A stretch of 62,277 bases of DNA, counting the filler, from Clostridia bacterium (lineage in GTDB: Bacteria > CBDUZB01 > JAGLHV01), in the NCBI GenBank assembly GCA_030637025.1. It is 4 parts of 4 records of this genome, joined end to end, with 100 filler letters (N's around TTAATTAATTAA, not from the genome) between each part and the next. Parts side by side here need not be neighbours in the genome. Positions count along the whole stretch, not along the records: positions 1 to 16,576 come from DAOVVV010000043.1; 3 more parts are not named here. One strand, written 5' to 3'. Below, in pieces: positions 1-62,277 of this stretch (position 1 is the stretch's first letter; every line of letters starts with the position of its first letter). Position numbers and translations under genes: made by a program. A model generated the notes under the pieces. It was given only the letters and a program-made list of their open reading frames with translations. It was not told the origin of the DNA and did not search any database.

Positions 1-177
1 GTATTGCGAAAACCTTATAAACTGTCGCTAATGATAAGATTTTTATTTAATGTTATTAGTAAAACAGGATTAATTGATTTCTATTGGAATAGTAATCTAA
101 AGAAAAATGGTGCATTTAAAAACAGATCTGATAAACCATTTGAAGAAGAAATCAACGGCATACAACAACAGCTATGA
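1..177 (+). CDS. 3' end of a cassette ORF (hypothetical; C-terminus weakly resembles flavodoxin-like/NAD(P)H oxidoreductases)
   Basis: Open frame from base 1 (VLRKPYKL...FYWNSNLKKNGAFKNRSDKPF...QQQL*), TGA at 175-177 inside the first attC-like site. Confidence 0.5.
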   Translation, partial: VLRKPYKLSLMIRFLFNVISKTGLIDFYWNSNLKKNGAFKNRSDKPFEEEINGIQQQL

Positions 178-224
178 GCAATGCTCCGCTGATGTTTCGC
201 ACTGTTCATAATTGCACGCTGAGA
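160..224 (+). mobile_element. Degenerate integron attC-like site
   Basis: R''-like ATACAAC (160-166); imperfect stem CAGCTATGAGCAATGC / GCACTGTTCATAATTG; R' decayed to GCTGAGA. Confidence 0.55.
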
Positions 225-257
225 AAAAGAACAAAAACACATAACATATAATCTTAG

Positions 258-728
258 ATGAAAAAAATATTAAATATGAAGATAATTAAGAATTCTATCT
301 ACTATATAGTTTTACTGTTCTTCTTTTTATTATTGGTTGCTAGTTTATCATATGGAAAGAAACAAAATGTAACTGCAAAGATAGAAGGCGAGATAGTAGC
401 TATCTTTAATGAACCTCAGCCCGATGAAAGAGATATCCCGGAAATACTAAAAGTCCCCTATGTTGCAAAAATAAAAGTATTGAAAATTATTAAATCAAAT
501 GAGAATGATTCCATATTTTTAATAGAAAGAAGACTCCAAAACAATAAACCAATCCCTATTAATGAGATTCGATTCGAAAATCATGACTTGAAAAAAGATT
601 TTAAGGAAGGAGATAGATTTATTGCTCGTTTATACTTAAAGGAGCTAGAGTACCATCATTATGGGTATAAGATCACATTTGTCTTAACTGTATTAGAGAA
701 AAAACAATGGTGGAAATTTTGGAAATAG
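258..728 (+). CDS. Exported hypothetical protein, cassette gene, C-terminal KKQWWKFWK
   Basis: 156-aa ORF with N-terminal hydrophobic signal, located between attC-like sites. Confidence 0.7.
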   Translation: MKKILNMKIIKNSIYYIVLLFFFLLLVASLSYGKKQNVTAKIEGEIVAIFNEPQPDERDIPEILKVPYVAKIKVLKIIKSNENDSIFLIERRLQNNKPIPINEIRFENHDLKKDFKEGDRFIARLYLKELEYHHYGYKITFVLTVLEKKQWWKFWK

Positions 729-764
729 TAAAGCCGCTCCGTAAAACCGCTGAGTCCAAACATT

Positions 765-1304
765 ATGCATAAAAAATTATTAAAATCATTATTTTTATTT
801 TTACTTTTAGTTACGGCTACATCATGTGATAATTCCATGAATAACAGTATTGCCGCAAGGAATAATTTTAATAATAAAATTGCAAAAAACATGTTGGAAT
901 CAGCAAGACATATTGGCAGACTTGCTGAACTGCCCAGTTCGAATACTGATTTTAAAATTGCAACAGAAGGAAGTGTATTTACAAGGTCGTTTTACATTGC
1001 ATTTAATGCTCCTCTTGAAGATATCGAAAAGTTAATCCTAAATTCCCCTGGATTAAAGGATATAGAACCTAAAATTTATTCTAAAGAGTATATGTTTATC
1101 GAATACAAGTCATATGAGGAAGAGATTGATTATAACCACGATTTCTTTTTGCGTCGTGAGGGAGTTCCGGAATGGTATACACCGGAGATGAAAATCAAAG
1201 GGAGAAAATATAATATTCCATATAAAAAAGACCATGGAATCGGTGGATATTTTATAGTTAACGATGAAGAAAAAACAGTATATATCTATGTATCTTGGAG
1301 TTAA
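765..1304 (+). CDS. Hypothetical lipoprotein, cassette gene
   Basis: Lipobox-like LLLVTATSC; stop lies immediately before the attC at 1316. Confidence 0.7.
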   Translation: MHKKLLKSLFLFLLLVTATSCDNSMNNSIAARNNFNNKIAKNMLESARHIGRLAELPSSNTDFKIATEGSVFTRSFYIAFNAPLEDIEKLILNSPGLKDIEPKIYSKEYMFIEYKSYEEEIDYNHDFFLRREGVPEWYTPEMKIKGRKYNIPYKKDHGIGGYFIVNDEEKTVYIYVSWS

Positions 1305-1315
1305 TAAAATAAATT

Positions 1316-1395
1316 GCATAACGACTTCATGCAGCTGACTGTTACCCGCGGTGCTTTTGTGCCCCGGATAACGGCAGCTGATGTCGGCGTTATCG
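1316..1395 (+). mobile_element. Integron attC site
   Basis: R'' GCATAAC (1316-1322), R' GTTATCG (1389-1395); internal stem CATGCAGCTGACTGTTA / TAACGGCAGCTGATG with extrahelical bases; GC-rich island in AT-rich DNA. Confidence 0.8.
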
Positions 1396-1435
1396 GAAAA
1401 TAATAGAATATAAATGAACAGTAAAGGAGGTAAAT

Positions 1436-1684
1436 ATGTTAAAAACTATTATAACTTTCGGTATAATAATATTAGGAATAATTATCTGTTTTGCAGTAAT
1501 TAATATCAAAAAGAAAAATATTAGAGACAGGATTAAATTTATTGCGTTTCCAATGTCGATGTATCTATTAGGCTGGTTTCATAATTCGAATAACAGTAGC
1601 CATATTTTGTATTACATTGCTGTGTGCATTGTCCCAATAGCAGCATATATCTCAGCTACTCTTGTCAAAGATAAGATAAAATAA
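1436..1684 (+). CDS. Small 3-TM membrane protein, cassette gene
   Basis: AAAGGAGG RBS; hydrophobic 82 aa; flanked by attC-like sites. Confidence 0.75.
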   Translation: MLKTIITFGIIILGIIICFAVINIKKKNIRDRIKFIAFPMSMYLLGWFHNSNNSSHILYYIAVCIVPIAAYISATLVKDKIK

Positions 1685-1707
1685 CTATTGAAAGATGTCA
1701 AAAAAGC

Positions 1708-1780
1708 AGATAACCAGTCACTTTAGCTGACCGTAACCCTCGCCCGATGGGCGTGTGTTCCGGCAGATAAATTTATTAAG
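1708..1780 (+). mobile_element. Degenerate attC-like site (R' lost)
   Basis: AGATAAC R''; TTTAGCTGACCG...CGGCAGATAAA stem related to the 1316 site; CGCCC-GAT-GGGCG apical hairpin; no GTT core. Confidence 0.55.
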
Positions 1781-1866
1781 CGTGTGTATGATTTTGTTGA
1801 AAACCATTCAAATAAATGATTCTAAGTTCAAGCCTTTATTTTATATCCCATAACTGCGTTTTTATC

Positions 1867-1933
1867 TTGACAAACAAATAGGACATATGGTATATTATTA
1901 TTGAATGAAGCATATAGGACATATGTCCTATAT
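1867..1933 (+). promoter_or_regulatory. Sigma70 promoter with palindromic operator upstream of HTH-Fic
   Basis: TTGACA 1867-1872, TGnTATATT 1888-1896; perfect 22-bp palindrome ATATAGGACATATGTCCTATAT 1912-1933 and partial copy ATAGGACATATG 1878-1889 in the spacer. Confidence 0.7.
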
Positions 1934-2003
1934 TCTTTGGAAGAGAATTATTTATAAAGTTCGTAATAGTTTTTTTATAAGCAATTAGAGGGGGTATTAA
2001 AAA

Positions 2004-2918
2004 ATGAAAATACATTTTTTAACCGCTAAAGAAAAGTTGGAAAAAATCCTTAAAATAACCGGGGTATCCCGTTCCGAGCTTGCACGGCGACTGGAAGTAA
2101 GCTATAAGACTATGTATCGCTGGCTGGATAAAAATGTCGTGCCGCATCCTTCTCAGTCTAATGATATTGAACAATTATTTAAAGAATATGTGGATTTAAG
2201 AAATGTTGTTTTGCAATTGCGTAATAAGCTAAAAAATCCTATCCAGATATTAAAGAATAACAAAGAAATACGGGATAAATTTTTTTTGGAAATGACCTAT
2301 CATTCTAATGCCATAGAAGGAAGTCGTTTGACGGTAAAAGAGACTGAAAGGGCTTTTGAAGGAAAAATGGTGAGGGGGAAGGAATTATTTGAGATTTTAG
2401 AGGCCGTCAATCATAGAAATGCTTTGGAGTTTCTATTGGATAAGATTTGTTGCGACTTTAAAATTGATCAGAATTACATCTTGAAACTGCACGAAATAGT
2501 AATGTATAATTTTGGTAATAAATTACCCGGTAAATACCGGACAGGGTTTGTTAATCTGACTAATACGGAAAAAGTACTTCCTTCGGCAGAGGATGTTCCT
2601 CTCAGGATGGGTAAGTTAGTTAAAAATATTAATAATTATCAAAAAGAACCTATAAAAAAAATTGCCCACGACCATTATGAATTTGAAGTTATTCATCCCT
2701 TTTTTGATGGAAATGGAAGGGTAGGAAGACTGATTATGATTACCCAGCTTTTAAGCAAGGGTTTTGCCCCGGCAATTATTCAGATAGAGGATAGGTATAA
2801 ATATTATATGGCCCTGGGTAAAGCCGATTATGGTGATTACAAAAATATTGTCCAGATGGTTTGTGATTGTATCATAAAAGGATACCATTTTTTTGAAAAG
2901 AATACAAAAAATAGTTAA
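2004..2918 (+). CDS. Fic family protein with N-terminal XRE-type HTH
   Basis: HPFFDGNGRVGR Fic motif; SNAIEG inhibitory motif; N-terminal SRSELARRLEVSYKTMYRW HTH. Confidence 0.92.
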   Translation: MKIHFLTAKEKLEKILKITGVSRSELARRLEVSYKTMYRWLDKNVVPHPSQSNDIEQLFKEYVDLRNVVLQLRNKLKNPIQILKNNKEIRDKFFLEMTYHSNAIEGSRLTVKETERAFEGKMVRGKELFEILEAVNHRNALEFLLDKICCDFKIDQNYILKLHEIVMYNFGNKLPGKYRTGFVNLTNTEKVLPSAEDVPLRMGKLVKNINNYQKEPIKKIAHDHYEFEVIHPFFDGNGRVGRLIMITQLLSKGFAPAIIQIEDRYKYYMALGKADYGDYKNIVQMVCDCIIKGYHFFEKNTKNS

Positions 2919-2976
2919 AAATTATTTGGTTAAAAATTTTTTCAAAAAGAGGACAAAACACTTTAAAAAAAAACAC

Positions 2977-3031
2977 TTGACAAAATTTAGGTTAAGTTGT
3001 ATAATTACAATTGGGAATGAAAACCATTACC
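2977..3031 (+). promoter_or_regulatory. Consensus sigma70 promoter plus Fur box upstream of fur
   Basis: TTGACA 2977-2982, 17 bp, TATAAT 3000-3005; GGGAATGAAAACCATTACC (3013-3031) matches 14/19 of GATAATGATAATCATTATC. Confidence 0.75.
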
Positions 3032-3049
3032 ATTAGGAGATGATTAAAG

Positions 3050-3517
3050 ATGCCCGGACGAAATGGCAAAGGGCCACCATGGTGGCACGGAAAATTTAGA
3101 AGCTGTGGTTATAGGCTAACGATACCCAGAGAAATGATTTTAGATGTTCTAAATAAGGCAGCAAAACATTTAAGTGCCGAGGAGATATATCTGGCGGTGC
3201 AGAAAGTGTATTCGGCTATTGGACTTACTACGATTTATCGCACTCTGGAATTATTGGTACAAATGGGCTTGGTTTTTAAATTTGATTTTGGAGATAAAAG
3301 ATCGCGTTATGAATTAGCGGACGGGCCTAAGGGGATAAGACATCATTATCATTTGGTATGCACAGGTTGTGGTAGAGTAATAGATTATACGGATTTTATT
3401 GATGAAGCCAAAGAACTTCTTTTGCAAACCCAAAAGGGTCTTACTAAAAAATATAATTTTAAGATTACTAATCATCTTATTCAGTTTTACGGGTTGTGTG
3501 AAAAGTGCCAAAAGTAA
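3050..3517 (+). CDS. fur: Fur family transcriptional regulator
   Basis: HLSAEEIY, TTIYRTLELL, HHYHLVCTGCG, C-terminal GLCEKC. Confidence 0.93.
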   Translation: MPGRNGKGPPWWHGKFRSCGYRLTIPREMILDVLNKAAKHLSAEEIYLAVQKVYSAIGLTTIYRTLELLVQMGLVFKFDFGDKRSRYELADGPKGIRHHYHLVCTGCGRVIDYTDFIDEAKELLLQTQKGLTKKYNFKITNHLIQFYGLCEKCQK

Positions 3518-3553
3518 AAACTGATGGAAGTATATATTTTTTTTGCCATAAAT

Positions 3554-3572
3554 GAAAATGATTATCATTAGT
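3554..3572 (+). promoter_or_regulatory. Fur box
   Basis: GAAAATGATTATCATTAGT, 15/19 match to the Fur consensus, upstream of the RBS of the next gene. Confidence 0.75.
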
Positions 3573-3596
3573 AATAAAAGAAAGGAGGTGATTACT

Positions 3597-3977
3597 ATGC
3601 CAGGTGGAGATAGAACAGGTCCTAGTGGATTAGGACCAAAGACCGGTCGAGCAGCCGGCTATTGTGCCGGTTACCCTACGCCAGGCTATATGAATTCTAT
3701 TCCCGGTAGAGGTCGGGGTGGATTTGGCCGTGGTTGGGGTAGAGGTAGAGGACGTGGTGGTGGTCGAGGTTTTGGTTGGCAAGGGTTTGCGTATCCTTAT
3801 GAAAATCCATACTATACAAATGCTTATCCTGCTATGCCATACGCTCCGGAGATTAATCCTCAACAAGAGGCAGCCATGTTAAAAGAACAGTCTAAAGCTT
3901 TGCAAGAAGAAATCAATCTTGTAAACCAGCGCATAAAGGAGTTAGAATCGGCTGTAGCATCAAAAGACAATGAGTAA
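3597..3977 (+). CDS. DUF5320-like Gly/Arg-rich protein with C-terminal coiled coil
   Basis: Start reassigned to ATG 3597 after AAGGAGGTG; MPGGDRTGPSGLGPKTGRAAGYC, GRG repeats, LKEQSKALQEEINLVNQRIKELE. Confidence 0.85.
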   Translation: MPGGDRTGPSGLGPKTGRAAGYCAGYPTPGYMNSIPGRGRGGFGRGWGRGRGRGGGRGFGWQGFAYPYENPYYTNAYPAMPYAPEINPQQEAAMLKEQSKALQEEINLVNQRIKELESAVASKDNE

Positions 3978-3981
3978 GCGA

Positions 3982-4018
3982 TAGGTGGGAATAGAATTAA
4001 AAGTTTTATTCCCACCTA
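3982..4018 (+). terminator. Strong intra-operon hairpin (terminator or mRNA stabiliser)
   Basis: TAGGTGGGAATAGAA / TTTTATTCCCACCTA inverted repeat just after the stop; weak U tract. Confidence 0.55.
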
Positions 4019-4045
4019 AATTTCAGAAGACAAAAGAGGTTAATT

Positions 4046-4432
4046 ATGAAAATAGCAATTTCAACTGATGGAGATTTTGTTTCTTCCCATTTTGGACGTT
4101 GTCCACATTTTACTATTGTAGATATTGATAATAATGAGGTGGTTAAAAAAGAGATAATTGATAATCCGGGTCATCATCCGGGATTTATCCCGCAGTTTTT
4201 ACACCAAAAAGGGGTTGAATGTATTGTTGCAGGTGGAATGGGTGCACACGCTATACAACTTTTTAATGAAACAAAAATAAAGACAATAGTAGGAATAAGT
4301 GGTACAATAAAAGAGACAATAGAAAAGCTTGGAAAAGGAACATTAGCAAGCAAAGAAAGTCTTTGTAGTCCAGGTGCAGGTAAGGACTATGGCGTTGAAA
4401 AAACTGTCTGTGATCATTCTTCGGAAGAATAA
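4046..4432 (+). CDS. NifB/NifX family (FeMo-co biosynthesis-like) protein
   Basis: MKIAI, SSHFGRCPHF, GGMG motifs. Confidence 0.88.
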   Translation: MKIAISTDGDFVSSHFGRCPHFTIVDIDNNEVVKKEIIDNPGHHPGFIPQFLHQKGVECIVAGGMGAHAIQLFNETKIKTIVGISGTIKETIEKLGKGTLASKESLCSPGAGKDYGVEKTVCDHSSEE

Positions 4433-4453
4433 TTAAAAAAGAGAGGTAAAAAG

Positions 4454-4831
4454 ATGAAAATTTGTATAACAGCACAAGGGGATAATTTAGATTCCATGGT
4501 AGATTCCCGTTTCGGAAGATGCCGGTATTTTATTGTAGTAGATAGTGATACTTTAGAATTTGAGGCAATACAAAATCCAAATACAGAAACAACGGGTGGC
4601 GCGGGAATTTTATCCGCTCAACTTATTGCTGAAAAGCAGGTTAAAGCAGTGTTGTCGGGAAATATTGGGCCTAATGCTTTTCAAACTCTTCAAGCGGCAG
4701 GGATAGAAATAATTACCGGGGTTTCGGAAAAAGTAAAAGAAGTAATTGAACAGTATAAACAAGGTAAATTAAAAGCAACACAGGATTCGAGTGTAAAGGC
4801 GAAATTTGGTATGCCGGATCAGAATGTTTAA
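4454..4831 (+). CDS. NifB/NifX family protein
   Basis: DSRFGRCRYF, GGAGI, GNIGPNAF motifs. Confidence 0.88.
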   Translation: MKICITAQGDNLDSMVDSRFGRCRYFIVVDSDTLEFEAIQNPNTETTGGAGILSAQLIAEKQVKAVLSGNIGPNAFQTLQAAGIEIITGVSEKVKEVIEQYKQGKLKATQDSSVKAKFGMPDQNV

Positions 4832-4851
4832 AAATTAAGGAGGTGATTAAA

Positions 4852-5067
4852 ATGCCAGGAGGAGATGGAACAGGCCCCTTTGGTCAGGGTCCCAGAAGAG
4901 GAGGAGGACGAGGTCAGGGAGGAGGATTTGGAGGCGGTCGTGGCGGTATGGGCCCGGGAAGTTTTTGCTTATGTCCAAAGTGTGGAAATAAGGTTGCTCA
5001 TCAGGCAGGGGTTCCCTGTACTACATTAAGTTGTCCGAATTGTGGGACAAAAATGATTAGAAAATAA
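4852..5067 (+). CDS. Small DUF5320-like Gly-rich protein with Cys zinc/iron ribbon
   Basis: ATG 4852 after AAGGAGGTG; MPGGDGTGP, Gly/Arg tract, CLCPKCG...PC...CPNCG. Confidence 0.8.
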   Translation: MPGGDGTGPFGQGPRRGGGRGQGGGFGGGRGGMGPGSFCLCPKCGNKVAHQAGVPCTTLSCPNCGTKMIRK

Positions 5068-5165
5068 ACGCAAAAATTTGCTATAATAATTAAAACAGAT
5101 TTTGCCTTTATAATTTAGTGTTTATATTTTAAATTCTGATTTTTTGAAAGAGAGAAAAAAAATAG

Positions 5166-6011
5166 ATGATTATTTCAGTAGCCAGTGGTAAAGGCGGGAC
5201 AGGAAAGACATTAGTATCTACCAGTCTTGCCCTTGTTATAGAGAATAATGTACAATTATTAGACTGTGATGTAGAGGAACCCAATGCTCATATTTTTATA
5301 AAAGCGGAGATTAAAAATAAATATCCGGCTTTTATTCCTATTCCTCAAATTGATAAAAGCAAATGTGATTTTTGTGGTAAATGTGCTCAAGTGTGTGTTT
5401 ATAATGCTATAGCAGTATTAAAGCAGGATGTTTTGGTTTTTAAAGAGCTTTGCCATGGTTGTGGTTCCTGTAGTTTTCTTTGTCCTCAGAAAGCAATAAG
5501 AGAAGTTAATAAAGAAATCGGAGTAGTTGAGAGTGGTAATTTCAAATCTATAGAATTAGTTCAGGGTAAGCTTAATATTGGTGAGGCAATGTCCCCACCT
5601 TTAATTCGAGAGGTCAAAGAACTTATAAATCCTGAGAAAACGGTAATTATTGATGCCCCTCCCGGAACTTCCTGTCCGGTCATTGTTTCTGTTACAGGAA
5701 CGGATTTTTGCCTATTAGTAACAGAACCGACTCCCTTTGGTCTTAATGATTTGATTTTAAGTGTGGAAGTAATGAGAAAACTTAAGATTCCTTTTGGAGT
5801 AGCCATTAATCGTTGCAATTTGGGAAATGAAGAAACGCAAAAGTATTGTGAGAAAGAAAATATTCCTATATTGATAAATATTCCTTTTAAAAAAGAAATA
5901 GCGGTTGCTTATTCTAAAGGAATACCCCTGGTGGAAGCTTTTCCCGAATATAAAAGAAATTTTCAGGATTTGTTGAATAAGGTAATATCAATAATAAAAA
6001 GTAAGCAATGA
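5166..6011 (+). CDS. MinD-superfamily P-loop ATPase with inserted 2x[4Fe-4S] ferredoxin domain
   Basis: SGKGGTGKT, DCDVEEPN, CDFCGKCAQVC and CHGCGSCSFLC, DAPPGTSCP. Confidence 0.92.
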   Translation: MIISVASGKGGTGKTLVSTSLALVIENNVQLLDCDVEEPNAHIFIKAEIKNKYPAFIPIPQIDKSKCDFCGKCAQVCVYNAIAVLKQDVLVFKELCHGCGSCSFLCPQKAIREVNKEIGVVESGNFKSIELVQGKLNIGEAMSPPLIREVKELINPEKTVIIDAPPGTSCPVIVSVTGTDFCLLVTEPTPFGLNDLILSVEVMRKLKIPFGVAINRCNLGNEETQKYCEKENIPILINIPFKKEIAVAYSKGIPLVEAFPEYKRNFQDLLNKVISIIKSKQ

Positions 6012-6035
6012 AATTAAATTATACAAGGATTAAAG

Positions 6036-6923
6036 ATGAAACAAATTGTAATAATCAGTGGTAAAGGTGGAACAGGAAAAACAGTAGTAACCGGGGCTTT
6101 TGCTTCTTTAGCTAAAAATAAAATAATGGCAGACTGCGATGTTGATGCTGCCGATTTACATTTATTGCTTAAACCGGAAATAAAAAAAAGGCATGAATTT
6201 AAAAGCGGGGTGACTGCATTTATTGACAAAGAGCTTTGTAGTCAGTGTGGACAATGTGTTCAGGTGTGCCGTTTTTCTGCCGTAGAAATTGGAAAAAACG
6301 TTTCCGGAGAAAAAGAATTTACAATAGATCCTATTGCTTGTGAAGGATGTGCTTTCTGTAGCTTCGTATGTCCTACCGAAGCGATAAAAATGGAAGAGAA
6401 TATATCCGGAGAATGGTATATTTCGGATACCAGATTCGGCCCTTTTGTTCATGCCAGGCTGGGAATAGCTTCGGAAAATTCAGGTAAATTAGTTGCTCTG
6501 GTAAAACAAAAAGCAAAGGAATTAGCTGAAAAACAGAATTGTGATTGGATTATTATAGATGGTGCGCCCGGGATAGGTTGTCCGGTGATTGCTTCGTTAT
6601 CCGGCATAGATTATGCGTTAGTTATAACTGAGCCGACATTATCCGGTCTTCACGATGCAGACAGGGTGATTCAGGTAGTAAAGCATTTTAAAATCTCGGT
6701 TAGATTAATCATAAACAAATACGATTTAAATAAAGAGATGACTGAAAAAATAGAAGAATATTGTAAAAACAATAATATCCCTCTTGTTGGTAAAATCAGT
6801 TTTGATGAATCCATGGTAAAAGCGATTATAGAAGGTAAAACAATTATAGAATATGGATATGGTAAAGCCAGAGAGGAGATTACTGCAATTTGGGATACAT
6901 TACAAAAAGAGGAACAAAAGTAA
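6036..6923 (+). CDS. MinD-superfamily P-loop ATPase with inserted ferredoxin domain (paralogue)
   Basis: SGKGGTGKT, DCDVDAADL, CSQCGQCVQVC and CEGCAFCSFVCP, DGAPGIGCP. Confidence 0.92.
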   Translation: MKQIVIISGKGGTGKTVVTGAFASLAKNKIMADCDVDAADLHLLLKPEIKKRHEFKSGVTAFIDKELCSQCGQCVQVCRFSAVEIGKNVSGEKEFTIDPIACEGCAFCSFVCPTEAIKMEENISGEWYISDTRFGPFVHARLGIASENSGKLVALVKQKAKELAEKQNCDWIIIDGAPGIGCPVIASLSGIDYALVITEPTLSGLHDADRVIQVVKHFKISVRLIINKYDLNKEMTEKIEEYCKNNNIPLVGKISFDESMVKAIIEGKTIIEYGYGKAREEITAIWDTLQKEEQK

Positions 6924-7103
6924 TAAGGTAATAAAGAACCAACAGTATCTTCCCATTACGCAAAAAAAATACACTTCGTTTTGTTTCCAGCCAAAACTGA
7001 TCTTTAAAAATGCATGTTTGTTTTCTAAGTATAATTAAAATTTTTAAAGAAGGGAATATATATTTACGAGACAGGAATTTTATTAAAAAGGAAGGGAAAA
7101 ATT

Positions 7104-7304
7104 ATGCCTATTTATACCTATTTTTGCAAAGATTGTGGTGAAAAATTTGATTTGTTATTAGGTGTTACTTCTGAGAAAGTGGAACTCAAATGCAAAAAGT
7201 GCGGAAGGAAGAATATTAAGAAAATATTAAGTTCATTCAATGTGGGAAATTCCGGTTCCTCCGGACCAAGCTGTCCTTCAGGAACATGTCCTACAGGGTT
7301 TTAA
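7104..7304 (+). CDS. FmdB family zinc-ribbon protein
   Basis: MPIYTYFCKDCG...CKKCG, C-terminal SCPSGTCP. Confidence 0.88.
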   Translation: MPIYTYFCKDCGEKFDLLLGVTSEKVELKCKKCGRKNIKKILSSFNVGNSGSSGPSCPSGTCPTGF

Positions 7305-7334
7305 GTAAAATCTTAGTATAGATTCCTGTTTTTC

Positions 7335-7441
7335 AGATTATGTTATAACTCATATTTTCATATGGTAGCCGCAGGCTTTAGCCTGCGTTATCGCCGGAGC
7401 TTTTCCGCAGGCTAAAGCCTGCGACTACTATGACACAGTTT
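7335..7441 (+). repeat. MITE-like element containing a GTAG-type REP doublet (copy 1)
   Basis: GTAGCCGCAGGCTTTAGCCTGCG (7365-7387) and inverted CGCAGGCTAAAGCCTGCGACTAC (7406-7428); ends GATTATGTTATA / TATGACACAGT; related copy at 10442. Confidence 0.75.
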
Positions 7442-7515
7442 GTTCTCAGGAATGGCAATAAAGGTAAAAAGGCTATTTTGCAGAACTATTTTTAATAAAG
7501 CAATAGGAGGTAAAG

Positions 7516-7968
7516 ATGAGTGAAGTAAGACAAAGAAGCAAAAAATTTATCTATAGAACAAAAATTAAGTGGGACAAAGCGAAGAAGGGATTTCTTTCTT
7601 CTTCCGGTAAACCGGATATAGAGACAGCCACACCCCCTGAATTTCGGGGACACGCAGGTATTTGGACACCGGAAGACTTTTTTGTTGCCGCAGTTAATTC
7701 CTGTATTATGACTACTTTTTTATATTACGCTGAGAGGGAAAGTATAGAGTTTGTAAGTTATGAAAGTGAGGCTGAAGGGATTTTGGAAAGAGTCGAAAAT
7801 CAATTAATGTTTTCCCTTATTACGGTACGACCCAGGATTGTAATCGCTTTAAGCGATCAGAAGGAAAAAGTAGAAAAACTGATGAAAAGCTCTGAGAGGG
7901 GTTGTCTTATATCCCATTCCATAAAGTCTAAAGTTGAAGTGATAGTTGAAATAACTATTAGAAAATAA
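7516..7968 (+). CDS. OsmC family protein
   Basis: TPPEFRG, WTPEDFFVAAVNSC, CLISHSIK. Confidence 0.88.
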   Translation: MSEVRQRSKKFIYRTKIKWDKAKKGFLSSSGKPDIETATPPEFRGHAGIWTPEDFFVAAVNSCIMTTFLYYAERESIEFVSYESEAEGILERVENQLMFSLITVRPRIVIALSDQKEKVEKLMKSSERGCLISHSIKSKVEVIVEITIRK

Positions 7969-8144
7969 AATACCGATAATCTCACCGCTATACCTGATGT
8001 TTACACTTCAGTTCTCTTCCCTCATTGACTTTTTTTTTCCTTTGTGTTAACATACTTCATATAAAAGTCCACCAAAAAAACAGGGAGAATAAAGGTAAAA
8101 CTAACCATAAAAATTTTGGATAAAGAATACAAAAAGGATATGAT

Positions 8145-8999
8145 TTGAAAATAAATCTGAAAAGAAGTTTATATCTATTTCGTGCAGTTATTCTTCTCCT
8201 TCTTAGCCTCTTTATAGGTCTATATATCGGCCTTATGATTCGTCTTACGGTTTTTCAATCTCGTCTTATCTATTTTCCCGGCCGCAAAGTTATTATGACT
8301 CCTGATAGAATAGGACTTTCGTATGAAAACGTTTATTTTAAAACTGAGGATGGAGTAAATCTTAATGGTTGGTTTGTTCCCGCTAAGAATGCTAAGGGTG
8401 TGATTCTTTTTTGTCATGGTAACGGGGGAAATATTTCGGACCGCTTGAGCACTCTTCAGTTGTTTTCCCGTCTTGGACTAAGTACTTTCATTTTTGATTA
8501 CCGGGGTTATGGACATAGTGAAGGAAAGATTACAGAAAAAGGTACTTATCTGGATGCAGAAGCAGCGTGGAGTTACCTTATTAAAGAGAAAAAAACATCA
8601 TCAAATGAAATCATTATTTTCGGCAGGTCTCTTGGTTCTGCTATTGCTGTATGGCTTGCACAAGAGCACATACCGAAAGTGCTTATAGTAGAATCTGCGT
8701 TTGCTTCTATTCAGGATATGGCTGCCGAATTATATCCTTACTTTCCTACTAAATTCTTAGTGCGTTTCGATTACAAAACAATTGATTATATTCGTCGGGT
8801 GAAATGTCCTGTTCTTGTAATACATAGTCCTGAAGACGAAATAATACCATTTAGTCATGGCCGCAAACTGTTTGCAGCAGCAAATGGACCCAAAGAATTT
8901 ATAGAAATTAAAGGTAATCACAATGATGGATTTATCATATCAGCAAAACTTTATGAAAATGGTTTAAACTCTTTCATTTCTAAATATATGGAAAAATAA
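8145..8999 (+). CDS. Membrane-anchored alpha/beta hydrolase (ABHD17/BEM46-like)
   Basis: HGNGGN, DYRGYG, GRSLG nucleophile, DEIIP, GNHND. Confidence 0.9.
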   Translation: MKINLKRSLYLFRAVILLLLSLFIGLYIGLMIRLTVFQSRLIYFPGRKVIMTPDRIGLSYENVYFKTEDGVNLNGWFVPAKNAKGVILFCHGNGGNISDRLSTLQLFSRLGLSTFIFDYRGYGHSEGKITEKGTYLDAEAAWSYLIKEKKTSSNEIIIFGRSLGSAIAVWLAQEHIPKVLIVESAFASIQDMAAELYPYFPTKFLVRFDYKTIDYIRRVKCPVLVIHSPEDEIIPFSHGRKLFAAANGPKEFIEIKGNHNDGFIISAKLYENGLNSFISKYMEK

Positions 9000-9262
9000 A
9001 AATTCACCGCAACATTATGGATATAGAAAAGCCGGATATTTTCTTTTGAAAGGAAATATAATCGACTCCCATTTTTAGTGAAGTAAATAGGAAATTGAAA
9101 TCATTGATTTGTTTGATTGGAAAATGATATAATATCCAGGGCAATCAAGAGGAGCATTGCGTTACATAATTAAAGAAGGAAATAGAAAAGTAAATTATGA
9201 AATGTTAAGCTAACCAGTGTAATCCTGTTGGTTGGATTTTTTATTTTAATCGGAGGTTAAAT

Positions 9263-10408
9263 ATGGAAGTAACTATTAAGGAAGTAGTATCCAAAAAGGA
9301 GATGAAAAAGTTTATTCTTTTTCCTCACAAATTGTACAAAGATTGTCCGTACTGGGTGCCGCCGTTGAATATGGATGAAATGACTACGTTAAGCAAAAAA
9401 ACAAACCCTGCTTTTGATTTTTGCAGGGCAAAATACTATCTTGCTTATAAGGGAAATGATATTGTGGGAAGAATCGCCGGAATTATCAATGAAAAATATG
9501 TTGAAGTATGGAAAAATAAATACGCGCGATTTGGATGGGTAGACTTTATTGACGATTATGATGTATCTAAAGCATTATTTGCTACCGTTGAGAATTGGGT
9601 AAAAGAAAATGGAATGGTTGGATTGCAAGGTCCCCTTGGTTTTACTGATTTTGACAAAGAAGGAATGCTTGTCGAGGGTTTTGAGGAATTAGGTAGTATG
9701 ATGGGCATATATAATTATCCATATTATCTGGATCATTTAGAAAAATTATCCTATAAAAAGGAAATAGATTGGCTGGAATTTAGAATAAAATTATCCAATA
9801 CCATAGATGAAAAAATAGACCGTTTGGCAAACATTGTAGAAAAAAAGCTTAAGCTGAAAGTGCTTAAGTTAAATAAAACAAAAGAAGCACTACCTTATGC
9901 AAAAGAAATATTTCAGTTGTTAAATGATTGTTATAAAAACATATTTGGATTTGTGCCTCTATCCGACAAACAAACGGATTATTATATTAAACAAGTTTTT
10001 TCCTTTATCCGCCCCGATTTTATGCAAATAATAGTTGATGAAGATAATAAAATAGTTGCTTTTGGGCTTACTATACCCTCGATATCAATAGCTTTGAAAA
10101 AGGCAAAAGGAAAAATTTTCCCTTTTGGATTTATTCATTTATTAATGGCTAACAGAAAAAACGATAAAGCTGATTTATTAATTATAGCTATAAAAGAAGA
10201 TTTGCAGGGAAAAGGGGTAAATGCCTTGATAATGAGGGAAGGGCATAAAACATATATAAAGAACAATATTACTGTTGTGGAAACATCTAATCAGTTGGAA
10301 ACAAACCACAAAGTATTGTCACTATGGCGCCGCTTTAACGGGAAACAGCATAAAAGAAGAAGATGTTTCACTAAATTATTTAACGGTAAAACCAGTAATT
10401 TAAGCTAA
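9263..10408 (+). CDS. YghO-like GNAT acyltransferase, probable bacterial ceramide synthase (bCerS) family
   Basis: LYKDCPYWVPPL, GRIAGIIN, RFGWVDFIDD, GPLGFTDFDKEGMLVEGF, YNYPYY, QGKGV, LETN motifs. Confidence 0.72.
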   Translation: MEVTIKEVVSKKEMKKFILFPHKLYKDCPYWVPPLNMDEMTTLSKKTNPAFDFCRAKYYLAYKGNDIVGRIAGIINEKYVEVWKNKYARFGWVDFIDDYDVSKALFATVENWVKENGMVGLQGPLGFTDFDKEGMLVEGFEELGSMMGIYNYPYYLDHLEKLSYKKEIDWLEFRIKLSNTIDEKIDRLANIVEKKLKLKVLKLNKTKEALPYAKEIFQLLNDCYKNIFGFVPLSDKQTDYYIKQVFSFIRPDFMQIIVDEDNKIVAFGLTIPSISIALKKAKGKIFPFGFIHLLMANRKNDKADLLIIAIKEDLQGKGVNALIMREGHKTYIKNNITVVETSNQLETNHKVLSLWRRFNGKQHKRRRCFTKLFNGKTSNLS

Positions 10409-10441
10409 AGTGCTTTCATAAATCCGTCATCGGATTAAACA

Positions 10442-10582
10442 GACTGTGTCATAACTCATATTTTCATGTGGTAGCCGCAACCTTTAGGGTGCGTTATTTT
10501 CAGAGTTTTTCCGCAGGCTACTTGTCCGCCATCTGTTTGGAGGAAAGCCTGCGACTACCAAAAAGGGAATTGTGATACAGTC
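10442..10582 (+). repeat. MITE-like REP-doublet element (copy 2) with nested 24-bp insertion
   Basis: Terminal IR GACTGTGTCATAA / TTGTGATACAGTC; GTAG REP at 10471; second REP split by CTTGTCCGCCATCTGTTTGGAGGA (10521-10544). Confidence 0.75.
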
Positions 10583-10637
10583 CGAAAAGAAGGAAGGTAA
10601 AGATAATCAGAAAAACCATTAAAGGAGGTTTAGTATT

Positions 10638-11435
10638 GTGGAAGATAAGAAATATGCCCTAATTACGGGTGGGTCATCAGGTTTGGGGCTTGCTTTTGCT
10701 AAAAATCTGGCAGAAAAAGGTTATGTTCCTCTCCTTATTGCCAGAAGGAAAAACAAGCTGGAAGAAGCAACGGATAACATTAAAAAAATGGGGTTTGATT
10801 CTTATGGTTTTCAGGGAGATATTACATCTCAGGAAGATTTGATAAATATAGCTGAAACAATAAAAGGGCAGTTTGGAAAAATAGAATTTCTGGTGTTGAA
10901 TGCAGGGGTAGTTAATGTTAGTTTGTTAGCCGATTATGATGATTATGGAAAAATGAAAGAGGATATTGAAATTGATTTATGGGGAACGATATTATCAACC
11001 AGAGTCTTTATGCCTTTATTAACACCCGGTTCTAAAATTTTAATGATTTCATCGGGATTTGGATTGATAGGAGGGGCAGGATATTCTACCTACTGTGCGG
11101 CAAAAGCAGGAATTGTCAATTTTGCCGAGGCACTTAGAAGAGAACTTCTTTGTAAAGATATAGCGGTATATGTGGCCTGTCCCGCAGATATAGATACCCC
11201 TCAATATGCCCAGGAAAGAAAAAACATGCCTGAATGGATGTCAAAAGGACTTTCAGCCAGGCAGTCTCTTTTATCCCCCCAAAAAGCTGCCGAAAAAATA
11301 CTTAATAAATGTAAAGGAAAAAAGTTTCTGATCATAATTAATTTTGAGATTTTTTTATTACGCATCTTAAGCAAGATTCTTCCGGGAAGAATAGTAACAA
11401 GCATATTGGATTCAAGCCTCCCACGCCCGAAATAG
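10638..11435 (+). CDS. Short-chain dehydrogenase/reductase, 3-ketodihydrosphingosine reductase-like
   Basis: TGGSSGLG, NAG, YCAAK; AEALRREL...CPADIDTPQYAQERKNMP resembles the PPDTDTPGF..EN..KP segment of the KDSR subfamily. Confidence 0.75.
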   Translation: MEDKKYALITGGSSGLGLAFAKNLAEKGYVPLLIARRKNKLEEATDNIKKMGFDSYGFQGDITSQEDLINIAETIKGQFGKIEFLVLNAGVVNVSLLADYDDYGKMKEDIEIDLWGTILSTRVFMPLLTPGSKILMISSGFGLIGGAGYSTYCAAKAGIVNFAEALRRELLCKDIAVYVACPADIDTPQYAQERKNMPEWMSKGLSARQSLLSPQKAAEKILNKCKGKKFLIIINFEIFLLRILSKILPGRIVTSILDSSLPRPK

Positions 11436-11517
11436 TAGTCAAAGATATTTGTGCCGGGGAAATATAGGGGAGAAGTTCTCTTGGTAGGCCTGAAATAACA
11501 GGAGAGATAATTGAAAA

Positions 11518-12486
11518 ATGTTTAAAAGAAAAGGAGTAAATATATTTTGTTCTTTGAAGTTAAAAAACATACAATTTTTATTAATAATTTTGACACTTAA
11601 TGTTTTCCTTTCCTGTACAAGAAAAATATCCTTAGATATAAAACAGTATTCATTAATTAATGAAGAAGGTAAGAAATTAGTTTTTTATATTGGGAAAAAA
11701 CCAAATAGCAATTTAAAAGATAAAATATTAATATATTTACAAGGGTCGGGTTCTCAATCCGTAAAAAATAATTTCGGAGACGGAGCGGAAGCTACATTTC
11801 TTGGGTATGATATTCTTTATATAGAAAAATATGGATTTAACAGTAGAGATCTTTTTTGTCAATCATATACACTGAAGAGTAGAGTTGAAAATGTACTAAA
11901 TATTGTAAAACATGTAAAAAATAATATATATAAAAATAAAATCAAAGAAATCGGCATACTTGGGCAAAGTGAAGGGGGAGCGATAGCTCCTGAAATTGCA
12001 ACAAATTTGCCCATGGTTACACATGTAATTATAATGGGGGCAGGTGGATTACCACAAGCTAAAGAATTTGAAATATTATTAGAAAAAAACTTAAAAAAAG
12101 GAAAGCCTTTTTTTAAGTCGGATATTAAAACAAAAGAGCAACTATTATGTAAATATGAAGAAATAAAAAAAAATTGTTCATCCGAAAAGTTTTGGTTAGG
12201 TCATACATATAAGTATTGGAATACTAGTCTACGGTATTCGGCGGAAAAGTATATTTCGCAATTAAAAATGCCGACATTATTTATAATTGGAGAAAAAGAT
12301 AATATGGTCCCGGTAGAATCGATAGAATGTTTGATACCTAAATTAGCGAATAGAAAAAATTTTACTTTTAAAATAATACCAAAAGTAAATCATAAATTTA
12401 TTGATTCTAAAGGGAAAAAAAAATCAAAAAAAGTGATAGAAATAATATTAAATTGGTTTAAACAAACAGTAGATATAAAATCATAA
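11518..12486 (+). CDS. Exported (lipoprotein-like) alpha/beta hydrolase
   Basis: VFLSC lipobox-like, GQSEGG nucleophile elbow, GEKDNMVP, NH; very AT-rich. Confidence 0.8.
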   Translation: MFKRKGVNIFCSLKLKNIQFLLIILTLNVFLSCTRKISLDIKQYSLINEEGKKLVFYIGKKPNSNLKDKILIYLQGSGSQSVKNNFGDGAEATFLGYDILYIEKYGFNSRDLFCQSYTLKSRVENVLNIVKHVKNNIYKNKIKEIGILGQSEGGAIAPEIATNLPMVTHVIIMGAGGLPQAKEFEILLEKNLKKGKPFFKSDIKTKEQLLCKYEEIKKNCSSEKFWLGHTYKYWNTSLRYSAEKYISQLKMPTLFIIGEKDNMVPVESIECLIPKLANRKNFTFKIIPKVNHKFIDSKGKKKSKKVIEIILNWFKQTVDIKS

Positions 12487-12559
12487 AAAGTTTATTAAAA
12501 AAATACTACAACAAAATAATATAAAGTGAAAACGAAAAGGCCGGTGTTAGAAGATAAGA

Positions 12560-12760
12560 ATGAATAAGAAACAAATAAAAGATATTTGGGTAGTAAGATT
12601 TTTAATGTTTTGCTTAATAATGATAATTTTGCCGGTTACTCTTGTAGTAATTTCACACAGGTTGTTTTCTGGATTTTGGCTTAAAATGTTAGGTGTGTTT
12701 ATTACTATTATCATAATTGGAATTTTGGTTAAGAAATGGATAAATTTTTTAGAAAGATAA
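12560..12760 (+). CDS. Small 2-TM hypothetical protein
   Basis: 66-aa ORF with two hydrophobic helices. Confidence 0.55.
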   Translation: MNKKQIKDIWVVRFLMFCLIMIILPVTLVVISHRLFSGFWLKMLGVFITIIIIGILVKKWINFLER

Positions 12761-12833
12761 AGACCTTATTCCTGACAATCCTAAAAAAAAACTTACTCCC
12801 AAGTTTTTAATTTCATTAAGATGATCGGTTGAA

Positions 12834-13511
12834 TTGAAAATGAGTAAAATTAAAATAGATAAGATTATTCGTTCAAAAAGACGGACTTTGTCCCTGGAGA
12901 TTGAGCCTGATGCCAGACTGATTGTCAGGGCTCCCCAAAAAACTTCATTAGATTACATTGAACAAATTGTGCAGAAAAAGCGTTTATGGATACAAAGTAA
13001 ACAGCAACTAACCAGGGAGAAGTATGCAGAAAGACAATCAAAGAAATTTGTGAATGGGGAGGGTTTTCTTTATTTGGGGCATACCTATCCTTTATCTATC
13101 GTTAATGATAATGTTCCATTTCTATTCGATAATGAGTTTCTGCTTTCAAAACATCTCCTTTCAAAAGGGCGAAAACTATTTATAGATTGGTATAAGAAAG
13201 CAGCATATCGGAAGATAGGAGACAGATTAGACCGGCATGCTTCTTTTTCCGGGTTTAAATATAACAAATTCGGCATAACAAGCGCTCAAAAACGTTGGGG
13301 TTCCTGTAATTATAAGAATACTTTATCTTTTAGCTGGCGATTAATAATGGCCCCGTTGAGGGTGATTGATTATGTGGTTGTTCACGAGTTGGTACATACT
13401 GTAGAAAAAAATCACTCAAAGAGGTTTTGGAATAGAGTTAAGTTGCTGGACCCAAATTATCAAGACAATAGAAAATGGATAAAAGAAAACGGGCACAGAT
13501 TAATAATTTAA
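12834..13511 (+). CDS. YgjP/DUF45 (SprT/M48-like) zinc metalloprotein
   Basis: RSKRRTL, RWGSC, DYVVVHELVH, NHSKRFW; likely start ATG 12840. Confidence 0.9.
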   Translation: MKMSKIKIDKIIRSKRRTLSLEIEPDARLIVRAPQKTSLDYIEQIVQKKRLWIQSKQQLTREKYAERQSKKFVNGEGFLYLGHTYPLSIVNDNVPFLFDNEFLLSKHLLSKGRKLFIDWYKKAAYRKIGDRLDRHASFSGFKYNKFGITSAQKRWGSCNYKNTLSFSWRLIMAPLRVIDYVVVHELVHTVEKNHSKRFWNRVKLLDPNYQDNRKWIKENGHRLII

Positions 13512-13533
13512 AGATGGATATCGGGGAACGTTT

Positions 13534-14835
13534 ATGAAAAAAATACTTATTGTTAATTCCTGGATATATGATTTTGCAGCTTATGATTTATGGCTTAAAC
13601 CGTGGGGGCTTTTGAAGATATCGTCAATACTTAAAAAAGCGGGTTTTCAAGTATATTGTGTGGACACATTAGACAGACACCACCCTTTAATTAAAGAGAA
13701 AATTAGAGATCGGTCGGATGGTACAGGGAAATACTTAACCGAAGAAATCAAACAGCCGGATGTTTTTCAAGATATCCCCCGAAAATATAAAAGATACGGT
13801 TTACCCATAGAGTATTTTCTAAAAGCTTTGCCTCAAGAGGAGATAGATTTTATATTGGTGTCTTCAAGTATGACTTATTGGTATCAAGGGGTATTTCAGG
13901 CAATAAAGACGCTTAAACGGGTTTATCAAGGTGTTCCTGTCATTTTAGGGGGAACCTATGCGACCTTGTGTTATAATCATGCCGTAGACAAAAGCGGGGC
14001 GGATCATGTTGTCAAGAACAATGAATTGGATAAACTCTCTTTCCTTTTGGGAAAAGAATGTGATTTTTCTTTTAGTAATATTTTAGATGAGCTGATAGAT
14101 TATGAATGTTATCATAATCCTGCTTACGCAGTATTGAGAATATCTCTGGGATGCCCTTTTAATTGCCTTTATTGTGCTCAAAAGCTGTTGGGTCCTGGTT
14201 TTATACTTAAAGACAAAAAAAGTGCTTTAAAAGAGATTAAACTGCTTTATCAAAGGGGTATAAGAAATTTTGCTTTTTATGATGATGCCCTTTTATTTAA
14301 TCAGGATTATATAAAATGGTATCTGGAAGCAATCATAAAAGAAGTAGGTCACGATATGAGTTTTTATACTCCTAATGGCTTGCATGCTAAATTTATTAGC
14401 AAAGATATAGCAAAATTGATGAAACAAGTAAACTTTGTAAATCCGATATTAAGTCTGGAGACAACAAACCGGGAAAAAGAAAAGAGTTGGCATAGCAAGG
14501 TTACCGGAGAACAACTTCAAAAGGCAATATCGAATTTAAAGGAAGCCGGGTACAAAAAAGGAGAATATTCGGTATATCTCCTGTTGGGTGCACCGGGGAG
14601 TAACATCAAGGAAGTAAAAGAGGGGGTGGAGTTTATTTATTCGCTGGGTGCCAGGGTATCACTAAGTGAATTTTCACCTATTCCCGGCACAGAAATGGCC
14701 GAAAACTTTAATGAAATAGACAACGAACCGCTTTTACAGAATAATAGTTATTTTCCGTCATTTGCATTATCCGAATGGAAAGATATTCATTCAGTTAAAG
14801 AAAAAGCGGTTTATTTGAATGCCTCTTTAAATTAA
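13534..14835 (+). CDS. B12-binding-domain radical SAM protein
   Basis: IYDFAAYDLWLKPWG N-terminus, LGGTYATL, CPFNCLYC, FYDDALL, PIPGT. Confidence 0.85.
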   Translation: MKKILIVNSWIYDFAAYDLWLKPWGLLKISSILKKAGFQVYCVDTLDRHHPLIKEKIRDRSDGTGKYLTEEIKQPDVFQDIPRKYKRYGLPIEYFLKALPQEEIDFILVSSSMTYWYQGVFQAIKTLKRVYQGVPVILGGTYATLCYNHAVDKSGADHVVKNNELDKLSFLLGKECDFSFSNILDELIDYECYHNPAYAVLRISLGCPFNCLYCAQKLLGPGFILKDKKSALKEIKLLYQRGIRNFAFYDDALLFNQDYIKWYLEAIIKEVGHDMSFYTPNGLHAKFISKDIAKLMKQVNFVNPILSLETTNREKEKSWHSKVTGEQLQKAISNLKEAGYKKGEYSVYLLLGAPGSNIKEVKEGVEFIYSLGARVSLSEFSPIPGTEMAENFNEIDNEPLLQNNSYFPSFALSEWKDIHSVKEKAVYLNASLN

Positions 14836-14840
14836 AAATA

Positions 14841-14873
14841 AAAATTCCCCCGGCCCCTTTTTCAAAGGAGGAA
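14841..14873 (+). repeat. Small C-run/G-run palindromic repeat (copy 1)
   Basis: AAAATTCCCCCGGCCCCTTTTTCAAAGGAGGAA; related copy at 24002-24035. Confidence 0.55.
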
Positions 14874-15023
14874 GAAAATATAGGTACATTTAAAAAGGGG
14901 GGAAAACAAGTATTTTTAACAAAAAGCTTTGCAATTAATACAGATATAAATGAATTATCCATGCTTCGCCGAGGCGATACTGAATATTTTTGACCTTACT
15001 CTAAAAAAGGGGGGAAAGATTTT

Positions 15024-15761
15024 ATGAAACAAAAAATGTGTAAAGAATTACTATTGATGGGATTAAGCTTTTTATTATGTAGTGCTTTATTATTTTCAGC
15101 AGAAAAAGAAGAAAAAAACTGGAATTTATCCAGTGAGCTTTCTTATGTTACATCCAGTGGAAATAATGAGCTATCCACTGCTAATTTGCAGAGTTTATAC
15201 CAGCAGAAATGGGTAAAAACAAGTTTTCATTTAGACGGCAGTTTTCTTTTTTCTACCCAGGAGAACACTACCACTGCTGAACAATATCATCTGGGTGAAA
15301 AAGTAGAATATAAGATAGAAAAAAAAATATATCTTTTTGAATACGGAGAGTGGTTAAAAAATAATTTTGCAGGAATAAACAATCAGTATAAGCTGCAGGC
15401 AGGGGGTGGTTATTGGTTTATAGATACCTCCGCAGATAAATTCAGGGGTGAATTAGGTGCCGGTTATACCATGGAAGAAGATAATAATTCATTAGAGTCG
15501 GAATATGGTTCTTACCGGGTTTATGGCGAATATCAGCATCATTTTTCTTCTACTGCATTTTTTTCTTCCCAGGCAGAATTTAGTGGTAATTTGGAAGATG
15601 ACCGGGATTATCAGGTCAATTCAATAACAGGGTTAACTACGGTGTTAAGCAGTAATTTATCTTCTAAAATTGCATATACTTTAAAATATGATCACCAACC
15701 GGTCACCGGATTTAAAAAAACCGATACTATTTTGACAGCGGCATTAATATTGAAATTATAA
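15024..15761 (+). CDS. DUF481/YdiY outer-membrane beta-barrel protein
   Basis: Signal peptide, SGN motif, alternating beta-strands, YDHQPVTGFKKTDT C-terminal motif. Confidence 0.85.
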   Translation: MKQKMCKELLLMGLSFLLCSALLFSAEKEEKNWNLSSELSYVTSSGNNELSTANLQSLYQQKWVKTSFHLDGSFLFSTQENTTTAEQYHLGEKVEYKIEKKIYLFEYGEWLKNNFAGINNQYKLQAGGGYWFIDTSADKFRGELGAGYTMEEDNNSLESEYGSYRVYGEYQHHFSSTAFFSSQAEFSGNLEDDRDYQVNSITGLTTVLSSNLSSKIAYTLKYDHQPVTGFKKTDTILTAALILKL

Positions 15762-15772
15762 GGAGTAATAAA

Positions 15773-16030
15773 ATGATTAAAACCATAGGTTTGGTAGCGG
15801 CAATAATATTACCGCTGTGGAATATTCCGCTGATTATACGCATAATTAAGCGAAAATCGTCAGAAGATATCAGTGTTGCCTGGGTATTGGGTGTCTGGTT
15901 TTGTTTATTGGCAATGTTTCCTTCCGGGATATTATCAACAGATATCGTTTGGAAAGCTTTTAATATAGCAAATACGCTTTTGTTTAGCTGTGTAGTGGTG
16001 ATTGTCCTTTTGTATCGTAAATCAAAATAA
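15773..16030 (+). CDS. SemiSWEET/PQ-loop family transporter
   Basis: 85 aa, 3 TM, IPLIIRIIKRKSSEDIS and conserved TM3 Asn. Confidence 0.75.
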   Translation: MIKTIGLVAAIILPLWNIPLIIRIIKRKSSEDISVAWVLGVWFCLLAMFPSGILSTDIVWKAFNIANTLLFSCVVVIVLLYRKSK

Positions 16031-16073
16031 AAAGCAGTGTTAAAAATCAAATAGGTGAGGGGAATTATTACAG

Positions 16074-16576
16074 ATGAAAAGAAAATATTTAAATTTTTGT
16101 AAAATGGGATTATTTTTTTTGGTTTATGTTGGGTTTATGTTTGCTTTTAATGTTAAAGTTTGGGCGGGAACATTGATTTCTATTGATTCGGCAACCTATA
16201 ATGGAGGTAATGATGATGATGCGTGGGGAGTAACGACAGATGGTAATAATAATATTATTGTTACTGGACATAGTTCGGATGGAGCAAATGATGATTATTT
16301 TACCATAAAATATGATAACAATTTAGTGGTTATCGCTTCGGTAGCTTATGATGGAGGTGGTAATGATTCTGCGCGGGGAGTAGCGATAGATGGTAATAAT
16401 AACATTATTGTTTCCGGAAAAAGTTTTATGGGAGGAAATGATGATTATTTTACCATAAAATATGATAGTAATTTAGTCGTTATTACTTCGAAAGCTTATG
16501 ATGGAGGTAGTTACGATACTGCGCGGGGAGTAGCGATAGATGGTAATAATAACATTATTGTTACTGGATATAGTTA
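16074..16576 (+). CDS. Secreted beta-propeller (SBBP-like) repeat protein, truncated at contig end
   Basis: Signal peptide; about 49-aa tandem repeats YDGGGNDSARGVAIDGNNNIIVSG...DDYFTIKYD. Confidence 0.75.
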
Positions 16577-16676
16577 NNNNNNNNNNNNNNNNNNNNNNNN
16601 NNNNNNNNNNNNNNNNNNNNTTAATTAATTAANNNNNNNNNNNNNNNNNNNNNNNNNNNNNNNNNNNNNNNNNNNN
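16577..16676. other. Artificial contig spacer
   Basis: N run with central TTAATTAATTAA six-frame stop linker. Confidence 0.97.
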
Positions 16677-18810
16677 GAGGAAAAATATATCCTCCTATTC
16701 CATCACAAAGACAATTTACTTCATTCTTGTTTTGCTTAGCAAATTCTATCATCGCTTTAGGGGACATACCGGTCCTATAAACTTTTGCCTTATACTTTTG
16801 AGCCATTTTTTCCACAACACGGGAAACATTTACCGGAACGGCTATATTCCCACCCATTGTCTTTAAAACTAATAAAATGACTATGGCTAAAGCGATATCA
16901 TTCCTGATGATATTTCCCTTTTCATCAACAAGAAAAACTTTTTCCGCTCCCGTATCTAATAAAAAACCGGCATCCGCTTTTAAAGTTGTCCCAATAGAAG
17001 ATACTTGTTTCAGGGAAGAATCAAAGTCTTCTTTGTTTTTACTAATCTTTGTCTCATCAAGATGAGCATTAAGCGCTACTACATCACATCCTAATTTTCC
17101 AAAAATAGAGGGAAAAATAAACGAAGCACTACTAAAGGCATAATCCAAAACTATTTTAAATCCTGCCTCTATTATAACATCCTTATTTATATAATTTAAG
17201 AACCCTTCTTTATAATATTGATTGGCTTGATGAGGAAGACTGATAGAACCAATTTTAGATGAATTTATCCTTTTAAAATCCTCTCTGGAAAATAACTGTT
17301 CAATTGCCCGTTCCTGCTTGCTGGAAATATCTATCCCTTGATAATCAAAAAACTTAATATCCATCATTTGAGATTCATAAGGAGAAATCCTTACATGAAT
17401 TCCCCCTTTTTCTCTTTCCTTTCCTAATTCATATCTCACTACCGGTATAGGTGAAGTTCTTAAATCCCCTACATGGATTCCTGCCGACATCAAACCGGAA
17501 ATAATTGCCCTTTTTATCATCCTGGAAGCACGATGACTATCCCGACTGGTTAAAACATATGCTCCCTCCCCGAGAAATGCACCATATGCCGCTCCTACCC
17601 GGGCAGCAAATTCAGGAGTAATTTCAACATTAATCAAACCGGTAATACCATACGCACCAAAAAGGTCCTTAAGCCACTTCTCTCCCCAAACTAAACTGGT
17701 GGAAAGAATTGCTCCGTCATCAATTATTTTATACGGCCAAACCTTTATATTCGCCTTAATTTCACTTTTTATTCCAATACTACATTCATCACCAATAACT
17801 ACTCCTTCATTAACAATTGCTTTTTTTTGTAAAAGTGTCCCGTAACCTATAGTACTTTCCTTTATTTCAACTTCTTTTCCTACCTTCACCCCATCCCACA
17901 AAACACACTTTGTAATTACTGCTCTCTCATCAATAATCACATTATTTCCAATAACAGAATTTTCTATTTCCACATTTCCCTTAATCTGACAACCCTTACC
18001 GATAATAACCTTTCCGGCTAATTTTACCGAAGGCGCAATTAAACTATCTTCTCCCACCCAATTTTCCTGACCGGTAGATTTTATTCCGGGAATATTAATC
18101 GACATTGACTGCTTTAACACATCAAAGTGTACCTGACGATATTCATTTAAACTTCCAATATCTTTCCAGTAGCCTTTAGCAATGTAACCATATAAAGATT
18201 TTTTGTTCTCTAATAAAAAGGAAAACAAATCTTTACTAAAATCAAATTTCTTATTAGCCGGAATATACTGTAAAACCTCCGGTTCTAATATATATATACC
18301 GGTATTAATTGTGTCTGAAAAAACTTCACCCCAATTAGGTTTTTCCAGAAATCTGGTTATCTTCCCTTTAGTATCGGTAATTACCACCCCAAAAGACAAG
18401 GGATTATTAACCCTGGTTAAAACTATTGTAGCCAGAGATTTTTTTTGTTTATGAAACTTTATAGCCTCCTGAAGATTAAAATCAGTTAACACATCTCCAC
18501 TAATAACAATAAACGTTTCTTTTAACAAATGCTCCGCATTCTTAACACTCCCTGCCGTTCCCAAATCCGTTGCGGCAAACACATGAGATATTTTTACTCC
18601 AAAATTTTCACCATTTCCAAAATGGTTAGTAATTACTCCCGGCTGATAATAAAGAATAGACAAAATATCATCAATATTATTTTTTTTTAAAAGTTCTACA
18701 ATATGTTCCATAATGGGCTTATTCGCTATAGGAACCATCGGCTTGGGAATATTACAGGTTAAAGGACGCAATCGCGTACCAAATCCTCCCGCCATAATTA
18801 CTGCTTTCAT
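16677..18810 (-). CDS. Mannose-1-phosphate guanylyltransferase / phosphomannomutase-like fusion, 3' truncated
   Basis: MAGGFGTRLRPLT...PKP, left-handed beta-helix, then PGM/PMM-like domains; runs into the spacer. Confidence 0.9.
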
Positions 18811-18889
18811 TACATAAATCTCCTTTTATTACTTTTTTTATTAAATAAATCAATAAACCCCATCAATTTTTAAATAATCCTTTCCCTTA

Positions 18890-19630
18890 TTAATACTTGA
18901 CTCGAATCAAGGTTAATCCCTTTGCCAGAGCGGTAGGACCTGCAAATTTTCTATCCCGCTTATTTAAGATATCCTTTATATCATCCGCCTGAAATTTACC
19001 TCTGCCTACTTCAACTAACGTCCCCACTATATTTCTCACCATTTTATATAAAAAATTTGTTCCCTCTATCAAAAAAATACAATATTCACCTTTTCTTTTT
19101 ATCTTAAACTTTAAAATCCTGCATCTTTTGTTTTTGTTTCCACTTCTTGCTGCACAAAAAGAAGAAAAATCATGCTCACCAATAAAATATTCCGCTCCTT
19201 TTTGCATTGATTTAATATCTAAAACATATGAAACCTGCCAGATAAAACGATGATGAATTGCTGATGAAAAAAAACTATTCAGAATTTTATATTCGTATAT
19301 TTTACTCCTGCTTGAATACCGGGAATGAAAATCCAAAGGAACTTCCTCTATTGCAATGATAACAATATCCACAGGTAAAAGACTATTTAAGGCTTTTTGT
19401 AAATTCTGTAACTTTATTTTTTTTTCAGTTTTAAAATTAGCTGCCTGTCCTTGAGCATGAACGCCTGCATCAGTCCTGGCCGCACCAATCAAGGAAATCT
19501 TTTTGCCTAAAACTTTTCCTAAGGCTTTTTCCAATATTCTCTGTATGGTTTTAACTTTCTTTCCTTTTTGTATCTGCCAACCGGAATAATTTGTACCATC
19601 GTATTCAATAATTAGTTTTATATTACGCAC
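18890..19630 (-). CDS. truA: tRNA pseudouridine(38-40) synthase
   Basis: EYDGTNYSGWQ, RTDAGVHA, FLYKMVR; likely GTG start at 19630. Confidence 0.96.
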   Translation of the reverse strand: MRNIKLIIEYDGTNYSGWQIQKGKKVKTIQRILEKALGKVLGKKISLIGAARTDAGVHAQGQAANFKTEKKIKLQNLQKALNSLLPVDIVIIAIEEVPLDFHSRYSSRSKIYEYKILNSFFSSAIHHRFIWQVSYVLDIKSMQKGAEYFIGEHDFSSFCAARSGNKNKRCRILKFKIKRKGEYCIFLIEGTNFLYKMVRNIVGTLVEVGRGKFQADDIKDILNKRDRKFAGPTALAKGLTLIRVKY

Positions 19631-19653
19631 TTTATCTATCTTTTTCAATTTTA

Positions 19654-20667
19654 TCAGATAATCTCTTTCTCGACTAAACACTCTGCAATCTGAACGGCAT
19701 TTAAGGCCGCCCCTTTTAATAAATTATCACTAACAATCCACAAATTTAATCCATTTTCAACACTTGTATCCGATCGAATCCGTCCTACAAAAGTTTCTTC
19801 TTTATTGGCACAATAAAGAGGTAGAGGGTATTTTAATTTAGCAATATCATCCCATACTATTATTCCACAAGACTCAGATAGAATATTTTTCACTTCTTCA
19901 GGAGAAATCTTTTTTTCCGTTTCAATATTTACCGATTCGGAATGCCCCCTAAAAACAGGAACCCTTACACAAGTAGCAGTAACTTTTATAGATTCGTCAT
20001 TCATAATCTTTTGAGTTTCTTTTACCATTTTAATTTCTTCCCTGGTATATCCGTTCTCTCCAAAAACATCAATATGGGGAATGACATTATAAGCAATCTG
20101 ATAAGGAAAAACTTTACAATCTGTTTTCTTATCGGTTATATCTGCATCCTTCTGGTTTTGTAGTTCCAGCATTGCTTCTTTTCCCGCTCCGGATACAGCC
20201 TGATAAGTAGAAACGACTACCCTTTTTATCCCTGCTGAGCGATGAATAGGATTTAAAACTACTACCATCTGGATAGTAGAGCAATTAGGATTGGCAATGA
20301 TTTTTTTTCCCTTAGATAAAGTATGTGCATTTACCTCCGGAACAACTAAAGGAACATCTTCATCCATCCGCCATGCACTGGAATTATCAATTACAAATAC
20401 CCCTTCTTTACTGGCTATAGGAGCAAACTTTTTAGATATTTCAGATCCGGCAGAAAATAATGCAATTTCTATCCCGTTAAAAGAATTATCTTTTAGTTCT
20501 TCTATCTTTATTTCTTTTCCGCAAAATTTTCCTGTTTTCCCTATCGAACGTTGAGAAGCCAAAAGTTTTAGACTGGCTACAGGAAACTTTCTTTTTTCCA
20601 GCATCCTTACCATTTCCTGCCCCACTACACCGGTTGCCCCTACTACTGCAACATTATAATTTTTCAT
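19654..20667 (-). CDS. asd: Aspartate-semialdehyde dehydrogenase
   Basis: GATGVVG, ANPNCST, DNLLKGAALNAVQI; likely ATG 20667. Confidence 0.97.
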   Translation of the reverse strand: MKNYNVAVVGATGVVGQEMVRMLEKRKFPVASLKLLASQRSIGKTGKFCGKEIKIEELKDNSFNGIEIALFSAGSEISKKFAPIASKEGVFVIDNSSAWRMDEDVPLVVPEVNAHTLSKGKKIIANPNCSTIQMVVVLNPIHRSAGIKRVVVSTYQAVSGAGKEAMLELQNQKDADITDKKTDCKVFPYQIAYNVIPHIDVFGENGYTREEIKMVKETQKIMNDESIKVTATCVRVPVFRGHSESVNIETEKKISPEEVKNILSESCGIIVWDDIAKLKYPLPLYCANKEETFVGRIRSDTSVENGLNLWIVSDNLLKGAALNAVQIAECLVEKEII

Positions 20668-20700
20668 TTTTTCTACACCTTCCATTTTTATAATTGATGT

Positions 20701-20730
20701 ATTTTACACTAACTTCTTTATCGTTGTCAA
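20701..20730 (-). promoter_or_regulatory. Sigma70 promoter for asd-truA
   Basis: Minus strand TTGACA (20730-20725), 18 bp, TAAAAT (20706-20701). Confidence 0.55.
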
Positions 20731-21097
20731 GAAACTTTTATTTTAGATTTCTCCCTTTAAAAAAAATTGAAAAGATAATCTATAAAAAAGATTTTATCCC
20801 TTTTTAAAATACAGCTAAAAAGATAGTGTAAGATATGTTCCTATTGCCAGAACGAGGGGACAAAATTACAGGGAGATGAGGTAATTTAAATTTTTTATTT
20901 CTTTTCGTTGTCTTGACTCAATCTCTTTGCATTTGGAAATAGTTTCTTTGCGATTGGCAGTAATTCTTCCAGTAATTCCTTGCACCTTTTCTTCCTTTGG
21001 TTTTGGCATAGCGGTCAATTATTTTATGGCTGCTTCCAGAATGTTTTTTTTCTTTTTTAGTTTTTTATAGTTTATTTCTATGGATTCTAATTATTTT

Positions 21098-21166
21098 GAT
21101 GTCTTTGCTGAATCGTCTTTTAATTGTTAATCAGGGTTTTTGTTGTTTTCAAATCCATATTCTTTG
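21098..21166. repeat. 69-bp direct repeat, copy 1
   Basis: GATGTCTTTGCTGAATCGTCTTTT...ATATTCTTTG, 62/69 identical to 23832-23900. Confidence 0.85.
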
Positions 21167-21237
21167 ACGTCTGCCCCTTAGAGGTCTCCTATATTTGATC
21201 AAGAACCGTCCGCCAATAAGTAAATAGTGAATAATAC

Positions 21238-21369
21238 CTGCCCCTTGTTAGAGAACCTATGTATGACTGGATAAATTCCTTAACTGCTATTTCAATCATT
21301 AGATTCTAATAAAAAATTTATCATCGCCTTTTGTAGGTAACTTCATTTCTACCCTCTACCAAGGGGCAG
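21238..21369. mobile_element. Short inverted-repeat-bounded element (MITE-like)
   Basis: CTGCCCCTTGTTAGAG / CTCTACCAAGGGGCAG (15/16 IR); third partial copy CTGCCCCTTAGAG at 21171. Confidence 0.5.
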
Positions 21370-21559
21370 TTTTCAACTTTTTCAAAAATTGTTTTAATTA
21401 TTACTTTTTACTCTCTTAAATCATTCATATCTTCTTCCAAGTTAAATACAGATTTATCAGCAACTATATTTATTTCTATTATTCCATCATTTATAATCGC
21501 ATAACCTGTAAGAATACAAACTAAAAGAAAAGTTAACGTTCCAAATAGGATACTATAAT

Positions 21560-22069
21560 TTAGTCAACTTTAACTTGCGTAGATGTTAGCACATATGCAG
21601 CATAATATGAACCCTTTTTAAACTTAACATCCTTTCCTTTCTTAAAAATGGCAAGGACACAACAAAAAGCAGTTAATGCAACACTTCCTGCCAATTTACT
21701 TTGACCTTTTGCTCCCTTTGTTGAACTTATTTGCAATTGACTACCGTCAACTGCTTCAACAAACTGCAGTGTAACGACTAATTTTCCTGCAGTACCCACC
21801 ATTCCAGCTGCACTTACTTCAGAAACTTCGCCTATTGCGATTGCTCCTTTTTTTACTACAACTTTTCCATTGATCTTAGTATCAGAATCAACAGAAAATT
21901 TAATCCTCTGTCCAACTTGTGCTGTTTTAGATGATACAGTTTCGACTAATTTTAAATTGACAGGTGTACCTGTTGAAACCTTAATAATCTCTGCAGCAAC
22001 AGGTATACCTAAATTTCCTAACATAAGTAGTACTAATGCTAATTTAAAAAATCCGGTTATCATTTTCAT
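21560..22069 (-). CDS. Exported hypothetical protein (beta-rich, GTPVNLKL...SSKTAQVG family)
   Basis: Signal peptide; internal hydrophobic segment with CC. Confidence 0.75.
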   Translation of the reverse strand: MKMITGFFKLALVLLMLGNLGIPVAAEIIKVSTGTPVNLKLVETVSSKTAQVGQRIKFSVDSDTKINGKVVVKKGAIAIGEVSEVSAAGMVGTAGKLVVTLQFVEAVDGSQLQISSTKGAKGQSKLAGSVALTAFCCVLAIFKKGKDVKFKKGSYYAAYVLTSTQVKVD

Positions 22070-22087
22070 TTTTTCACCCCCTCTCTC

Positions 22088-22930
22088 TTAAGGTATTTCT
22101 ATTGGTTCAACATAAGTATTAATTAAATAATCATTATATCTTAAAGCTGCTCGACCAGAACCATAAATTCCACCCAAATGCCATCCAAATCCAATAATTG
22201 ATAAAAGTACCCCTGTGCCATCATTTTGACTTTGAAATGCAGAAATAGACCCATATAATAAAAGTCCTATCGTGCAAAAAGATGCCAGTCCAGAGTTAGG
22301 ACTTTTAGAATAAAAATATCCACTCCCCGGTATGATGGCAGATAAAATGCCAGCTTTTCGGGGAGAACAAAAACGGATACTTTCCCCTTTTTTAGCATTC
22401 AAAATTGCTTTCATTTTATATTCATTATACCGAAATTCCGACCCAATAGATTCAAACTCTTTTACTGCATTACTCCATTTTTTCATTCGCATCAAAGATA
22501 AACCACGATAAAATTGACTTACCCATTTTGTTGACTGCGGGCATTCATTAGGCATATTAAGTATTGCAATTGCTGATGAATATTCACCTATGTGATATTT
22601 TGATCTTCCTCGAAAATATCTACCAATATAATTTGATTCCATTGGAAAATCAAAATTTTCAACTTGTCCGGAAAGCTTCAATGCGTAATAGTAATCTTCG
22701 GACTTTTCAGCAAATTTTAACATTGTTTCAATAAGAGTTAATTCATTTCGTAAATTTGGAAAATAAAAAAAAGAGCGGAAATATTCTTCCGCAGCTAGTT
22801 TGAATTCACCGCGCAATGCTAATGTGTTACCATATTCAATTAAAGTTTTAGGTCCCAATTCACGGCAAGTGCCGATATTAACAGATAAACTTAAATAAAG
22901 CAGTATGATGACAATTTTTTTAAACATCAT
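22088..22930 (-). CDS. TPR-containing exported/membrane protein with C-terminal TM2-like hairpin
   Basis: TPR-like helices; SPRKAGILSAIIPGSGYFY motif; ATGA overlap with upstream gene. Confidence 0.7.
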   Translation of the reverse strand: MMFKKIVIILLYLSLSVNIGTCRELGPKTLIEYGNTLALRGEFKLAAEEYFRSFFYFPNLRNELTLIETMLKFAEKSEDYYYALKLSGQVENFDFPMESNYIGRYFRGRSKYHIGEYSSAIAILNMPNECPQSTKWVSQFYRGLSLMRMKKWSNAVKEFESIGSEFRYNEYKMKAILNAKKGESIRFCSPRKAGILSAIIPGSGYFYSKSPNSGLASFCTIGLLLYGSISAFQSQNDGTGVLLSIIGFGWHLGGIYGSGRAALRYNDYLINTYVEPIEIP

Positions 22931-23316
22931 TTTCTCTCCGGTAATGGATCATAAAGCAATAATTTACTATCCTTATGAATTAAAGGATACAAATATCTGT
23001 CGTGTCCACATCTATCCAAACGATCAACAATACATAAAAAACTTTTGAATGGACTTTGAGAGTTAATTGCCTGTAATCCATATGTTGAACAACTTGGATA
23101 CATTGGACAAAAGCTACGCACACCCTTTCCAATGACTTTCCTGTAACTCCAAACTATTACTTTTAAAGGAAAAGAAACAAAATCTTTAAGATTTTGTTTA
23201 TCTAGTTGCTTAATATCTTGATTTCCATAAACTATGTTCACTGATCCCAATAAAACAGAACAAATTAAAACAAATTTTGTGATATTTTTTATTCGTTCTA
23301 TTTCTAATTTCTTCAT
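22927..23316 (-). CDS. YidD-like (membrane protein insertion efficiency factor family) protein
   Basis: CPMYPSCSTYGLQAI...DRLDRC...YDP motif with an N-terminal signal/TM extension. Confidence 0.78.
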   Translation of the reverse strand: MKKLEIERIKNITKFVLICSVLLGSVNIVYGNQDIKQLDKQNLKDFVSFPLKVIVWSYRKVIGKGVRSFCPMYPSCSTYGLQAINSQSPFKSFLCIVDRLDRCGHDRYLYPLIHKDSKLLLYDPLPERK

Positions 23317-23340
23317 TCGTTTTTTCCAAAAATAATTTTT

Positions 23341-23640
23341 TCAAGTTTCAATATTTGGCGCAGGCAATTCTTTACCACAATGTTTACATATTTTTGCATC
23401 TGTCAAAATTTCTTCTGCACAAAAAAGACATTCTTTCTTTTTTCTTGATTTCCTGCCTTTTCGAATTGTTATTCCTGACCAAATAAAAAGTGCCATGCCC
23501 ATTAAAACAAAAAAAATATCCAGTTGAATTGTTAGCTACCAAAACACCAAGAATTAAAACGGCTGCTATTATTTACACAAAACAACCAGCGGCTCCGGTT
23601 GGCTTGGATATTTTTACCCTTTTTCCTGTTTTTTAATTTC
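23341..23640 (-). pseudogene. Frameshifted membrane zinc-ribbon protein
   Basis: Minus strand reads ...LMGMALFIWSGITIRKG...KECLFCAEEILTDAKICKHCGKEL...*; upstream TM-like segment is out of frame. Confidence 0.6.
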
Positions 23641-23831
23641 TTATTTTACTGTTTTCATCTTTTATATATCATATTTTAAAAAAGCATTCAAGGAGAAAAT
23701 CAACAGAGAAGTTTGTTTGCCGGAGTGGAATTATTTTTAGCCAGAGGCTGATCTTTGAAAGTGTGTGCGGTTTGTTTGCGAAGTAAGAGCGAAGCAAAGT
23801 AACTGATGCCTATGCGCCTCAGGAGGAAACG

Positions 23832-23900
23832 GATGTCTTTGCTGAATCGTCTTTTAGTTGTTGATCAGGGTTTTTGCGGTTTTCAATTTTATATTCTTTG
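23832..23900. repeat. 69-bp direct repeat, copy 2
   Basis: Matches 21098-21166; lies inside short minus ORF 23819-23929. Confidence 0.85.
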
Positions 23901-23956
23901 CCGAAAATTTTTGTGGTTAGTTTTACCATGGAAAGTCTCTTTTTTGCAATGAATTC

Positions 23957-24035
23957 TCCCCGCAGCTTACTGCGTGGATTCTAAGCTGATTTATTATTTG
24001 TAAAATCCCCCTGGCCCCCTTTTCAAAAGGGGGAA
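23957..24035 (+). repeat. Cluster of small palindromic repeats
   Basis: TCCCCGCAGCTTACTGCGTGGA (degenerate copy of 44368) and AAAATCCCCCTGGCCCCCTTTTCAAAAGGGGGAA (relative of 14841). Confidence 0.55.
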
Positions 24036-24438
24036 CTCAATATTGATGGTTGCCCTGTAGTATAATGCTTCAAAATTAATCCCGTAACAAACCTTAAATC
24101 TCTTACTTTTTCTACTCTTCTTAATAAGAAATCTTCCGGCACTTTTTTTATTAAATAAAAAGTTATAAAACATCTGTTTTTGATATGACTTTATTACCAT
24201 CATAAAAAAATTCCCTCCTGTTTTATAATAAACATATTACATCCTTTATTTCCGTCGAGAGCAATTATTTTTATCGTTAATAAACATAACCATTAATTGA
24301 TGATTCCGGCAACAGGCTCAATCGTGAAACTTCCCTGCTGAAAAAAAATATCTTGACTTTTAATAACTTAATGAAGTATACTAAAAAAACTTTTAAATTA
24401 GATATTTTTCCCTTGAAGTAAAAAAAATAATAATCACC

Positions 24439-24466
24439 TTGACAAACTTTATTTTTATGATATATT
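24439..24466 (+). promoter_or_regulatory. Sigma70 promoter for M23-bactofilin
   Basis: TTGACA 24439-24444, 16 bp, TGnTATATT ending 24466. Confidence 0.55.
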
Positions 24467-24542
24467 AATGAATAGAAGACTAAAAGGGTGAATTTGAAAG
24501 ACAATTCGGATGTTTTCAAATTTTCCGACGAAGGGGGAGGGA

Positions 24543-25472
24543 ATGAGGAGATTTAGTTTACATAAATTAATAAAAAAGAAACTGACGATTATGTTTATTC
24601 CCCACCACACCAATAAACCGCTAAAAGTCAGTATTCCTTCTATATTTATTTATTTTATCCTTACTTGCTGGGCAGGATTAACCGTTGGTTCTTTTTTCAT
24701 TACGACCCGCCATATAGATTATTTATCCACTAAACAGAAAAATAAAGCATTGCAGGAAAAAGTAGCATTCTTTATTCAGGAAACAGTCAAATCCCAAGAA
24801 CTCATTTCTCAGGTAGAAAAAATTGACTACCAATTAAGAAACATGGTTGCCTTAAATTCTAAAAAAATAATTAACCGGTATCCCTTTTATGCCAGTTATC
24901 TTCGTACTTATTTGGACTTAGGAAAAGGAGGTCCCAGCAAAAACGAACAGCAAGTTGTTGACAAATTGTTTCAAAGAAATCAATTTCGTAAAAGCAATAA
25001 AGAATTGCAAATTAATTCCAATCAACAAATAAAAAGTTTTTTAGAAATATCTAAATGCATTTTTCTGCAAAAAAGTATATTAGAAGCCACTCCCTGTATT
25101 TGGCCTACTTACGGTTATATTAGCTCCCGTTTTGGTTATAGAATTTCTCCGTTTAGTAACAAATCCGAGTTTCATACAGGTTTAGATATAGCAAACCGTA
25201 AAGGTTCTCCTGTTTGGACTACAGCAGACGGAATAATAACAGTAGCTCATAGAACAAAGGGATATGGATATGTAATAATAATCAAACATGGATATGGATT
25301 ATCTACTTATTATGCCCACAATTCCAAACTATTAGTTAAAGTAGGTGACTATGTAACACGTGGACAAATTATCAGCTACACAGGTAATACAGGTCGTTCC
25401 ACCGGCAATCACCTCCACTATGAAGTACGGGTACGGGGTAAGGCAGTAAATCCTATTTATTATCTAAAATAG
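24543..25472 (+). CDS. M23 family peptidoglycan endopeptidase
   Basis: TM + coiled coil; HTGLD, YAH, GNTGRSTGNHLHYEV; ATG 24543 after GGGGAGG. Confidence 0.93.
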   Translation: MRRFSLHKLIKKKLTIMFIPHHTNKPLKVSIPSIFIYFILTCWAGLTVGSFFITTRHIDYLSTKQKNKALQEKVAFFIQETVKSQELISQVEKIDYQLRNMVALNSKKIINRYPFYASYLRTYLDLGKGGPSKNEQQVVDKLFQRNQFRKSNKELQINSNQQIKSFLEISKCIFLQKSILEATPCIWPTYGYISSRFGYRISPFSNKSEFHTGLDIANRKGSPVWTTADGIITVAHRTKGYGYVIIIKHGYGLSTYYAHNSKLLVKVGDYVTRGQIISYTGNTGRSTGNHLHYEVRVRGKAVNPIYYLK

Positions 25473-25523
25473 GATTAAAAAAAACAATCCTTTTATTTCC
25501 CTGCAAAATAAAACAATAAAAAT

Positions 25524-25982
25524 ATGTTTATTAAAAAGGAGAAAAAAATGTTTAATGGTAAAAAAGAGGCGGACAAAATAGATGACAAAATAGAAACAAT
25601 TATTGGAGTTGATACAAACATAAAAGGAACTCTTGCTTCTAAAAGCAGCATTCGTATTGATGGAACCATAGAAGGAGATGTTATCAGCCACAAGGGTGGG
25701 GTTGTCCTGGGAGAAAAAGGGTTAATAAAAGGAAATATTAAAGCACAAACAGTAACAATCGGAGGAAAAATTATTGGTAATATCCATGTCGTACATAATA
25801 TTGACATTCAAGTTAAAGCCCATGTTCATGGAGATATATATGCTCAACAATTGGTTATTTCCGAAGGAGCCCTTTTTGAAGGAAATTGCACAATGAGCAA
25901 AGAAAAAGAAATTCCAAAAACAACTACAAATATAACAAAATCAAATATCGTTGAATTAGATGTGAATTCTAAAAAAAACTAG
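25524..25982 (+). CDS. Bactofilin (polymer-forming cytoskeletal protein)
   Basis: TIIG...IRIDGTIEG...GALFEGNC. Confidence 0.92.
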   Translation: MFIKKEKKMFNGKKEADKIDDKIETIIGVDTNIKGTLASKSSIRIDGTIEGDVISHKGGVVLGEKGLIKGNIKAQTVTIGGKIIGNIHVVHNIDIQVKAHVHGDIYAQQLVISEGALFEGNCTMSKEKEIPKTTTNITKSNIVELDVNSKKN

Positions 25983-26853
25983 CTATTATGGGTATAAGTG
26001 CCAGTGAAACTAAAGTACTAAAAATAACCATGAATGCGGTGTACTCAACCGCTCCATGGTATTTTTTAGCCAAAAGATATGTAGTAACTGCCGAAGGCAT
26101 CATAGAAGACATAATCAGTACGGGAATTATTTCCCCGGATAAATTAAATAAGTTGCTCAATAAATAAGCAACAAGCCCGCCACCACCCATACGCAAAACT
26201 ATACCCAGTCCCGTCATTTTAAATAAATGAACCGGAAATCTAACTAAACTTAATTGATACCCGACTAAAAAAAGGATAAAAGGAAAAATCAATACTTTCA
26301 TAATCTTATAAAAACCATGAAAATATCCGGGAATCGAAACATTTATATAATTTAAAAACAGACCTAAAATTGCCGCATAAATTATAGGCATTTTCAAGAT
26401 TTGTTTAAAATTTCTCTTTTTACTTATTAAGAATATCCCCACTGTATACATAAGTAAACCCATCGCTATATCATAAATAACCGCATATTCACAACCTTTC
26501 TCTCCCCATAATAAGGTATTCACCGGAATAGCTAAATACCCTGAATTCATAAACATTATCGGAAGACAGATTTCCCTAAAATGTTTTCTAATAACTAAAG
26601 AAAAGAAAAAAGAAAAAAACGCACCGCCTAAAATCACTCCTGAGACAATAAGAAAAATATTTGTTATCAAGTGCAAGTCTGAATTATTTTTCCAAATAAC
26701 TAAAAATATAAAGAGTGGATAAACAAAATAAATAAAAAAATCTATTATTTTATGCGTAACACCCTCTAAATTTATTTTTTTTATCTTTATCTTTCCAAAA
26801 CAAAATCCTAAAAATATAAAAATAAAAATTTTAAAAATTAAATCAAAAAACAT
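25969..26853 (-). CDS. AEC (auxin efflux carrier) family transporter
   Basis: FMNSGYLAIP, MPSAV motifs; multiple TM. Confidence 0.88.
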   Translation of the reverse strand: MFFDLIFKIFIFIFLGFCFGKIKIKKINLEGVTHKIIDFFIYFVYPLFIFLVIWKNNSDLHLITNIFLIVSGVILGGAFFSFFFSLVIRKHFREICLPIMFMNSGYLAIPVNTLLWGEKGCEYAVIYDIAMGLLMYTVGIFLISKKRNFKQILKMPIIYAAILGLFLNYINVSIPGYFHGFYKIMKVLIFPFILFLVGYQLSLVRFPVHLFKMTGLGIVLRMGGGGLVAYLLSNLFNLSGEIIPVLIMSSMMPSAVTTYLLAKKYHGAVEYTAFMVIFSTLVSLALIPIIASFF

Positions 26854-26955
26854 CTTCTTTCCTTTGCATCAAAAAACTCTTGCATTTGTTTTAAATTTAA
26901 GTTAATATAATAACTTGTAAAAATATATAACTCATTCCAAAGGGGAACATCTAAA

Positions 26956-27657
26956 ATGATGAATTATTTGCGTAAAAATGTAAAAACCATATTATGGTTT
27001 GTTGCCTCTATTTTTATAATAGCTATTTTTGCCGGTTTCGGGGGAGCTTTTTTCTTACAAAGACAGTCAGGTTTAATCGGAAAAGTCAATGGTGTAGGCC
27101 TTCCCTTAAAAGATTTTTCCCAACTATTTGATCAAGCTATTGAATTTCACCGCCAAAACAAAAAAACAGCTCAGATTGATATAAATGCTCTTAAAAAAGA
27201 GCTACTTCAAAATATGATTAAAGAAGAACTTATGTACCAGGAATCTAAAAAATATAATATTACAATTACTCAGCAGGAATTAATCAATGCTATTCGTTCT
27301 TATCCTATTTTCCAAAAAGACGGAAAATTTGATATTTCTCTTTATTTGCGTATCTTGCGATATCTTCACACCACTCCCGAGGCTTTTGAAACGGCAAGAA
27401 AAAAATCTTTAGCTGTATTTAAACTACAAACTTTTTTTCTTTCCGCAATAAAAATAACTACTAAAGAATTAGAATATACATACAATAAAGAAAAACAAGA
27501 ATATCCGGATAATTTCAAAAAAGGAAAGGAAGAATTTAAAGAATTCTTCCTTATGAAAAAACAATCATCTATTTTTGATGCCTGGATGGAAAAATTAATT
27601 TGTGATGCAAATATTAAAATTTACATGGAAGACACAGAAAAGATCTTTGAAAAATAA
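26956..27657 (+). CDS. SurA/PpiD N-terminal-domain chaperone lacking a parvulin domain
   Basis: N-terminal TM, KVNG, FQKDGKFD motif. Confidence 0.8.
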   Translation: MMNYLRKNVKTILWFVASIFIIAIFAGFGGAFFLQRQSGLIGKVNGVGLPLKDFSQLFDQAIEFHRQNKKTAQIDINALKKELLQNMIKEELMYQESKKYNITITQQELINAIRSYPIFQKDGKFDISLYLRILRYLHTTPEAFETARKKSLAVFKLQTFFLSAIKITTKELEYTYNKEKQEYPDNFKKGKEEFKEFFLMKKQSSIFDAWMEKLICDANIKIYMEDTEKIFEK

Positions 27658-27664
27658 TAAGATT

Positions 27665-29014
27665 TTATTCCCCTCCAATACAAATTTCAGAAATTTTTAA
27701 AGTAGGCGATCCGAAATTATCGTGAAAAACAAGGTCATTTCCTATTTCTTCAATTGAATTTAATAAATCCAAAACATTCCCTGCTATTGTTATGCCTCTT
27801 ACCGGATATGAAAATACTCCTTGATCAATCCATAAACCTTCCACCCCTATGGAAAAATCTCCCGATACAGGATCTACCATATGCATACCCATAACGTTAA
27901 TAACATATAAACCGTTTTTTACTTTTTCTATTAATTCTTTTTTGGTTATTTTTCCTTCTTCTATAAAAAAATTTGTAGGAGAAGGAGTAGGAAGCCCGGC
28001 AAAAGAATTTCGATTAGCATTACCCGTAGACTGGGTATTATCCTTTCTTGCCGTATAAATATCATAAAGGTATCCTTCCAAAATTCCTTTATTTATTAAA
28101 ATCCTTCTCTGAGGAGGAACTCCTTCGTCATCAAAAGGAATCGTAGCTATCCCCCCGGATAACGTTCCATCATCAATAATAGTTATTAAAGGGGAACTAA
28201 CTTTTTTTCCTATTTTGTCTTTAAAAAGAGATTTACCTTTTTGTTTCATATCAGCACAAAAAGCATTAGAAATAATTTCCAAAAAACTACATGCTATTTG
28301 AGAAGGAAATACAACCGTACTCCTCTGAGATTTAACTTTCTTAGCTCCTAAAATAGCAACTGCTTTTTGGGCTGCTTTCTTCGCTACCTGGTCAAAATTT
28401 AAACCGTCAAAACTAATTCTTTCCTGCCCATGACTACCTACCTGAACCTCTGCATTCTCTTCGGCAACAGCACTAATTCCTATAGAACAATAAGTAGACC
28501 AATAACTTTTTTCCATTCCTAAAGAATTTATAATACTAACCCGGCTTTGTGCATCTATATAAGAGGAATGGAGAACTTTTTTTATTTTTTTGTCATAAGC
28601 AAGAGCGACTTTCTCCATTTCTTTCACACTATTAATTTTATCACCAATGCTAACTTGTTTTAAATCACTACTATATATTCCCTTTATTTTTATATCTTTC
28701 ATTTTATGTTTTTGTTCTATTTCCGCTAAACCGTTATATTCATCCCTTGCAGTACTTTTTATATTGTCCATAGCCATCCCGGCCATTTTCCTCAGTCCAT
28801 CATCGGAAATATCTGAACTATAAGCAAACCCTAACCTACCCCCATGAAATATCCGCAAACCAACACCGTTTTTCTTAGCTAACTTAAAATGCTCAATTTG
28901 CTGATCCCTAACTTCAATATCCGTTTGATTTATCTCTGTCATAAAAACTTCTATTTCTATTTCAGGACTGTTTTTTTTAACTACCTCTTGAATAACAGAA
29001 AAAACCCTGTACAT
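27665..29014 (-). CDS. pmbA: TldE/PmbA family protein
   Basis: PFDDEG, STGNA, SGDFS, ITIAGN; no HExxxH. Confidence 0.88.
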   Translation of the reverse strand: MYRVFSVIQEVVKKNSPEIEIEVFMTEINQTDIEVRDQQIEHFKLAKKNGVGLRIFHGGRLGFAYSSDISDDGLRKMAGMAMDNIKSTARDEYNGLAEIEQKHKMKDIKIKGIYSSDLKQVSIGDKINSVKEMEKVALAYDKKIKKVLHSSYIDAQSRVSIINSLGMEKSYWSTYCSIGISAVAEENAEVQVGSHGQERISFDGLNFDQVAKKAAQKAVAILGAKKVKSQRSTVVFPSQIACSFLEIISNAFCADMKQKGKSLFKDKIGKKVSSPLITIIDDGTLSGGIATIPFDDEGVPPQRRILINKGILEGYLYDIYTARKDNTQSTGNANRNSFAGLPTPSPTNFFIEEGKITKKELIEKVKNGLYVINVMGMHMVDPVSGDFSIGVEGLWIDQGVFSYPVRGITIAGNVLDLLNSIEEIGNDLVFHDNFGSPTLKISEICIGGE

Positions 29015-29043
29015 TATATATCCTTACCTTTCCCCTTAAATTC

Positions 29044-29250
29044 TTACTTATAAAAACCCATATACAATAAAATTATGGATAAAACCAAACAAACAAATCC
29101 GATTTTTCTACGATGGAAAAGAAGCCATCGGTCACAAAAAACATATTTCCTTGCCCAGTAATTTACTTTAACTATCCAATTAGTCCAATTAAGAAACCCT
29201 AAACCTAAAAAAAATAAAGATAAGCCTATTACTATTTTTAAAATTCTCAC
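29044..29250 (-). CDS. Small 2-TM hypothetical protein
   Basis: 68 aa, co-oriented within the operon. Confidence 0.65.
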   Translation of the reverse strand: MRILKIVIGLSLFFLGLGFLNWTNWIVKVNYWARKYVFCDRWLLFHRRKIGFVCLVLSIILLYMGFYK

Positions 29251-29296
29251 CTGTTTTCCTATTCTATTTTAAAGTTTTAAATCTTTATATATTAGT

Positions 29297-31714
29297 TTAT
29301 TTTTTTTCCAAAACAATTTGTTTATCAATATCTCTAGCCAATTTTTCATAAAAAGATTTAAAATTTCTATACTTATTTATAGATAACAAAGTCTTTTTAA
29401 TTAATTTTTCTTCATAAAAATAAATACGGTCATTTTCATACTTATATGTATTCTTGTATTTAAAACATATATTTTCTTTCTGGATTGATTCCGGTAAATA
29501 TTTCACTTCATAATCCGGTGGTAATTCTATCTCTACTAATGACTTTTTGGCATCAAGACTTCCAAAATCCAGAGGATAAATCCTTGTCGCTTTAGAAATA
29601 AAACCGGTAGAAAGACCTCCTAATTGCGGAACTAAATAAGTGGAACCGGATTTTTTTAAATACTTGGGACCGGAAAATTTCATTTCTATTTTTACCGGTG
29701 TTTCTAAATTTTCCAAATCACTAATTTTATACGTTATAAGTTTTCCTCCCGGACATATTTCATTTACTCTTTTCTTCAGCATTTCTTTACGCAAAATCGG
29801 TTTAGTATATTTCAGGTTTCTTAAACCCATTGAATAATTACCTTTAGTACAAACAGTCCGTTCTCCGAATATAGACTCATCGGGTAATACTTTTATTTCA
29901 AGTGCATATTTAATTAAATCTCTTTCCGGTTTAAAAAGAGGGGTCTGGGATAATTCATAATGATCATCATAAAAAATTAATACTTTCCTTTGCTGATCCG
30001 ATACAGGTAAATCTCCAAAAGTTGCTGTTTCTACGGTAGAATCCATAAAAATAAGCTCCCCATCAATTTTTACTGCTGCAATACAATGATTAAAGCTTAG
30101 AGTAGGAAACTTTTCATCTAAAAGCCAAGAACCCCTGGTCCCAATCAACACCGGATAAGCTTCTATCCCCGCTAACTTAAGCATAGAAACCAAAAGAATA
30201 CTTTGATCTTTACAATCACCATATTTATTTTTAAATATTTCAGTAGCTGCATGAGGCTGAAAACCCGCTTCCCCATATTCTACACCAACATAGCGAATTT
30301 TACTGGCACAGAAATGATAGATAGCTGCTGCTTTTTCCCTTTTTCCTTTTCTTCCTCTTATCAATTCTGCCACTTTTTTCTTCATTTCATTATCATTATC
30401 AATTTTATCTTTACTTATCCCCCACCACCACTCGTAAATCTCCTGCCAGGAATCAAAAGAAGAAAAAGCAAAATTGGCCACAATTTCACTCCAGGGAGGC
30501 ATATGTGATTCGGAAATAATCTCCGGAATTCTACGAAAATGCCACGTATAAATTTCCCGGCTTTTATCTCTTTTTACCTTTGGTCTAAGTCTTAATCCGG
30601 GAAGAACATATCCGGGATTAACAGAATCAACCCTAATCTTACCCCGATAAGAACGGGGTACTATAAGAGTAAAATATTGATTTAAATATGGTTCATTTCC
30701 TTGAATTCCATAACGGGAACAAAAATTCTTTTTATCAATTAGTTTTCCAATAAACCACCTGGCTTTATATTCTATAATTGTATTTTCTGCGACTTCCGGC
30801 ATAGAAATTATTTTTACTCTGGCATTACTATATAAGGGAAAATTCAGGTATTTGGAAACATCCCGGATATTTTTTTCTCCTGCCTGAATAATCGTTCCAT
30901 CTCTTTTTATGGTACGGGCATAATCAAGCTCTACTTTTTCATAAGTAGAATCATATTCTAATTCTATTTCACCGTAATGTTTTCCCCTGTCATTTAAGAT
31001 TTTGACCACAAAATAACGTTCCCTAATTGCTGTTCCATTAGGTAAAATTTTTAATTTTTCCTGATCATGTAAAATGACGGCCCCGGCATCAGGATATCTT
31101 TCCTGTCCCGGAGCATTTTTTATTATTTTTTTCAGCCTCTTATCTTTTAAGTCTCTAACATTATGAACCTTAATTACATTATTAATTGCCCCAAGCCGCT
31201 TATTTACTTTTTTAACATAATTTTTATCTTTAATTTTCTCATATACTTTAATTGCCTGATTATAAAGATTTTGTTTTTCACAGGTCTTTCCGTAAAGATA
31301 AAGAAATTCTGCATCTTTTACTGCTTCATGCTTTTCAAAAATGCTTAAAGCGTCGGTATAATTCCCCATTTTAAAATAAGCAAAAGAAACTATTTTAGCT
31401 ATCTTAAAATCATCCGGACTTTTTTGATAAAGAGGAGACAACACCTCAAGACTTCTATCATAATCTCCGTATTGGTAATATAATTTACCCAATTTAAAAT
31501 AAATTTCTTTTTGATTTGCCCCCGGTACTTTCTGGGCAAGGAGATATTCTTCTATTGCTTTGGAGTAAAATTGTTTACTTTTTAAGGCATATTTATCTGC
31601 CAATTCCAGATGAATATTTTCAGCATAAGCAAAAGATAAACCAACAACAAAATAAAGGAGTATAAAATTTATCCTAACTAAAAAATTAAACTTATTTGAA
31701 AACTTTTGTTTCAT
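29297..31714 (-). CDS. TPR + DUF3857 + transglutaminase-like exported protein
   Basis: Signal peptide, TPRs, IRYVG, GDCKD, FNHCI catalytic motifs. Confidence 0.88.
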   Translation of the reverse strand: MKQKFSNKFNFLVRINFILLYFVVGLSFAYAENIHLELADKYALKSKQFYSKAIEEYLLAQKVPGANQKEIYFKLGKLYYQYGDYDRSLEVLSPLYQKSPDDFKIAKIVSFAYFKMGNYTDALSIFEKHEAVKDAEFLYLYGKTCEKQNLYNQAIKVYEKIKDKNYVKKVNKRLGAINNVIKVHNVRDLKDKRLKKIIKNAPGQERYPDAGAVILHDQEKLKILPNGTAIRERYFVVKILNDRGKHYGEIELEYDSTYEKVELDYARTIKRDGTIIQAGEKNIRDVSKYLNFPLYSNARVKIISMPEVAENTIIEYKARWFIGKLIDKKNFCSRYGIQGNEPYLNQYFTLIVPRSYRGKIRVDSVNPGYVLPGLRLRPKVKRDKSREIYTWHFRRIPEIISESHMPPWSEIVANFAFSSFDSWQEIYEWWWGISKDKIDNDNEMKKKVAELIRGRKGKREKAAAIYHFCASKIRYVGVEYGEAGFQPHAATEIFKNKYGDCKDQSILLVSMLKLAGIEAYPVLIGTRGSWLLDEKFPTLSFNHCIAAVKIDGELIFMDSTVETATFGDLPVSDQQRKVLIFYDDHYELSQTPLFKPERDLIKYALEIKVLPDESIFGERTVCTKGNYSMGLRNLKYTKPILRKEMLKKRVNEICPGGKLITYKISDLENLETPVKIEMKFSGPKYLKKSGSTYLVPQLGGLSTGFISKATRIYPLDFGSLDAKKSLVEIELPPDYEVKYLPESIQKENICFKYKNTYKYENDRIYFYEEKLIKKTLLSINKYRNFKSFYEKLARDIDKQIVLEKK

Positions 31715-31717
31715 TTT

Positions 31718-32185
31718 TCACTCCTTTCTTTTAGTAATTTTTTTCACCATAGGCACTTCGTTACAATCAGGAAACATCGGACAATTGATGCACTCACTCC
31801 ATATTTTGTGCGGAAGGCTTTCTCTTTTTACCTGCTTAAAACCATGTTTTAGAAAAAATTGCGGTTTAAAAGTCAAAGCAAAAACTTTCTTTATTCCCAA
31901 CAACACTGCTTCCTGGAAGCATTTATCTAAAAGAGTGCTCCCTAAACCTTTTCTTTGCCATCGCGGAGAAATAGCCATTGCTTTTACTTCCGCTAAATCT
32001 CCCCATGCTACATGAAGGGCACAACAAGCAACAATCTTTCCTTTTTCTTCCACTATAAAAAAATCCCGTATATTTTCATAAAGTTCATTACGAGCCCGGG
32101 GCAACATTTCTTTTTTATTAGCATAGTAATTAATTAATTTATGCATGCCTTCTACATCACCAACTTTTGCTTTCCGAATAACCAT
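31718..32185 (-). CDS. argA: Short N-acetylglutamate synthase (GNAT)
   Basis: MLPR..ELYENIRDF, LPHKIWSECINCP motif. Confidence 0.85.
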   Translation of the reverse strand: MVIRKAKVGDVEGMHKLINYYANKKEMLPRARNELYENIRDFFIVEEKGKIVACCALHVAWGDLAEVKAMAISPRWQRKGLGSTLLDKCFQEAVLLGIKKVFALTFKPQFFLKHGFKQVKRESLPHKIWSECINCPMFPDCNEVPMVKKITKRKE

Positions 32186-32258
32186 TTTTCCACCCTTTTC
32201 AATTAAAATAAGTTCTACAATACAACAACCTTTTTTATCCTATTATCTACGAAGCCAT

Positions 32259-32801
32259 CTAATAATTAAACCCGGACTTCAACGCTTCCCGGTTGATTTC
32301 AATCAAATTCTTTTTTTCTTCCTTATCTTTAAGAAGCAAAATACTTTCTAAACCTTTAATAGCACTCTCTAATGAAACTATTCCTTTTTGCCTGATATAA
32401 ACTCCTAAGGCTACCATATTAGCCACTTTATCATTCCCCAATTTTTGCGCAATCTGAGTAACAGGAACCCTTATCACTTCTATCCCTTCTTTAACAATTT
32501 CTTCTTCAACAAGAGAAGAATTTATAATTAATAATCCCTTTTCTTTTAATTGTCCGGAAAATTTAATTAAAGAAGGTTTATTAAAAATAATCAAAGAAGA
32601 AGGATTTTTTACCATTGGCGAACCTATTTCTTCCCGGGAAATAACTACACGACAATTAGCCGTTCCTCCCCGCATTTCTGCTCCGTAAGAAGGAAAAAAA
32701 GTCACATTTAATCCTTCCTCCATTGCCAAATGAGCCAATAATGTTCCGCAAAACATTATCCCCTGTCCTCCATAACCGGCAATAATTAATTCCTCAAACA
32801 T
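32259..32801 (-). CDS. 2-oxoacid:ferredoxin oxidoreductase gamma subunit
   Basis: AGYGGQG, PSYGAEMRGGTANC, ANMVALG. Confidence 0.93.
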   Translation of the reverse strand: MFEELIIAGYGGQGIMFCGTLLAHLAMEEGLNVTFFPSYGAEMRGGTANCRVVISREEIGSPMVKNPSSLIIFNKPSLIKFSGQLKEKGLLIINSSLVEEEIVKEGIEVIRVPVTQIAQKLGNDKVANMVALGVYIRQKGIVSLESAIKGLESILLLKDKEEKKNLIEINREALKSGFNY

Positions 32802-32824
32802 AAATATTTCACCCTACTTGAATT

Positions 32825-33571
32825 TTAAGTCGATTTACTTTTATCTCTTATTACGCCCAAAGGATAAACGGGTATTAGCTTTTCCTCTATCCACCGGAGA
32901 GCTTCCACTGAAGTTACCGCCCACCCAACAGGACACATAGATAAAACTTCTACTAAAGAAAATCCTTTGTTGGCAATTTGATTTTTAAATGCTTTTTTTA
33001 TTGCCTTTTTTGCTTTGAGTACATTTTCAGGGTTATTTACTGCTACCCGTTCAATATAGTGAACACCGTCCAACTGTCCCAGAGCTTCTGATATCTTCAT
33101 GGGATAACCACTTAATTCTGCTTTACGGCCTCCGGGTGAAGTCCATGTTTTTTGTCCTATCAGAGTAGTAGGGGCCATCTGTCCCCCGGTCATTCCATAA
33201 ATAGCGTTATTAATAAAAATTACCGTGATATTTTCTCCCCGATTAGCAGCATGAAGTATTTCCGCCGCTCCAATAGAAGCTAAATCTCCGTCTCCCTGAT
33301 AAGTAAAAACAATTCTATCAGGTAAAACCCTTTTTATCCCGGTAGCTACGGCCGGCGGCCTTCCATGGGCTGCCTCGGTAACATCAAAATTCCAGTAATG
33401 GTAAGCAAAAACAGCACATCCTACCGGAGCAATCCCTATTGTCTTTTCCCTTATTTTAAATTCATCAATTACCTCTGCCAACAAGCGGTGAACTATTCCG
33501 TGTCCACACCCGGGACAATAAGAAAACCTGGCTTTCTTTAAACTGTCCGGATAGGAAAAAAGTTTCTTCAT
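32825..33571 (-). CDS. 2-oxoacid:ferredoxin oxidoreductase beta (TPP-binding) subunit
   Basis: YCPGCGHG, HGR, QGDGD, YGMTGGQ. Confidence 0.93.
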   Translation of the reverse strand: MKKLFSYPDSLKKARFSYCPGCGHGIVHRLLAEVIDEFKIREKTIGIAPVGCAVFAYHYWNFDVTEAAHGRPPAVATGIKRVLPDRIVFTYQGDGDLASIGAAEILHAANRGENITVIFINNAIYGMTGGQMAPTTLIGQKTWTSPGGRKAELSGYPMKISEALGQLDGVHYIERVAVNNPENVLKAKKAIKKAFKNQIANKGFSLVEVLSMCPVGWAVTSVEALRWIEEKLIPVYPLGVIRDKSKST

Positions 33572-33573
33572 TT

Positions 33574-34629
33574 TTAATTTGAAATCTCCCTTAATTTATC
33601 TAAAATTTCTTCTACTTCTAAAACACTTCCTCCCGGCCGGCCATAAAAATGTACTTTTGTTTTCCCTTCCACAGCTAATTTGACATCTTCTATCATCTGC
33701 CCTAAACTCATCTCTATTACCAAAATTGAATTTACTTTTTGCGCAATATTTCCAACAATCTGTTCCGGAAAGGGCCAAAGAGTAATAGGACGAATCATCC
33801 CTATTTTCAAACCCTGCCGGCGAGCTTCTTTAACCGCCTGTTTTCCCATTCGGGCTGCAATACCATAAGCAATAATTACTATTTCCGCATCTTCAACATT
33901 GTATAACTCAGCCCTTATTTCCTGCTCTTTTATTCTTTTATATTTATTATTCAATTCCCAATTATACTTCTCCAGCTCTTCCTCTCCCAACAATAAAGAA
34001 CGAACCATCCTTGGTTCCCGCCCTTTACAACCATCCAAAATCCAATCTTTGTCCTTAATTTTTCTCTCAACGTTTTTATCATCTTTATGTATAGGTTCAA
34101 GCATCTGGCCAACAACACCATCAGATAACACCATCACCGGACTACGATATCTATCCGCTAATTCAAAACTCAAACAAGTCAGGTCAAACATTTCCTGCAC
34201 AGAATAAGGGGCTAAAACAATGGTTCTATAATCCCCATGCCCCCCGCCTCTGGTAGCCTGAAAATAGTCTCCCTGGCTACCGGCAATATTACCCAATCCG
34301 GGACCACCCCTCTGAACATTAACAATCACTCCCGGCAACTGGCAAGCAGCCATATAAGAAATTCCTTCTTGTTTTAAGCTTATTCCCGGAGAAGAAGAAG
34401 AAGTCATCGTACGCACACCGGTTAAAGATGCACCAAAAACCATATTAATAGCAGCAATCTCGCTTTCTGCCTGAATAAAAACCCCTCCTATTTTCGGCAT
34501 TATCTTCGCCATATAAGCTGTCAATTCATTTTGGGGGGTAATGGGATAACCAAAATAGGCCATGCATCCTGATTGTATCGCTCCCTCTCCTATTGCATCA
34601 TTACCTCTGATTAAAATTCTTTTTTTCAC
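33574..34629 (-). CDS. vorB: 2-oxoacid:ferredoxin oxidoreductase alpha subunit (VorB type)
   Basis: GYPITPQ, ESEIAA, TSSSSPGISLKQE, RGGPGLG. Confidence 0.9.
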   Translation of the reverse strand: MKKRILIRGNDAIGEGAIQSGCMAYFGYPITPQNELTAYMAKIMPKIGGVFIQAESEIAAINMVFGASLTGVRTMTSSSSPGISLKQEGISYMAACQLPGVIVNVQRGGPGLGNIAGSQGDYFQATRGGGHGDYRTIVLAPYSVQEMFDLTCLSFELADRYRSPVMVLSDGVVGQMLEPIHKDDKNVERKIKDKDWILDGCKGREPRMVRSLLLGEEELEKYNWELNNKYKRIKEQEIRAELYNVEDAEIVIIAYGIAARMGKQAVKEARRQGLKIGMIRPITLWPFPEQIVGNIAQKVNSILVIEMSLGQMIEDVKLAVEGKTKVHFYGRPGGSVLEVEEILDKLREISN

Positions 34630-34637
34630 TTTATTTT

Positions 34638-34850
34638 CTATTCCTTATTTATTTCAATAGCTACTTCCGGACACATTTGATAACACTTTCCACAGGCAAT
34701 GCAATCCTTTTCTTTTTCTTCGATTTTTATTGCCGGATGATATCCGGCGGAATTAAGATGCTCACTCATAATTATAATATCTTTTGGGCAAACAATAACG
34801 CATAATCTACAACCCTTACATCTTTCCTGGTCAATATTAATTTTTATCAT
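34638..34850 (-). CDS. 2x[4Fe-4S] ferredoxin, oxidoreductase delta subunit
   Basis: CKGCRLCVIVCP and CIACGKCYQMCP. Confidence 0.93.
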   Translation of the reverse strand: MIKINIDQERCKGCRLCVIVCPKDIIIMSEHLNSAGYHPAIKIEEKEKDCIACGKCYQMCPEVAIEINKE

Positions 34851-35106
34851 ATACTATCTTTCTTTTATATTCGAGGATTTCCAAATATTTATTTTATCCT
34901 CTTTCCCGAAAAAAGTCAACTTTTATTTGAAACAAGTTATTAGCAAAAAACATTCTGACTTTAATTTTTTTCTATTGGTTAATTAAGTAATTAAAAATGA
35001 TATGAATTATATTCCTGTTAAATCGGGAAATATCTTTTGGAGTCAATATAGAAATCATTAGAGTTGATACATTCTATAAACTACTTCAAAATATACCAAA
35101 ACTATT

Positions 35107-35238
35107 TCATCCTGAAATTTCTTTAAATTTTTTGGTTAAGGCAGGAACTACTTCAAAGAGATCTCCTTCAATACCGTAAGTAGCAACTTTAAAGATAGGA
35201 GCATTAACATCACGATTTATAGCCACGATAATATCCGA
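35107..35238 (-). CDS. etfA: Electron transfer flavoprotein alpha subunit, C-terminal fragment at contig end
   Basis: [34 protein letters not shown]; not in ORF track. Confidence 0.85.
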
Positions 35239-35338
35239 NNNNNNNNNNNNNNNNNNNNNNNNNNNNNNNNNNNNNNNNNNNNTTAATTAATTAANNNNNN
35301 NNNNNNNNNNNNNNNNNNNNNNNNNNNNNNNNNNNNNN
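35239..35338. other. Artificial contig spacer
   Basis: N run with TTAATTAATTAA. Confidence 0.97.
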
Positions 35339-35346
35339 ACAGGACA

Positions 35347-35529
35347 GGCACAAAGGCACAAAGGCACAAAGGCACAAAGGCACAAAGATAAAAGATAAAA
35401 GATAAAAGATAAAAGATAAAAAACAAAGACAAGACAAAGAATAGTCCATAGACAACGGGATAAAGACAACAGACAGAAACTACAGTTATAAGTTATTAGT
35501 TAAAAAATTTGGGAATTGGGAATTGGAAG
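35347..35529 (+). repeat. Compound short tandem repeat
   Basis: (GGCACAAA)x5 35347-35386, (GATAAAA)x5 35387-35421, then AATAGTCCATAGAC, GTTATAAGTTA and (TTGGGAA)x2. Confidence 0.9.
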
Positions 35530-35558
35530 TTCAAATTGGTTAAACTGAGGTTTTAAAA

Positions 35559-36551
35559 ATGCGGTTTGCAAATTCTTATTTTCTTTTATTATTACTGCTT
35601 ATTCCCTTGCTTATCTATACCTTTTCCTGGTGGAATAAAAAGAAAAAAACAGCCCTTATTTTTTCCAGCACCAAAGTGCTGGAAAAAATAAACCCGGGTT
35701 GGCAAATAAATCCGGATTATTTTTTAACCGGTCTTCGACTTTTAACTATTTCTCTTTTAATTCTTGCTTTAGCCCGGCCTCAAACAGGACAAAAAGGCGA
35801 AGAAATACTAACCAAAGGGATCAGCATTATTATTGTCTTAGATACTTCCACCAGCATGAAAGCAGAAGATTTTAAACCACACAATCGTTTAGAGGCAGCT
35901 AAAAAAATAGCGGCAGAATTTATCCGGGGAAGAAAGAATGACCAAATAGGACTAATTGTTTTCTCCGCATTAAGTTTCACCCAATGCCCCCTGACTATTG
36001 ATTACGGAGCATTACTTGATTTTTTAGATAAAATTGAAATTGGAATGACTCAAACCGATGGAACCGCCATCGGCACGGCTATCGGTACAGCGGTAAACAG
36101 ACTAAAAGACACAAAAGCAAAAAGCAAGGTCTTAATCCTGCTTACTGACGGAAGAAACAATATGGGAGAAATCGACCCCATCACTGCGGCAAAAGTGGCT
36201 AACTCTTTTGATATAAAGATTTATACTATCGGTGCTGCCCGGAAAGGCGGCGCCCTTTATCCCATAGATGATCCTATTTTCGGTAAAAGATATGTACATA
36301 TAAAAGAAGACCTTGATGACGACACCCTGATTAAAATTGCTAATATTACCAATGGATTATATTTCCGGGCAACCGATACAGGAAGTTTAAAGAGTGTTTT
36401 TCAAAAAATTGATAAAATGGAAAAAACAGAAATAAAAATAAAAGAATATACCAACTACACTGAAGTATTTTATTATTTTCTATGGTTTGCTTTTATGCTA
36501 TTATTTTTAGAAATCATTTTAGGAAATACAATTTTTCGTAAAATTCCTTAA
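35559..36551 (+). CDS. batA: BatA vWA-domain protein
   Basis: ALARPQ, DTSTSM MIDAS, GTAIG, LLTDG. Confidence 0.92.
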   Translation: MRFANSYFLLLLLLIPLLIYTFSWWNKKKKTALIFSSTKVLEKINPGWQINPDYFLTGLRLLTISLLILALARPQTGQKGEEILTKGISIIIVLDTSTSMKAEDFKPHNRLEAAKKIAAEFIRGRKNDQIGLIVFSALSFTQCPLTIDYGALLDFLDKIEIGMTQTDGTAIGTAIGTAVNRLKDTKAKSKVLILLTDGRNNMGEIDPITAAKVANSFDIKIYTIGAARKGGALYPIDDPIFGKRYVHIKEDLDDDTLIKIANITNGLYFRATDTGSLKSVFQKIDKMEKTEIKIKEYTNYTEVFYYFLWFAFMLLFLEIILGNTIFRKIP

Positions 36552-36590
36552 AGAAAACCTTTTAAATTTAGTCAAAGGAAAAACATTATT

Positions 36591-37604
36591 ATGCGATTTG
36601 CCAGTCCATATAGTTTATATTTACTTTTAATAATTCCTGTTTTAGTTTTCTTTTATGTTTTCACTTTCCGACAGAAGAAAAAAGCACTTGCCCTATTCGG
36701 CAATCTAAAATTGGTCAAAAACCTGACCGCTTCTGTCAGCAAACCCAGGCAAATAATTAAAACAATCCTGGTAGTAACTGGTTTTTTCTTTCTTATTTTA
36801 GCTCTTACCGGCCCTCAAATAGGAACCAAACTTGTTCAGGTAAAAAGAAAAGGGCTGGATATTATAATTGCTATCGATACTTCTTTAAGTATGACCGCAG
36901 AAGACATTAAACCCAACCGATTGGCCAAAGCCAAAATGGAGTTGGAAAGTCTTATTGACCAAATGGAGGGAGACCGCATCGGAATTATCGCTTTTGCCGG
37001 TAATGCCTTTGTGCAATGTCCTTTAACTCTGGATTACCGGGCTGCAAAAATGTTTTTAAACCTGATTAACACCGACCTTATTCCCCAGCCGGGAACATCT
37101 ATCGGAGAAGCTATCAGATTAGCTATCAAAAGTTTTTCCCAAAAAGAACGAAAATATAAGGTCCTTATTCTTTTAACCGACGGAGAAGATTATCACAGCT
37201 TACCTTTAAAAGCCGGTGATCAAGCTAAAAAAGAAGGAATTAAAATATATACCATCGGTTTTGGCAGCCCCAAAGGTGAATTAATTCCTTTGTATGACGA
37301 AAAAGGAGATATTATCAGTTACAAAAAAGATAAAAAAGGCGCTGCCGTAATGAGTAAACTTGATGAAATGACTCTTGGAAAAATTGCTCTCAACACAGGC
37401 GGAAAATATTACCGGGCAACAGCAGGAGAACTGGAAGTTGAACAACTTTATAAAGAAATTTCCCGTTTGGAAAAAAAAGAACTTCAGAGTAAATTTTTTA
37501 GCCAATATGAGGATCGCTTTCAATATTTTCTGGCTATTTGCCTGATTTTATTATTTTTTGAACTTATTTTGCCGGCAAGAAAAAAATTGGTGGAAAAATT
37601 ATAA
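36591..37604 (+). CDS. batB: BatB vWA-domain protein
   Basis: DTSLSM, PNRL, TDGED, SKLDE. Confidence 0.9.
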   Translation: MRFASPYSLYLLLIIPVLVFFYVFTFRQKKKALALFGNLKLVKNLTASVSKPRQIIKTILVVTGFFFLILALTGPQIGTKLVQVKRKGLDIIIAIDTSLSMTAEDIKPNRLAKAKMELESLIDQMEGDRIGIIAFAGNAFVQCPLTLDYRAAKMFLNLINTDLIPQPGTSIGEAIRLAIKSFSQKERKYKVLILLTDGEDYHSLPLKAGDQAKKEGIKIYTIGFGSPKGELIPLYDEKGDIISYKKDKKGAAVMSKLDEMTLGKIALNTGGKYYRATAGELEVEQLYKEISRLEKKELQSKFFSQYEDRFQYFLAICLILLFFELILPARKKLVEKL

Positions 37605-37662
37605 ATATTCGATTACAATAATATACTGTATAAAATTGTATAACTTTAAAAAGGAGTAAAAA

Positions 37663-38448
37663 GTGTTTAAACGTATTATCTTTATCATTCCTCTTATTAC
37701 TCTATTTATATCTTTTTTAAACTGCCCCGGGTGGGCTTCCTTTCGGAGTAAAATATCCAAAGGAAATAAATTCTATCACAAAAAAAAATTTGACCAGGCC
37801 TTAAAAGAATACCAGGGTGCACAAATAAATAATCCTAAATCTTTAGAACTACATTTTAATCTGGGAAGTGCCCTTTACAAAAAAGGAGAATTTGAACAAG
37901 CATATAAGGAATACGAAATGGCAGCTTATAGTAAAAACGCTTTACTCGGAGCAAAAGCATATTACAATATGGGCAATTCCTTATACCGCCAGGGAAAACT
38001 TGCCGAAGCCATACAGCTTTATAAAAAATCTCTGCAAATAAACCCGGATGATAGAGATGCCAAATATAATATTGAATTCGTCCAGAAAAAAATCAAAGAA
38101 CAAATGAACCAAAAACAAAACCAAAAAGATGACCCAAAAAAATCAAAATCAGATAAACAAAAAGAACAAAATAAGCAAAAAGAAAAAGACCAAAAAGAAG
38201 AAGAAAATAAGACTAAAGAAAAATCCAAAGAAAAAGAACAGGAAAAACAAAGAAAACAAGCAGAAGAAAATGAAAAAAAAGAGCAAGAGAATAAAAAATC
38301 CCGGGAAGAAAAACCGAAAAAAGGAGAAATGTCCAAAGAAGATGCTTTAAGAATATTAAATGCATTAGAGAACGAAGAAAAAGCCCAAAAAAACAAAAAG
38401 AAAAATGCAAAAATAAAAGTACCTTTTGCCGTTGAGGAAGACTGGTAG
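37663..38448 (+). CDS. batC: BatC TPR protein with K/E/Q-rich linker
   Basis: TPRs, DAKYN, low-complexity linker, C-terminal EDW. Confidence 0.88.
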   Translation: MFKRIIFIIPLITLFISFLNCPGWASFRSKISKGNKFYHKKKFDQALKEYQGAQINNPKSLELHFNLGSALYKKGEFEQAYKEYEMAAYSKNALLGAKAYYNMGNSLYRQGKLAEAIQLYKKSLQINPDDRDAKYNIEFVQKKIKEQMNQKQNQKDDPKKSKSDKQKEQNKQKEKDQKEEENKTKEKSKEKEQEKQRKQAEENEKKEQENKKSREEKPKKGEMSKEDALRILNALENEEKAQKNKKKNAKIKVPFAVEEDW

Positions 38449-38454
38449 ATAAAA

Positions 38455-40293
38455 ATGAAAAAACTATTATTAAAAACTTTATTATACGGATTAATTTTAC
38501 CTGTTTTTTACTTATTTTGTTTTCTTAACACCCAATCCGTCTTCGCTCAAGACCTTTCCCTTAGTGCATCAGTAAATAAAAAGGTAATTTCTTTAAATGA
38601 ACAATTAACCCTGGAAATTTCCGCATCGGGGAAAACCAGTAAAATTCCTTCTCCTACCCTGCCCGATTTACCGGACTTTACTATTTATTCCGCCGGACGT
38701 TCACAGAACATTTCGGTAATTAACGGAAAGTTTTCTTCCTCTGTTTCTTTCAACTATATCTTATCTCCCCGGAAAGCAGGGAAATATACCATCCCTCCTA
38801 TTACCTTAACCCATAAAGGAACCACTTACAAAACTTCGCCCATTGACATAGAAGTAAAATCGTCCGCCGGTTATTCCCCACCCCTAAAGGTACAAACCCC
38901 TCAGTTATCCTCTCCTTCTCAAGAAGATATACAAGATGAACGGGATATTTTTATTACCACTTCTGTAAATAAAAAAACAGCTTATGTAAACGAACAAATA
39001 ATTCTTACTTTTAAATTTTATCGACGGATAAGACTATTATCTCAACCTCAATATTCACCGCCGGACACTACCGGTTTCTGGAGTGAAGATTTACCCCCGC
39101 AAAAAAACTATTCCACCACAATTAACGGCCGGCCCTACACAGTTACTGAAATAAAAACAGCTCTTTTTCCCACAACATCCGGCAAATATACTATTGGTGA
39201 CGCTAACCTTAAATGCAATATTGAAGATTTCTCCAGGGATGATTCTTTTAGGGACAGCTTTTTTCAAAACTTTTTCTCGGGAGGAAAGACAAAGATTTTA
39301 AAAAGCTCCCCCATTCAGATTAAAGCCCTCCCTTTACCGGAAAGGAGAAAACCGGAAAATTTTAGCGGCACTGTAGGGCAATACTCTATCTCCGCCGGCA
39401 TTGATAAAAATAAAATCCAGGTCAATCAACCAATTACTCTGTCTATAACCATTTCCGGTAAGGGCAATATAAAAACAATTTTCTTGCCCGAGTTTAAAGA
39501 TATTAAAAATTTTAAAAAATACAAAACAGTCAGTTCTCTTAATGTTTCCAAAAAAAATTATACCATCAAAGGCTCTAAAACTTTTACCACCATGATTGTC
39601 CCACAAAAAGCCGGTGAACAAATAATTACCCTGCCGGTTTTCTCTTTTTTTGACCCCGTTGAAAAGAGATATAAAACAATTAAAGTTTCTCCCCTTAAAA
39701 TCAAGGTACTCCCTGCTTCTAAAGAAGAAACTGCCCTGATCCCTACCCTTTCTCAATTCAGGGACGAAATAAAAATTTTAGGAAAAGATATTCGTTATAT
39801 TAAAACAAGAATAAACAAGAAAAACCAGGAAATTTTTCTTTATCAATCACCCCTTTTTATCGGCTTTCATTTTGCCGCTTTTTTAATCTTATTCCTGCTC
39901 TGGCAATATAAAAACCAAACAGACAGGTTAAACCGGGATATTTATTATGCACGAAAAAAACAAGCATTAAAATCGGCAAATCGTGCATTAAAAAATGCAA
40001 AAAAAATGATTAATACCCAAACCTGTAAAGAATTTTACTCTCTTTTAGCCAATGGTTTAATCTCTTATCTGGGAGATAAGTTAAATTTTGCTGCGCGTGG
40101 AATCACGCGGGAAGAATTAAGCAAACAATTAAAAGAAAAAAATATTCCTCAGGATATAATTAACCGATGTATTAAAATCCTAGAAAATTCAGATTTTGCC
40201 CGTTTTGCTTCCAGCAAATTTAATCCGGAAGATTTAAAAAATGATTATCAGGAAATTACTAAAATAATTAAGCAATTAGAAAAATTACTTTAA
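38455..40293 (+). CDS. batD: BatD protein
   Basis: SQNISVING, AYVNEQ, FSGTVGQY, DIRYIK, RFA C-terminus. Confidence 0.9.
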   Translation: MKKLLLKTLLYGLILPVFYLFCFLNTQSVFAQDLSLSASVNKKVISLNEQLTLEISASGKTSKIPSPTLPDLPDFTIYSAGRSQNISVINGKFSSSVSFNYILSPRKAGKYTIPPITLTHKGTTYKTSPIDIEVKSSAGYSPPLKVQTPQLSSPSQEDIQDERDIFITTSVNKKTAYVNEQIILTFKFYRRIRLLSQPQYSPPDTTGFWSEDLPPQKNYSTTINGRPYTVTEIKTALFPTTSGKYTIGDANLKCNIEDFSRDDSFRDSFFQNFFSGGKTKILKSSPIQIKALPLPERRKPENFSGTVGQYSISAGIDKNKIQVNQPITLSITISGKGNIKTIFLPEFKDIKNFKKYKTVSSLNVSKKNYTIKGSKTFTTMIVPQKAGEQIITLPVFSFFDPVEKRYKTIKVSPLKIKVLPASKEETALIPTLSQFRDEIKILGKDIRYIKTRINKKNQEIFLYQSPLFIGFHFAAFLILFLLWQYKNQTDRLNRDIYYARKKQALKSANRALKNAKKMINTQTCKEFYSLLANGLISYLGDKLNFAARGITREELSKQLKEKNIPQDIINRCIKILENSDFARFASSKFNPEDLKNDYQEITKIIKQLEKLL

Positions 40294-40311
40294 GACAGAG
40301 GGTAATAAAAA

Positions 40312-41061
40312 ATGCAAACTAAATTTTTTATATTTATTTTTTTATTTTTGAGCTTATTTAATAATTTTTCTTCAGCTAATTCCGATGTAAATGCCCTTTT
40401 TAAAAAAGGATGCACTCTTTATGAAGAAGGTAATTATCTTCAATCTATCAGCACTTACCAATCAATCATTAAAAAAGGCATTAAGAACTCTACTATTTAC
40501 TATAATTTAGGTAATGCTTATTTTAAAAATGAACAATTAGGAGAAGCCCTTGTCTTTTATGAACGCGCTTTCAGACTTTCTCCCCGTAACGAAGATATCC
40601 GTTTTAACCTCACTTTTGCCAGATTACAAGCATCCGGGAAAAAGACTCAGGGAATTTTTAAGAAATTTTTTTCTAATATTTACCATTTCTTAAGCATAAA
40701 CGAATTAACCCTGATTACTTCATTCTTTTATTTTTCTTTATGCGTATTAATAGCTATCTATATTTTCAAAAAAAAATCTCCTTTATTATGGCTAATCCTT
40801 CCGGCAGGATTTTTAATTATTTTCAATGGATTGTGGCTGGGTGTAAAAATTTATAAGGAAAAAATAACTACTTCTGCCATTGTCGTTTCTCCTTGCGGAG
40901 AGGTGCATAATGGACCCTCTGATGATTATTCTATTGGTTTTACTCTTCCTGAAGGAGAAAAGGTAATTGTTCTTCAGGAAAAAGGCTCCTGGTACGCTGT
41001 CGGAGTTAAAGAAAAAGGATTAAAGGGATGGATAAGGAAAGAATCAATAGAAAAAATATAA
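40312..41061 (+). CDS. batE: BatE TPR/SH3b protein
   Basis: YYNLGNAY, two TM, C-terminal SH3-like ...GWI. Confidence 0.88.
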   Translation: MQTKFFIFIFLFLSLFNNFSSANSDVNALFKKGCTLYEEGNYLQSISTYQSIIKKGIKNSTIYYNLGNAYFKNEQLGEALVFYERAFRLSPRNEDIRFNLTFARLQASGKKTQGIFKKFFSNIYHFLSINELTLITSFFYFSLCVLIAIYIFKKKSPLLWLILPAGFLIIFNGLWLGVKIYKEKITTSAIVVSPCGEVHNGPSDDYSIGFTLPEGEKVIVLQEKGSWYAVGVKEKGLKGWIRKESIEKI

Positions 41062-41104
41062 CGGAAACTAACTACTATCAAAAAAGGATTCAGTCGGGTA
41101 TAAT

Positions 41105-41542
41105 ATGTTCTCTTCAAAAAACAATCTTCCTCCTTTTGAATTTATCTTTGATAAATACAAACAAAAGATATTCAACCTTATTTACCGTTTATTAAACGAT
41201 TCCCATCAGGCAGAAGATTTAACCCAGGAAACATTCCTTCGCGCTTATAAAGCTTATAATAATTTTCGTCAGGAAGCAGATGTTTATTCCTGGCTTTACT
41301 GCATCGCTTTAAACCTGTGCCGGAAAAAAATAAGACAGCTGTCCAGGAAAAAAAAGAACCCCATTATTTCCCTGGACCAGACCTTTGAGGATAAAGATGG
41401 TAACCAAATAAATAAGCAAATTCCCGATCCCTCAAGTAATACACCTCTGGAAAAAAAAGGAATCTATACAATTAAATCCCCTCCCACTATCAGCGTGTGG
41501 GCAAACGGAAGTAGTGCTACAAAAACTCTCCTTAAATGGTAA
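41105..41542 (+). pseudogene. ECF sigma factor lacking region 4
   Basis: Region 2 AEDLTQETFLRAY...SWLYCIALN intact; no region-4 HTH recognisable after about residue 118. Confidence 0.7.
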
Positions 41543-41724
41543 AATTGACCATGCCTATCCCGTTTTATTCGGGGTCAATACTCAAATTAAAAACTATAGT
41601 TTAATATTTTTTTCTTTATTCTTCAGGAAAGAACCAAAAAAGATGAGCTTTAAATAAAAAAAACCTCTAAAAAAAATAGAGATTTTTAAAATTTCGTAAA
41701 ACTTTATTTTTATAAAACTTATTT

Positions 41725-43308
41725 TTATTTATAAACGTTATAATCCATCCAGGGAAAAATATTATCCTTATATTCAATATCAGAAAGCCAATCTTCGTCT
41801 ATATTATCCTGCTTTATATCATTATACAATTTAGTAAAACGATTAAGATGTTTTTTTGTTTTCTTATGAGCATAATCAACTACCGTTCCGGTTGTCATAA
41901 TAAAAGCCCAATCACTACTTTGAGCTAAAAGCAATTCCCGTGCTGCCTGATTTAAGACACGTTCTTTAATTCCCTGTGCCTGAGAATTTTGAGCAGTTAT
42001 TTCAACCATTCTATCCACGGCTTTATGTAAATGCCTATAAATCCAATCGTTAGACCCATTCAACCAGCATTCATTATATCCTTTATCCCCCCATGTTGAT
42101 AAAGAGGGAGTAACAATTTGATTTTTGGGATTTTCCTTTAAATATTCTATAGGGGTTATCAATCTTATAGTGTTTTGGTCGTGATAAATTTTCCGGAATA
42201 AAAAATCAATAAAAGAAGGTCCTTCATACCACCAGTGACCGAATAATTCTGCATCATAAGGAGAAACTATTATGGGTTTCTTTCCCATTAAATCAAAAAG
42301 GTGTTCTATCTGCTTCTCCCGATTAAACATAAAATTACCCGCATGAGAAGCAGCAACATCCAGGGCATCTTGCGGACAATACGGTTCTTTCATATATAAA
42401 GGAACCTTACCGGTAATCTTATAATATTTCATTCCTATATTCTTTCTTATCCCATTAGAATGGAGATATGGACGAATATATTCATAATCAGAATCATAAC
42501 CTAAATCCCGGTAAAATTCTCTATAGCAAAAATCTCCCGGATAACCCGTATCTGCACTCCATACCTGTTGAGACGATTCTGAATCCCGGGCAAAAGCTGC
42601 AACTCCGGAAGGACAAAAAACCGGAGCAAAAACTCCATATTTTGGCCGGGGTTTACCGTACATTACTCCATGGGTATCGGTAAAGAAAAATTTAATTCCC
42701 TCTTGCTTAAGAATTTCATCAATACCCGGGCTGTAGGCACATTCCGAAAGCCATATTCCTTTTGGTTTTCGCCCAAAACGCATTTCGTAATCTTTCACAG
42801 CAACCTTTACCTGCGCTTTTATTGCCTTTTGATTAACCATTAAAGGCAAAATCCCGTGAGTAGCACATCCGGTAATAATTTCTATTTTCCCCATATCCTG
42901 AAATTTCTTAAAAGCCGAAAGAATATCACAATGATATTTGTCCTCAAAAATATAACGGGCGACTTTAAACTTTTTTTCGTACATTATGGCTGCTCTACAA
43001 AGTTGGGGCATCCACTGTAAACGTTTAACTTCTTTTTCTGACAATTCAATCAACTTATACAAATATCTAAGATATCGTTCTCGAAGAAGAGAATCAGAAA
43101 GCATAGCACATAAAGGAGGAGTTAAGGTCATAGTAAGTCTAAAATCAACATTATCTTCTACTAACCGGTCAAAAATTTCAATTAAAGGAATATATGTCTC
43201 AGTAATTGCCTCAAAAAGCCAGTCTTCTTCCATAAAATCTTTATATTCGGGATGTCGAACAAAAGGAAGATGTGCATGCAATACAAAACATAAATACCCT
43301 TTTTCCAT
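41725..43308 (-). CDS. GH57 1,4-alpha-glucan branching enzyme (DUF1957)
   Basis: LHAHLPFV, WLFEAITETY, GIWLSEC, YDAELFGHWW, AQSSDW. Confidence 0.94.
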   Translation of the reverse strand: MEKGYLCFVLHAHLPFVRHPEYKDFMEEDWLFEAITETYIPLIEIFDRLVEDNVDFRLTMTLTPPLCAMLSDSLLRERYLRYLYKLIELSEKEVKRLQWMPQLCRAAIMYEKKFKVARYIFEDKYHCDILSAFKKFQDMGKIEIITGCATHGILPLMVNQKAIKAQVKVAVKDYEMRFGRKPKGIWLSECAYSPGIDEILKQEGIKFFFTDTHGVMYGKPRPKYGVFAPVFCPSGVAAFARDSESSQQVWSADTGYPGDFCYREFYRDLGYDSDYEYIRPYLHSNGIRKNIGMKYYKITGKVPLYMKEPYCPQDALDVAASHAGNFMFNREKQIEHLFDLMGKKPIIVSPYDAELFGHWWYEGPSFIDFLFRKIYHDQNTIRLITPIEYLKENPKNQIVTPSLSTWGDKGYNECWLNGSNDWIYRHLHKAVDRMVEITAQNSQAQGIKERVLNQAARELLLAQSSDWAFIMTTGTVVDYAHKKTKKHLNRFTKLYNDIKQDNIDEDWLSDIEYKDNIFPWMDYNVYK

Positions 43309-43350
43309 TATTAACCCTCTTCTATTAATTTAAATATTGATTTTAAAATT

Positions 43351-44223
43351 CTATTGGTTTGTACTCCGATTTACGACAATCTTAATATTCCGTTTTTCTT
43401 TTTTGTTTTTAGAAACTACTGAGAGAGGAATCTCCTGACATCCATCAGGTAATGCCATCCTTAAAGAAAATGTTCCATCCGGTTTTAAGTTCACTTCTTT
43501 ACCCTGTACACTTAAAATTGCATCTGACTGAGTAGCTCCGCAAATTGTTAATTCTGCATTAGCTATAAACCAAAATCCACTTGTCTGGGGTTTATTCCAT
43601 ATCCCTAAAGAAGACATTCCCGGAGAACTTACAGAAATAATTTCTTTCATTTCATCAAAAAGTTTTCTTTTCACCGTAATTGAACTTTTACCAATATTTT
43701 CCACACCTACTAATTTCATCAATTTATCAAAATCACCCTTCACCAACATCCATTCTTCATCAGTAATATCCGATATTTTTCCTTCCGGTAAAGTAATAAT
43801 ATTAGACCTGGCTAAAATGAGAAACTCCCTCTCCGAAACACGTAAACCAATATCCACACAACAACTTGTCCCTTCTTTATTAAGGTTAATATACCAATTA
43901 TTAGCCCCGGAAGGAAGATCTATATCAAAAAAATAATGAGCATTCAACCCGTTAAAATCAATATTGGTAACATCATAAACCCTTAAAGTAAAAGGTCTTT
44001 CTTTAAAAATATCCCGGCCAAACTTTTCCCTTACCTGTGTTTTTTTTTGCTCATTAATTTCCCAATAAGTATACACTACCCGCGGATCACGAGGTAAAAT
44101 AACAATTTTATTATCTTCATAATTTAAAGGTAAAGAATCTCCTGTTTCTATAGAAACATTCTTCTTTTCAAAAACATAACTATTATGAGAAGACATCGGC
44201 TCTTTTCCCTCTATATTTTCCAT
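43351..44223 (-). CDS. DUF4912 domain protein
   Basis: LPRDP..YTYWE, LRVYDVT, ARSN, FW..ANAEL..G, DGTF. Confidence 0.88.
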   Translation of the reverse strand: MENIEGKEPMSSHNSYVFEKKNVSIETGDSLPLNYEDNKIVILPRDPRVVYTYWEINEQKKTQVREKFGRDIFKERPFTLRVYDVTNIDFNGLNAHYFFDIDLPSGANNWYINLNKEGTSCCVDIGLRVSEREFLILARSNIITLPEGKISDITDEEWMLVKGDFDKLMKLVGVENIGKSSITVKRKLFDEMKEIISVSSPGMSSLGIWNKPQTSGFWFIANAELTICGATQSDAILSVQGKEVNLKPDGTFSLRMALPDGCQEIPLSVVSKNKKEKRNIKIVVNRSTNQ

Positions 44224-44367
44224 AAAATCTACCCCTTTATTTTATATCAACCTATTTAAGGACACTACACCCTCTTTACACTAAACTGTCTTATTTTACT
44301 TTTTTCTTTTATTCTTGTCAAGACAAAAAGAAAACGAATCAAAGGCATATTTTATCGGAAACAATGA

Positions 44368-44395
44368 CATTCCCCGCAGCAAGCTGCGGGGAATG
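44368..44395. repeat. Perfect GC-rich palindrome (repeat family; possible terminator)
   Basis: CATTCCCCGCAGC-AA-GCTGCGGGGAATG. Confidence 0.7.
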
Positions 44396-44464
44396 AACCT
44401 TACAAAAACAGGCACTTTTTAAAAATCATAAAAAATTACAATTATAATTTTTACTAAATTTTAT

Positions 44465-45088
44465 TTAAATATACCCTTTATATAAATAATAAATAAATTT
44501 TATATACTCATTATTTACACGGACAAGACCTTTTTCGGAAGTCCACCAATTGTCTGCGGAAAACCAGCTATCCTGGACAGGATAAAACATTAAAGTTATA
44601 GCATTTTTTTTAAATCTTTTTTTAAATACAAAAAAAGCCCTTTTCATATGGTACGGCTCACTGATAATAATAAGTGCCTTAAAACCATATCTTTCAACCG
44701 TTTCTTTAATCAATAAAGCATCATCGTAAGTACTATGTGACTGTAATTCAATAATTATATCTTTTTCTTCAATACCATTTAACATTGCCTCTTTTTTAGC
44801 CAATTGTGCCCAATGCACTTCTCCTAAAGAAGGAACATCCAATTTTTCTCCGGTAAAAATAATTTTTTTGGCATATTTTTGCTTAAAAAGTTTTATCCCC
44901 TGAATACTTCTCTCTTTCTCTCCTCCTCCTAATACGACTATAACATCTGCCGGTTTTAAAGTTGTCTGATAGACGAGATATTTTCCTATTTGACTCAACC
45001 AAAATTTATAACTGAATAATAAAAAAAATAAAAAGGATATTATAAAAAAGACAATCCTTTTTAGTGCCTTTTTTTTAAAATAGAACAA
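44465..45088 (-). CDS. YdcF/DUF218 family protein
   Basis: ADVIVVLGGG, STYDDA, YHMKRA, EYIK. Confidence 0.88.
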   Translation of the reverse strand: MFYFKKKALKRIVFFIISFLFFLLFSYKFWLSQIGKYLVYQTTLKPADVIVVLGGGEKERSIQGIKLFKQKYAKKIIFTGEKLDVPSLGEVHWAQLAKKEAMLNGIEEKDIIIELQSHSTYDDALLIKETVERYGFKALIIISEPYHMKRAFFVFKKRFKKNAITLMFYPVQDSWFSADNWWTSEKGLVRVNNEYIKFIYYLYKGYI

Positions 45089-45122
45089 TTTTTCACCTTA
45101 TATATTTACGAAAGAAGTATTT

Positions 45123-45527
45123 TTATTTATGCCCCTTTTGGGGATATCTTGCTTCTACAATTGTTTTTATTCCACCCCTAAAATTAAATTCTCCGGAAAC
45201 GTTAACCCGTTTAGGTTTTGCTGCTTTGACTATATCCTGTAAGATACAATTAATCGCATTTTCATAGAATATACCTAAATTACGATATTTTCCAATATAA
45301 AGCTTTAGAGATTTAAGTTCCAGACAATATTTTAGCGGTACATATTTAATAATAATCGTCCCAAAATCCGGCAAACCGGTTTTAGGACAAATAGAAGTAA
45401 ATTCAGGAATAACAATGGTTATTTCATAATTTTTAAATTGATTCACCCAACATTCAATATCAGGCAGTTTTTCCTTCAACCCTGCCTGGGCATGTTTATC
45501 AGTATATCTTCCTTTAGCCGAAAGCAT
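45123..45527 (-). CDS. queF: preQ0 reductase (type 1)
   Basis: EFTSICPKTGLPDFG, ELKSLKLY, RGGI. Confidence 0.95.
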   Translation of the reverse strand: MLSAKGRYTDKHAQAGLKEKLPDIECWVNQFKNYEITIVIPEFTSICPKTGLPDFGTIIIKYVPLKYCLELKSLKLYIGKYRNLGIFYENAINCILQDIVKAAKPKRVNVSGEFNFRGGIKTIVEARYPQKGHK

Positions 45528-45550
45528 TTATTACCTCCCTAAAAAATATA

Positions 45551-46504
45551 TCACTTTTTTTCTAATACTAAATCAGACAAATAATACTTACATTTCCCTG
45601 CCCAGTTTTTCCGGTCAGGCCCTATCCGGACAGAAAAAGGAAGACTATACCCGACCTTAAGTATTTTCCCCTTATTAACTTTTTTTTCACCCTTAGCAAC
45701 AACATTAAAACTCCTTTCTAAAATAACTTTCTTTTTATTATTTAAAAGTTTAATATTCATTTTCACATTAGTAATACCTCTTTTACTTATATTTTTTATT
45801 TTACCCTTAGCTAAAATCGAACTACCATCTTTTTTATCCTCATACCTTTTTATTTTAAACTTACTGACTATTACATACTTACTGACTTTTAAATTTTTCT
45901 TGGTTATTGACTTTTTTACGCTTTTCCGTTTCTTTTTTGGAGTAACTTTTTTTGCTATAGGTACTTCTTTTTTTATTTTCGCTATTTTTTTTGTTTTTTT
46001 TGCTCCATTTGTTTTCTTTTTAATTTTCACTTCCTTCTCCTCCACTTCAGGAGGAAACATTTTCTCTCTCAATGTAAATAAATTCAAATTCAACATTTGT
46101 ATTTCTTTTTTATTTTCATAACTAATTTTTATTCCTAATCCCAAACATACCAAGATCCCTATTGTACTAAAAAATAATAACCGGTAAATCTTTTTTTGGG
46201 ATGATATTATATGTTTTGTCGACTTACAAACTTCTTCTTTATAACATTCAATATTTTTAACCGACCTATCATTCAAGACAGTTATTTTTCTCTCCAGCGG
46301 CTTTAAGTTTTTTTCCAATAATCCCGAAACTTTAGAAACTAACTTTTCTTCTTTTGATTCTTCGATTTCTTTTTCTATAGCAAACAATTTTTCCCCTTGA
46401 AAAGATTCTTTTTCCGGTATATTGTCCACTTTGTCCCTTTTATCTCCCTTCTCTTTTTTCCCTTCTAATTCTCTTTTTAATGCTTCTATCTCCTGTTTAT
46501 CCAT
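45551..46504 (-). CDS. Single-pass membrane protein with Lys-rich linker and C-terminal FxLYD-like Ig domain
   Basis: Charged N-terminus, one TM, GKIKN...PFSV beta domain. Confidence 0.6.
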   Translation of the reverse strand: MDKQEIEALKRELEGKKEKGDKRDKVDNIPEKESFQGEKLFAIEKEIEESKEEKLVSKVSGLLEKNLKPLERKITVLNDRSVKNIECYKEEVCKSTKHIISSQKKIYRLLFFSTIGILVCLGLGIKISYENKKEIQMLNLNLFTLREKMFPPEVEEKEVKIKKKTNGAKKTKKIAKIKKEVPIAKKVTPKKKRKSVKKSITKKNLKVSKYVIVSKFKIKRYEDKKDGSSILAKGKIKNISKRGITNVKMNIKLLNNKKKVILERSFNVVAKGEKKVNKGKILKVGYSLPFSVRIGPDRKNWAGKCKYYLSDLVLEKK

Positions 46505-46525
46505 ATTTCTACCTCCTTTTGCTTT

Positions 46526-46978
46526 TTACTCTAAACTTTCTATCTGCTCCGGATCCTTCACTATTATCTCCGGCTTACCTTCGTATTCCTTAATATAACC
46601 GAATATGCGAACTTTTTTCCCTTGATAAAAAGTTTCGGGATTTAATGGAAATAAAGAAAATGAGGAAGCAAAAATAACTGCCGTGAAATGTTTTCTATAA
46701 TCCTGATGGAAATTAAGAAAACAGGCCTTTCCTGAATTATAAGCAGCCACAATCGTTCCTTCCACAGCAACATACTCTCCATAGTGATTTCCTGCTTCCT
46801 GCCAGGAAATCACTTGAATTGACCTTGATGATTTGAGAACTTCTGTTTGCTGCCTATCCAAACAACTACTACCCGTAAACCAAACTTTAGCAAAATACAT
46901 TATTAAAACAACTGCTATAATAACAAAAATAATTCTAATAAACAAAATTTTAAAATCAATATTTTGTTTTATCATCAT
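46526..46978 (-). CDS. Membrane-anchored OB-fold protein
   Basis: VEG...FLNF...FTAVIF...YQGKKVRIFGYIKEYEGKPEI. Confidence 0.78.
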   Translation of the reverse strand: MMIKQNIDFKILFIRIIFVIIAVVLIMYFAKVWFTGSSCLDRQQTEVLKSSRSIQVISWQEAGNHYGEYVAVEGTIVAAYNSGKACFLNFHQDYRKHFTAVIFASSFSLFPLNPETFYQGKKVRIFGYIKEYEGKPEIIVKDPEQIESLE

Positions 46979-47693
46979 TTTGGTTTTTTACCTTTTCTAA
47001 GGGATATTTTTCAACAAGATCATTCAGTAATTTATCCAATTCTTTACGCCCCCGGAGACTAAGAGATTCATATCTTTTTGCAAGATTGGCAATTCTCCCA
47101 TCCCGAAGCGTTAAATGCCATAAACCATATTGCTTCCTTCGTGCCTCCTGTTCTAAAATAATAAATTTATCTCTTCTATGAAAAGGAAACCGGGTATAAG
47201 CATAGGCATAGCCCCAACGAATCATTTCAGCATTTATAAGACGGTCATTAATAAAAACATAGGCTAAAACCCTTCCATACTTATCCCGTTTGTTATGGGG
47301 TTCATACTCCAGAAAACACTTATGTCCTTCAGCTATTTGTTTTAAAAATCTTGCCGATTCCTGTCCAAATCTCTGCACCGGAATTACCGGATGGTGAACT
47401 TCGGGGGCATCAATACCAATAAACCGCACCAACTGATCATTACTAAGTCGAATTGTATCCCCATCAATAACACTTTTTATACGAAATGGCCCTTCTTTCA
47501 AAAACAAAGAAGAAGTCTTTACTTCGGGAAGGGTTTTTCTAAAACATTCTTTGTGATTTAATTTTGAATGAATCACGGCCATTATTAAAATAATACTTAC
47601 CGTAGTAAATATAAGCCTTACCAGAAAAACATCACGATAAATCAACTTATAAAAATTCTTACAATAAATAAAAAATTTTATTTGCTTTTTCAT
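46956..47693 (-). CDS. Thermonuclease (SNase) family protein
   Basis: VIDGDTI, GIDAPE, DKYGRVLAY, GLW. Confidence 0.92.
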   Translation of the reverse strand: MKKQIKFFIYCKNFYKLIYRDVFLVRLIFTTVSIILIMAVIHSKLNHKECFRKTLPEVKTSSLFLKEGPFRIKSVIDGDTIRLSNDQLVRFIGIDAPEVHHPVIPVQRFGQESARFLKQIAEGHKCFLEYEPHNKRDKYGRVLAYVFINDRLINAEMIRWGYAYAYTRFPFHRRDKFIILEQEARRKQYGLWHLTLRDGRIANLAKRYESLSLRGRKELDKLLNDLVEKYPLEKVKNQNDDKTKY

Positions 47694-47964
47694 AAATTTG
47701 TTTGCAAATTTTAAAATTTACTTTTTCATATCCTTTCTTTCGAAAACAAAACAAATATCCATGCTCCAATATAAAAGATATCACAAGAAAATCAAAGTGG
47801 CAAGGCAAAAATTTAACTTCACATTCCGATAGATTAATATCTTAAAAAGATTGACATAGGATAGGAAAGTATTATATATTATTGAAAATGTAAAGTCAAT
47901 CATTACTCCTTAAGTTAAATTGAGGCAAAAAATTTAGGTTTTTATAAAAAGACGGTATAATAAA

Positions 47965-48612
47965 ATGAAAAAAATAGTAGCAGTATTTGATATTGACGGA
48001 ACAATTATAGATTTTTTTTCGGAAAGAATATTTTTACTTTTTCTATTGTCAAAAGGGAAATTATTCATAAATGATTTATTCAATTATGCAGTAAACTTAT
48101 TACAAACAGCTGATCAGGGATGTATATTTGCAACTAAAGGCAATAAAGCATATTTTAAAGGAAAAGACTCTACACAAATAGAAAAATTAGCCCATACATG
48201 TTTCAGAAAACATATCCTCCATAGAATTTTTGCTCGTGCTAAAGAAAAAATCAAACAACATCAACAGCAACAACACGAAATAGTTTTTATCTCAGGAACA
48301 TTACCTTTTTTATTAAATGAATATAAGAATTATTTTGGGGTAAATAAGGGCTATGGTACAAGATTAGAGACTAAAAATGGTAAATTTACCGGAAAAACAA
48401 TGGGAATATATCCTTACGGTGAAGGGAAAGCTGAAATAGTAAAAAAATATCTTACTGGAAATGAATATGATTTATCCCGTTCTTTTGCTTATGGTAATCA
48501 TCTCTCCGATATAAAATCTCTTAAATTATTCGGAAATGCTTTTATGATTAATCCTAACAAAAAATTGGCAGCAATTGCCAGAGCGGAATCGATAAAAATA
48601 GAATATTTTTGA
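47965..48612 (+). CDS. HAD-IB family hydrolase (SerB-like)
   Basis: FDIDGT, ISG, GKA, AYGNHLSD. Confidence 0.88.
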   Translation: MKKIVAVFDIDGTIIDFFSERIFLLFLLSKGKLFINDLFNYAVNLLQTADQGCIFATKGNKAYFKGKDSTQIEKLAHTCFRKHILHRIFARAKEKIKQHQQQQHEIVFISGTLPFLLNEYKNYFGVNKGYGTRLETKNGKFTGKTMGIYPYGEGKAEIVKKYLTGNEYDLSRSFAYGNHLSDIKSLKLFGNAFMINPNKKLAAIARAESIKIEYF

Positions 48613-48620
48613 TTTTAAAA

Positions 48621-49127
48621 TCAGCTTTGTTTTACTGCGCACCCCGGACAAATCAATCTCATTTTACATTTTAAACAGGTTTTTTTTCTATTAATCACTC
48701 CGCTGTAGATGGAAACAACCAATAACAAAATTAATATAATCACCTTAAATATTACAAACTCCTGAGAAATTAAAATACCAATAAAAATAACCGGAATAAC
48801 AGTTAAAAGGCCGTAAGTAAGAGATGCAAGTTTTTGCCCATAGCCGGCATTAAATTTTTCAATACTTCCTCCTTTGAAAAATAAAGCAGATAATTTACCC
48901 CATCCCAGAGAACACCGCCGTTTATAATAATAACAATTTGTACAAAGCAATTTACGTAAAACAAAACCTATCATTGCGACAGCAAATAAAAGATAAATCA
49001 AAGCAATTAAAGGACAAAAAAACCGGCAAGCAATAGTTCCTAAAAGAATCCATAAAATTATTAAAAAATTCCCCCAAAAAATAATTACCTTAGGATATCT
49101 TTCTAATCCCTCTTTATAAATATTCAT
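48621..49127 (-). CDS. 4-TM membrane protein with two Cys clusters
   Basis: CTNCYYYKRRC and CLKCKMRLICPGC; likely ATG 49127. Confidence 0.75.
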   Translation of the reverse strand: MNIYKEGLERYPKVIIFWGNFLIILWILLGTIACRFFCPLIALIYLLFAVAMIGFVLRKLLCTNCYYYKRRCSLGWGKLSALFFKGGSIEKFNAGYGQKLASLTYGLLTVIPVIFIGILISQEFVIFKVIILILLLVVSIYSGVINRKKTCLKCKMRLICPGCAVKQS

Positions 49128-49189
49128 CTTATTCTTTATTATTTCCCTGGTTAATAAAAAAATCAGTTTTACCAAAAATTATTTATCTG

Positions 49190-49315
49190 CTAACTTTTCT
49201 GAACCTGTTGTCTTTTTAAGTCTGCCAACTGCTTTTCTAATTCTACAATTCTATCTCTCGATTGCTGTGTAAAGTTTTCTACTTCTTTTATAGAATTAGC
49301 ATTATCCACTAATCG
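49190..49315 (-). CDS. C-terminal fragment of an unknown coiled-coil protein at contig end
   Basis: RLVDNANS...IVELEKQLADLKRQQVQKS*. Confidence 0.5.
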   Translation of the reverse strand, partial: RLVDNANSIKEVENFTQQSRDRIVELEKQLADLKRQQVQKS

Positions 49316-49415
49316 NNNNNNNNNNNNNNNNNNNNNNNNNNNNNNNNNNNNNNNNNNNNTTAATTAATTAANNNNNNNNNNNNNNNNNNNNNNNNNNNNN
49401 NNNNNNNNNNNNNNN
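49316..49415. other. Artificial contig spacer
   Basis: N run with TTAATTAATTAA. Confidence 0.97.
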
Positions 49416-49560
49416 CATTGGAGATATTAGGATAAGAAGTTTCAGCAGGAAGAGGTGGAGCAAGTGCAGATTTTAGGACTACCGGCCCGGCCCATACACT
49501 CATAGAAAATAAAAGAAAAATTGCCATTAACCCATTAATAAACAAAAAACATTTTTTCAT
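49416..49560 (-). CDS. N-terminus of a secreted protein, truncated at contig end
   Basis: Signal peptide MKKCFL...SVWA; AAGGA RBS. Confidence 0.65.
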
Positions 49561-49695
49561 TTAACCTATTCCTTATTTCACCGGATTTTATATAAACTCC
49601 TAAAAAAATTATCTCTTTAAAAACTTTTAACACATTATAATAAATATAACATTATCTTTTTTTAGTGTCAAGACTATATTTTAGATTATAAAATA

Positions 49696-50571
49696 CTACA
49701 GTAATTTACATTCCTTCATTATGCTTTTCAACTTTTCCAGATTTTCATCACGCATCGGGGACAAAGGAAGCCGCACAAAAGCAGAACATTTTCCCATTAA
49801 ATCCATCACTGCTTTTACCGGGGCAGGATTGGTTTCGTAAAACATTGCTTCCATTAAAAGAAACATTTTATAATGTAATTCTTTAGCTTTAACCATATTA
49901 CCCGATAAAAAGGACCCTACCATCTCTGCCATATCTTTTGGCATAATATTAGCCACGACCGAAATAACCCCTTTTCCTCCTAAAGCCAACATAGGGAAAG
50001 TAAGAGAATCATCCCCGGACAAAACAATAAAATCTTCCCCACAACCCTTTATAATCTTAGTTACCTGCCCGAGTAACCCACTAGCTTCTTTTACTCCAAC
50101 AATATTTTTGCAGTCTTTAGCTAATTTAACTACTGTAGCCGGCAGTAAATTTACCGCCGTTCTTCCCGGAACATTATAAAGGATAATAGGAATATCCACT
50201 TCATCCGCGATTTTCTTAAAATGTAAATATAATCCATCCTGAGTCGGCTTATTATAATAAGGAGTGATGATTAAAGCCCCGTCGGCTCCTATTTCCTTAG
50301 CAAACCGGGTCATTCTTAATGCTTCTATAGTATTATTAGAACCTGTTCCGGCAATAACCTTCACCCGTCCTCCAGCTGCTTTTACCACCGTTTCAACAAC
50401 ATCATCATGTTCCTGATGAGAAAGGGTTGCTGATTCACCGGTAGTGCCACAAGGTACTATGCCGTTAGTTCCCTGTGTAATATGCCACTCCACTAATTCT
50501 TCTAATTTTTCTTTATCCACCTGACCATTTTTAAATGGTGTTACTAACGCTACATATGACCCTGAAAACAT
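49696..50571 (-). CDS. dapA: 4-hydroxy-tetrahydrodipicolinate synthase
   Basis: GTTGE, PYYNKP, LYNVPGRT, KEASG; ATG 50571 after GGAGG. Confidence 0.97.
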   Translation of the reverse strand: MFSGSYVALVTPFKNGQVDKEKLEELVEWHITQGTNGIVPCGTTGESATLSHQEHDDVVETVVKAAGGRVKVIAGTGSNNTIEALRMTRFAKEIGADGALIITPYYNKPTQDGLYLHFKKIADEVDIPIILYNVPGRTAVNLLPATVVKLAKDCKNIVGVKEASGLLGQVTKIIKGCGEDFIVLSGDDSLTFPMLALGGKGVISVVANIMPKDMAEMVGSFLSGNMVKAKELHYKMFLLMEAMFYETNPAPVKAVMDLMGKCSAFVRLPLSPMRDENLEKLKSIMKECKLL

Positions 50572-50700
50572 TTTTATACCTCCGTTTTTTATTATTAGTT
50601 TTGCCAATTTTTTATATACCATAAGATAAAATTACGCCGTAAGATTTTAGCTTTATTAAACAACCTTATTTAAAATTAAAAACTCAAACTTCAAAAGAAA

Positions 50701-50722
50701 GCCTGATAAATCAGGCAACTAC
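50701..50722 (-). repeat. GTAG-type REP
   Basis: Minus strand GTAGTTGCCTGATTTATCAGGC (GTAG + palindrome). Confidence 0.6.
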
Positions 50723-50920
50723 AAATAAAAATTTAAATTCAAGACAAAAAAATAATCGCCTTTTTCTTTAATTTTGTGCCTGTTTTTTATCTTTTAACTT
50801 ATAACTTTCTGTTATTTGTTATCTATGGACTATTTTTTTTGTGTGCCCATAGGGTAAAATTACGCGTTTATAGAAAAACATATTTTGGCTTTATTACACA
50901 CCCCGTCCTACTAAAAATTA

Positions 50921-51739
50921 TTAAATTATAAATATCCCTTCATAACTTACTGCAACCGGCCCTTCCAGATATACCTCTTTTATCTCCTCTTTTTCTATTC
51001 TAAAATAAATTGTATAAATTTCTCCACTTTGGGTAATAACCTTTAGCGGGGATTTAAGTCCCTTCTTTAAACCGGCAATAATAGCCGAAGCCACACTTCC
51101 TGTTCCACAGGATAAGGTTTCCGCCTCTACTCCCCTCTCATAAGTACGCAAATAAATATTTGACTTATCTTTAAGCGAAACAAAATCAACATTTGTTCCT
51201 TCCGGGGCAAACATTTTATGCCAGCGAATTTGTCTTCCTATATTTTCCACCTCCAAATTTTCTATCCGGGGCGTAAAAATTATTGTATGGGGAACACCTG
51301 TATTGATAAATGAGCATTTTAATGTTTTATTACCAATCTTAATTTTTAAATTTTTTTCTAAGCCGAAAGGTTTACTCATTTTTATTTTTATTTTCTTATC
51401 ATTAATTATCTGTGCGTATATTTTCCCTGCTTTTGTTTCAAAACACATATTTTTTTTTGCTATTTTTTCCTTATAACTAAAAAGGGCAACACATCTCGCC
51501 CCATTACCACACATTTCCGCTTCACTCCCATCCGGATTAAAAATACGCATTTTAAAATCTGCACTTCGGGACTTTTCCACCAGAACTACCCCGTCAGCTC
51601 CTACAGAAATTTTTCTTAAACAAATTTGTTTTGAGAGAAAAGATTTTTTTTTGGGTAAAACATCCTTTCTATTATCGATTATAATAAAATCATTTCCACC
51701 CCCACTCATCTTTAAAAATTTAATCTTTTTTTTAAGCAT
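50921..51739 (-). CDS. dapF: Diaminopimelate epimerase
   Basis: GNDF, EMCGNGARC, TGVPH, ERGV.ETLSCGTG. Confidence 0.97.
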   Translation of the reverse strand: MLKKKIKFLKMSGGGNDFIIIDNRKDVLPKKKSFLSKQICLRKISVGADGVVLVEKSRSADFKMRIFNPDGSEAEMCGNGARCVALFSYKEKIAKKNMCFETKAGKIYAQIINDKKIKIKMSKPFGLEKNLKIKIGNKTLKCSFINTGVPHTIIFTPRIENLEVENIGRQIRWHKMFAPEGTNVDFVSLKDKSNIYLRTYERGVEAETLSCGTGSVASAIIAGLKKGLKSPLKVITQSGEIYTIYFRIEKEEIKEVYLEGPVAVSYEGIFII

Positions 51740-51758
51740 ATTTTTTTCTCTTTAAATT

Positions 51759-53021
51759 TTATATCTCTAAAATATCCGGCATTTTTTCATTTTTAACTAA
51801 ATCTTCGTAAGTCTCTCTCTTTCGAATAACAAAATAATCTTCCCCACTTACCAGTATTTCAGCCGGTCGACAGCGAAAATTATAATTGGAAGCCATAGAA
51901 AAACCATAAGCCCCTGCCCCAAAGATACTTAATAATTCCCCTTCTTTTACTTTAGGAAATTCCCTATCCCGGGCAAAAAAATCAGCTGACTCACATATTG
52001 GACCAACTATATCAACAACCTCTTTTTCCTTTTCTTCTTTTTGCCTTACCGGTTTAATCTCATGATGTGCCTGATAAAAAGCAGGCCTAAGAAAATCATT
52101 CATCCCGGCATCAACTATAACAAAAGTTTTTTCTGCTGTCTCTTTACGATAAAGAACCCGGCTTACTAATATTCCCGCATTTCCCATCAAAACCCTTCCC
52201 GGCTCACAAATCACCTTAACCTTTAATTTTAAAAGTTTAGAAGTAATTACTTGAGCATAATTTTCCAAACTGGGAGGTTCCTCATCAAGATAAACAATTC
52301 CTAATCCCCCTCCTACATTTATGTATTCAATTTCTATGCCTATTTTTTTTAGTTCACCCATTAAAAAAATTATTTTATCTAACCCCTCTACAAAAGGATC
52401 CAAACTTGTTATTTGAGAACCAATATGCATATGAATTCCTGCTATTTTTATATTCTCCAGGTCTCGTGCTAATTTATATCCATCAAGAGCCTGATCAAAC
52501 CCAAATCCAAATTTACTTTTTTTAAGACCGGTAGCTAAATAAGAATGCGTTTGAGGATTTAAATCGGGATTAACTCTCAAAACCACTTTTGCGTTTTTCC
52601 CCAAAGAATGGGCTACTTTATTAAGTAAGCGTAATTCTGCCTGGGAATCAACATCAAACATTAAAATATTTGATTTTAAAGCAAAACATATTTCCTTTTC
52701 CGTCTTTCCGTTTCCGCTAAAAACTATTTTATCCGGGGATACTCCTGATTTCAAAGCCTGTGCTAATTCTCCCCCGGAAACAACCTCTGCTCCCCCTCCT
52801 GCCTTAGCAAAAATCTTACAAATAGCCATATTAGAATTAGCCTTATAGGCATAACAAATAAGAGGATCTATCTCTTTTAACGCTCTTTTAAAAGAATTAT
52901 AATGATTAAAAATGGTTTGGTAGCTATAAAGATAAAAAGGCGTACCTATTTCAAGAGCAATTTTTTCTACCCTCACATCCTCACAATGTAATTTTCCATC
53001 GATATATTTAAAGCTATGCAT
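51759..53021 (-). CDS. lysA: Diaminopimelate decarboxylase
   Basis: YAYKAN, HIGSQ, EPGR, GPICES, GAYG. Confidence 0.97.
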   Translation of the reverse strand: MHSFKYIDGKLHCEDVRVEKIALEIGTPFYLYSYQTIFNHYNSFKRALKEIDPLICYAYKANSNMAICKIFAKAGGGAEVVSGGELAQALKSGVSPDKIVFSGNGKTEKEICFALKSNILMFDVDSQAELRLLNKVAHSLGKNAKVVLRVNPDLNPQTHSYLATGLKKSKFGFGFDQALDGYKLARDLENIKIAGIHMHIGSQITSLDPFVEGLDKIIFLMGELKKIGIEIEYINVGGGLGIVYLDEEPPSLENYAQVITSKLLKLKVKVICEPGRVLMGNAGILVSRVLYRKETAEKTFVIVDAGMNDFLRPAFYQAHHEIKPVRQKEEKEKEVVDIVGPICESADFFARDREFPKVKEGELLSIFGAGAYGFSMASNYNFRCRPAEILVSGEDYFVIRKRETYEDLVKNEKMPDILEI

Positions 53022-53176
53022 AACAATAGTCCCCTCTCCTTTAATATAATCTTAACTTCCTTCCACCTTGCAGAACATTTTTCTTATACTTTTATCTCTA
53101 TCTCGGTTGTCTCATAAATAATATGAAGTGTACTTTTTTTACCCTATTTCAAAACGCCACACTCGTAACTTATAAC

Positions 53177-54151
53177 TTATTTTTTTCCTGCTTCATTTAG
53201 TTTATTTAACATTTTTCTGGAATACATTTTAAGCATCTTCCCTTTAGCATTGGTGTAAACAAACAGGCAGTCTCGTTTAGATAAATCATCCTTACCTTCT
53301 TTATAATAAACTAATCCCCGTAAAAAATGAGCTACGATATTACCTGAATCGATATCAATTACCTTAGTAAATTTTCTTATCGATTTATTGATTAAACCCT
53401 GTTTAAAAAAAATATAACCCAAATTCAAATGTGCTTCATAGGAAAGATAATTCTTGTCTAATATTTTCTGAAAAACAACTATTGCTTTATTTAATTTATT
53501 CTGGGAAAGATATAACAAACCTAATTTATTAAAGAATTCTTCCCGGGGATAAAGAGCCACAACATCTTCAAGATAAGAAATAGCTATATCCAATTTTCCT
53601 AACTTTTCATAAATATTAACCATTTCTAAACATATCTCAATGTTACTTTTATTAATACTTTGTGCTTTTTTGTAATATTTTAAAGCAACAGTATAAAGTT
53701 TTTTCCTTTGATATATTTTACTTAAATTAAACCAAACCTGAAAAATTTCCGGTTTAATTTTAATAACTTTCTCATAGGAAGAAATAGCCAAATCATCTAA
53801 TCCCACTATTTGATATATTCTCCCGATATTAAAATATCCCTCCCAACTTTTTTTCTTTAATAATATAACCCTTTTATAAGCAATAATGGCTTTTTCATAT
53901 TTTTTTTGGGCTTCATAAATATGCCCCATACGAGACCAAATCAATCGTTGCTGTTCATTGGACGATTTAAAATCCAATGCTTTACTATAATAAAGAAGAG
54001 CCGTTTTATTCTCTCCTTTACCGGCAAATTCTTGTGCCTTATTAAAATAAAGCAAAGTTTCTTTTTCACTCTTTGCTTCTACAACTTTACCCAACAGACA
54101 AAAATAAAACAAAGAAAATATTATTATAATTACCTTATTATACCGCTGCAT
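53177..54151 (-). CDS. Exported TPR protein
   Basis: Signal peptide and tandem TPR motifs. Confidence 0.85.
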   Translation of the reverse strand: MQRYNKVIIIIFSLFYFCLLGKVVEAKSEKETLLYFNKAQEFAGKGENKTALLYYSKALDFKSSNEQQRLIWSRMGHIYEAQKKYEKAIIAYKRVILLKKKSWEGYFNIGRIYQIVGLDDLAISSYEKVIKIKPEIFQVWFNLSKIYQRKKLYTVALKYYKKAQSINKSNIEICLEMVNIYEKLGKLDIAISYLEDVVALYPREEFFNKLGLLYLSQNKLNKAIVVFQKILDKNYLSYEAHLNLGYIFFKQGLINKSIRKFTKVIDIDSGNIVAHFLRGLVYYKEGKDDLSKRDCLFVYTNAKGKMLKMYSRKMLNKLNEAGKK

Positions 54152-54210
54152 TTTTTATTTCCTAATTTAAATTTAAACTAATCCAAATTAACCCAGCCAA
54201 TTAATCTTCT

Positions 54211-55176
54211 TTATTTTTTCCTCAATAACATTCTTTCAAAACCTTTATTCATAATTAATTCTTTAATTTTATATAGATTTCTACGCGTTGCTATTACCCC
54301 CGCTTCTATACATTCTTCTCCTCTGTTTAAATCAATAATACTTACATCTCCTACCTGTGGTTGAATTACTATATCAGCATTTTTTAACTGGTTAGACACC
54401 AATTGATTCCCTTGAATAGAAATTACCTGTGCCAAAATAAGTAAAATATTAGAAAGGTCGTAATCAGTAAAATCACCGCTGACTACTACAGCAATAATAA
54501 TATCGGCACTTAACATTTTAGCTATATCTACCGGAACATTATCTACAATTCCCCCATCAACTAAGAGTCTGTGTCTATATTCCACCGGTTTGAAAAGCCC
54601 TGGCACAGAAGCACTCGCCCGAACAGCAGGAGCAACAAGCCCATCCCGAAAAATAATCCGTTCTCCGGTTTGAATATCACTGGCCACACAGGCAAAAGTA
54701 ATTTTTAACTCATCAAACCTTTTATTCTTAATACGCAAAGCAATATATTCTTCTGTTTTCCGGGAATCAAATATATTTTTTAAGGAAAGTAATCTTACCG
54801 GACTAAAAGATGAAATAGAAATTAACTTATTCCAACCAATATCTTCACTCATATTCTCTATGTCTTCAATTCTCTCATCGGTAGCATATAATGCTCCTAT
54901 TAATGCTCCCACACTGGTCCCAACAATTATATCTATGGGAACATTCTCTTCTTTAAGCACTTTCAAGACCCCGATATGAGCCAGACCTCTGGCCCCGCCC
55001 CCGCCTAAAACAAGCGCTACCCTGGGACGTAAATTATCTTCCAGATTACAAACTTCATTCCAGATATATCGCTTTAATAAAGCATCTTCCTTTTCAATAT
55101 CTAAAGCTAAAATGGTTTTAATTTGCAAATTAATTAAAATTATCAGTAAAAATAAAAATTTAATAGATTTTTTCAT
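54211..55176 (-). CDS. Patatin-like phospholipase
   Basis: GGGGARG, GTSVG, DGG motifs; N-terminal signal. Confidence 0.93.
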   Translation of the reverse strand: MKKSIKFLFLLIILINLQIKTILALDIEKEDALLKRYIWNEVCNLEDNLRPRVALVLGGGGARGLAHIGVLKVLKEENVPIDIIVGTSVGALIGALYATDERIEDIENMSEDIGWNKLISISSFSPVRLLSLKNIFDSRKTEEYIALRIKNKRFDELKITFACVASDIQTGERIIFRDGLVAPAVRASASVPGLFKPVEYRHRLLVDGGIVDNVPVDIAKMLSADIIIAVVVSGDFTDYDLSNILLILAQVISIQGNQLVSNQLKNADIVIQPQVGDVSIIDLNRGEECIEAGVIATRRNLYKIKELIMNKGFERMLLRKK

Positions 55177-56477
55177 TTTTCTACAATATCGACCCCTATT
55201 GCTTTTTCCAGATCGGCTCTGGCGATAATATGTTTATAAATTGACTGAATATATTCTAATCTCATTTTTATGTAAAAATCATATATTTCCATTAATTCAA
55301 AATAACTAATTTTCTCTTTTTCCGCTTTTGTTCGTATATTTCTTGCCGTTTCCCAATCAATTTTCATTTCCCGTACCTGTTTTTGCACCGCTATAAATTC
55401 CAGGTATTTTTTATTTACTTCCCACCGAACTTTATCTTCAACCGCTGCTTTTTGAAATCTAGCCTTTTCCAAATTCGCTTTTTTTTGTTTTACTCTGGCC
55501 CATCCAGCCCAGGCATCAAAAATAGGAATCTTTAAATTTATAGAAGCTATCCAGTTTTTTTCATCCATAGGCAAATCCCTGCCCCCGTACTGATAATTAG
55601 CTCCCATTACTATTGTCGGATATCTCTCCTTCAAAGAAAGACTTACGGCTAAAGCATTCATCTCCTCCTGAGCACGGGTTTGAAGTAATTCAGGCCGATA
55701 TTGAAAAGCCCACGCTATATATTTATTTAAATCTACCTCCAAATCCTTAAACTCTAATTTACCAATCAACTTTACACTGGTATTAAGTTCTATACCCAAA
55801 ATACTATTAAAGTTTAATCTGGCTAAAGAAATATCCTTTTCACATTTTCTTAAATTTGATTTGAATATAGCTAAAATTTTTTGCTGTTTCATTTTTGAAT
55901 AAGAGGAACTATATTCTTTTTGTGTAAATTTTTCTTCGAATTCCTGAATAGTTTTTTCATAAATTTCAATTTTTTTATGTAGTAAAAGTAGTTGATAAAA
56001 AACCTTTTTTACCTCTTGTTTAATCTCACTCTTCAATTGTTCATAGGCAGAGTTTTCTCCTTTTAAATTAATATCAGCTAATTTTTTAGTATCCCCTCTA
56101 AACCAACTCCCCTGATAAATATATTGATATAAAGATAATTGCATCGCATAAAAATTACCTTCTTCATTAGGTTCAAGCCATATTCCTCCTAACTCCGGTG
56201 GAAGAGATAAAGCCGAAACTGTTTTCAATCGGGAAATATTACAATTAAGATCCAGTTGTGGATACATAAAAGATCTTGCTTCTTTTACTTTTTCTTTGGC
56301 AATGGATACATCCCGGTGCTTACTAAGAAGGGTTTGACTGTTTAATAAAGCCAACCTTATACCCTGCCGAAGAGTTAATTTTCTCTCTGAAAATTCATCG
56401 GCAGAAAAAATTTTTCCCGAAAAGAAAAAAAGAAAAAAAAGAAAAAGACAAAAATGCTGTAACTTTTTACCAGCCAT
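55173..56477 (-). CDS. TolC family outer-membrane protein (in frame with argH)
   Basis: Internal MAGKKLQHFCLFLFFLFFFSGKIFSA signal peptide; YPQLDL, RPEL, KIPIFD, ADLEKAIG. Confidence 0.8.
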   Translation of the reverse strand: MAGKKLQHFCLFLFFLFFFSGKIFSADEFSERKLTLRQGIRLALLNSQTLLSKHRDVSIAKEKVKEARSFMYPQLDLNCNISRLKTVSALSLPPELGGIWLEPNEEGNFYAMQLSLYQYIYQGSWFRGDTKKLADINLKGENSAYEQLKSEIKQEVKKVFYQLLLLHKKIEIYEKTIQEFEEKFTQKEYSSSYSKMKQQKILAIFKSNLRKCEKDISLARLNFNSILGIELNTSVKLIGKLEFKDLEVDLNKYIAWAFQYRPELLQTRAQEEMNALAVSLSLKERYPTIVMGANYQYGGRDLPMDEKNWIASINLKIPIFDAWAGWARVKQKKANLEKARFQKAAVEDKVRWEVNKKYLEFIAVQKQVREMKIDWETARNIRTKAEKEKISYFELMEIYDFYIKMRLEYIQSIYKHIIARADLEKAIGVDIVEK

Positions 56478-57839
56478 TAGTTCTTTTATCCTTTTAATTT
56501 GTTTTTTTACACAAGAAAGAGCAGTCCCCGCAAAAGAATTTCTTGAATTAACACAATTTTCTAAACGAATAACATCCTTTATATCACCTTTAAAGTGTCC
56601 GGAAAACGTACAAAACTCTCCAACAGAAAGATTTTCCAATCTTTTCTCCTTTTCGATACAATAAGCAACTATTTTCCCGGTTATCCGGTGTGCTTCTCTA
56701 AAAGGAATTCCTTTATTGGTTAAATACTCAGCAACATTAGTCGCATTAAGAAAACCTTCCTGACACGCAGTATACATCCTTTTTTTCTTTATCAATATAG
56801 AAGAAAGCATCTTAGGAAAAACAATTAAAACTTCTTTTAAAGTATCTATTGTTTTAAACAGCTCTTCTTTGTCTTCCTGCATATCTCTATTATAAGCTAA
56901 AGGAAGAGACTTCATTTGAGTAAATAAGGCTATTAATGCCCCATAAATCTTACCTGTTTTTCCCCTGATAAGTTCTGCTATATCCGGATTTTTTTTCTGA
57001 GGCATAATAGAAGATCCGGTAGAAAAAGCATCATCTATTTCTATAAAAGAAAATTCGACAGAATTCCATAAAATAATTTCTTCGGAAAATCTGGATAAAT
57101 GCATCATCAATGTTGCCGCATCGGATAAAAACTCAATGATAAAATCTCTATCTCCTACCGTATCAATACTATTTTGCGAAACTTGCGGAAATTTTAATAA
57201 TCGGGCTACATAGCTTCGATCTATGGGAAAAGATGTCCCGGCTAAAGCCCCTACACCCAAAGGCATTACGTTTACCCTCTTTAAACAGTCCAACAACCTC
57301 TCTTTATCTCTTTCCAACATCCACCAATAAGCTAAAATATGGTGCGCAAAAAGTATTGGTTGAGCGTGTTGTAAATGGGTAAAACCAGGCATAATCACAT
57401 CTATATTTTTTTGTGCTATTTTTACTATTACTTTTTGAAATTTTACTATTAAATTTAATATTTCCCCCATTTCGTGTCGTAAATACATCCGCACATCCAA
57501 CGATACCTGGTCATTACGGGAACGGGCTGTATGCAATTTCCCACCTACATTCCCTATTTTTTCTATGAGTTTTTTCTCTATTAACATATGAATATCTTCA
57601 TCTCTATCAGAAAAACTTAATTTCTTATTTTCAATTTCAAGTAAAATTTCTTCTAAACCTGCAATAATTTTCTTCGTTTCATCTTTCTTAATTATTCCAC
57701 ACTTACCCAGCATCCTGACATGAGCAACACTTCCCCAAATATCGTATTTCGCTAATCTAATATCTAAAGCAATAGAAGCAAGGAATTTAGAACAATCCAT
57801 ATCCATTTCCTTTTTAAATCTTCCATTCCAGAGTTTCAC
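56478..57839 (-). CDS. argH: Argininosuccinate lyase (no stop before the TolC moiety)
   Basis: LWNGRF, HTARSRNDQ, GSSIMPQKKNPD, PFREAH. Confidence 0.95.
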
Positions 57840-57869
57840 TTTTTCCTCCTGATATTACATTTATTATAT

Positions 57870-59099
57870 CTAAATTCTATTTTTTTTCCCTTTTTTTTCT
57901 GCTTCCAGCATTGCTTTTGCTTTTAATGGTAACCCCCATAATTCAATAAATCCTTTTGCCGAGGAGTGGTCGAAAATATCTTCCTTAGTATAAGTAGCCA
58001 AAGAATGATGATATAAAGAATAAGGAGATTTTCTACCTACAACCTGACAAAGCCCTTTATACAATTTAAGCCTTACCCTCCCGGTTATTTCCTTCTGAGT
58101 AGTGCTAACGAAAGAAGCTATGGCTTCCCTTAACGGCGAATGCCACAACCCATAATAAATAAGCTCACCATAACGACAAGAAAGCAATTCCTTATAATGT
58201 AATAATTCTCTATCCAGAATCAACATTTCTAACTCCCGATGGGCAAGAGTCAAAATCATTGCCGCAGGACACTCATAAATTTCCCGGGACTTTATTCCGA
58301 CTAATCTGTTTTCCACTAAATCAACCCTGCCTATTCCATGTTTACCGCCTAATGCATTTAATTTCTCAATTAACGAAACTAATGAAAGTTTTTTTCCATC
58401 TATCTTTACCGGAATCCCTTCCTCAAAATCAATAATTACATATAAAGGTTTCTCCGGTGCCTTTTCCGGAGCAACTGTTATCTGGTAAGCATCTGCCGGC
58501 GGTTGGACCCAGGGATCTTCCAATTGACCACATTCAATACTTACTCCCCATAAATTACGATCAATACTATAAGGACTTTTTCCCTTTATTTCCAACGGTA
58601 TTTTATGTTTCTTTGCATAAGCAATTTCATCTTCACGAGACTTCATTTCCCATTCGCGTAAAGGAGCCAAGACTCTCAAACCCGGAGATAACTTAGCTAT
58701 AGTAACTTCAAATCGTACCTGGTCATTTCCCTTACCCGTACAACCGTGCACAATGGTATCTGCTTTCTCTCTCAATGCTAAAGAAACAAGTTTTTCGGCA
58801 ATCAAGGGACGGGATAAAGCTGTAGCTAAAAGATATTTATTTTCATAAACAGCATTTGCCTGCAAAGCAGGCAAAACATAATTATAAGCAAATTCTTTCC
58901 TCAGGTCTTCAATAATTATTTTGTCCACTCCTGAATTTAGTGCTTTTTTCTTTAAAGGTTTTAAGTTTTTTCCCTGTCCGACATCAACCGTATAAGCAAT
59001 TACCTCGCATCCGTAATTTTCTTTAAGCCAATGAATAATTACTGAAGTATCCAGTCCCCCCGAATATGCAAGTACTGCTTTTTTTATTTGTTTTTTCAT
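57870..59099 (-). CDS. argG: Argininosuccinate synthase
   Basis: LAYSGGLDTS, HGCTGKGNDQVRF, ENRLVGIKSRE. Confidence 0.97.
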   Translation of the reverse strand: MKKQIKKAVLAYSGGLDTSVIIHWLKENYGCEVIAYTVDVGQGKNLKPLKKKALNSGVDKIIIEDLRKEFAYNYVLPALQANAVYENKYLLATALSRPLIAEKLVSLALREKADTIVHGCTGKGNDQVRFEVTIAKLSPGLRVLAPLREWEMKSREDEIAYAKKHKIPLEIKGKSPYSIDRNLWGVSIECGQLEDPWVQPPADAYQITVAPEKAPEKPLYVIIDFEEGIPVKIDGKKLSLVSLIEKLNALGGKHGIGRVDLVENRLVGIKSREIYECPAAMILTLAHRELEMLILDRELLHYKELLSCRYGELIYYGLWHSPLREAIASFVSTTQKEITGRVRLKLYKGLCQVVGRKSPYSLYHHSLATYTKEDIFDHSSAKGFIELWGLPLKAKAMLEAEKKGKKNRI

Positions 59100-59121
59100 A
59101 ATTAAAATCCTCTTCTCTTTT

Positions 59122-60573
59122 TTAACTACTAATTTTATTGATTATTTTCCTGCCTTCATCAAGAAGTAAATCTACTTTTCTTTTTGATTCTGCCTCCGAA
59201 TACAAGCGCACTACCGGTTCTGTTCCTGAAGGACGAAGCAACAACCAGGCATCATTATCTAAAATAATTTTTACTCCATCAAAGGTCTTAACCTGTTTAA
59301 CCGGAATACCTATTAATTTATTAGGAATTTTTTGTGTTACTAAATCAGTAAAGAGTTTTTTACCCAACTCTGTTTTATTTTTTTTGGCACCCTGCTTACT
59401 TGAAAGCAGTTTTTTTATCTTTGTTATCTGTACATCCTTTCGTTCGAAAACCGACTTGCCAAATCTTTTTTGCATTTCCGAAAGAATCTGTGATAATTTC
59501 TTTTTTCTTTTTGCTAACATTTCTACTATCCATAATCCGGACAAAACCCCATCGCGTTCCGGAAGATATCCCTGATACCCATACCCTCCACTTTCTTCCC
59601 CACCCATAAGAATATTCTCTTTTAACATTAATTCGCAAACATTTTTAAATCCCACGTGAACTTCCTGAAAAGGCAAATGATAATGCCGGGCAATTCTTTC
59701 CCCTAAATATCCTAAAGAAATTGCCTGCACCACTTTTCCCGACCATTGTTTAGATTCAATTAAATATGAAAGAATTAAAGGAAAAACCTGATGCGGAGAC
59801 AAATATTTACCTTTATCATCCACTACACCTACACGGTCACCGTCTCCGTCTACAGCAATCCCAATGTCTGCTTTTTCTTCAATTACTTTCTTTTTTAATT
59901 CTTCCAGGTTTTTCTCGATCGGTTCGGGATTTAATCCGCCGAACATTGCCTTTCGCTGACTATGAATAGCAATTATTTTACAATTCGTTGATTTTAAAAC
60001 ATCCTCTAAATAAGAACATCCCGATCCATACATAGAATCAAAAACTATTTTTAACCTCGATTTTTTTATTAACTTCAAATCAATGTAACTCTGCAAATCT
60101 TTTATATAATCCGTATAAAAATTTGTTATTTTACTATTTCCTTCTTTAATACGGGGAGAATTCTTATACAAAAATTTCTCGATTTGTTTACCGGTACCGG
60201 ATGATATGGAACCTCCAAAGGATGCTTTAACTTTTATCCCGTTATAAAAAGGGGGATTATGACTGGCAGTAACCATTATTCCGGCATTAGCTTTATGCTT
60301 AACTACCGCATGAGAAACAGTAGGAGTAGTAACCGGCTGGCTGCTAAATAATACTGATATTCCATTCCCCTCCATTACCCGAGCTACAATTTCCGCATAT
60401 TTTTCCGAAAGGAATCTCATATCATAGCCAATAACCATATTAAAGGATTTACCTGATGAATTTTGCTTAATATAATCAGCAATAGCCTGAGAAATAATTC
60501 TTACATTATCAAAAGTAAAATCACGGGCAATCACTCCCCGCCATCCGTCAGTTCCAAATTTTATTTTATACAC
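59122..60573 (-). CDS. Phosphoglucomutase/phosphomannomutase
   Basis: FGTDGWRG, TASHNP, DGDGDR, GEESGG, RPSGTEP. Confidence 0.95.
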   Translation of the reverse strand: MYKIKFGTDGWRGVIARDFTFDNVRIISQAIADYIKQNSSGKSFNMVIGYDMRFLSEKYAEIVARVMEGNGISVLFSSQPVTTPTVSHAVVKHKANAGIMVTASHNPPFYNGIKVKASFGGSISSGTGKQIEKFLYKNSPRIKEGNSKITNFYTDYIKDLQSYIDLKLIKKSRLKIVFDSMYGSGCSYLEDVLKSTNCKIIAIHSQRKAMFGGLNPEPIEKNLEELKKKVIEEKADIGIAVDGDGDRVGVVDDKGKYLSPHQVFPLILSYLIESKQWSGKVVQAISLGYLGERIARHYHLPFQEVHVGFKNVCELMLKENILMGGEESGGYGYQGYLPERDGVLSGLWIVEMLAKRKKKLSQILSEMQKRFGKSVFERKDVQITKIKKLLSSKQGAKKNKTELGKKLFTDLVTQKIPNKLIGIPVKQVKTFDGVKIILDNDAWLLLRPSGTEPVVRLYSEAESKRKVDLLLDEGRKIINKISS

Positions 60574-60601
60574 TAAAGTCCCCTCTCTATATTTTCATAT
60601 A

Positions 60602-61657
60602 TTATAAACGGCTGTATTCTTTTATAATGCTCCCGTCACCAATAGCTATTCCCTCTCGTAAAAAACTATACGGCTCAATAACACAATTATTCCCCACTAT
60701 ACATTTTTCCAGCTTTACCCCTTCCCCAATTCTCGTATCATCTAAAACAACACAATCAGAAAGTAAAGCACCGGCAGCAATAGACACATTATTCCCTATA
60801 CTTACCCTGCCATTTATCCGAACATCTTTTCCAATCTTTACTTTATCCCCAATAAACACCTTCCCGACAACTTTTAACCCCGAAGAAATTTTACAACCCT
60901 TTCCCAATAACATTTTTCCTTTTATACTACGATAAGGAATCCGACAATTAACTTTTCCGGACAAAACATCCCTATTGGCTTGTAAATATTTTTCGTTAGT
61001 TCCAATATCCAGCCAATAATCAGAAGCAACATAACCATAAAACGGCTCTTTCTTATCCAACAATAAAGGAAATAATCCCCGTTCCAGAGAGTAATTAACC
61101 CCCCGGGGAATATAATCAAACACTTCCGGCTCAAAAACATAAATCCCGGCATTTATAGTATTACAGGTAACTTCCGCCCATGTGGGCTTTTCTAAAAACT
61201 GTTTAATTTTTCCCTTTTTGTCCGTCTTTATTAACCCGTATATTGTAGGGTCCTTTACCTTTACCAAAGAAATTGTCGCTTTCGCTTTTTTTTGGCGATG
61301 AAAAGCAATCAATTTTCCTAAATTTATATCAGTCAAAACATCGCCGTTAAAAATAATTACCGGTTCGTCAACAAATTTATGCGCATTTTTTACTCCTCCG
61401 CCAGTACCAAGGGGAACTTTTTCCACTACATAGCGAATTTTTACACCAAATTTTTCTCCGTTGCCAAAATATTTGCGAAAAGAAGAAGGTAAATAAGCCA
61501 GGCAAAAAATAATTTCTTTTATCCCGTACTTCTTTATTAGATCAATTTGATAAGTTAAAAAGGGACGATTTATAATAGGTAACATCGGCTTGGGCGTAGT
61601 ACAAGTCAAAGGACGTAATCGCGTCCCCAATCCCCCGATAAGAATTAAAGCTTTCAT
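60602..61657 (-). CDS. NDP-sugar pyrophosphorylase (mannose-1-P guanylyltransferase-like)
   Basis: GGLGTRLRPLT..PKP, FNGD, WLDIGT, hexapeptide tail. Confidence 0.92.
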   Translation of the reverse strand: MKALILIGGLGTRLRPLTCTTPKPMLPIINRPFLTYQIDLIKKYGIKEIIFCLAYLPSSFRKYFGNGEKFGVKIRYVVEKVPLGTGGGVKNAHKFVDEPVIIFNGDVLTDINLGKLIAFHRQKKAKATISLVKVKDPTIYGLIKTDKKGKIKQFLEKPTWAEVTCNTINAGIYVFEPEVFDYIPRGVNYSLERGLFPLLLDKKEPFYGYVASDYWLDIGTNEKYLQANRDVLSGKVNCRIPYRSIKGKMLLGKGCKISSGLKVVGKVFIGDKVKIGKDVRINGRVSIGNNVSIAAGALLSDCVVLDDTRIGEGVKLEKCIVGNNCVIEPYSFLREGIAIGDGSIIKEYSRL

Positions 61658-61713
61658 CGACTATCCTCTATTTGTTCCAAGATTTTTTAACTAAAAAAAT
61701 AAATTGTTTGTTA

Positions 61714-62277
61714 TTAAGTTTTCCTAAACCAGGCAGTAGTTTTTTTAAGTCCATCCGAAAAATTTACTTGCGGTTTCCAATGTAACAAGTTTTCTGCTTT
61801 GGTAATATTCAGAAAACTTTTAAATAATTCACCCGTTCTCGCCGGTTTATACACTGCATCTTTTTCATAGTTAAGAATTTCTTTCATTTCTTTAAATAAA
61901 TAGTTAACCGAAATAGCCTGCCCGGTACCAATATTAAATATTTCATTATTCCCCTTCTCCATGCAAGCCATATTAGCTTTTACTATATCTCCCACATATA
62001 CATAATCCCTCATTTGTTTTCCATCTCCGAAAATATTTAGTTCTTCATTCTCCAGCATTTTTTCAGAAAATATTGCTACCACTCCTGCTTCCCCATAAGG
62101 ATCCTGCCGAGGACCATAAACATTTCCGTAACGAAGAACAGTATAGTTAAGAGCAAAAGTCTTTCCATAATAATATAAATAGTACTCGCTGGCAAGTTTA
62201 CTCACCCCATAGGGAGAAAGAGGACCTGCAGGAAAACTTTCACCGGCTGACTCATTCTCACACTCTCCGTAAATTAC
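61714..62277 (-). CDS. NAD-dependent epimerase/dehydratase (GalE-like), 5' part outside window
   Basis: SPYGVSK, LRYGNVYGPRQ, GEAGVV, RDYVYV. Confidence 0.9.
   Translation of the reverse strand, partial: VIYGECENESAGESFPAGPLSPYGVSKLASEYYLYYYGKTFALNYTVLRYGNVYGPRQDPYGEAGVVAIFSEKMLENEELNIFGDGKQMRDYVYVGDIVKANMACMEKGNNEIFNIGTGQAISVNYLFKEMKEILNYEKDAVYKPARTGELFKSFLNITKAENLLHWKPQVNFSDGLKKTTAWFRKT

Follow-up and report, generated by a model that had tools for sequence, protein, structure and literature searches.

Three proteins encoded in one operon of a Clostridia bacterium, a Fur-family regulator (3050), a DUF5320 protein (3597) and a 4-Cys ribbon protein (4852), begin with the identical nine-residue pattern MPG-x-[DN]-x-x-GP. 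The shared peptide (in the following termed the head) corresponds to the known head of Pfam DUF5320 (PF17253), of which it makes up the first nine profile positions. Its conservation extends over many bacterial phyla, and it is described best as a modular, N-terminus-locked short linear motif within a predicted disordered segment. The window, i.e. the whole stretch of DNA that was analyzed (62,277 nucleotides, filler included), contains the following elements of the operon:

2977..3005, plus strand: sigma-70-type promoter TTGACA-17-TATAAT, the sole 12/12 consensus match in 2850-7600
3012..3032, plus strand: Fur-box-like inverted repeat, predicted operator, at a conserved position past the -10 box and before the ribosome-binding site
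3050..3517, plus strand: Fur-family regulator, 155 aa, with N-terminal head and WWHGxFRxCGYR helix (PF01475; invariant CxxC pairs and His cluster; AF2 mean pLDDT 80)
3050..3076, plus strand: Fur head peptide MPGRNGKGP, from ATG 3050 (sequence and homologues; residues 1-7 with pLDDT <50, followed by a helix at 10-18)
3597..3977, plus strand: DUF5320 protein, 126 aa, with head, Arg/Gly/aromatic-rich disordered region and C-terminal coiled-coil helix (PF17253)
3597..3623, plus strand: DUF5320 head peptide MPGGDRTGP, from ATG 3597 (strict motif in 66 of 68 orthologues)
3982..4018, plus strand: 17-bp stem-loop downstream of the DUF5320 gene and ahead of the first NifX-like gene (RNA fold -22.5 kcal/mol)
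4046..4432, plus strand: NifX-like (Nitro_FeMo-Co) carrier protein 1 (PF02579, E 9.4e-23)
4454..4831, plus strand: NifX-like carrier protein 2 (PF02579, E 1e-25), of the type fused to DUF5320 bodies elsewhere
4852..5067, plus strand: small protein, 71 aa, with head, Gly/Arg-rich linker and 4-Cys ribbon of the Orp5 type (homologues, weak domain matches)
4852..4878, plus strand: ribbon-protein head peptide MPGGDGTGP, from ATG 4852 (strict motif in 26 of 48 orthologues)
5166..6011, plus strand: MinD/ParA-type ATPase copy 1 with an inserted 2x[4Fe-4S] ferredoxin domain, Orp3/4-like (CbiA/ParA and Fer4)
6036..6923, plus strand: MinD/ParA-type ATPase copy 2 with an inserted ferredoxin domain (profile match, conserved gene order)

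The three N-termini had been noticed in the sequence-only reading, which took them for a shared tag, and all of them were confirmed at the start codons listed above. The tag itself was borne out as a selected, non-chance peptide. Throughout the whole genome (2,361,871 bases), ^MP..[DN]..GP was found at 3 of 42,136 candidate starts, defined as ATG, GTG or TTG with at least 40 codons downstream, and all three lie inside this operon; a random distribution over the proteome, which would speak against a tag, was not observed. If P..[DN]..GP was sought anywhere in open frames of at least 60 aa (1,169,410 aa), six occurrences were obtained, the three heads and three internal matches elsewhere. When the back-translated pattern M-P-x-x-[DN]-G-T-G-P was sought in a broad sample of 151 bacterial genomes, it occurred 39 times, spread over 30 of them; its reversed form, used as a control, did not occur. 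Among 80 related loci, P..[DN]G[TMSK]GP stood directly after a start codon in 100 of 100 occurrences. The same loci yielded 140 strict motif starts out of 17,571 candidates, belonging to DUF5320 proteins (72), Fur (33), ribbon proteins (26) and nine unclassified open reading frames, which are all located in or adjoining the operon and seven of which look DUF5320-like by eye. Mechanically called reading frames of the 3597 and 4852 proteins open further upstream (ATG at 3552 and GTG at 4843, respectively); GGAGGTGA boxes are situated 6-7 nt ahead of 3597 and 4852, and the orthologues of both proteins begin at the MP codon.

For the fur gene, ATG 3050 is the first start codon past an in-frame TGA (3041-3043) and is preceded by AGGAG at 3035-3039. 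A true start further downstream, by which the sequence-only reading would have been refuted, was ruled out, as a stop codon closes the frame two codons before ATG 3050, conservation covers residues 2-24, and no further methionine occurs before residue 29, which lies within the DNA-binding domain. An upstream start was rejected as well: the peptide 'LIMETIINKE' seen in open frames of some loci is the translated Fur box and ribosome-binding site. The product matched PF01475 with residues 20-147 (E 1e-30, 106.8 bits, cut-off 23.1), and its AF2 model displays helices and strands as expected for the Fur family. C104, C107, C150, C153, H99 and H101 are invariant in 82 aligned sequences, H98 and H100 are conserved to at least 90%. 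None of the named equivalogs (Fur, PerR, Zur, Irr) could be assigned; the best NCBIfam model, Bacillus-type Fur, scored 118.9 bits against a cut-off of 220 bits, and all other NCBIfam Fur-family models likewise remained under their cut-offs. The protein thus shares with canonical Fur, PerR and Zur the Fur fold, two CxxC pairs, the His cluster and a candidate Fur-box operator, and its gene occupies the position where autoregulation is expected, but it adds the nine-residue disordered head and a first helix of the type WWHGxFRGCGYR. That canonical Fur possesses no such extension, as previously assumed, agrees with the alignments of Fur-family sequences in the PDB, since 26 of 26 matched entries align from query residue 12 or later. 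A second, ordinary Fur without the motif is encoded elsewhere in the genome (G000:C34:63513-63866).

An absence of the motif from orthologous Furs, which would also have refuted the sequence-only reading, was not observed. Of the 120 top database homologues (identity 72-99%), 76 begin with the strict form ^MP..[DN]..GP. The 80 loci, each representing one species, gave 82 Fur matches, two of which are second Furs; 33 contain the strict motif and 41 the looser M-P-x5-G-P. In many other orthologues the head is degenerate (e.g. MRNRNCSGS, MPRCRRMGP). Among the 82 aligned Furs, P2 is retained in 62, [DN]5 in 49, G8 in 70 and P9 in 59, at a mean column identity of 76%, and Arg or Lys is frequent at positions 3-4. 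The most strongly conserved N-terminal parts are W11/W12 and G20/R22/T24 rather than the head. For Pro2, Gly8 and Pro9, all four codons are in use across the orthologues, which argues for selection on the protein level, and because the wobble positions are free, the peptide has been under selection over a long period. Since the head is less well conserved in Fur and the ribbon protein than in DUF5320 proteins and is degenerate in many orthologues, it is not strictly required. The head-bearing Furs are a widespread subfamily.

With 88 bits (E 1e-24; Pfam gathering threshold 27), the 3597 protein qualifies fully as a DUF5320 protein (PF17253). The AF2 model showed no secondary structure for residues 1-87, with pLDDT means of 43-50 in ten-residue blocks up to residue 80, and a helix at 88-124. 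DUF5320 heads mostly read G-G-D-G/R-T, and Cys-23 is invariant in 57 sequences. The family was present in 50 of the 151 bacterial genomes and in the controls Thermotoga maritima and Methanosarcina acetivorans. By contrast, the ribbon protein stays below the Pfam cut-off, matching PF17253 with residues 1-37 (E 0.011, 17.3 bits, gathering threshold 27), and Fur is not scored at all, a match at E 0.1 being absent. Zinc-ribbon models also gave weak matches to the 4852 protein. A profile-profile comparison of Fur and DUF5320 aligned eight columns (E 0.016, probability 2.8%), and because only eight columns align, common descent of the two heads is not demonstrable. The head is the sole element that the ribbon protein, Fur and the DUF5320 protein have in common. 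When the DUF5320 profile was run against the PDB, only chance matches to coiled coils were obtained (best E 0.003); the ESM Atlas search returned only DUF5320 clusters, and in the literature searched no discussion of the family (PF17253, IPR035205) or of the motif was found.

In other genomes the head was found on at least six protein architectures, which occur in ORP/IssA-like iron-sulfur operons. Apart from the proteins described above, it precedes a PF04060 FeS domain (L123), a 2x[4Fe-4S] ferredoxin (L124) and a hydrophobic helix (L092 and, by eye, L046). Gene order of the operon is kept in the 80 loci. The supposition that the regulator is coupled to its products holds at the genetic level, the operon continuing after fur in 65 of the 67 loci with room for it. 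Concerning its control, TTGACAAA was found in 43 of 77 orthologous upstream regions, and in several phyla the orthologous loci have a box of the TGATAATGGAAACCATTATCA type at the equivalent place past the -10 box. With four mismatches to this consensus, the box of the window is the best match genome-wide; every other match has five. A dedicated Fur paralogue heads the operon; the promoter in front of it comes with a conserved Fur box. Fur may repress the operon via this predicted box.

The arrangement resembles the ORP/orp cluster of Desulfovibrio vulgaris (Orp3, Orp4, Orp5, Orp8, Orp9/MrpORP). The window operon has precisely the parts given for the ORP complex in the passages of PMC6345978 drawn on here: a pair of MinD-type ATPases, each containing two ferredoxin motifs, together with NifX-like 'Di-Nase' proteins and a small Cys protein. 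Furthermore, homologues of the ribbon protein (E 1e-12 to 7e-18) are encoded within or next to ATPase genes of clusters that encode MrpORP and a PAS/sigma-54 activator. On the other hand, the Orp5-type proteins of such sigma-54 orp clusters often do without the head (L154, L156), and the window operon lacks MrpORP, an Mrp/NBP35-NifX-like fusion; the model NF041136 matched NifX-like or P-loop parts, at scores far below 450 bits. Its control by a sigma-70-type promoter, Fur box and Fur differs from that by sigma-54 and OrpR, and the five ORP-complex proteins that those passages of PMC6345978 name do not include a DUF5320 protein. The DVU gene numbers were not found in the main texts of PMC8359166 and PMC3897727. 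A further similar system is IssA of Pyrococcus furiosus, which according to the relevant parts of PMC5524996 consists of a NifX-like (IPR003731) domain and an unstructured cationic/aromatic/Gly tail proposed to bind anionic thioferrate. The middle region of the DUF5320 protein has a tail-like composition, but in the window this part belongs to a protein of its own that also carries the head and a coiled coil. In five genomes (L163-L167) a DUF5320 body is fused behind a NifX2-like domain, and all five fusions lack the head. They suggest that operons of this kind are split versions of IssA-type iron-sulfur storage.

It is conceivable that the head is a docking motif, dependent on a free N-terminus, for a partner that the operon products share, a reading to which somewhat less than an even chance is given. 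Proline at position 2 permits removal of the initiator methionine. Pro-1 would thereby be exposed, and the head could serve as a docking handle for one common operon-encoded partner, most likely a NifX-like carrier domain. It would bring cationic Gly/Arg/aromatic tails or Fe-S domains to a carrier-held cluster, comparable to IssA, which has such a tail in cis. The comparative evidence leans towards the NifX-like carriers rather than the MinD-type ATPases. Of the 50 genomes with DUF5320, 49 contain a NifX-like gene and 44 the ATPase. An ATPase match at E 1e-10 was absent from four genomes that are 99-100% complete (G038, G148, G017, G058), and three of these (G038, G148, G017; 100% complete) show a PF17253 match from profile position 1. 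One genome (G147, 97% complete) encodes a head protein without a NifX-like match at E 1e-8. The Rosetta-stone fusions L163-L167 join the DUF5320 body to NifX2; that the head itself docks in trans is an inference. A head fused ahead of a NifX-like domain was seen in one genome (L162); this fusion carries little weight because only itself and one relative with 81% identity, two sequences in a collection of 5.8 billion proteins, were found. Fur might compete for the partner of the head or be titrated by it, and operon expression would then reflect the condition of the machinery as well as metal status. In an extended form of this proposal, the metalloregulator would be governed by partner switching with its own regulon: the free Pro-Gly N-terminus would act as a plug for NifX-like (IssA-type) carriers, the DUF5320, Orp5-type ribbon and other head-bearing Fe-S proteins would load or wrap the carried metal-sulfide by means of it, and Fur, bearing the same plug, would be titrated by free or occupied carriers, so that transcription would read the filling of the iron-sulfur store together with free metal. 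As a whole, this scheme is rather doubtful. If Fur were titrated via its head, this would be a new wiring of a Fur-family regulator to the machinery under its control. A position-locked head on several Fe-S proteins and on their own regulator also offers a cheap experimental handle on the hub of the system, and clusters of ORP, NifX-like and MinD-ferredoxin genes with DUF5320 are widespread in anaerobes.

Binding to the MinD/ParA-type Fe-S ATPases instead is unlikely, even though several observations fit. In this case the head would occupy the interface of the ATP dimer, stimulating the ATPase or reading it out, and Fur would be sequestered in the way known for FleN, a MinD-like anti-activator that holds the regulator FleQ. 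Both ATPases have the deviant Walker A motif SGKGGTGKT, and their profile matched archaeal MinD and FleN structures, albeit partially; one PDB match is titled 'antiactivator FleN'. For ParB, MinE, McdB and PomX, which are otherwise unrelated, a short disordered, charged N-terminal peptide is the common handle on ParA/MinD ATPases, and partners are stated to act generally in this manner in the relevant part of PMC10241942. The window operon combines KGGTGKT ATPases with proteins whose N-termini, head included, are predicted to be disordered. DUF5320 is missing from only 4 of 48 ATPase genomes and, as mentioned, accompanied by the ATPase in 44 of 50; in five loci (L116, L125, L132, L134, L143) it adjoins ATPases, and NifX-like genes are absent from the surrounding 1.5 kb. 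However, the head, mostly G-G-D-G/R-T in DUF5320 proteins, lacks a marked basic character, and the three complete genomes named above possess head-type proteins and no such ATPase. A weak search for head-ATPase fusions found none, the two matches among 27 long candidates being DUF5320 only. More improbable is a direct chemical role, in which the Pro-1 amine, Asp/Asn-5, Thr-7 and a nearby cysteine (Cys-23 in DUF5320, Cys-19 in Fur) would bind metal-sulfur species and provide Fur with a second sensory site. The strict N-terminal position (100/100) suits the requirement of a free alpha-amine, Cys-19 occurs in 68 of 82 Furs beside the invariant Cys-23, the partners C-terminal to the head are all metal or cluster binders or cationic tails, and in L162 the head stands in cis to a cluster-binding NifX-like domain. 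Yet a peptide rich in Gly and Pro that has one acidic residue does not correspond to a known metal site, position 5 alternates between Asp and Asn, and the ribbon and ferredoxin versions have no cysteine near the head.

It is still less probable that the head of Fur has no shared partner and that the likeness is historical, the peptide being a recombination relic of the 5' end of the neighboring DUF5320 gene or a flexible DNA-contacting arm. In favor of this, fur immediately precedes the DUF5320 gene, all three genes have similar translation-initiation regions, and Arg/Lys is frequent at positions 3-4 of the Fur heads; in many Fur orthologues, moreover, the head has decayed but the helix behind it has stayed fixed. 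This reading is difficult to reconcile with a per-position conservation of 60-85% in many phyla, roughly the level of the folded protein (76%) in spite of the disorder, and with the free wobble positions. That the conserved element acts at the level of RNA or translation, or marks N-terminal processing or degradation, appears very improbable. Start regions of the form AGGAG(G/A)TGATTA-n-ATGCC are common to all three genes, and Pro2 is compatible with Met removal, but the use of all four codons at Pro2, Gly8 and Pro9 of Fur argues against an RNA signal. Moreover, the Fur upstream regions have no common consensus apart from the ribosome-binding site, and no protease or modifying enzyme was found as a constant neighbor across the compared loci.

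The stem-loop behind the DUF5320 gene is not followed by a T-run; its folding energy corresponds to a z of -7.1, and none of 200 shuffled sequences folded as well.

The operon occupies window positions 2977-6923, a single co-directional gene row on contig C32 (1-16576, the only part of the window relevant to this finding) of a genome of 2.36 Mb with 33.5% G+C. It comprises the following elements:

2977-3005: perfect sigma-70 promoter, TTGACA-17-TATAAT, the sole 12/12 match within 2850-7600
3012-3032: Fur-box-like palindrome, the genome's best match to the box conserved in orthologous loci
3050-3517: Fur-family regulator
3597-3977: DUF5320 protein (PF17253)
4046-4432: NifX-like 'Nitro_FeMo-Co' protein 1
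4454-4831: NifX-like 'Nitro_FeMo-Co' protein 2 (NifX2)
4852-5067: ribbon protein of 71 residues, Gly/Arg-rich linker and 4-Cys ribbon
5166-6011: MinD/ParA-type ATPase 1 with inserted 2x[4Fe-4S] ferredoxin domain
6036-6923: MinD/ParA-type ATPase 2 with inserted 2x[4Fe-4S] ferredoxin domain

Three of these proteins, Fur, the DUF5320 protein and the ribbon protein, start with a similar nine-residue peptide, the head (MPGRNGKGP, MPGGDRTGP and MPGGDGTGP, respectively). This likeness, already noticed in the sequence-only reading, was confirmed and lies far beyond chance, as a search across the genome limited the strict motif ^MP..[DN]..GP to the three starts of the operon (3/42,136 candidate starts). 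Inside open frames of the same genome, the head string occurred three further times in 1.17 million residues. The start of fur is secure because an in-frame TGA lies two codons and AGGAG ten bases upstream, and the next methionine (residue 29) is within the DNA-binding domain. For the genes at 3597 and 4852, the longest open reading frames start further upstream than the MP codons; GGAGGTGA boxes are located 6-7 nt ahead of these codons, at which the orthologues start as well.

With 88 bits, the 3597 protein belongs fully to PF17253. The match of the ribbon protein is below threshold and confined to the first 37 positions, and Fur gave none. Since only eight columns were aligned when Fur and DUF5320 profiles were compared (E 0.016), common ancestry of their heads cannot be shown. 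Using the Fur protein, 80 species-representative loci were retrieved, labelled Omnitrophota, Nitrospirota/Thermodesulfovibrionales, Atribacterota, Elusimicrobiota, WOR-3, Latescibacterota, Calditrichota and others, in which the gene order is kept.

Strict motif at protein starts in the 80 loci
DUF5320: 66/68
Ribbon protein: 26/48
Fur (including two second Furs): 33/82; looser form M-P-x5-G-P, 41/82
NifX-like proteins: 0/125
ATPases: 0/112

Among 17,571 candidate starts (741,880 bases), 140 carried the strict motif: 72 DUF5320, 33 Fur, 26 ribbon and nine unclassified, the latter judged by eye to be seven DUF5320-like and two small proteins with a terminal hydrophobic helix. The back-translated head pattern yielded 39 matches in 30 genomes of a broad bacterial sample (151 genomes), and the reversed control pattern none. 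The matching proteins were of the DUF5320 or ribbon type and adjoined NifX-like and ATPase genes. In two more architectures, the head is joined to a PF04060 FeS domain or to a 2x[4Fe-4S] ferredoxin.

In the 80 loci, P..[DN]G[TMSK]GP occurs 100 times, in every case directly behind a start codon; the head is position-locked to the N-terminus. It is selected as protein, since Pro2, Gly8 and Pro9 of Fur each use all four codons (Pro2: CCA/CCC/CCT/CCG, 16/8/8/8). According to structure models, the head is predicted to be disordered. In Fur (mean pLDDT 80), residues 1-7 scored below 50, ahead of a helix (10-18) located where Fur has its first helix. The DUF5320 model lacks predicted secondary structure in residues 1-87 (block-mean pLDDT 43-50 up to residue 80), its sole predicted helix being C-terminal (88-124). 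Conserved within disorder and fixed at the N-terminus, the motif looks like a short linear motif for binding or modification. Proline at position 2 leads to the expectation that the initiator methionine is removed, and a free Pro-Gly end would therefore remain on the head proteins. The earlier proposal of a shared functional tag is thus supported in kind (selected, modular, N-terminus-locked, disordered), with a putative function.

The head also recurs in orthologous Furs. The Fur search gave 1,784 homologues among 1,820 candidates; the best 120 of these are 72-99% identical along their full length, 76 starting with the strict motif, 86 with M-P-x5-G-P, and 114 having the signature W-W-H-G-[RK]-F-R-G-C-G-Y-R behind the head. 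In the 82 operon-linked Furs, P2 was present in 62, [DN]5 in 49, G8 in 70, P9 in 59, W11 in 80 and W12 in 76, while G20, R22 and T24 were invariant. Judged by these counts against a mean column identity of 76%, the head is kept about as well as the whole protein, and less well than the helix behind it. Several Fur lineages have degenerate heads, and more distant cluster-linked Furs retain only parts of it. None of the 26 matched solved Fur-family sequences covers residues 1-11, since their alignments begin no earlier than residue 12.

Cluster genes begin at most 1.5 kb downstream of fur in 65 of the 67 loci with room; the two others are L034, in which fur comes after a CGGC-domain gene, and L082, in which phmmer overlooked a DUF5320-like gene. 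This linkage, the conserved palindrome, the genome-best box at 3012-3032 and the presence of a separate ordinary Fur make the regulator look dedicated to this operon. Promoter, palindrome and ribosome-binding site follow each other in this order (2977-3039), and in most orthologous loci the palindrome likewise lies behind the -10 box and ahead of the ribosome-binding site. As the frame of fur is open across the promoter-to-RBS stretch in some loci, where it translates as 'LIMETIINKE', gene callers may extend Fur upstream (e.g. the database protein P0097).

The inventory of parts is the same as for the Desulfovibrio ORP (orange-protein) complex outlined in PMC6345978: two ferredoxin-type ATPases (Orp3/4), the NifX-like orange protein Orp8, the small Fe-S protein Orp5 and MrpORP. 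Unlike ORP clusters, however, the operon has no MrpORP and possesses a sigma-70 promoter with Fur. Desulfobacterota clusters with true MrpORP and a PAS/sigma-54 activator contain ribbon-protein homologues in or beside the ATPase genes; the head is present in L158, degenerate in L156 and L161, and lacking in L154. In DUF5320, the Arg/Gly/aromatic-rich middle is similar to the C-terminal tail of IssA, the iron-sulfur storage protein of Pyrococcus furiosus; in the outline given in PMC5524996, this tail is proposed to wrap anionic thioferrate that forms on the NifX-like domain of IssA. Natural NifX2-DUF5320 fusions in five genomes (L163-L167; G110, G040, G056, G021, G005) have the same layout, a NifX2-like domain followed by the DUF5320 body (Gly/Met/Arg-rich stretch and coiled coil), which suggests that the operons are iron-sulfur storage or handling systems in split form. 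The searched library of non-subscription literature contained no description of the head motif, DUF5320 function or this Fur subfamily.

All five of these fusions lack the head. Its loss upon fusion in cis is as expected if the head attaches in trans, which would be its job. Other fusions include L168 (ferredoxin, then headless DUF5320 body; one genome) and L155:12818-13381 (-), a 188-residue NifX-like (PF02579) and Orp5-type 4-Cys ribbon protein within a cluster that also has MrpORP and a sigma-54 activator. The head itself precedes a NifX-like domain in L162 (one genome), an arrangement found in only two proteins of the whole collection. Through the fusions, DUF5320 body and ribbon are both linked to the NifX-like domain. 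Tentatively, and with somewhat less than even confidence, we propose that the head, needing a free N-terminus, docks on a common operon partner, that this partner would be the NifX-like carrier rather than the ATPases, and that the Fur paralogue borrows the head, which would couple regulation to the machinery.

Docking on the MinD/ParA-type ATPases is a live but less favoured alternative. Disordered N-terminal peptides of diverse partners do address such ATPases, as outlined in PMC10241942. Among the 151 genomes, 50 have DUF5320, 48 the ATPase (E 1e-40) and 75 a NifX-like domain (E 1e-8); 44 of the 50 DUF5320 genomes also possess the ATPase and 49 a NifX-like gene. Of the six ATPase-less DUF5320 genomes, four that are 99-100% complete (G038, G148, G017, G058) did not match the ATPase profile even at E 1e-10, which speaks against the ATPases as partner; in three of the four, PF17253 matches start at profile position 1. 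Another of the six, G147, matched neither ATPase (E 1e-40) nor NifX-like domain (E 1e-8).

A strong 17-bp stem-loop (3982-4018; -22.5 kcal/mol, z -7.1) without a T-run 3' of the stem separates the DUF5320 gene from NifX-like gene 1. Such an element may serve in mRNA processing, stability or attenuation and set fur and DUF5320 at levels different from those of the downstream genes. The source genome contains a second, headless Fur paralogue (C34:63513-63866) and two more NifX-like genes outside the operon (C21:6894-7163 and C4:55805-56068). In the Nitrospirota-labelled loci L034, L040, L052 and L060, coding regions with similar 3' ends replace promoter and Fur box upstream of fur; in L034 the upstream gene is that of the CGGC-domain protein (PF08821), and no cluster genes follow fur. 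The contigs of the window are separated by N runs at 16577-16676, 35239-35338 and 49316-49415 (264 N total). Immediately upstream of the operon promoter, Pfam identified a protein with a Fic/DOC domain and an N-terminal helix-turn-helix (2004-2918), and a Fic homologue likewise lies upstream of fur in L042. Downstream of the operon, an FmdB-type CxxC zinc-ribbon protein (7104-7304) and an OsmC-like protein (7516-7968) are encoded; FmdB-type ribbons recur within or just after the cluster in related loci (nine matches; also L115, L117, L156, L158 and L161).
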